From NCBI GenBank assembly GCA_001661245.1, contig KV454011.1, forward strand, positions 248,001 through 284,524: 36,524 nt of DNA, given 5' to 3'. The DNA is from Pachysolen tannophilus NRRL Y-2460 (taxonomy: Eukaryota). Positions 1 through 36,524 of this stretch are shown in pieces. The notes beneath the pieces were generated by a model. The model had not been told where the DNA came from, made no database searches, and saw nothing but the letters and a program-made list of their open reading frames with translations. The position numbers and the translations under genes were made by a program. The number at the start of each line of letters is the position of its first letter. Positions within the stretch are counted from its first letter, which is position 1.

Positions 1-26
1 TTTTTTTTTTTAATTTATTATTATAG

Positions 27-464
27 TCATTGAGGTTAGTTCCAGAGAATGATTTTCATTCAAAAGTAGATTCGGTGAAATTTGGTGAAGCTGCACCATC
101 TGCACCAGCATTACAAGATATCTTGAGAGCAAAACAAGGTCCTCTTTCTATTGCATCGCAAGTCAATGGGAGACATCCTTTGGAATCAAGAATTAAAAAT
201 TGGGAAGAAACAGAACAAAATATGAAAATGGAACAATATAGACGTATTTTTGGCGCTGGTGAGCCAATCAAGAGAAAGATGGATTTATCTATTGTTGAAA
301 GTACAGATTTTAAACCTTCTGTATTAGGTGGTTCTTCCAATATTCATAAGAATATATTACTAAATAAAGATTCTACAATTGATTGGGAAGATATTTATGA
401 TGGATTTGAAACAAAAAATCATATGGATTACCATTCTGAATTAGAAAAAAAAATGGGAATCTAA
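27..464 (+). CDS. UMP1: Proteasome maturation factor Ump1 (last exon; ATG exon lies upstream of the window)
   Basis: Ump1 motifs HPLESRIKNWEET, YRRIFGAGEPIKRKMDL and HSELEKKMGI. T-rich tract plus TAG acceptor at 24-26 gives (M)SLRLVP. Adjacent to SMY2 and SEC66 as in S. cerevisiae YBR173C-172C-171W. Confidence 0.9.
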   Translation, partial: SLRLVPENDFHSKVDSVKFGEAAPSAPALQDILRAKQGPLSIASQVNGRHPLESRIKNWEETEQNMKMEQYRRIFGAGEPIKRKMDLSIVESTDFKPSVLGGSSNIHKNILLNKDSTIDWEDIYDGFETKNHMDYHSELEKKMGI

Positions 465-606
465 TAACGGAAATTAAACTAAAAAGAGACCCAAATTTTT
501 GAGATGGTCTAAATAGGTTGAATGAAAACAAACAAATTTAATTAAATTTATATAATTTTTTAACTTGGTTTATTTTAATTCCAACCCGCAAATTTAAGTC
601 CAACCG

Positions 607-798
607 CTTTGTAGAAAACACTGATGGAAACCACAAAGACTCTTTTCTACCTATTACAATCTCTAATACAGTTTCTAATACACTTGTTGTAATTGTCATT
701 GTAATCGTCAACATAACACCCTGCATCATCTTAACAACTCACACCATCGCATAAACCCCACACCACTCACACCACTGGTACCAACAAGTCGTGCACTT
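607..798 (-). ncRNA. Candidate structured ncRNA (H/ACA-snoRNA-like)
   Basis: Minus strand has a G-U-containing stem (786-792 with 734-740) followed by AGAUGA (726-731), an 8-bp stem (698-705/653-660), and a perfect 8-bp stem (643-650/611-618) ending at ACA (610-612). No target identified. Confidence 0.3.
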
Positions 799-1062
799 AA
801 AACACAAAATATTTTTTTTTAAAATTTTTTTTTTTTTTTTGTTTTTTTTTTTCGATTCGATTTTTTCTTCTTTTCTTTTAATAAATTTTTAGTGTTTTTT
901 AATTATTTTAAATTTTATTAAATCATTTAAAAAGAAGAATTTTTTTTTTTTTTTAAATTTATTAAAATATAAAAAGATATAAATTCAGAGAGGTGAATAT
1001 ATTTATTAAGCTATTAATCGCTAAAGAAAATTATTAATAAAAGAAAGAAATATTATTTAATT

Positions 1063-4000
1063 ATGTCACAATCGTTTGGCCCAGCATGGTAAGTAGTAAA
1101 ATCTTTTAAATTTTTTTTTTTGTCTCATCGCACAAATACAAAATATAAAAAATACAAATACAAAATATACAAATTACAAATTACAAAATACAATATACAA
1201 AATACAAAATTAAATAAAAAATTTTTCAAAGACCTTTAAAAGATTTTATTATTATGGTAGTTACTAACAATTTGATAATTTATTTAAATTTTGATTATAG
1301 GATGCGTCCAAAGAATTCCGAATCTGGTAGTAATAGTGTTAATGATAATTTAGGTTATCATTTGTATCAAGATAAGGAAAAAGATTTAAAGGTGAAAAAT
1401 TCTTCATCATGGACTTCTTCTACAGGGTTGGTTTCTATAGATCATGGAAATGGACATCTGAATGGGAATGGAAACGGGAATATGAATATGAATATGAATG
1501 GGCATATGAATGGGAATATTAATGTGAATGGACATCTGAATATTGGTGAGGGTATTGTTTCTGGTGCAGTGTTTCCCTCTCGCCAGTCAACAGTGACTCC
1601 TGCGTTGAGTATTTCAGATACTATTAATACGTTATCTGTACCAAATAGTCCTACTAATAATGCTTATATTAAGCATAAATTGAAAAATATTTCTGAAATA
1701 CCAGTTATTCAAGGTAGTAACAAATATTCCATGGAAGAAATGTTTAATGTTTGGTATAAATTGAAATCACAACAAGAAATTGTAGTTGATAAATCTTTTT
1801 TAGATGATAAAGATCAAGAAGAGTTGAAAAAATATCGTTCTAGTGATCCTGAAAATGAAATCTTACATTTAGAAATTGCAAGGGAAAAATTGAATAAAAA
1901 AGTAGACTCTGATATAACCTTGAGTCGATTGGAAATTAATGATGATACAAACTCTTCTAATCTTGCTCAAGTAGTTGCCCTTCCTGAAAAAAATGGGTTA
2001 CTGCAACATCAGCAACTGCAACAGCAGCAGCAGCAGCAGCAGCAAATTCCTATTGACAATATTAATTCTTGGTCTACAACTGGTGCTATTGGTGGCTCTT
2101 TAAACCATGGCTCTTTAAACCAACAACCAGCTTCACAATCTGCATTCTTGAATATCTTGTCATCCCAGAAAAATTTCCAAGACCCACATCAGCAGCATCA
2201 AACTCAGCAGCCGAATCAACAGCCGACTCAGCCGACTCAACAGACTCAGCAGCCAATAGGTGCACCACCAGGGATTAATGCGATTCATCAGGCAACACCA
2301 TCACCATTGCTAGCACCGCAACAAATTAACTGGATCTATTTGGATGCTACCGGTAATGAACAAGGACCTTTTGATGGAACTATGATGCAAAATTGGTATG
2401 CTGCTAATTACCTTCAACCAGATTTGAAATTGAGAAGGTACGAGGAATCACAGTTCAAGACTTTGTCAGATTTGATCAATTTGGTTGGAAACTTTCAAAC
2501 TCCATTTTTAATTCCGTTACCTGATTTGAAATATCAACAGCAACAGCAGCAACAGCAGCAACAGCATCACCACCAGAACCAGAACCAGAACCAGAGCCAG
2601 CACCAGCAGGGCTCGTCTACCTTGATGAATGTCGGGAACAGAAACAGTAATGGTGGCGCAATTGAGGCTCCTGATAGTATGCAAATTCCTCAAAGCGTGG
2701 GCTCATCTTGGTTACCTCAGTCGAATCCTACAGCAGATTTTTTGAACCAGCGTTCACAATCTCCATTCTCGAATAATGTTTCCTCTCCAATTATTGGTGG
2801 AGGTGCTTCTTCTAATCCTTCAATTGCATTTGGATTAAACGGTACCAGAGTTGGAGGCATTGGTGGTGTTGACACACTGCATTCTTTTATTAGTTTGCCT
2901 TCACAGTCGCAATTTCAGGCACAACCGCAAATACTGCCTCAGTCTATTCAACCTGTTCAATCAACTCAATCAGTTCCTCATGCTATTCAGCAATTTACCG
3001 CTGGTAATGAAATTATTAATGGAGTTTCCGGCAATGTTGATATTGGCAACAAAAACTCCAAACAGGCTAACGATGACACTCGTGCTACTACTGTTTTCAC
3101 AAATACTCATGATGATGGCAAATTGAAATCTCAAGTCATTGAAACTCAAGAACAAATCCAAGAAGGTTTAAGATCAGATAAACAACAAGATCAATCACCT
3201 GCACCTACACAGTCACAGTCACAGTCACAGTCACTGCCACTGCCACTGCCAATGACACCGAAATTAGCGTCTTGGGCAGCTTCTTCTTCAACAGCATCTC
3301 AACAAAAAAAATTGACTCTTGAAGAAATTCAACTGCAAGAAGCATCAGAAGCTTTGAGAAGAGAAGAAATCAAAAAGAAATTAGAACTTGAAAGAAATAA
3401 TACCCTGATTCCAAAAGTTGCTTCTCCTGAAGAAAGATCAGCTTTGCCAAAGACTGCATCTTGGGCTAGTACTACAGTTACCACTCCTGTTAAACCAAAA
3501 AAGACATTAGCAGATATTCAAAAGGAAGAAGCAGAGGCAGCAGCTGATGCAACAAGAAGAGCATCTGCTTCACGTTTACCACTGACAAATTTGGCCAGCA
3601 AACTTGCAGAATCAAAACCTATGTCTTTTGCAAATGCTCTTGGAAGTGGTAGTGGTAGTCTGCCTTCGCCTTGGACAGTTGTAACTAAAAAAACTCCTTT
3701 ACCAAAAGCTGTTTCCAAGACAACAGTTCCAGGAGCATTGCATTTAGCGACAAAACTGACAACTCCATCTTTATTGAGATCAGTTTCATCTTCGGCATCT
3801 TCTGCCCCTTCAGCAATCAAACCAGCCACTCATGGTTTAACCACCGGATTTAGTTCTGCTGCATCTTCACCTACAACATCAAAGACCAATCCACGTGATG
3901 AATTTTTTGTATGGTGTCGTAACCAACTTTCTCAATTGAATAATGGTGTAAAGAAGGAAGATGTTCTTTCCATTATGGTTCAATTACCAACCGGTTCTGA

Positions 4001-4262
4001 ATCTCAAGAAATTATTGCGGATACTATTTACTCCAATAGTTCAACAATGGATGGTAGGAAATTTGCTTCTGAATTTATGAAGAGGAAAATTCTGTTTGAA
4101 AAAAGCATTCCACCAAATGTTGATTTTTCTTGGGGTGAAGAGTTGTACAGAACTGCTCATAATTTAGGTGATTCCAATAATGATCAAAGTAATGGCTGGG
4201 ATAATGCATTCAAAGTTGTTTCAAAAAAAAACAAAAAACGTGCTACAAACAAAGAGTTTTAA
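1063..4262 (+). CDS. SMY2: Smy2/Syh1 (GIGYF-type) GYF-domain protein; join(1063..1088,1301..4262)
   Basis: GYF-type domain WIYLDATGNEQGPFDGTMMQNWYAANYL, and C-terminal EIIADTIYSNSSTMDGRKFASEF typical of Smy2/Syh1. Splicing gives MSQSFGPAWMRPK. Confidence 0.88.
1089..1300 (+). other. Spliceosomal intron of SMY2
   Basis: GTAAGT at 1089, TACTAAC at 1262-1268, TAG at 1298-1300. The frame is preserved (TG+G = Trp). Contains degenerate AAATACA repeats (~1133-1210). Confidence 0.9.
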
Positions 4263-4439
4263 TCATAAAATGCTGCTCAAAGCTAACGGTTGTGATTTGA
4301 ATGGAGATTCTATACAGCATATATTCTAAATAACATGAAGTTTACTTATTCATTACAGTTTTTCTTTCTTTTACTTGTAACCCTAGGCTTATTAGCAATA
4401 CAACGGAGAATAAAATTTTAAAATATCTTATTATTAATT

Positions 4440-5123
4440 TTATTGTTTTTTCCCATTTTTTTGTTTTAAGATTTTTTCCTCAGCGATATCACCAGCGATT
4501 CCCCATTCCGTTAACAAATCTTCTTTTCTATTATCCAAAACATTTAATCTTCTTCTCAATGCTTCATTGAAAGTAACTTCTTGGCATACTTGAAAAAATA
4601 CTTGCCCCCATCCTTTTTTGATAGTTTCCAGTTCAATGGCAATTTCCTTAAATTCTAACTCGTTTAATTTTTGATCAATCCCAAAAGATTCAAAACACTC
4701 ATCACCTATGGCACCCTTTTGATATAAAGTATTGATATAAACTTCACTTTCTTTTATTTTAAACATTCTCTTAAATGCTTCTGAACCTCTTCTTATCAAT
4801 GCTGCTTTCAACACTTTTTCATTTGGTTTTGGTTGTGAATTTTTCAATTGTATATATAACTCTTTTGAAAGATTTTCTGGGAAAATAGATTTGGTACGTG
4901 TTAATTTATTAAATTTTCTCCTTCTATAAAATATAGAAAAACTTATTAAGATGGCTATTAATACTGAAAAATAAATGATTGGGGTGTAAATTGAAATTCT
5001 TATAAATTGAGGTTTTGTTTGTTCATCACTTGTGGAATTGAAAAATGTTTGATTGAAAGTTTCATCGTAACTCTTTTCGTAATCAAATTCACTTTCTGAA
5101 TTGAAACTATCCTCTTTGTCCAT
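4440..5123 (-). CDS. SEC66: Sec62/63 complex subunit Sec66 (Sec71)
   Basis: ISIYTPIIYFSVLIAIL transmembrane segment, then FYRRRK, EKVLKAALIRRGSEAFKR, LYQKGAIGD and NEALRRR. First ATG at 5123. Confidence 0.92.
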   Translation of the reverse strand: MDKEDSFNSESEFDYEKSYDETFNQTFFNSTSDEQTKPQFIRISIYTPIIYFSVLIAILISFSIFYRRRKFNKLTRTKSIFPENLSKELYIQLKNSQPKPNEKVLKAALIRRGSEAFKRMFKIKESEVYINTLYQKGAIGDECFESFGIDQKLNELEFKEIAIELETIKKGWGQVFFQVCQEVTFNEALRRRLNVLDNRKEDLLTEWGIAGDIAEEKILKQKNGKKQ

Positions 5124-5310
5124 ACTGCCCAATTCTTGCTCTGTTCTTATTGAGACTAGAAATAATTATTAAAATCAACAACAGTTCAGCAGATTTTGTA
5201 TCAAGTTGATGATGACAACTAAAAAAAAAAAAAAAAAAATTTCCAAAAAAAAACAACCAAAGTTGACACTTACCACACGACTGTTGGTTTCCATAAGTTT
5301 ACCAACAGCA

Positions 5311-5360
5311 GCAGCGACGAGCAGTGACGAGCAACGACGAGCAACGACGAGCAACGACGA
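5311..5360 (+). repeat. Tandem 10-mer GCARYGACGA x5
   Basis: gcagcgacga gcagtgacga (gcaacgacga)x3, in the intergenic region upstream of SEC66. Confidence 0.85.
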
Positions 5361-5460
5361 CAACATCGACATCAATAATAACGGGGACAACTTTGTCGCT
5401 ACAGCAGGACAAACCCCCTCTTTTTCCAAAAAAAAAAAAAAAACAAACAAACAAATTCAC

Positions 5461-6501
5461 TCATAAAAAAATTTTCCATTTGCTATATATGAAAATATTA
5501 TCCTGATCACTTTTTTCGATCAATTTTTTCCCACTTCCCAAGTAAATTTCTTTGAAACATAAGCTACCAATATCTTGAAACACTTTGCTATGATGGATAT
5601 TGTCTCTGACTTTATTCAAAATCACAGTTTCGACTTTAAAATCTTTCATGTCCACGATACGAGCAACGTATAAGAAGCTATTAATTTTTTGTAAAGATCT
5701 AATAAGATGAGTTGGTTTATGTGTTGACAAAAATTGATCTGTCGGTACTTCTATATGATTAAAATTCTTTGCATTGTACCAACTTGTTACTGATTGTACA
5801 TCTTTAAATAATTGTCTTGATAATGAATTTTCCAATTGGAAAACTGGGTAGTTACTATTGATATATGCCGGTATTACTGTTTCTCTATTTTTACCGTTAA
5901 AATTATCAATTGGCAACAATGAATCTCCATTTTCTATATCTTGTTCCGTTTTAAAATACAGCACTTCATTAACTATTTTCGGTAATAAAGTAGATAATTT
6001 ATTTGCAAAGATTTCTTTGGGCACAACGGGAAGTTTCTCATTGCTCATAATGTTACTTAAATTTTTCGATTTTTTAGTAATTTCACTCAACGATATCCTG
6101 GGAGAAACCGCCGCTTGAGATATACTGGATCCAGAGCCAGATAAATTCAGAACTGGATACTCACTGGGTTTAGTCATGAAATTAGATACTTTTTGTGTAT
6201 TTGATATTGGAGTCAATGGAGTATACATATGCTCAGGCTCCACCATCATATCCCTATCTTTGAAAACATTGAATTTCCTCTTTCTACCCCTAGTAACAGC
6301 TTGATCATCAAGATCCTCTACTTTCCTAAGTGAATTCTCATTTATTAATTTAGATATCCTTGTGGCGCTAATCTTGTTAGACCGATTTTTGGTACTGTAA
6401 CCTTTTAATGCGTCATAAAATAATGAGGAAGACGAACTCGAAAATGGAATAAAATCAGTGACCAGTGGATCACCCTCACCATTCTTGGACTTTGAATGCA
6501 T
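5461..6501 (-). CDS. Hypothetical protein (~346 aa)
   Basis: Long ORF in AT-rich DNA with a basic NLS-like RGRKRK. First ATG at 6501. No family recognised. Confidence 0.7.
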   Translation of the reverse strand: MHSKSKNGEGDPLVTDFIPFSSSSSSLFYDALKGYSTKNRSNKISATRISKLINENSLRKVEDLDDQAVTRGRKRKFNVFKDRDMMVEPEHMYTPLTPISNTQKVSNFMTKPSEYPVLNLSGSGSSISQAAVSPRISLSEITKKSKNLSNIMSNEKLPVVPKEIFANKLSTLLPKIVNEVLYFKTEQDIENGDSLLPIDNFNGKNRETVIPAYINSNYPVFQLENSLSRQLFKDVQSVTSWYNAKNFNHIEVPTDQFLSTHKPTHLIRSLQKINSFLYVARIVDMKDFKVETVILNKVRDNIHHSKVFQDIGSLCFKEIYLGSGKKLIEKSDQDNIFIYSKWKIFL

Positions 6502-6900
6502 TTTATACCAGCCCAAAGGTAACCCAATAGTACAAATCTAGTCCTATTACAAATATTTATATATTTATATTTTTATTTATATATAAAAATAAATACAACA
6601 ATTGGAATGTGATTGCCCTTTTTCAGAAAACAAAAACAAAAAAAAAAAAAAAAAAAAAAAAAAACATCCAAAGAGGTAGTGTTCACAACAAACAAAAACC
6701 TAAAACTGAAGTTACGTTTACCAAACACGACCAGTTTATTAATTTTTTTGCGGACGAAAACTTTTACGGTGAATTTGTTGAAACCTATTGAACCAAACAA
6801 GAGTATATAAAATATATATTTATATATATGTATATTGCTGTGTATCAGGTAGTTGTGGTTGAAAGAGAGGTGGTTTATTTCAGTAATAGGTGATAAGAAA

Positions 6901-7800
6901 ATGTTTTCTTTGTTTTCATTTAGAACTTTGTTTAGGAATAACTTGAGCAGTAAGCAGCGGTTAATTGTTCCTAATAGATGTATATCTTTATTATCTGAAT
7001 TACATCCTTCACCGGGTTCTTTTAAGACTCAAAAAAGAGTTGGTAGGGGTCCAGGTTCAGGGTTAGGAAAGACTTCTGGAAGAGGTCAGAAAGGTCAGAA
7101 GGCGAGAGAGGCAATAAGGCCTTGGTTTGAAGGTGGTCAAACTCCAATTTATAAATTATTTCCAAAGAGAGGTTTTATTAGACATCAGAAAAAAGATTTA
7201 AACGAAGTTAAACTTATTAGAATTTATAAATTTATTAAAGAAGGTAGATTACAATTGGAAGAAGGAGAGACTTTAACTATGGCGAAGATGAAAGAATGTG
7301 GAATAATTACAGGGACAATGAAGGATGGGGTTGTCATTGTTGGAGATGGTAAAGATGTATATGATTTACCAATTAAGATTGAAGCAACTAAAGCCACTGG
7401 ACCAGCTATTGAATGTATTGAAAGAAATGGTGGAGAGTTTACTTCTAGGTATTTTTCTTCAATTTCTTATAGAGCCCACCACTCTCCAAGTTGGTTTTTA
7501 AGGAAAAGAGGTTATTTACCATTATTATCAAGACCTATTGCTAGAAGAGATATATTATTTTATAATTCAGAGGCAAGAAGAGGATATTTATACAAGGAAA
7601 AATTGGCAAAAGGAGATCTTAGTGATGATCAAGTAGATACTCAAGAGCTCAAGAAAACTATAGTAGGTACTTCAGGTACTAAGAAACTGAAAAAACCAAT
7701 TTTATATCAGCAGTTGGACAAAGTTTTAGAGTCTAATGATAGCAAGTGTACTAAAGGGTTTGAATCGAGTAAAGTGATTTCATTCAAGGACTTAAACTAA
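6901..7800 (+). CDS. MRPL10: Mitochondrial ribosomal protein uL15m
   Basis: KRVGRGPGSGLGKTSGRGQKGQKAR and WFEGGQTPIYKLFPKRGF; presequence-like N-terminus from ATG 6901. Confidence 0.95.
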   Translation: MFSLFSFRTLFRNNLSSKQRLIVPNRCISLLSELHPSPGSFKTQKRVGRGPGSGLGKTSGRGQKGQKAREAIRPWFEGGQTPIYKLFPKRGFIRHQKKDLNEVKLIRIYKFIKEGRLQLEEGETLTMAKMKECGIITGTMKDGVVIVGDGKDVYDLPIKIEATKATGPAIECIERNGGEFTSRYFSSISYRAHHSPSWFLRKRGYLPLLSRPIARRDILFYNSEARRGYLYKEKLAKGDLSDDQVDTQELKKTIVGTSGTKKLKKPILYQQLDKVLESNDSKCTKGFESSKVISFKDLN

Positions 7801-7960
7801 GATATATGTCAAGAAATAAAAGAAATGAAAAGATAAAAAAAGAAAAACAATTTTATAACATGTAAATAAATATGAATCATTTTTTTTATTTTTATTTTAT
7901 TTTTTTGCTTCAAGTAAAATTTTTTGTAGGACAACTAGCATGATTTAGTTTATACTATTA

Positions 7961-8704
7961 TTAATGGGTCAAATTTACTGCTTTACCAGGTTCCCAATTT
8001 TTAATAGCGTTTTCTATATTAAACCAATATTTCAATTTAACAGTTTCTAAAGCTGCATCTTCATAATTTTTTTCTTTAAAAAGTTGATCTAATTTCTTTT
8101 CAGTATTTGCTATTCTTTCATCATTTGAAATTTTTAATTGATTTAATTCTTCTTCATTAGATATATTTTCTAATTCTTCATGGATTTCCAAAATTTGCAT
8201 TAATAATGATTTATCTTTAAATTGATAATCTTTTGTTGAATCATCATCATTTAAATCGATATTCGCATTTTTTTTCAATAAGAATTGAGCTCTTTTAAGA
8301 GATGAAGTTAATGTAGAGTAAGCTTTATTTATTATCATTGAAGTTTGATCAGCTTGTTCTTCTGGAGAAGATGAAGTTAATTGGACTGATCCATGTAAAA
8401 TATCAGGATGATTTTCTTGTTGTAATGTTCTATATTCTTTTCTTAATTTTTTCAAATCAATTAAAAATGGACTTCCCAGGGACCCATTAGGAAAAGTATT
8501 TGGGAATAATTTATAATAATCTATAATTTCTTGTTGTTTTTCATTAGTACTGCTACCGTTACCTGCATTCGAACTCGAATTTGAATTTGAATGATTAAAT
8601 CGAACCAATTGAACTATTATTGGAGAAATAATTGGTCCAGAGATTGAAAACCTCGTGCCTCGACATACAGCTTTCAAACTTGAATTTATGAATAACATTA
8701 CCAT
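7961..8704 (-). CDS. JAC1: Mitochondrial Fe-S cluster J-type co-chaperone (HscB family)
   Basis: J-domain HPD motif, INKAYSTL, HscB C-terminal LLMQILEIHEEL and KLKYWFNI..WEPGK. Confidence 0.93.
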   Translation of the reverse strand: MVMLFINSSLKAVCRGTRFSISGPIISPIIVQLVRFNHSNSNSSSNAGNGSSTNEKQQEIIDYYKLFPNTFPNGSLGSPFLIDLKKLRKEYRTLQQENHPDILHGSVQLTSSSPEEQADQTSMIINKAYSTLTSSLKRAQFLLKKNANIDLNDDDSTKDYQFKDKSLLMQILEIHEELENISNEEELNQLKISNDERIANTEKKLDQLFKEKNYEDAALETVKLKYWFNIENAIKNWEPGKAVNLTH

Positions 8705-9214
8705 TTACTACTATAATATGCAACTCTTCTTTCTTTCTTTCTTTTTGTCCCCCTAGTAAAATTCAATAATACCACCGAAAAGATAACCCAAGACTTCTTA
8801 ATAAAAATATACCAAAGTATTTAGAATCACAATTAATTGAACTCACTTTGGAAAATAAAAACAAACAATTTAAAACTTTTCAATCCCGATTTTTCCAAAT
8901 ATATACCAATTGTAAAAGGTCATCCATCCAACTTATTCTCCATAATTATATATATATAGTTATATATAATTATGGGAGGATATTTTGATACAATCCAAAC
9001 TACCTACGAAAATTAATATTATTTAAAATGAAAAGTTTCGTAAAAGAGTTTTATTATAATATATACAATCAACTAAGGAAAGGGTATATCTTATGAGAAT
9101 CATCCATAATTTATACCGAAAACACACACTCACACAAAGAAAAAACTTATAAACAAACTTTACCTTACCGCATTAGATTTTGATCTTTTAATTTCTGTAC
9201 TAACAGTTTTTATT

Positions 9215-9226
9215 TTTATACCCTAA
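9215..9226 (-). promoter_or_regulatory. Tbf1-type TTAGGG immediately followed by a TATA box
   Basis: Minus strand reads GGTTAGGGTATAAAAAT, upstream of a hairpin-rich region and JAC1. Confidence 0.35.
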
Positions 9227-9282
9227 CCTCATTCCACCTCTTTTTACACGATAAATATCTAAATATTCAACCTTTCAATTTT

Positions 9283-9294
9283 TCAAAAACGTTT
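9283..9294 (-). CDS. TOM5: TOM5 final segment (KRF-stop)
   Basis: AAA CGT TTT TGA completes ...HFAK-KRF* once 9295-9449 is flipped; compare yeast Tom5 HLVKKQWK. Confidence 0.75.
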   Translation of the reverse strand, partial: KRF

Positions 9295-9449
9295 AATCAA
9301 ACTGTTCAAACTGCATTTGCAATTGCTGCTGCGTTATGGTTAGGTAAGTACATACAATTTTTTTTTTTTTTTTTTTTTTTTTGGCTATTTACTAACTTAA
9401 GTTTTTTTTTTTATTTTGAGTAGTTCCAAGTTTAATTCACTTTGCTAAG
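9295..9449 (+). CDS. TOM5: TOM5 middle segment, inverted relative to the rest of the gene; join(9295..9343,9424..9449)
   Basis: Encodes NQTVQTAFAIAAALWL-V-PSLIHFAK, matching the Tom5 TM region (EKTLKQAAYVAAFLWVSPMIWHLVK). Intron 9344-9423 has GTAAGT, TACTAAC (9390-9396) and TAG. Confidence 0.85.
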
Positions 9450-9512
9450 AGTATATTCTTGATGCTTTTTCTTCTCTTCTTCCGAAGGAGCTTGACCTGG
9501 ACCACCAAACAT
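9450..9512 (-). CDS. TOM5: TOM5 N-terminal segment
   Basis: MFGGPGQAPSEEEKKKHQEYT, compare S. cerevisiae MFGLPQQEVSEEEKRAHQEQT. Divergent from SPN1 as in S. cerevisiae YPR133W-A/YPR133C. Confidence 0.9.
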
Positions 9513-9900
9513 TTTTCTCCAATATATAACTTTTCCCTATATATATATATATATATATATAAATATATATCAATCAAAAAACAGCAAGTTTAAGATTGAT
9601 TTTAATTTAATGTATTGAATATATAAGAATGTGATCTTCTTGTTGTTCTTCTTCCTTTCTTTCTTTTTTTCTATGTGTTGAAAATGAACAATTTTTAGTC
9701 AAAAAAATTGGAAAAAATCTAATAACTTAATGACACGTAAAATGGGTTGCACAAAGTTGGCAGATCAAGTACAATTTTTTTTAGTTTTTTTGTTTTTTTC
9801 TTTTTTAAGGCCTGTTAAAAAAAAATTTGAAAGCGGTTGATGGACATAATAATAGTAATAACAAATTGTTTAATTATTGGAATTAATTAATCTATCGATA

Positions 9901-11299
9901 ATGTCGCAGGAGGAGGAGAAATTATATCATGAGGAGATAGAGGTTGATGAGTCTAATAGTGGGGAAAATTTAATTAGTGAAGATAAACCTGGGGATTTAG
10001 GAGAAACAAATACTGAAGTTACAGATGCTAAAGATACAGATGCTAAAGTTACAGATGCCGCTGATGAAGCCGAGGAGGCTGAAGAAGCTGGAGAAGCTGG
10101 AGAAGTTTCTGTGCTGAATGGCGATCATAATGATAATAACGACGATAATGATGACGATGACGATGATGATGATTTTTCAGATTTATCCGATATTGATGAG
10201 AATGAGCTTCCAGCAGCTTATTTAGCTGATAAGGAACTTCTTAAATTAAGTAGACACAAGAGGAAAACCGATGATTCAAGAGAAGATGAGACCAATAGTG
10301 ATAGAATTAATGAAGATCAATCAAGAGCAAAGGAAAAGAAAAGAGCTAAAAATAGAAGAACTGATGTTGAAGAAGAATTTAAAGATTCTGCACCTTTAAT
10401 TGAAAATGAAGATGAATTAACTAAGAAAAGAAGATTATTGGAAGAAAAAATAGGATATGGCATTGAAAAATAAGACAGTTAAAAGAAGAAAAGGTGAAGA
10501 TGATATTGATTCTATGCAAGATGAAGCAATTTCACGTTTAAGAGATGCAATGAGAGAAGCTGCTTATAAAGATGCAGATTGTGTTAATAATGGTCAACCA
10601 GCAATAAATAAACTTTCATTATTATCTACAGTAAGAGATGTACTTTTACGTGCTAATTTGGCTGATTCAATACTTGATAATAATTTATTAGAAAGTGTTC
10701 GACTTTGGTTAGAACCACTTCCTGATGCATCATTACCAGCTTATGAAATTCAAAGAACATTAATAGAAGCATTACCACAACTTCCTATTAAAACTATACA
10801 TTTAAGAGAAAGTGGATTAGGTAAAGTTATGATTTTTTATCAAAAATCTAAAAGAGTTGAACCTAATTTAAAAAGAATTTGTGAAAAATTAATTGGTGAT
10901 TGGACAAGAGCTATAATGGGGAGATCTGATAATTATAGAGATAAATCTATTAAACAAGTTGATTATAGTTATTTCAAACATAAGGCAGATATTCCAACAC
11001 AAGCTAGAACTCAACAAATTGTCAATGCCAATAAATCCTTGTACGAAGAAAGTGCTGCAAGAAGAAATAGAGCAGCTGCTCCAGCTGCAAGAACAACAGC
11101 TTATAAAGTTGCTCCAAGAGCTAATCTTGCTGGTATTAATAGTAGAAATAAAAGAACATTACCCTCTGGAGTTGGTACTGCATTAAATAAAGATGAAAGA
11201 TTCAAATCATTAAGTCAAAGATTACATTCTATGGGTATTAAAAAGAAAGGAGCTAAAAAAGGTGGGGTTAGTATTGAAGGTAAAGGCATATCTATGTAA
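9901..11299 (+). CDS. SPN1: Transcription factor Spn1/Iws1 (one extra base near 10450-10453 splits the ORF)
   Basis: [37 protein letters not shown] and KLIGDWTR; acidic N-terminus is in the preceding frame. Confidence 0.93.
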
Positions 11300-11521
11300 T
11301 TTATATTACAATATTTAAGTGATAATTTTTTTTTTCCTTCTTTCTTTCTTTCTTTCTTTCTTTCTTTCCAAAACAATTATAATATATATATCTTAATATA
11401 TTAAACTATATGATAGTAATAATAATAATTAAAAAAACAAAAAAAAATTTTTTTCTTCTCTTTTTTTTTCAATCTTATTATTCAAGAGAACAACAATAGT
11501 AATAATAATAATAACAACAAC

Positions 11522-11959
11522 TTATGATCTTGGCTTTTCCTTCTTCTCTTTCCAAAGAGCTAATAATGAAACACCTGAAACTTTAACAACCTTGAATCTA
11601 ACACCTGGAATATCACCCTTAGCCTTACCTCTTCTACCGAAACCTGCTAATAAGACTTCATCATTTTCATCGACAAAGTTCAAACAACCATCGTTTGGAA
11701 CAAAGGCAGTAACTCTCTTACCGTTCTTGATCAATTGGACTCTAACACATTTTCTAATAGCAGAGTTTGGTTGTTTTGATTCAATACCAATTTTTTCTAA
11801 AACAATACCTTTAGCATGGGAAGAACCACCAAATGGAGAAGATTTAAAAGCAGTACCCAATAATCTGGATTTATATGATTGATCCGCCCATCTGTTATTA
11901 CGACGGTGGACTCTTAACTTTCTAGCAGAGTTGATACCTCTTGGTTTACCGTTACCCAT
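11522..11959 (-). CDS. RPS23: 40S ribosomal protein uS12 (S23), no intron in the CDS
   Basis: Near-identical to yeast Rps23 ([33 protein letters not shown]). Confidence 0.99.
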
Positions 11960-12233
11960 CTTGAAATTATTCTATATATATATATATAATATTCAATATA
12001 TAAAAAGATATATATAAAAATTAATGAAAAAAATTATATTTACTTTTTTTTTTTCTTCTTTACTTTTTCTTCTTCTTCTCTCTTTACCTTGTTATGGATT
12101 GGAAGAATTTTTCATTTTTTTTTTTTCTTTTTCAGGGGCTTCGTAACGTACCATAAAAACCAGTAGTGCATTAATTGCAACATTAATTACCAGAAAAAAC
12201 CCAAATTAGGAAAGAGGATAAGGTTAGCAAAAA

Positions 12234-12241
12234 TGTGACTG
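12234..12241 (-). promoter_or_regulatory. Homol-D element (CAGTCACA) upstream of RPS23
   Basis: TGTGACTG on the + strand, ~275 bp upstream of the RPS23 ATG; a known fungal ribosomal-protein promoter motif. Confidence 0.55.
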
Positions 12242-12281
12242 GTATTATTTTAAGAAAGAAAGTCAAAAAAATAATTTCAAA

Positions 12282-12290
12282 TTAGGGCTA
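12282..12290 (+). promoter_or_regulatory. Tbf1 site TTAGGGCTA upstream of RPS23
   Basis: Matches the Tbf1 element of Candida albicans ribosomal-protein promoters. Confidence 0.6.
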
Positions 12291-12488
12291 AGAACCCCGG
12301 AAGGAAAAAGTAAAATTTTAAAAACATTAGTAGTGTGTGGTAAACAAAAAAACCAATCGAAACCAAACCAAACACACTTCTTTTGGTTTTCTTTTTTCGG
12401 AAACATTGTGTTGGTGCCGCACTACCTTGTTTTGTACTATTAATTTTCTTTTTTTTTTTTTTAGGAGATACAACAGTTGAAGTGTTGT

Positions 12489-12519
<31 letters not shown>

Positions 12520-12556
12520 AGGAACCATTGGCGGTTAATTTTTTTTTTTTGAAGTA

Positions 12557-14110
12557 ATGACATTGGAGCAAAATGGTTTGGATGATCATATACAGCTACT
12601 TGTGGCCCAATATTTGCAGGCGAACAGGCACACCAAGACTTTGAAGCAATTTGAGATAGAGGTGGATCGGCCTTTGAGTAGTCACTTGGCTGCTGAAGAT
12701 GTCTGTGGTGTTGGCGGCAAGGCCATTCTTGAAGAATCTTTGGAGTCAATTATTAGGGATAGGATGAATTTTATTAAGGCTGGAAGTACAGAGAGGGATA
12801 TTTCAAATTTTAGTAATGAAATTCATACACCTCTGCAGAAACTGTTGATAGAGAAAAATGGGTTAGAAATTTTAAAATGGACATTGCCCTATCCAAACAG
12901 GGTTGGTCAGATTGATGCTGGAAATGGGAACTCATTGGTTATACACTCGTCTTTTGTCAAGATGAAGATTCTGTCACAAACGGTTTTTGTAGCTTTGTTT
13001 TCAATGTCAAATAAGACTTTACTTATGATTGATTTAATAACGAAAACTCCATTGATGACATATTCAAACTTACATGGTAATAGTGTTGTTGGGAGAATTG
13101 CAATTGGAATAGATGGTACAAATTTTATTATTAGTTGTGGAATGGATGGGAAACTGATTTTATGTTCAATTGATGGAAATTATCAATTGGAAAAAATTTC
13201 TGAAATTCAATTACATCAAAGATTAGTTACATCTTTAAAATATCTTTATATTAATGATGAAGAATATTATTTATGTTCTATAGGGTGGGATTTTAAAGTT
13301 AAAGTGCACAAATTAAATGTGAAAAATGGAACTTGGGAAGTAATTGGTTATAATAGGTTATTAACAAATGGTACTTGTATGGAAACTTTTTGGTTCCCTA
13401 CTTTTAATAATATAAAATACCCTCTCATCATTGTAGGAAGGTTAGACAGTTCATTATTATCATATTTTATTATAGATGAAAGGGATAAAAAATTGATTCA
13501 AATATGTTCATTATCCTTAAATGATTCTGAATTTAATAATCATTCATTCCATCCAACTTCAATGGTAATTACGAAAACTACAGATAATAACAAGTTTTTA
13601 ATTACAGTGGGTACAAATCATATACCTTATATGAGAATTATAACAATATTACTACCAGATATACAAGAATTAATCAATGAAAATCCTATAATATCAAATG
13701 AACAAAATTCAATAATAATGCTGGATATTTCTAAAAAATTATCACAAATTGCATTAACCTCTTCAAATGAACAATCTTTTGCAAATGCTTCATCAATACC
13801 AATAATAAGAAATATAACAGTGTCTAACCTAAATTCCCTTTCACCACAGGATAAATATTCTAATGGAATTATTATTTCTAGATCATCTTTAGGAAAAAAT
13901 GGAATTTACATTCTGGGTGATGATGGTAAGATTAGAGGTTTGGATTTAAAAGATGGTCATATCATAGAATTAAAGGGGAAAACTCACGAGGGAAGAATGA
14001 AATCAATGTTGTTAGGAGAAATAGATGGAATTGGTGAAATAATAGTAAGCTGTGGCGCAATTGATAAAACCATTAAAATTTGGGAATGTGATTCTTTTGA
14101 ACTAAATTGA
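12557..14110 (+). CDS. LisH/WD40-like protein, probable YGR117C homolog
   Basis: LisH-like N-terminus (LLVAQYLQANRHTKTLKQFEIE) and WD-like ends (SCGMDGKL, SIGWDFKVKVH, DKTIKIWE). Divergent from RPS23 like YGR117C/RPS23A. Confidence 0.7.
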   Translation: MTLEQNGLDDHIQLLVAQYLQANRHTKTLKQFEIEVDRPLSSHLAAEDVCGVGGKAILEESLESIIRDRMNFIKAGSTERDISNFSNEIHTPLQKLLIEKNGLEILKWTLPYPNRVGQIDAGNGNSLVIHSSFVKMKILSQTVFVALFSMSNKTLLMIDLITKTPLMTYSNLHGNSVVGRIAIGIDGTNFIISCGMDGKLILCSIDGNYQLEKISEIQLHQRLVTSLKYLYINDEEYYLCSIGWDFKVKVHKLNVKNGTWEVIGYNRLLTNGTCMETFWFPTFNNIKYPLIIVGRLDSSLLSYFIIDERDKKLIQICSLSLNDSEFNNHSFHPTSMVITKTTDNNKFLITVGTNHIPYMRIITILLPDIQELINENPIISNEQNSIIMLDISKKLSQIALTSSNEQSFANASSIPIIRNITVSNLNSLSPQDKYSNGIIISRSSLGKNGIYILGDDGKIRGLDLKDGHIIELKGKTHEGRMKSMLLGEIDGIGEIIVSCGAIDKTIKIWECDSFELN

Positions 14111-14276
14111 TAAATTGTTTATCAAATTTTAAATTTGTAGTGCATTATCGTTCTACCGAAAGGAAAAAAAAAAAAAAAAGTATGATTTTTTGATATATTT
14201 AATATTTATTTAATTATTATTATTATTTTACTTCTTTTTATTAGGTATTGTTTCTCGATAAACTTTAAAGAATACA

Positions 14277-15347
14277 ATGTCATTGACACCAGCTGAAAAG
14301 GCTATTTCAGGTGCATTATCATCAGTAATTGCAAACACTGTAGTCTATCCTTTGGATTTGGTCAAGACCATTATTCAAACCCAAGAGAAACACAAGTCCA
14401 AAGAGGGAAATGATTCTGCAGCAACAAAGGAAGAATATGATAACGCGTTAGATTGCTTAATTAAATTATACAAAAAGAAAGGAATTACTGGATTATATAG
14501 TGGCATTGAGGCTTCATTGATGGGTACTGCTTTCCAGAATTTTTGTTATTTTTATTGGTATTCTGTGGTTCGTAATGTTTATAACGATTTAATTGTTAAT
14601 CGTGGGGTAATTAACAAGAAAAAAATTGGACCAAGAGAAAGTAAAATTGTTAATGAATTATTATTGGGTGTAATTGCTGCTAGTATTTCTCAAGTATTTG
14701 TAACTCCAATAAACGTTATTAGTACATCTCAACAAACTAATTCAAATGAGTTAACAAAAGAAGAATTGGTTCAAGAACAAAAAGATATTGAATCTAAAAA
14801 TTTATTGATTCAAAAATTATTAAAACTTTCTATTATCAGAACTGCATATAGAATTATTAAGAGGGATGGAATTTTATCCTTATGGAATGGATTAAAAGTA
14901 TCATTAGTCTTATCATTAAATCCTTCTATTACCTATGGTTCTTATGAGAGATTAAAACATTTACTTTACGGTTCTCACGTTGAATATTTGAAACCAATTC
15001 AATCATTCACCCTCGGTTTATTATCCAAGATATTAGCCACCTTGATAACTCAACCATTAATTGTAAGTAAAGCTACTTTACAAAGTAGCCAGTACGGTCA
15101 TAAGTATCATAGTTTCCAAGATGTCTTGGTTCATTTATACAAGGAAAATGGCTTATTAGGTTTATGGAGAGGTATCTTACCACAAATTTCTAAAGCTGCA
15201 CTTGTTCAAGGATTGTTATTCATGTTCAAAGACCAATTTGATATATTATTTATATTCATTTTGAAATTGATTGGATATCAGAAAAAGTACAAGAAATTGA
15301 TAATGATAACAGAAAGTAGCATGACCACTATTATTAAAAGAAATTGA
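14277..15347 (+). CDS. ANT1: Peroxisomal adenine nucleotide carrier (mitochondrial carrier family)
   Basis: YPLDLVKTIIQTQ, YFYWYS, LVLSLNPSITY, TQPLIVSK and LPQISKAALVQGLLFMFKDQ; near NAT3/SCD6 as in S. cerevisiae. Confidence 0.9.
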   Translation: MSLTPAEKAISGALSSVIANTVVYPLDLVKTIIQTQEKHKSKEGNDSAATKEEYDNALDCLIKLYKKKGITGLYSGIEASLMGTAFQNFCYFYWYSVVRNVYNDLIVNRGVINKKKIGPRESKIVNELLLGVIAASISQVFVTPINVISTSQQTNSNELTKEELVQEQKDIESKNLLIQKLLKLSIIRTAYRIIKRDGILSLWNGLKVSLVLSLNPSITYGSYERLKHLLYGSHVEYLKPIQSFTLGLLSKILATLITQPLIVSKATLQSSQYGHKYHSFQDVLVHLYKENGLLGLWRGILPQISKAALVQGLLFMFKDQFDILFIFILKLIGYQKKYKKLIMITESSMTTIIKRN

Positions 15348-15450
15348 AAGATCAAAAATTGAAAAAAAAAAAAACAACTTACCTATGAAATTAAATATAT
15401 ATATGTATATGAATGAATACAGAATAATGATATGAATAAAGTTCATTAAC

Positions 15451-16053
15451 TTAAAACCTGACTTCTTCAGGTAAAACATTAAATTTTTCACCGTTTTCTC
15501 TAACACATTCATGATTAACATCTCTTTTTAAAGATTTCCTCATATCAAATGCATCAACATCATCATTTGTTTTGTTTTTATCAATTTCATAATTTATATT
15601 ACCACTACTACTACTATAATATCCCACTACTCTTCTATATATGGAATATCCTAATTTTTCATATAATGTAATTGCCAATTTATTATTACACCTAACAAAT
15701 AAATCAATGAAATATGTATAATATGGTTCTTCTTCTTCTGTAGATTTTTGTAGATGATTACACAAATGTGAAGCTAAACCTAATCTTCTATAAGTTGGAC
15801 TTATGGTCACTGCAGTAATATGAGTATGCCATTCTTTTGAATGACCTTCATTTTTCCCCATCATGTATCCTGAAGGAGTTGTTAACAATTCATTATTGAA
15901 TAAAATTGGCGATTCAGATTTGAAAAATAATGATGGCCAATCAGAAAGGTATTGTAAATAAAAGAAAACTTGGAAATTTTCTGTTAATGAATCCAAATTA
16001 ATAGCATTCAACGTGAACAAATCTGTAGCTTGAAATGGGACTATAGAAGTCAT
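15451..16053 (-). CDS. NAT3: NatB catalytic subunit (Naa20)
   Basis: INLDSLTENF, EWHTHITAVT, YRRLGLAS, FIDLFVR and DAFDMRK. Confidence 0.96.
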   Translation of the reverse strand: MTSIVPFQATDLFTLNAINLDSLTENFQVFFYLQYLSDWPSLFFKSESPILFNNELLTTPSGYMMGKNEGHSKEWHTHITAVTISPTYRRLGLASHLCNHLQKSTEEEEPYYTYFIDLFVRCNNKLAITLYEKLGYSIYRRVVGYYSSSSGNINYEIDKNKTNDDVDAFDMRKSLKRDVNHECVRENGEKFNVLPEEVRF

Positions 16054-16515
16054 GATCCTGTATAGATAACTTCAATTCTATTTATATTTAATGCAATGAT
16101 ATAAAATAAATTATCAATTTCATTTTTCACTATTTTTTTTTTTTTTTTTTAATTAAAAAAGAATAATTTACAGTAAATAATACAATTAATATTACAAATT
16201 CACAGTTTTAATTTTAAGATACAAGACAGATGATCAATTATCTCGAGTATAATCATGACTTAGCTTTAAAGATAGAGATAATAAAATAATAATAAGAAGA
16301 ATAATAAAGAACAAAGAGAGTTGGGCGGAACCAAACAAACAAACAAACAAATGAAAAAAAAAAAAAATTGGCTAATATCTTAAATCATTTTACTATACAA
16401 CAATTGGGTTTTCTTTTTTTTTAAAAAATTCTTCTATCTTTTCAATAAATTTTTTATTTTTTTTTCATCCACATTTTTAAGAATTAAAATTCAATTTAAG
16501 GTCTAAAATCTAGAA

Positions 16516-17659
16516 TTAAACCCACTCTGGTTTTTCTTTATTATCGCTACGGTTGTAGTTATTATTATAACCACCTCTTCCTCTATAACCACCACCTCTT
16601 CCACCTCTGTTATTGTACCCTCCTCTGTTATTATAACCTCTATAATTACCTCTTCCTCTTCCTCTACCACTATAATTTCTGTAACCAGCAGTATGTAGGG
16701 ATTCTTGACCAAATGTATCATTATTTAATTTTTTTTCTTCAGCCCATCTTAATCTATCAGCTTGATTTTCTTCAGTTGAAGATGAAATTGTATCAAAAAA
16801 TGAAGATTTTTTATTATAATTTGGTTCTTCTCCACTTGCTGGGTTTGATTCTTGTTGTAAAGATTCATCTTTTGAAAATTTTGCATTGTTAGACTCAAAA
16901 TCAAACTCAGTTGATGGAACTTCTTTAGCATTCTGCTGCTGCCTATTACCATTGTTTGGCTTATTATGTTGATTATATCTCTGATACTGATTATGATACT
17001 GTTGCTGGTGCTGCTGCGGGTGCTGTTGCTGATAATGCTGTTGTTGCTGGTGTTGTTGCTGTTGCTGCAGAGGCTTTTGCTCCTGGTGGTGAACAGTCAG
17101 TGGCACAGGTTGAGGCTGAGGCATTGACACTGGCGCTTGCGCTTGACCTGACCCTTCTTCTAAACTCGTTGGAGCCGCAGTGGGAACAGCAGTGGAAGCA
17201 GAAGCAGCTGCCGCCGCTGCCGCCGCCGACCCCGCTGGAGTCCCTGAAACCCCCAGCGGCGCAACAATTGGAATTGCTTGAACCTGATCAGCAGGAATAT
17301 CCAAAATATTCAAATCCTTAACATCTGAACCTTTAAACAAGACAAATTCATAAATATCTGGTCTTGGATGAATTTCCTTTGAATAATCTCCAATTCTACC
17401 CTCAGTACCTAACGATCTAACTTTTGTTAACGACACTGTACCTTCATCACCATTAATATTATCCAAAATTCCAACATAACTAAAAAAAAAAGAAAAATAA
17501 AGAAAAAACATGTTAGTCAACAATAGTCATTGAAAAATTAATTAATTATCACCAATTTTCTTGGTTTTTTTTCTCTCTCTCCATCTCCTTCTATCTAATA
17601 ACTTACCGAATACCTTTATTTGAAATTAAAGAAATGGTTTTACCAATATACTGAGCCAT
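16516..17659 (-). CDS. SCD6: Lsm14-family decapping activator Scd6; complement(join(16516..17479,17607..17659))
   Basis: Spliced N-terminus MAQYIGKTISLISNKGIR-YVGILD (Lsm domain), plus FDF, FFD, TFG boxes and an RGG tail. Intron 17480-17606 has GTAAGT, GACTAAC and TAG. Confidence 0.95.
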
Positions 17660-17987
17660 CTTTAAAATAATACACAATCAATAAATCAATAAATTCAAAA
17701 ACAAAAAAAAAAAAAAAAATTTATTATTATTTATTTTATTTTATTTTATTTTATTTTACTCCACCAATTGAAATCAAATAGAATCACAAACAAAAAAATT
17801 TATCAATACCTAGATACCCTTCTATAGTCACTACTATGATTATAACTATCTAAGATAAATTAAATTAAAAAAGTGGAAAAGAATTGTTTTAATTTCAAGT
17901 TATTATTATTGTTGGACACAAGAAATTTTCTAATTTTCTTTGACCAAAAGCAAAAAAAAAAAAAGCAAAAAAAAATAAATTAAAAAA

Positions 17988-17996
17988 TCACGTGAC
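17988..17996. promoter_or_regulatory. Cbf1/CDEI-type site TCACGTGAC
   Basis: Exact motif next to poly-A tracts upstream of SCD6. Confidence 0.5.
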
Positions 17997-18153
17997 CGAC
18001 AACAACATCAACAACGACGACGACGACAGCAGCAGCGACAGCGACGAGGACAGCAGCAATAGCGGCAGGAAAAGGACGATGAAGGATAGAAGATAGAGGA
18101 GGATTAAGCTCTAGTTAGTAGGTAAAGGTTGATTCACGGGGGTTAACCAATTT

Positions 18154-19143
18154 TTAGTACCTACCAAAGTCATCTTCATCTTGTCTGTAATTTGTTGCGT
18201 TTCCATAAGCAGTTCCTCTACCACCATAAGTTGTACTTTGTCCCGAATTATTACCATCACCGATAGAGTAAGCTGTATTACCTCCATAAGTAGTACCTGG
18301 TCTTCTATTTGATCTATCTAAATCTTGTAAAGATAATCCAATATTTGCAATTTTATCTCTAAGAGCCAAGATTGCTTTTATAACCACTTCATTTGGAGCT
18401 AAACTTCCAACAGTTTCAACATTTATATAAAATTTATTTGGTTTTGCATTAAAATCAAAAAGTTCATTTTTATTTGGAGGTTCTTCCCAATCACAATTTG
18501 TTGATTTTGGCCATTCTTTTTCAGCATCTTGTTCAAACCAATAATCTGTATGTTTTAATTTATTCCATGGATCATATTCAAATCCAACTGCAGAACATGG
18601 AGACCATTTTGCATGTTCTTTTGCAATTCCCTTTTTAGCAATACATTTTAATTTTAATTCTTGATGTTTTTTCAATTTACAAATTAAAACTCCATTTGAA
18701 TCTAAATCTCTTATAATTGGTTGTCCTAAAGAAGACATTGTAGTACTTGATATTTGATCATCTTGACGAACAACAACTAAATCCCTAGAATATATATTAA
18801 GAGTAGAATCACTTGTACATTCTGCTCGAAGTTCTAATTCAACAGAACATTTACCACAATGATCTTCACAAGTACAATCTCTTGAATATAATAAATCATC
18901 AATAGCATCACTATTTAATGGAATCAACCCTAACCGATGAGATATAAACTCATCTGCTAAAACAGAAGTATTCGTCTCTATTTCAACTAAATCAATAGCT
19001 AATGTGGCAACTTCTGCTAACATCGTTCTTCTAAGAGAATTAGCTAAAGCTAAATCAACACCTCCTAATATAAAATCAACTTCATCACGACCAGTCTTTC
19101 TAATCGTCACAGAAGGACCTTCTTCATTTATCTCAGTATCCAT
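18154..19143 (-). CDS. RPB3: RNA polymerase II subunit Rpb3
   Basis: [34 protein letters not shown] and [14 protein letters not shown]. Confidence 0.98.
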
Positions 19144-19402
19144 ATTCAAAACTCAAAACTTAAAACTCTCTTTCTACTCTTTCTTTCTCCGTCTTCTCTT
19201 GTTACCATTAAATGAATTAATTTATTCTTTTATCGTTGTTGTTGTTGGAAATGGCGAATATTTTCATATTTTTGGAAAATATTTCAAAACCTCCAGAAAT
19301 TGAGTCTGTACAAACTACTGAGAACAATTTTTATTTAATTGATGTTAAGAACCAACAACGACAACGACAACAAGCTGAGGATATATAAGTATAATATAAG
19401 GA

Positions 19403-19603
19403 ATGTCGATCAAGATTCCAGACTTGAGGTTTGAGCAATCGTTTATGAGAAGTTTGGAGAAGAATGCGTTGAGTAGTGATGGGTTTGAGTTGGAAGCAAA
19501 GACAAATAAAAAAAATCATCATCACAAGAGAGGTACTAATGATGATACTAATGATGGTACCAATGATGGTTCCATGAAACCGATTAAAGCTGTGATTACT
19601 CCT
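19403..19603 (+). CDS. DUF1770-family protein, N-terminal part (as assembled it runs into the His6 C-terminus)
   Basis: [10 protein letters not shown] motif. Its expected C-terminus ([20 protein letters not shown]...) lies on the minus strand at 19769-19972. Confidence 0.7.
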
Positions 19604-19702
19604 AATGGTAAAGTTGATTTAACATTTGGAAGTGCTTTAGATATCTTTGGAGGTGAATTAGTACGATTTAAAGATTGTTGCCAATGGAATAAAAATCATT
19701 AA
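19604..19702 (+). CDS. HIS6: HIS6 C-terminal 32 aa, inverted
   Basis: [32 protein letters not shown], compare S. cerevisiae His6 [31 protein letters not shown]. Confidence 0.92.
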
Positions 19703-19768
19703 AAAAAAAAAAAAAAAGAAAAGACAAAGATATATATATATATATATAGATGTATATACGTTCAACGA

Positions 19769-19972
19769 TCAACGTTTAAGATTAAACCTATTACTTTGTG
19801 GCTTGACATTAGTCAACCCCAATGACCCAAATACATGAATGCCAAAGTCCCTACCATGTTGGAAAATTTTTTGTAAAAAAGGTCTCAGTATCATTAACGC
19901 ACCTGCTATTGCAAATCCTTCAACAAGTGGTACCACAACGGTATCTTTAATCACGGTATATATGACAATCTG
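19769..19972 (-). CDS. DUF1770-family protein C-terminal part, inverted (fused in frame to His6 as assembled)
   Basis: Hydrophobic [31 protein letters not shown] is unlike His6 and fits the segment that follows PDLRFEQS in this fungal family. Confidence 0.7.
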
Positions 19973-20677
19973 ACTCAATTTCTCAACTAAAGTTAAATCT
20001 GATAAACTATTTGCTCCTCCTGCATATGTAACTGGCTTATCATTACACCATTTACCAAGCATCGATACTAAATTTTGATCAATTCCTTTACATAACCCTT
20101 CAACATCAGCAGCATGAACTAAAAACTCATCACAATATGGTGATAATTCTTTGAAAAATTCCATTGAAAGTTGTTTATCAGTAATAGTTTGCCATTTATT
20201 TATAGCAACAAACCATTGAATTTCACCATTATTACTAATTTTACAACGACAACTTAAATCAATTACTAAATGTTTAGAACCAACTTTATTAGAAATTTGT
20301 TCAAGTCTTTCTAATGAAAATTTCCCATCAGGGAAAAGCCATGAAGTTATAATTACATGTGATGCTCCATTTTCAATCCAATATTTGGCATTTCCATCAT
20401 TTATAGAACCACCAATTTGTAAAGCATCTGGCCAAGCTCTTAAGGCCTCTAACGCAACTCGATCATTCAGCTCATTGGTACCTAACTTGATAACATGAGT
20501 TCCTGTAATATTATTCTCTTTGTATAAATTCAGATAATACGAAGATGGTCTTGTAGATACAAAATTCGTTGAGAGTTTGTTATCTACCCCATTCAAATCA
20601 TCTCTTGAAAGAGTCCCTCCAACAATCTGCTTCACCTGCCCCGAATGAATATCTATACACCCTCTGAATCTTGTCAT
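19973..20677 (-). CDS. HIS6: ProFAR isomerase His6, N-terminal 235 aa
   Basis: [39 protein letters not shown] and YAGGA. Homology stops at LVEKLS. Lies between RPB3 and FAF1 as in S. cerevisiae YIL021W-020C-019W. Confidence 0.96.
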
Positions 20678-20771
20678 CTCTAAACTAGATTGTTGAAAGC
20701 TAATTGATAAAAGTTATTTTATAAAATGATGAATTTAAAGGAAAAAAAAAGAGAAAATAAAATAAAAATAG

Positions 20772-20782
20772 TGAAAAATTTT
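20772..20782 (+). promoter_or_regulatory. RRPE element TGAAAAATTTT upstream of FAF1
   Basis: Consensus ribosome-biogenesis motif ~70 bp before the ATG. Confidence 0.55.
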
Positions 20783-20853
20783 TTTAAATAAATCAGAACA
20801 TTAGATTTATGATATTTTTTTTAAATTATTATTTAATTATTAGTATATAGGAG

Positions 20854-21897
20854 ATGTCACATAAAGAAGATGAAGATGAGTATATGAAGGCGTTGGAATT
20901 ACAGAGACGTGCTTTTGAGGCCCAGTTTGGTTCTATCGAAAGCTTGGGTTATAAGGATAAATCGAAAATTGGAGAAGATGAAGATGAAGATGAAGATGAG
21001 CAGAGCTTGATTCAGAGTGCTGACGAAGATGACGATGTTGACGATGATGATGACGATATAGAAGAAGAATATGATGAAGAAGAAGAAGAGTTTGACTCTT
21101 TATCTTCTCATGAAGGTGAATCTAGAAGGAAAATACCTACAAAGCATAAACAAATGGGACCTAAAGTTATAAAATTTTCAGATACTTCATCAAGCTATCA
21201 ACCACCAACGAAAAAAATGCGTAAACTTTTGGATAGTGGTAGAATTCCTACTCTACAAGAGCAGAGACTGAAAGAGAAACAAGTGTTGAAGCAACAACAG
21301 AAACAGTTTTCTAAAATCAAGGACAAGAATGATCAAGAAAATTTGAAAAACGATTTGGAATTACAAAGATTACTTAGTGAATCACATATCCTTTCACTGA
21401 GTAATAATAATACATTTTCAGGTGCTGAATTAACTTTAAAAACAATTGATTATGAAAATCCAATCGGGAAGGCAAGAGTTAGAACATTAAATTCTAGAAT
21501 TAAACAAGCTTCTGAAATAAATAGTACAAAACAAAAAAATTTAGAAAAAATGCCAATGGCAATGAGAAAAGGTTTAATTAATAAGACACAACAAAGAATC
21601 CTGAAATATGAACAAGATGCCAAAAATTCAGGAATAACATTGAGTAAAGTTTCCAAGGGTAAATTTAGAGATTTAAATAGTGGGAAAGGTTCAACTTCTA
21701 TAACAGATCGTATTGGTACAAGTTTAGGAAATTCTAAAAAATCAAAGTTTAGAGAAAGAGGTTTAAATGTTAGTAGCGCAGTTGGACGAAGTACAAGAAA
21801 TGGTTTAATTTTAAGCAAGTCTGATTTGGAGAAATTAACAAACAAGCCAAGGGGTGGAGGTTCAAATGGCAAGAAGAAAAATGGTGGAAGACGTTAA
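20854..21897 (+). CDS. FAF1: 40S assembly factor Faf1
   Basis: LELQRRAFEAQFGSIESLGY, GKARVRTL, LEKMPMAMRKG and RERGL..VGRSTRNGL. Confidence 0.93.
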   Translation: MSHKEDEDEYMKALELQRRAFEAQFGSIESLGYKDKSKIGEDEDEDEDEQSLIQSADEDDDVDDDDDDIEEEYDEEEEEFDSLSSHEGESRRKIPTKHKQMGPKVIKFSDTSSSYQPPTKKMRKLLDSGRIPTLQEQRLKEKQVLKQQQKQFSKIKDKNDQENLKNDLELQRLLSESHILSLSNNNTFSGAELTLKTIDYENPIGKARVRTLNSRIKQASEINSTKQKNLEKMPMAMRKGLINKTQQRILKYEQDAKNSGITLSKVSKGKFRDLNSGKGSTSITDRIGTSLGNSKKSKFRERGLNVSSAVGRSTRNGLILSKSDLEKLTNKPRGGGSNGKKKNGGRR

Positions 21898-21968
21898 AAA
21901 AAAAATAAAATAAATTTTTTATTAAAATGCATTTTAATTTATTAAGCAGTATATGATAGTATCTATAA

Positions 21969-24842
21969 TTAAAAATTCATTCTTTGCTCTCTTATTTTGT
22001 TAATTCTATCAATTAAACCCATTAATTCCATTCTCTCTGCAATTTTAATAGCAGCAACCAATGCATTATCTTCTTTCATCTCTTGACATAAACTCAAGGC
22101 CTTCATTGGATTACTCTCTCCACACGTTTTGGCAAACATTTGTAATAAAGATCTATCATAAAGGACACCATAGCCGACTAATCTTTCTTCAGCTTCACTT
22201 TGATCATCAAAGTCTGTATGTAATATGGTATCATTCAATAATTCACCCATCATTCGGGATCTCATGAATTTTTCTTCTGGATCATCATTATTATTTTCAT
22301 CTCCAGATTCACCATCGATAGTCTTTGTTAAGGATATAGGTAATTTAATATCAATTTCAGTAGGTAATGGCAATGGGAATGATGGGTATATATCGTTCAT
22401 GTTACCTCTGATTACAATACAATTATACTTGTCTTTGAATAACCCTAATGGCCATGTTTTCAAATCATTACCAACACCAATGGTTTTCACACCTGCTTCT
22501 GTGTCTAATATTGGAATCCATCGCGATTGCAAAGGATCTCTCCAACGTGAAAGTACCATGAGAGTATTATCTTGGGCTACCAAACATGGATCTCCATCTT
22601 GACTGAAAAACAAACCTTTTAGTAAATGATAATTTCTATTGGCAAATGAAGATGGAATTACAACAGGTAAAGTTGTGTCTTTTTGGAAAAATTTTCCATC
22701 TAAGTCTTGAACATTATAACTAAAGGAATTAGAATTGATGTTGTATGTGATTGTGAAAATGTATTTATCATTTGAAACACATGCAATTACCGGTAAAGTT
22801 TTTTCGATGCTCATTGCAACTCCAAAAAGACTAAATGTTCTAACTATACCAAAAGAAGTGCATACTACTATGATACTATTAGAAAGACCAATTGAGGTAA
22901 TGAACTCTCGGTTGTTTAGCATTGGTATATCTTTTTCCCAAATATCATTTACACTATCGTGTGGTCTAAACATTATTTTTGCAATGTTACCGCCAGCATT
23001 ATTCTTTTTCTTTGATCCAGCATTTGATACGCCACTAACAGCAAATAATATCCCATTTTCATTCATACTAGCCAAATCGTATTCGAACAAATCTTTAAAG
23101 TGATATTCTTTATGTAAGCTTCTATCAAAAAATGATACAGTAATAGTTGAATGAGATTGTTGTTTTACAGACCAAGCATATCCTACAGAATTCATAGTCA
23201 AATAACGTCTGTCTGTAAACCAAGGGGTTGATCCTGGGGAGTACGGTTTTAATTTATATTGGGTTGATAAGAGTGGTGGTGCTGAATGAGGAGCAGAACC
23301 AGAAGCACCGTTACTATAACCGTGATAACTTCTTTTTGATGAACGATAACGGTTATCAAAGTCATCATCATAACGTCTTTTCTCCGTATACCCTGCATTG
23401 TCGTCATCAATGACAAAATCGTCCTCTTTATCAAAGTTGTTGCTATCGCCTGCTCTTCTCAATAAAAGTTCATCTTGGTCGACGTCATCATCATCTTCCT
23501 CTTCTTCTTCTCTTCCTACTCCGTTGACATTGCCATTGCCATTGACACTATCATTAGCCATACCACCATTCCCATTCCTCTCGCTTTTGCCATTGTAGGA
23601 TTTTCCTATCAGCAGTGCTTCAATTTCCTCATCTTCATCATCATCTTCATCCAGCAGTTCATCTAAAAATAATTTCGAATTACCAGTTCCGGTGATATTA
23701 CCATTGGCACTGTTTGATAAGGATTCTGTAATTTTTTCAAATTTGATTATATTCCCATTAAATGTTCCAATTGTTATATCAAATTCTCCAATTTTTTCTA
23801 AATTTTTACCCCATGATAAATTTGTTAATTTTCCATCTTTACTATCAACTTTAAATTTTTTTAAATAATTTTTTTTATAAAAATCCCATATAATTAAGTT
23901 ATTATCTTGATCTAAAGAAGCTATAAATTTCCCATCATCTGGTGAGATTTTAAAATCGATTATTTTTGATTCGTGTTTACCAGTAAATGAAAATTCTTCT
24001 GTAACAAAATTATCACTTCTATTAAATACTTTAATTTCTCTTGTCTTTGTAGGGATCACCAAGAGATCTGTATTTGTAGGATGCCATTGACAATTTGTAG
24101 AAACTAATTGAGAGTTGCCATTATTATTATTTTTTTTATTATTATTAGTGGTAGTAGTAGTTCGACGATAAGAAGAAGAAGAATCTTGATTATCATCATC
24201 ATTGTTTTCTTCTTCACCGAGATCCATATCAAGATCAAGATCAAGATCGTTATCTTCTTCATCATCATCAAAGACTTTTTTCAGAATAACTTCTTTTAAA
24301 GTAGAAATCAATTCCGGTTTTGAAGAATTTAAAGAATAAATCAATACATTTCCATTAACCAAACTTATTGATAATAAATCATTAGAATTATTATATGCCA
24401 AATCATTAACTTGTTCTGGTAATGAAATTTTATTAACCTCTTTTGATAAAATATCAACAATAAGTAATTCTAAATCGTCACCACCAATTATCAGTAATGA
24501 AGAATTATGATTGAAAGAACAAGTTCGAAGAGGTAAAATACTTCTTGATAAAGTAGAGATTAACGCGTAATTATCTTCTTTCTTCAAAGAATACAAAGTA
24601 CATTCCCCTTCTTTAGAAGTAATGATTATCTTATCTTCTTTTGAATCCAAACTTAATGAAGTTAAATTCTCATTAATATCAATAATAGTTGGTTCTTTAT
24701 CCAAATGTCTTAGATCAAATATTTTCAACAACCCATCTTTACCAGCAACAAGTAATAAATTCTTCTTATTAGAATACTTGACAATGGTCTTACAACCAGA
24801 TGAAAACACCAACTGCAGCTGTCCAACATCCACCGTCATCAT
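21969..24842 (-). CDS. CTF4: Replisome adaptor Ctf4/Mcl1 (WD40 + SepB)
   Basis: N-terminal WD40 repeats; PYSPGSTPW..RRYLTMNSVG, TITVSFFD..HKEYHFKD, GDPC and LSRWR...WIPILD. Confidence 0.95.
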   Translation of the reverse strand: MMTVDVGQLQLVFSSGCKTIVKYSNKKNLLLVAGKDGLLKIFDLRHLDKEPTIIDINENLTSLSLDSKEDKIIITSKEGECTLYSLKKEDNYALISTLSRSILPLRTCSFNHNSSLLIIGGDDLELLIVDILSKEVNKISLPEQVNDLAYNNSNDLLSISLVNGNVLIYSLNSSKPELISTLKEVILKKVFDDDEEDNDLDLDLDMDLGEEENNDDDNQDSSSSYRRTTTTTNNNKKNNNNGNSQLVSTNCQWHPTNTDLLVIPTKTREIKVFNRSDNFVTEEFSFTGKHESKIIDFKISPDDGKFIASLDQDNNLIIWDFYKKNYLKKFKVDSKDGKLTNLSWGKNLEKIGEFDITIGTFNGNIIKFEKITESLSNSANGNITGTGNSKLFLDELLDEDDDEDEEIEALLIGKSYNGKSERNGNGGMANDSVNGNGNVNGVGREEEEEDDDDVDQDELLLRRAGDSNNFDKEDDFVIDDDNAGYTEKRRYDDDFDNRYRSSKRSYHGYSNGASGSAPHSAPPLLSTQYKLKPYSPGSTPWFTDRRYLTMNSVGYAWSVKQQSHSTITVSFFDRSLHKEYHFKDLFEYDLASMNENGILFAVSGVSNAGSKKKNNAGGNIAKIMFRPHDSVNDIWEKDIPMLNNREFITSIGLSNSIIVVCTSFGIVRTFSLFGVAMSIEKTLPVIACVSNDKYIFTITYNINSNSFSYNVQDLDGKFFQKDTTLPVVIPSSFANRNYHLLKGLFFSQDGDPCLVAQDNTLMVLSRWRDPLQSRWIPILDTEAGVKTIGVGNDLKTWPLGLFKDKYNCIVIRGNMNDIYPSFPLPLPTEIDIKLPISLTKTIDGESGDENNNDDPEEKFMRSRMMGELLNDTILHTDFDDQSEAEERLVGYGVLYDRSLLQMFAKTCGESNPMKALSLCQEMKEDNALVAAIKIAERMELMGLIDRINKIREQRMNF

Positions 24843-24901
24843 AGACAAGGATCTTAATCTACCTCAAATTATCTTTCAAAAGATAGATTCTATTCAAAAC
24901 A

Positions 24902-24907
24902 ACGCGT
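24902..24907. promoter_or_regulatory. MCB box ACGCGT upstream of CTF4
   Basis: MluI element ~60 bp upstream of a DNA-replication gene. Confidence 0.55.
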
Positions 24908-25100
24908 CTTTTTTTTTTTTTTATTTTACTTTATATAAAGAAAATAAATATATATTTTAATTTTATTTTTTTTTAAATACGAAAAGATTACTTTTAAAAT
25001 GAAAAATTAAAAAAAAAAACAAAATTTGAAATTTTTTTATTTTTAATTTATTTTTCCTTTCTTTATTTCAATTAGAATTAAAGTAAATTGAAAAGAATTT

Positions 25101-25897
25101 ATGTCTGATTTAATGAATGAATCTGTTTCTCTTGGGTTTGAAGAAGATGATGGAGGAGAAGAAGTTGAAGTAGATGAAAATTTCCCATATCCTTTAAAGA
25201 TAACGAGGTACTCGTTTAGCGACAAGATATCGAAATATTTAAATGATACTGGGAAACGATATGATGAAGATGAGTTTAAGATGGATGATTTTTTATATGA
25301 GAACTATAGATTTATATCACTTTCTGATTTATCTAATGATTTGACTAGTTTACTTAAAGAGTTGGATGATGAATTGATAACGTTAATAAATAATGATTAT
25401 AATGAATTTATTAATTTGGGGAAAAGTGTTGAAGGTTCAATTGATATTATAAATAATATTAAAGTTGATTTAAATAATTATTATTTAAGATTGATTAATT
25501 CTTCAAAAGATTTAAATCGAACAAGTGAAGATTTAAATAATATATTAGAATATAAAAAAAATTAAATAATATTAAAAAAATTTCTAAAAATTTAATATTA
25601 ATAGATAAACAATGTTCAATTTTTGAAAAATTAATAAAAGAAGCTAAAAATGATATTAATATAAATAAATTAATAGGATTATATTTATCAATAAATAAAA
25701 ATTTAAAAGTAACTTGTATATTTTTATTGGAAAATAATATTAAAGAAAGTGAAATAGAATTTTTAAAAATATTAAAAGATCAACTGAATATTCTTAGATT
25801 TGAATTTAAAAGTTATTTGGAACAAGAAGATATTATTAGTAATGGTAATGATAAGTTAACTGCTAATTTCTTTAAGAAATATTTATTTAATGATTGA
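25101..25897 (+). CDS. COG2: COG complex subunit Cog2 (frameshift in A8 run 25554-25561)
   Basis: DDFLYENYRFISL..L..DL and ELITLINNDYNEFINLGKS. One added A opens the frame to TGA 25895-25897 (~265 aa, yeast-like size). Confidence 0.8.
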
Positions 25898-26055
25898 TTA
25901 CAAAAAGTATCTTTTATATATATGTATATGTATATGTGCAGTAGTAAACCGTCGGTTTATTTGATCCAAAATAATATATAAATTTAGGTATAAATTCCTA
26001 TATAAATTTCATTTTCATTTTTTATATATATATATAAAAAAACAGTTTAATAAAA

Positions 26056-27063
26056 ATGGTTGATGGATATCAAAAGAGAATTCCAATTTGGTTAGATTGT
26101 GATCCTGGACATGATGATGCTATTGCAATTATTTTGGCTGCATGTAGTCCCAAATATCAATTAATTGGTATATCAACAGTTCATGGTAATGCATCATTAG
26201 AAAAAACTACATATAATGCATTATCTGTACTTACAAGTATAGGTAAAGAAAATGAAATACCAGTTTATAAAGGTTCATCAAAACCATTAATTAGAGAACC
26301 ATCATATGCTCCAAATATTCATGGAGAATCTGGATTAGAAGGTTCAAATTTATTACCTAAACCTAAAGTTAAAGCATATGAAAATGGTTATATAGAAGCA
26401 ATTTATAAAGCTATATTAGATTATAAAGATGAATTAGCATTAGTTGCAACAGGAACATTAACAAATATTGCAAAAATTTTCATTAAATATCCTCAACTGA
26501 AATTTTTTTTAAAAAAATTATCAATAATGGGAGGAGGTATTAATGTTTTTAATTGGAGTTTAAATTCAGAATTTAATATTTGGTGTGATCCAGAAGCTGC
26601 AAATATAATTTTTAAAGATTTTATTTTAAATGAAAAGACAATTTTAATACCACTTGATTTAACACATAAAGCAATTGCAACAATTGAAATTGAAAAAAAA
26701 ATTTTAAGTAATTCAATAACAAATTTTAGACAATTACTTTATGATTTAATTATTTTTTTCAAAAAAACTTATATTGAACAACAAGGTTTTATAAAAGGTC
26801 CACCTGTACATGATCCATTAGCGGTAGCTGTATTATTACCATTTTATAATCTTGAATATGAAAATTATCCTTTAGAATTTAAATTTAATACTTATAAATT
26901 ACAAATAATTGAAAATGGTCCAGAAAGTGGTAAATTAATAATTCTTGATAATAATTTCCAAAATGGTATTAAAGTAGGTTATGATATGAATATTAATAAT
27001 TTTTGGAATATAGTACTTGAAACAATTCAAATAGCTGATAAGACTGCAGCAGTAAATAAATAA
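26056..27063 (+). CDS. URH1: Inosine/uridine-preferring nucleoside hydrolase
   Basis: IWLDCDPGHDDAIAI, STVHGNA, IMGGG, EFNIWCDPEAA and GPPVHDPLAV. Confidence 0.93.
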   Translation: MVDGYQKRIPIWLDCDPGHDDAIAIILAACSPKYQLIGISTVHGNASLEKTTYNALSVLTSIGKENEIPVYKGSSKPLIREPSYAPNIHGESGLEGSNLLPKPKVKAYENGYIEAIYKAILDYKDELALVATGTLTNIAKIFIKYPQLKFFLKKLSIMGGGINVFNWSLNSEFNIWCDPEAANIIFKDFILNEKTILIPLDLTHKAIATIEIEKKILSNSITNFRQLLYDLIIFFKKTYIEQQGFIKGPPVHDPLAVAVLLPFYNLEYENYPLEFKFNTYKLQIIENGPESGKLIILDNNFQNGIKVGYDMNINNFWNIVLETIQIADKTAAVNK

Positions 27064-27713
27064 ATATATAAAAAATGAGTCATAAATAAATGTATTTAAT
27101 TTTACCCTGCTTGTTGTAAAGACAACTTTTAAGTATTTTTTGGGCGGGAATAGTTTGGCCAGTGGACGGTGCACGGGGTCTAGTGCACGGCGGCCAGTGC
27201 GCCAGTGGCCCCCTCTCTTCCTCCTCTCTTTCTTTCTTTTTTACTTTTTCATTTTTTTCAACCTTATTGGCCCTATTGACAATGCGCGCTACGTTTGCCG
27301 CCAACTTTTTTCTGCCGCTTACTGTGCTGCCGCTGACGTCGCCGTTGAAGTCGCCGTTCTTTTTACTTTCACTTTCACTTAATTCTTCCGCTGAATTATA
27401 AAACGATTTAATTTAATTTATTATTTTTGCCCCGCCACCGGCGTAAATAACAGAATTTTCAGCGTATTTGCGCGAATTTTTGTTAAAAAATTTTTTTTTT
27501 NTTTTTTTTTTTTTGGTTTTCGAAATTTTAAAATTTTTTTATATAAGCAGGAAATCTCCCAAAAAGTTTATAATTACTTATTATATTTTATATACTTTAT
27601 TAAATATTAACAAACAACAAGAAATTATTATTTATTACTTATTACTTTTATTTTTAAATTTTATTTTTATTTTTGTGTGTGTTTTATAAAGAATAGTTTA
27701 AAAGTGTTAAAAA

Positions 27714-27958
27714 ATGTGTTGTTAAATATTTTTATTTCTCATCTAAGTTACATTTTTTTTTCGTTTGTTTTATCATTAACCGAAAAAAATAATTAGAATA
27801 AGTATTTTTTTTTTTAAAAAAAAAGAAAAAGAAAAGAAAAAATTAAAAACTTTTTCAAATTAAATCTTACCCATCATGTTGTTGTCGTAATATTCAATTA
27901 TTTCAAAGTTAAAATTCCGTCCAAGATGACGTCAATCATATTGTTATTGTGTGTTTAA
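27714..27958 (+). promoter_or_regulatory. Three upstream ORFs in the GCN4 leader: MCC* (27714-27725), MLLS* (27876-27890), MTSIILLLCV* (27926-27958)
   Basis: The only ATGs I find in ~480 nt upstream of the GCN4 start. uORF1 resembles S. cerevisiae uORF1 (MAC*). Confidence 0.8.
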
Positions 27959-28029
27959 TTAATCTATTATTGTTTAAAAATTTATCAAGAAAAATATATA
28001 TATAAAAAAAAGAATCGTTATTAAGAATC

Positions 28030-29082
28030 ATGTCAGCTGTTGCCGCTAATTCTTTATCTTTTGACCCTAGCTCATTGCTTGAGCCAGGGTCCCTTTTTGA
28101 TGCTGATCAACAAGATCAGCATGTTAGTTTGAACTCAAACTCTAGTGCTCCTTTAATCTTGGGTGAGTCGGTGTTTGATATCTTACACCACAGGCAAGTT
28201 GGTGGTGGTAAATCGGAATTTGGTAGTTTGCCATATACCGATTCTGATGCAACATCTGGTTCTGTCTCTGGCTCTGGTTCTCGCGCTAGCTCTGTTTCTA
28301 CTTCTGGTTCTGTTTCAGGTTCTACTTCTGGTTCACATACTATTTCACCAATGGAAATTCATTTATCGTTGATGAATTCGGTATTCCATCCAGATGGATC
28401 GTTTGATGACTCTCCGATGTTTACCACTGCAGAAGATGATTCGAGGAACTGGGTATCGTTGTTTGAACAATCGGAACAAGTTGAACAAACTGAACCGGCT
28501 GAACAAGCTGAAGAGCTGCGTAACGATAACGCTCCTCGCTCAGAACCTTCTCCAGTTCCAGCAAATGAGTCTTATACCAACTCTAGAAAGCGTTCTTACA
28601 ATGAATCTGAGAATGGTGAGCAACAACAAGTGCAAGAGCATCAACAAGTACAAGAGTATCAAACTCTTGCTCGTGATGCAGCTCGTGCTATTGTTACTCC
28701 AGAGTTGACTCCTTTAATGGGTGGTGATTTGGAGCTTTCTTCTAGATCAAACTCTTGTTCTGCTTCAATGTCAAGTGCTACTTTTTCAAAACGTCGCCAA
28801 GACTCTTCTAGTTCTCTTGTTTCTCTTGAAAATGAAAAAAGAGACCATTTGGGTGTTGTAAGTTACCATAAAAAACAACGTTGTGCTCCATTAACTCCTG
28901 TTTTCACTGACTCGGATGATCCAGTTGCTGTTAAAAGAGCTAGAAACACCGAGGCTGCAAGAAGATCGCGTGCAAGAAAAATGGAAAGAATGAGTCAATT
29001 GGAAGATAGAGTTGAACAATTGTTACAGAGAAATGGAGAATTGGAGGATGAAGTTCGTAGACTTCGTGCTTTATTAAGTTAA
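28030..29082 (+). CDS. GCN4: bZIP transcriptional activator Gcn4
   Basis: DPVAVKRARNTEAARRSRARKMERMSQLEDRVEQLL; activation motifs DSPMF and WVSLF. Confidence 0.97.
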   Translation: MSAVAANSLSFDPSSLLEPGSLFDADQQDQHVSLNSNSSAPLILGESVFDILHHRQVGGGKSEFGSLPYTDSDATSGSVSGSGSRASSVSTSGSVSGSTSGSHTISPMEIHLSLMNSVFHPDGSFDDSPMFTTAEDDSRNWVSLFEQSEQVEQTEPAEQAEELRNDNAPRSEPSPVPANESYTNSRKRSYNESENGEQQQVQEHQQVQEYQTLARDAARAIVTPELTPLMGGDLELSSRSNSCSASMSSATFSKRRQDSSSSLVSLENEKRDHLGVVSYHKKQRCAPLTPVFTDSDDPVAVKRARNTEAARRSRARKMERMSQLEDRVEQLLQRNGELEDEVRRLRALLS

Positions 29083-29364
29083 AGTGTTTTTTTTTTAAAA
29101 ATTTTTAATTTTTTAATTTTTTCTAAATTTTTTATAACTTTTTGAAGTAGAATTACAAAGTATATTAGTTAACTTTTTTTATTATTATTAATCAATGATT
29201 AAATAAATTATTTTAAAAAATTTATATATAAAAATAGGTTTTTTAAATGAAGTAGTTTACAGTATTAGTTTTTTTTTAGTATTAGTAATATGTTTTTCTA
29301 TAATTTGTCGAAAAAAATATTAGAAAAAAAAATTTTTTTAACCAGGACTTTGCATTTAAGTAAA

Positions 29365-29437
29365 TGCGTGAACCGGGATTCGAACCCGAGTCCCCAGCTT
29401 GGAAGGCTAGAATGCTAAACCACTACACTATTCACGC
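29365..29437 (-). tRNA. tRNA-Gly (anticodon TCC), no intron
   Basis: Cloverleaf with acceptor GCGTGAA/TTCACGC, anticodon arm CTAGC-CTTCCAA-GCTGG and T arm TCGGG-TTCGAAT-CCCGG. Confidence 0.97.
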
Positions 29438-29810
29438 GGTTAAGGCAGGAAAGTTGGACTCCCAATTCACTGAAAACTAAATGAGAAATAATGTTTTTTT
29501 TTTATCTTTAATTAATTAGATATACATAATTTAGTTAGTTATTATTTCCACTTTTAAATAATAATTATTGATTGTATGTAGCATTTATATATATTTATTT
29601 GAATATTATTTAAAAAACGAAAAACAACACGCAAAAAAAAAAAAAAAAAAAAATATATAAGAATGGAGAAAATTTGATGATAAGGACGCAAAACTACTAC
29701 TAAAATTGATTTATTATTCATCTTCAAACTTTTTTTTTTTTTTTTCTTTTTTTTTTTTGTATTTTAGAAGTTAATAAAATGATCTCCACCAATTAATAAC
29801 TTAAATAAAC

Positions 29811-31454
29811 TTATAATTTAGTTTTAAATTGTTCTTCAGTAACACCTGCACCCATGGCAGCAGTGGAACTAGCACCACCACTAACCATCTTTAATAAATC
29901 GTCAATATACTCTGCACCTGACCATTTTTGATGCTTAACAACTTCAACTTTATTATCCATTTCTGGTTGTTGTATAGTTTGACCATAAGCTTTCATTCCA
30001 CTTTCACTATATTGTCTAGCAAAATTATCAACAGCTAATGCAGTTGTATGTAAACCAGCCAATGTAATAAATTGCCAAATATAACCCAATTTACTTAATC
30101 TCTTTATATATGTTTCTTGTTCTTCTGCAGATAATGCCAGGTTCCAATTAAAAGATGGTGATAAATTATAAGCTAACCATTGATCTGGATATTTTGATTT
30201 AACACCTTCCGCAAATTCTTTTGCTTGTTGATAATCTGGTAATTTAGATTCCATCCAAATTAAATCTGCATATGGAGCAAAAGATCTTCCACGATTAACA
30301 GCACATTGAGTACCTCCAAGATAACGATAATAACCTTCTCTAACTCTTGGAGCTTCCCAATCAAAATAAATATCTTTACCTAATAATTCACGAGCAATTT
30401 TTCTTGCTTCTTTATTTGAATGATTACTTACTGGAGTAACAATTGAAGTAAATTTTTTAATTAATTCTTGTTTATTAGAATATGAACCCAGTTTAATTTC
30501 ATCAATAACTGCTTCATGAAATAATTTTAAACCAGCTTTTTTAACCCAATTTTCTTCAATTTGTTGTAAAACATCACCATTAGCTCCACGAGCTTCAGCT
30601 TCTCTTGTAACATCAATCAAAGGTTCAACATTTGGATTTGTTGATCCAACAACAAAATAATGATCTCTATGATCAATAGTACTTGTAATTAAAGTTGCAG
30701 CTTCTGAATCAGTTCTAGCAACACAAATTAAATCAGTACCCATAATATCTGCACAAGCTCTAATTGCAATCAATCTATTAATATGTTCTTGAATTGGAAC
30801 CAAGACTTTACCAGCCATATGTCCACATTTTTTAGTACCTGGAGCTTGATCTTCAATATGAATACCTGCAGCACCTCTTTCAATAAACATTTTAGTTAAT
30901 TTTAAAATAGCAGTAATACCACCATGACCAGTATCAGCATCTGCAACAATTGGTCTAAAAAAATCAGTATAAGGTATTTTTTTTCTTTCAGAAACTGGTA
31001 ATTTCAATCTACTTTCTCTTTGTTTTTTATCATGGAAAACTTGAGCAGAAAATAAATGATCAACTTTTCTTGGTACAGTATCCATTGGATAATCAGCTAA
31101 ATCAGGACCAGGTTCATTTGATGATGAAGCAGTTGAAGAACATTGCCAACCAGAAACATAAATTGTATCCAAATATTTTGCCATTTGAGTAATATGTATT
31201 GGATCTAAAGCTCCAAATGTAAAAGAAGCACTTTTATTTCTATCATGTTCTTCTAATAATTTAAATAATTTTTTGGACATAATATTTGATGGAAATTCAA
31301 ATTGAACAGAACCTCTTTTTTCTGCAATATCCCTTGCAGTATAAATTCTTCTAGTCTTTCTCCATCTTGGTTGAGACCACCATTCTTCTATTTCTCTAAT
31401 TTGATTTTCGAAATAATCTTCCTCGGCAACAGTATCAATCTTTGTAAATGGCAT
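29811..31454 (-). CDS. ICL1: Isocitrate lyase
   Basis: KKCGHMAGK active-site motif, [22 protein letters not shown] and [10 protein letters not shown]. Confidence 0.98.
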
Positions 31455-31826
31455 ATTGAATCAAATAATTATATAAATATTTATATAGTTTATCAAAAAT
31501 AAATATAATTAAATAAATATATAAAATAAAAAATGAAAAAAAAAAATAAAAAAAACTAAAAGAGGATTAAAGACAACTTATATATTTATATATTGATAAT
31601 TATACCCGGCTGTTTAAATATTAATATATATATATATGTATATATAATAATAATATTATTATTAATTTATAATTTATTACTTTTACAACATTTCCCTTTA
31701 TACATTAAATGAATTTATATACTTCCAAGTAGGATGAAAGGCTATCCAAATAAGTCGTTTGTACGGAACAATAGCAAGAATTTATTAAAAAAATTATAAA
31801 AAATTGATCAATTGTTCAAGTGTAGC

Positions 31827-31871
31827 CGGGATAAAGGGTAAATTTTTAAAGTTTTCTTCTGATTACCCCAG
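31827..31871. promoter_or_regulatory. CSRE-like CGGGATAAAGG (31827-31837) and Mig1-like AAATCTGGGG (minus strand, core 31866-31871) upstream of ICL1
   Basis: Fit CGGnnnAAnGG and AT-flanked SYGGGG; expected for a gluconeogenic gene. Confidence 0.45.
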
Positions 31872-32399
31872 ATTTCATGGTTCAATGGAGCAAAAAAAAA
31901 AAAAGTAGAAAATCAGGCGCGGGTCATGCATAAATTATGATCTCATCGAGAATCAAAAGACCGGAAATAATAACAAAAAAAAAGTATAAAGGTAGTGCAG
32001 CAAATGCAAAGTAATAGTTAGGAAAAGTAAGAAAAAAGTAAGAAAAAATGTGCACTTATTGTACGCAGCAGCAGTAAACTTATTAAGTGCGTTCCAAATT
32101 TCTCTCTTTAAATGTTGCGTTATCTCTATATGCGTTATCACTCAAAATGTATGTTTTCTTTATTTTCTTTTCTTTTTGGTCCTCGTTACACAAAGACAAA
32201 ATGAATAGATTTTTTTTTTTTCAACTTCTCTTATATCTCTTTACCTTCTCTAATGAATAGTGTTTATGTCTACGAGTAGTAATTCTTTTTCGTTTTATTC
32301 TTTTTTGGTGACTTCAAGTAGTGTCTATATCATCTATACTCTTCAACAATCTACATCTCTAATCACTTTGTTTTTCAAAAAAAAAAAAAAATTCTTTAA

Positions 32400-33441
32400 A
32401 TGTTTTTCAAGTGCATTCTATTATTGGCCTTATTGTTTGGTCAAGTTTTATCAAAAGATTTATTAAGACCCGAGAATTTTTTGGGGTTTGGACCATTATG
32501 CGTATGAGATAAATTAAAATTAAATTAAAATAATTTTAATAAGAAGTTAAGTACCGTCGATTTATTTGGGCGGGTCATAATATATGAAAAAAAAAAAAAC
32601 TTTTTTTTTTAATTTTTCACCAATAATAATTGAATTATAAAACTAACTTAATACTTTTGATTTTTTTAAATTATAGGATGATGTTAAATATCTATCTTGT
32701 CATTCAAAAGTCAAGACAAATTATCAAGTTTGTACAAATTCAAATTCTAATTGTCAATGTTATTATATTGGAGTAGTATTATCGGAATGTATAAAATATT
32801 GTCCTGCATATAATCCAGAAACTTTTGGTTTATTAGAAAAACTATGCAAACAAAATCCATACGAATTAAGTATGACTGAATTTGTAAATAATAACTCTTC
32901 AACTACTATTAATACTTTATCAGAAGTTGATCATTTAGAAGATTTTCTTGATCCTAGTCGTGATATTTTCACTAGAGAAGATTTGGAATTAGAAAGAGAT
33001 GATTTAGATTCCATAAAACCGCCGCACCCTCACCCTTACGCAAACTCAAACTTGCATCAACTTCAAGGTCATCATTATTCCTACTACCGGGATGGTTCAG
33101 ATAAGGTTCCTGCACAAACAAATTTACATTCAAACGCAAAGACGGGAAATATTTATGATATCTTGGAAAATGTCTATAATAATAGTAATACTATAGGTAT
33201 CAATGATGTCGATTATGATTATGATTTTGATGATATTAATGAGGCAAACAATAGTAATTCCACTAGTAGAACTGCTTTCAACCGTATAAAAGTCATTGGA
33301 GAAACAGAAACCAAAACTGAAACAGAAACAAATAACAACAATAACAACAACACCAAAAATGATTCAAATAAATTATTAGTAATAAACAATTCGGTGGTGA
33401 TTACTTGTCTCTTTATCAGTTTAATTTTCCAAATTGTGTGA
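32400..33441 (+). CDS. Secreted/GPI-anchored protein with an 8-Cys CFEM-like domain; join(32400..32501,32677..33441), 288 aa
   Basis: Signal peptide MFFKCILLLALLFGQVLS. Intron 32502-32676 (GTATGA, AACTAAC, TAG) joins in frame. Hydrophobic C-terminus VVITCLFISLIFQIV. Confidence 0.75.
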
Positions 33442-33567
33442 ATAACTTTAAATTTTTTAAAATTTTTTTTTTTTTTGGCGCCCTTTCTTTTTGATTTTTT
33501 TTAGTAATAAAATAATTTAAATTAACTATAATTTTAATTTGATTCAAATTTTATATTCTATGAAGAT

Positions 33568-35319
33568 ATGTCGATATTTGCATATGATCAGGACTGTAAG
33601 CTTGGTACGACAAGTCAAATACGTAAGAAATTAAATTTCCATGATGAAGTAATATGGAAAAATTTTTCATCAAGAAGATTGAAATTAATTGATTCAATGG
33701 GATTAAGCGCCAAGAAAGCATGTGAACAAGAAAGAGAAATTCAAGAATGTGCTTTTACTTTATTAAAAGAATTCGAATACCCTAGTGAGTGCTTAAATGA
33801 TTTTATAAGATTAGTTAGAATCGCTATTCAATCCGTAAGAAGAAATCGTAAAAGGTGTTCGAAATCAAGGTTAAATAATAATGATAGATTTGTTATTATA
33901 AATGGTAGTAAGGATAATAAAGATAATAATAGTTCAAGTAGTGATCATGATCATGATAATGATAATGATAAGGACAATTCTTTAGATAAAGTGAAGTTGG
34001 GGTTCAACATTTCTGAGATTTTACATGATGATGCTAATGATGGTAATAATAATAATAATAAGAACAAAGATTTAAAAGATGAATTAAATTCAAAATTAGC
34101 TGTTAAAGCTTTGATTCAACCAATATTACCAAATACTGGAGCTTCTATAGGTGTGAAATTACCATCATTTGCTACATTGTTAAATACAAATGATTATCAG
34201 TATCAATCATCATCAGTACGAACTTTGTCAAATAAAGAATTAATTTCATTAAATAAATTACTTTCATTAATTAAAAAATCAAAAACTTGTAATCAAATAT
34301 CAAATGAAATTAATACTTCAATTTTTGAAAAATCGGAATCTTTAGGTTCTTTAGTTATAAATTCAACAATTTCATTAACATTATTGAAAAATTTTGGAAA
34401 TTTAAATCATTCATCACTGAAATATTTATTATTAAAATTATCAAGTGATTCTACAATGTCAAAAATTTTGAAAAATTTAGATTCTGAATCAACAGAAGTT
34501 ATAACATTGGATGTTTTCATGGCTTCTCAATCTTTTAAAAGATTAATTGGGTGTTGTATAATAGATTTTGGATTTGATTGTATAACAATTCCATTAGGAG
34601 ATATTTTTAATGAAATTATTTTAAAAGAGTATCCATTGATTTCGAAAAATCAATCGGCTAATAATAATGTCAATTCTTCATTACCAATTCAAATTTCAAA
34701 TGGAAATGATTTATATGATTCAATGAAAATTGATAATCTTATATCTACGTCTAATTATAATATTAGACAAGAAATTCAACAAAATGAAAAAAATTTTAAT
34801 GATTTACCTTCAGATAAAAAAGTTATTTTAAAATATCATAATCAATCATTATTTTTCAAATTTAATTCTAAAATTTCTTCATCTCCAACTCATTTAGAAT
34901 TATTAGAAAATTGCAAAGAAGCATTTCAAATTGTTGATAAAAATAAATTTTTAATTATAAAACTGAATAATTCTAAAAAAATTTTAAATAATGATGATGA
35001 ATTACAAAAAATTTTTAATGATGATAATAATAAACTCATAGAATTAGAAATCTCTACAGCATCAAATAATGGGAAAGATTTTTCCACTCAATCTCGAGGG
35101 CTCAATATTAATTCTAATGATTCTATTAAATCCAAAAATTATACTGCTACAAGCGGTGAAAGATCAACATTATCAAAATTTTCAAAATTTTCAAAATTTT
35201 CAACCTGTGTTAGTCCAGATGAACTGAAACAGAAAAAGAGAAAAACTGAAACTAATTCAGACAATGGAGAAAATGATAAAGAGCAAATCATAGGAATTCA
35301 ATTCCAGCCATTGTTATAA
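33568..35319 (+). CDS. Vhr1/Vhr2-family transcription factor
   Basis: GTTSQIRKKLNFHDEVIWKNFSSRRLKLID..L...KA.EQ and AIQSVRRNRKR (Vhr1 domain). Between ICL1 and THO1 like S. cerevisiae VHR2. Confidence 0.85.
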   Translation: MSIFAYDQDCKLGTTSQIRKKLNFHDEVIWKNFSSRRLKLIDSMGLSAKKACEQEREIQECAFTLLKEFEYPSECLNDFIRLVRIAIQSVRRNRKRCSKSRLNNNDRFVIINGSKDNKDNNSSSSDHDHDNDNDKDNSLDKVKLGFNISEILHDDANDGNNNNNKNKDLKDELNSKLAVKALIQPILPNTGASIGVKLPSFATLLNTNDYQYQSSSVRTLSNKELISLNKLLSLIKKSKTCNQISNEINTSIFEKSESLGSLVINSTISLTLLKNFGNLNHSSLKYLLLKLSSDSTMSKILKNLDSESTEVITLDVFMASQSFKRLIGCCIIDFGFDCITIPLGDIFNEIILKEYPLISKNQSANNNVNSSLPIQISNGNDLYDSMKIDNLISTSNYNIRQEIQQNEKNFNDLPSDKKVILKYHNQSLFFKFNSKISSSPTHLELLENCKEAFQIVDKNKFLIIKLNNSKKILNNDDELQKIFNDDNNKLIELEISTASNNGKDFSTQSRGLNINSNDSIKSKNYTATSGERSTLSKFSKFSKFSTCVSPDELKQKKRKTETNSDNGENDKEQIIGIQFQPLL

Positions 35320-35765
35320 TTCAAAGGAAAAAAACAGGAAAGAAATGGTTTATTTCATATATATATAGAGAGAGAGTGTGTGTGTGTGCTTTGGTGTGGG
35401 TGAGTCTGGTTTGGAAGCCCCAATTTTTAATTTTCAATTTTTTTTAATTTTTTTTTTAATTTTTTAAATTTTTCTTCGTGGGTGAACGATTAAATTATAA
35501 TTTCGTACGGTAAATAAAACGTTCAAACAGCAAACTTTATTGCTAATTTTTATTAAAAAGAATTTAGATAATCAGATTTTAAATTGGATTCTCAAAGTAT
35601 TGATAATTTTATTTTTTATTTAATTGTTTGTTGTGGGTGGGTTTTTTTTTGTTTTTAATCCATTTTGTATAATTTTATTTTGTTTATAAACGGTTCTGTT
35701 TGAGATAATTTTTTAAATTTTCTCTTATTTTATATATACTATATTAGTTTTGTGAAATTAAAGAA

Positions 35766-36401
35766 ATGGTGTCGTATTCTTCACAAACTGTTGCTCAATT
35801 GAAAGAGTTATTGAAGCAAAAAGGTTTATCTGCTGCGGGTGTTAAATCGGATCTTATTGCGCGTCTTGAAGAGTCTGATCAACAGGAGCAATCTAAACTG
35901 GATTCTTTAGTACCTGAAGCAACAGAGGAAAAAATAGTAGACAAAGAAGAAGAACAACAAGAACAACAAGAAGACAAAGACAATGAAAAAGAATTGAAAC
36001 CAGTTTATAATGAAACTTTACAAGATTCATCAAAAGAAGGAAAGATTGATTCCAGTAATGTTTCCAATGATAAGAAAGATGAAACTAAAAACGGTGGTGA
36101 TGAACTGGATGGTGTTTCAAAAGAAGAACTTCAAAATTTGACTCCAGAAGAGAAAAAACAAAAAGCCATTGAATTATTGATTAAAAAAATTGAAAGAGCT
36201 AAAAAATTTGGTGAAGAAAGATTAGCTGAAACACATGAGAAAGAATTAAAAAGAGTTGAAAAATTTGGTTTGGAATTAAGTTCAGATTTAGCAAGAGAAT
36301 TAGGATTTGGTAAACCATTACCGAGTGCAGGCAAGAATTTTAAAAGAAAATTTAATAATGGATTTAAAAAACATAGAAGAGGTGATTTCAGAAGACGTTA
36401 A
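35766..36401 (+). CDS. THO1: SAP-domain RNA-binding protein Tho1
   Basis: SAP domain YSSQTVAQLKELLKQKGLSAAGVKSDLIARL; C-terminal RAKKFG...RVEKFG. Confidence 0.9.
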   Translation: MVSYSSQTVAQLKELLKQKGLSAAGVKSDLIARLEESDQQEQSKLDSLVPEATEEKIVDKEEEQQEQQEDKDNEKELKPVYNETLQDSSKEGKIDSSNVSNDKKDETKNGGDELDGVSKEELQNLTPEEKKQKAIELLIKKIERAKKFGEERLAETHEKELKRVEKFGLELSSDLARELGFGKPLPSAGKNFKRKFNNGFKKHRRGDFRRR

Positions 36402-36524
36402 TTTGGAAAGAAAGAAAAACAAAAAAACAAACAAACTCATAATTGAAAATCACAATTGGAATTCTATGTATATTAGAACTTGTTTTAACAAAAAATATAA
36501 AAAAAATAAAAAAAAAAAAAANAA

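Follow-up and report, generated by a model that had tools for sequence, protein, structure and literature searches.

A short block at the HIS6 locus of the Pachysolen tannophilus NRRL Y-2460 reference assembly is very probably misoriented

In the known HisA/His6 fold, the last beta/alpha unit is phosphate-binding. The family of these ProFAR isomerases (PF00977) has a solved yeast member, the His6 chain 2agk_A. Inversion of DNA, on the other hand, has been described in Pachysolen tannophilus itself: the flip/flop MAT region is presented in PMC6692504 (citing Riley et al., 2016) as an 8-kb region with 2-kb inverted repeats, which is reported to have inverted experimentally and to do so under nitrogen depletion. 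Finally, local misorientation in draft assemblies places a short block the wrong way round with respect to the reads, so that the adjoining genes seem cut short or fused, and automated annotation bridges the disruption with patched gene models. In this study, we analyzed a window of 36,524 nucleotides from the assembly of P. tannophilus NRRL Y-2460 (contig KV454011.1, positions 248,001 to 284,524), in which a block of 369 bp interrupts the HIS6 gene and a small convergent gene. This block is like the MAT region in that it concerns a DNA inversion in the same species, whereas it is much shorter, has no repeats and was present in one orientation in read-derived contigs. It resembles local misorientation in all of the features mentioned above, including a patched gene model (the protein record P0001); it differs from this class in that no repeat, gap or run of N was observed at the breakpoints and that the block is exactly conservative.

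As assembled, the region contains two convergent ORFs, one of 99 aa on the plus strand (19403-19702) and one of 302 aa on the minus strand (19769-20677). Sequence analysis revealed that, compared with the arrangement in which both genes are intact, 19604-19972 lies in inverted orientation. The first-pass annotation had proposed an inversion that reciprocally swaps the C-termini of the two genes, both in frame, and this observation proved correct to the base by both in-silico inversion and homology. When the block was reverse-complemented by script, a 267-aa His6 (junction LVEKLS/NGKVD) and a 134-aa small protein (junction AVITP/QIVIY) were obtained with no base gained or lost, exactly reproducing the two products that had been predicted. 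Moving both breakpoints by +1 or -1 in the script caused the loss of both frames, whereas moving them by +3 or -3 left the frames open. Based on the read-derived contigs, the breakpoints are located at 19603/19604 and 19972/19973 with an ambiguity of one base (T at 19603, A at 19973), and the block can therefore be given as 369 bases or, equivalently, as 371 (19603-19973). In the restored order, HIS6 and the small-protein gene are convergent, and approximately 66 bp of A-rich and TA-repeat DNA separate their stop codons. The chance of a double in-frame fusion had been put at 1 in 3, which is right and makes the in-frame aspect unremarkable; the reciprocal in-frame fusions would be a by-product arising at this chance, without a function. 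All features are listed in Table 1.

Table 1. Position, strand and supporting evidence of the features discussed in the text (coordinates of the window)
Feature	Position	Strand	Evidence
ORF, 190 aa, acidic	9901-10473	+	ORF list
ORF, 280 aa, with TFIIS-helical-bundle Med26 domain (PF08711)	10457-11299	+	Pfam scan
Rpb3-type gene	18154-19143	-	Pfam scan
Small membrane-protein gene, 5' part, 67 codons, with N-terminal motif	19403-19603	+	Aligns with N-termini of 10 relatives; PF08589 below threshold
Inverted block, 369 bp	19604-19972	.	In-silico inversion restores both genes; read-derived contigs join across both ends
HIS6, displaced 3' end, 32 codons and stop, fused to the small-protein gene in the assembly	19604-19702	+	Homology to His6 C-termini; 2agk_A residues 228-257
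Low-complexity centre of the block, A run followed by TA repeat; 3' intergenic region common to both convergent genes	19688-19761	.	Sequence
Small membrane-protein gene, displaced 3' part, 67 codons and stop, with hydrophobic segment and basic tail, fused to HIS6 in the assembly	19769-19972	-	Protein search, 21 matches
22-nt "intron" assumed by P0001, which ends the broken HIS6 ORF at 19906	19945-19966	-	Comparison of P0001 with the ORF
HIS6, 5' part, 235 codons (MTRF...LVEKLS), ProFAR isomerase (HisA/His6)	19973-20677	-	PF00977, 78 bits; 2agk_A residues 1-228

The assignment of HIS6 was supported by several lines of homology. The 302-aa chimeric ORF scored far above the cut-off of 23.6 bits for the Pfam family His_biosynth (PF00977), with a match to profile positions 4-210 of 228 only, and its His6 homology ended after LVEKLS. 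The same ORF aligned to 2agk_A up to residue 228, whereas the missing end of the enzyme was found on the plus strand, where 19604-19699 aligned to residues 228-257 (E 6.7e-14) and was 63-78% identical to the His6 C-termini of six relatives. Thus, the break at LVEKLS and the location of the true end on the plus strand, both of which had been noticed before any database search, were borne out by the solved structure. The two pieces abut at residue 228 and jointly cover residues 1-257 of the 260 in this chain, so that a score above the gathering threshold is combined with full-length agreement with a solved member of the family. In the protein search, the HIS6 sequence was 58-70% identical to named yeast His6 proteins. 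With the block turned, we observed no difference from the HisA/His6 family; as assembled, a foreign hydrophobic tail replaces the last 32 residues. Among the papers listed in a literature search, none concerned HIS6 of P. tannophilus by title and abstract, and most of them referred to hexahistidine tags.

The partner gene appeared to belong to a family of small membrane proteins. A search of 1.84 billion representative proteins with the minus-strand tail (19772-19972) matched 21 small proteins (best E 1.6e-8); they range from 93 to 185 aa in length, and each was matched within its C-terminal part. The N-terminal motif of the 99-aa ORF also opens 11 of the 12 relatives retrieved, the twelfth being without the N-terminal part. 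Alignment of the relatives further showed that a family motif, ITP-x-IV-x-Y-x-IKD, spans the restored junction. The first-pass annotation had labeled this gene DUF1770, a family now named ATG43 (PF08589). A match to this family does exist, in which the N-terminal motif aligns to profile positions 72-87 of 98, but the score of the 99-aa ORF was 21.4 bits, short of the cut-off of 25, and the profile does not extend to the hydrophobic C-terminal half; hence the label holds as a sub-threshold likeness of the motif and not as family membership. Similarly, PF08589 was matched by 8 of the 21 proteins found with the tail, all below 25 bits (best 24.3). These 21 proteins (P0122-P0142) form a family built of an N-terminal motif and a conserved hydrophobic C-terminal segment (ITPxIVxYxIIKDQxxMPxxQGF...RP...G), joined by a variable linker. 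Pfam reaches their motif only, below threshold, and no separate Pfam model exists for the conserved C-terminal half. Three tandem 12-nt units, GGTACTAATGATG-like, were observed at 19532-19571 on the plus strand; they encode a TNDD/TNDG repeat in the linker of the P. tannophilus protein and lie approximately 32 nt upstream of the left breakpoint.

To compare the orientation of the block in the assembly with that in sequencing data, Logan contigs, which are derived from reads and are not raw reads, were aligned over 18800-20900. Five public runs contain the locus, four of which were examined (X1, X2, X3 and X5; X4 was left out). X1, X2 and X3 came from one sample of one study, and X5 from a second study dated 2023. 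In all four runs and thus in both studies, contigs crossed both junctions in the restored orientation, which was the very observation that had been suggested as a test for an artefact and which was made here at the level of contigs. In each run, one contig followed the left flank to 19602/19603 and then continued from 19973/19972 running downwards, and another ran upwards to 19603/19604 and passed from there into the right flank at 19973/19974. The shorter side of these joints comprised 84-212 letters, and the mean word depth was 16-178. No other letter difference and no gap was found between the four runs and the window over these 2.1 kb. Junctions of the assembled orientation were absent from the contigs of the four runs of both studies, in which minority forms are invisible, as contigs drop rare variants and a minority orientation would not appear in them. 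The contig pieces of all four runs stopped at 19687 and 19762, on either side of the repeat-masked stretch 19688-19761. The share of sampled words was 0.95 in all five runs, which fits the loss of the words that span a junction (approximately 60 of the 1571 words) and fits equally well the absence of low-complexity words.

Public gene models were built on the inverted arrangement. The best match of the 302-aa ORF in the protein search was P0001, a hypothetical protein of 249 aa from P. tannophilus NRRL Y-2460. Over its first 237 residues, this protein is identical to the ORF translated with table 26; the model then omits 22 bases (19966-19945), continues through 19944-19909 and stops at a TAG (19908-19906). 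An intron of 22 nt is implausible, and the gene model is patched over the assembled orientation. P0001 also departs from a standard-code translation of the ORF in having alanine at CUG, which fits the CUG-Ala code described for P. tannophilus in PMC4937558. The 99-aa fusion ORF is likewise on record in the searched protein collection, from a 2.5-Mb contig. Protein searches with either ORF returned no intact His6 and no intact small membrane protein from P. tannophilus; the search with the small protein took a length range of 54-174 aa, within which the restored 134-aa form would match via its first 67 residues.

Our results suggest, with a high degree of probability, that the public reference assembly contains the 369-bp block (19604-19972) in the wrong orientation because of a local assembly or finishing error, and that this inversion is not a biological feature. 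An artefact had been one of several options in the first-pass annotation, and it is now the favored one, because the contigs of all four runs from two studies were restored at both junctions and none had the assembled order. Further reasons are that full-length conserved proteins result when the order is restored (the His6 pieces abut on 2agk_A, and ITP-x-IV-x-Y spans the other junction), that no substrate for a biological inversion, either inverted repeats at the breakpoints or a recombinase domain in the scanned ORFs of the window, was detected, and that P0001 requires its implausible intron to close the ORF. Read-derived sequence thus contradicts the assembly at both junctions, and the corrected order yields intact conserved genes. 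The DNA of the organism, as represented in the examined runs, would have the block the opposite way round, with HIS6 and the small membrane-protein gene both intact, and we infer that the source of the inversion is the assembly rather than a particular culture. On the other hand, an exact, conservative and reciprocal inversion with 1 nt shared at the breakpoints is no obvious product of any assembler that we could name. The same exactness resembles the rejoining of two breaks more than a typical assembler error, and it may point to a spontaneous 369-bp inversion that was really present in the culture or DNA behind the assembly, or in a minority of type-strain cells, while other cultures were normal. 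Such an inversion would have arisen by end-joining with 1 nt of microhomology and would have produced a his6-null allele and two fusion ORFs. The inverted arrangement is indeed what the public record and its gene model show, and a minority form would escape detection in contigs. Nevertheless, we consider this origin unlikely, since the contig path was restored and unbroken at the junctions in all four runs of the two studies and one of the examined samples may be the assembly's own source. Moreover, judging from the HisA/His6 fold, loss of the last beta/alpha unit should cause a need for histidine. Our literature search found no data on growth of the strain without amino acids, and the available text of PMC4937558 reports growth in rich medium only; the same text cites a second, independent draft assembly of P. 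tannophilus NRRL Y-2460. The majority DNA in the four runs encodes an intact HIS6, which speaks against the auxotrophic allele that had been considered earlier. A real inversion would amount to an ordinary spontaneous structural variant with loss of function that a reference genome happened to capture; HIS6 would be knocked out, and one of the two fusions would consist of a His6 barrel without its last beta/alpha unit, tethered to a membrane segment.

It appears highly improbable that HIS6 and the small membrane protein alternate between intact forms and forms with swapped C-termini, whether through a programmed or recurrent switch or in a heterozygous state. Both fusions are in frame, and the MAT region described in PMC6692504 demonstrates that P. 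tannophilus has a real invertible region; however, the double in-frame fusion has a 1-in-3 chance, and the long inverted repeats of the MAT element have no counterpart at the 369-bp block. A repeat search of the window found no inverted repeats at the breakpoints and no arm pair at either end. Comparison of one junction with the reverse complement of the other gave 19 matches in 60 positions with a longest exact run of 8 nt, a value which, in a comparison made with no control, we took as near chance for A+T-rich DNA. No recombinase, integrase or transposase domain was detected at E 1e-5 or better in 22 other ORFs of the window with a length of at least 120 aa; of the 25 ORFs on the list, that of HIS6 and two that lie antisense to a Ctf4-like gene were set aside. 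Thus, neither inverted repeats or recombination sites at the ends nor a recombinase encoded nearby, both of which are expected of an invertible element, were found, and the switchable state that had been put forward found no support at the breakpoints. Only the intact type of gene was seen in the relatives, and both orientations did not occur together in the contigs of any of the four runs, in which minority forms would not be visible. A heterozygote, or any mixture with two abundant orientations, is argued against because the k-mer graph should then branch and contigs should end at the junctions, whereas they run through both of them unbroken; the heterozygous option thus found no support either. 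Finally, it is scarcely credible that the error lies in the read-derived contigs and that the reference assembly is correct. All four contig sets share one assembly method, and all of them break in the same low-complexity centre. However, a contig that crosses a junction should require reads that supply the spanning words, given how k-mer assembly works, and the same junctions occurred in four runs of two studies over the whole range of depths. In addition, both conserved genes are intact across the restored junctions, an outcome that a random error would not produce.

The very probable misorientation of the block has practical consequences. The annotated His6 (P0001) has lost the 32 residues of its true end and terminates instead in a spurious peptide, which the model reaches via the 22-nt "intron", and the small membrane-protein gene is present in the searched collection only as the 99-aa fusion. 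Such a record would mislead any inference of histidine auxotrophy, gene loss, gene fusion or intron gain. The practical point is an error in the public reference genome of a CUG-to-alanine yeast, which has spread into protein databases, and the use of the present analysis is as an erratum for two gene models. The biological interest is small.

The neighbors of the block are ordinary yeast housekeeping genes. Across 18154-21897, the Rpb3-type gene is followed by the gene of the small membrane protein, by HIS6 and by a 347-aa acidic/basic ORF without a Pfam match. RPB3 and HIS6 presumably also adjoin in Saccharomyces cerevisiae. Elsewhere in the window, the acidic ORF and the Med26-domain ORF listed first in Table 1 overlap by 17 bases in different frames and look like one gene. 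The split of the ORFs at 9901-11299 would be accounted for by an indel of one base near 10451-10470, which may be real or may be a second assembly error.
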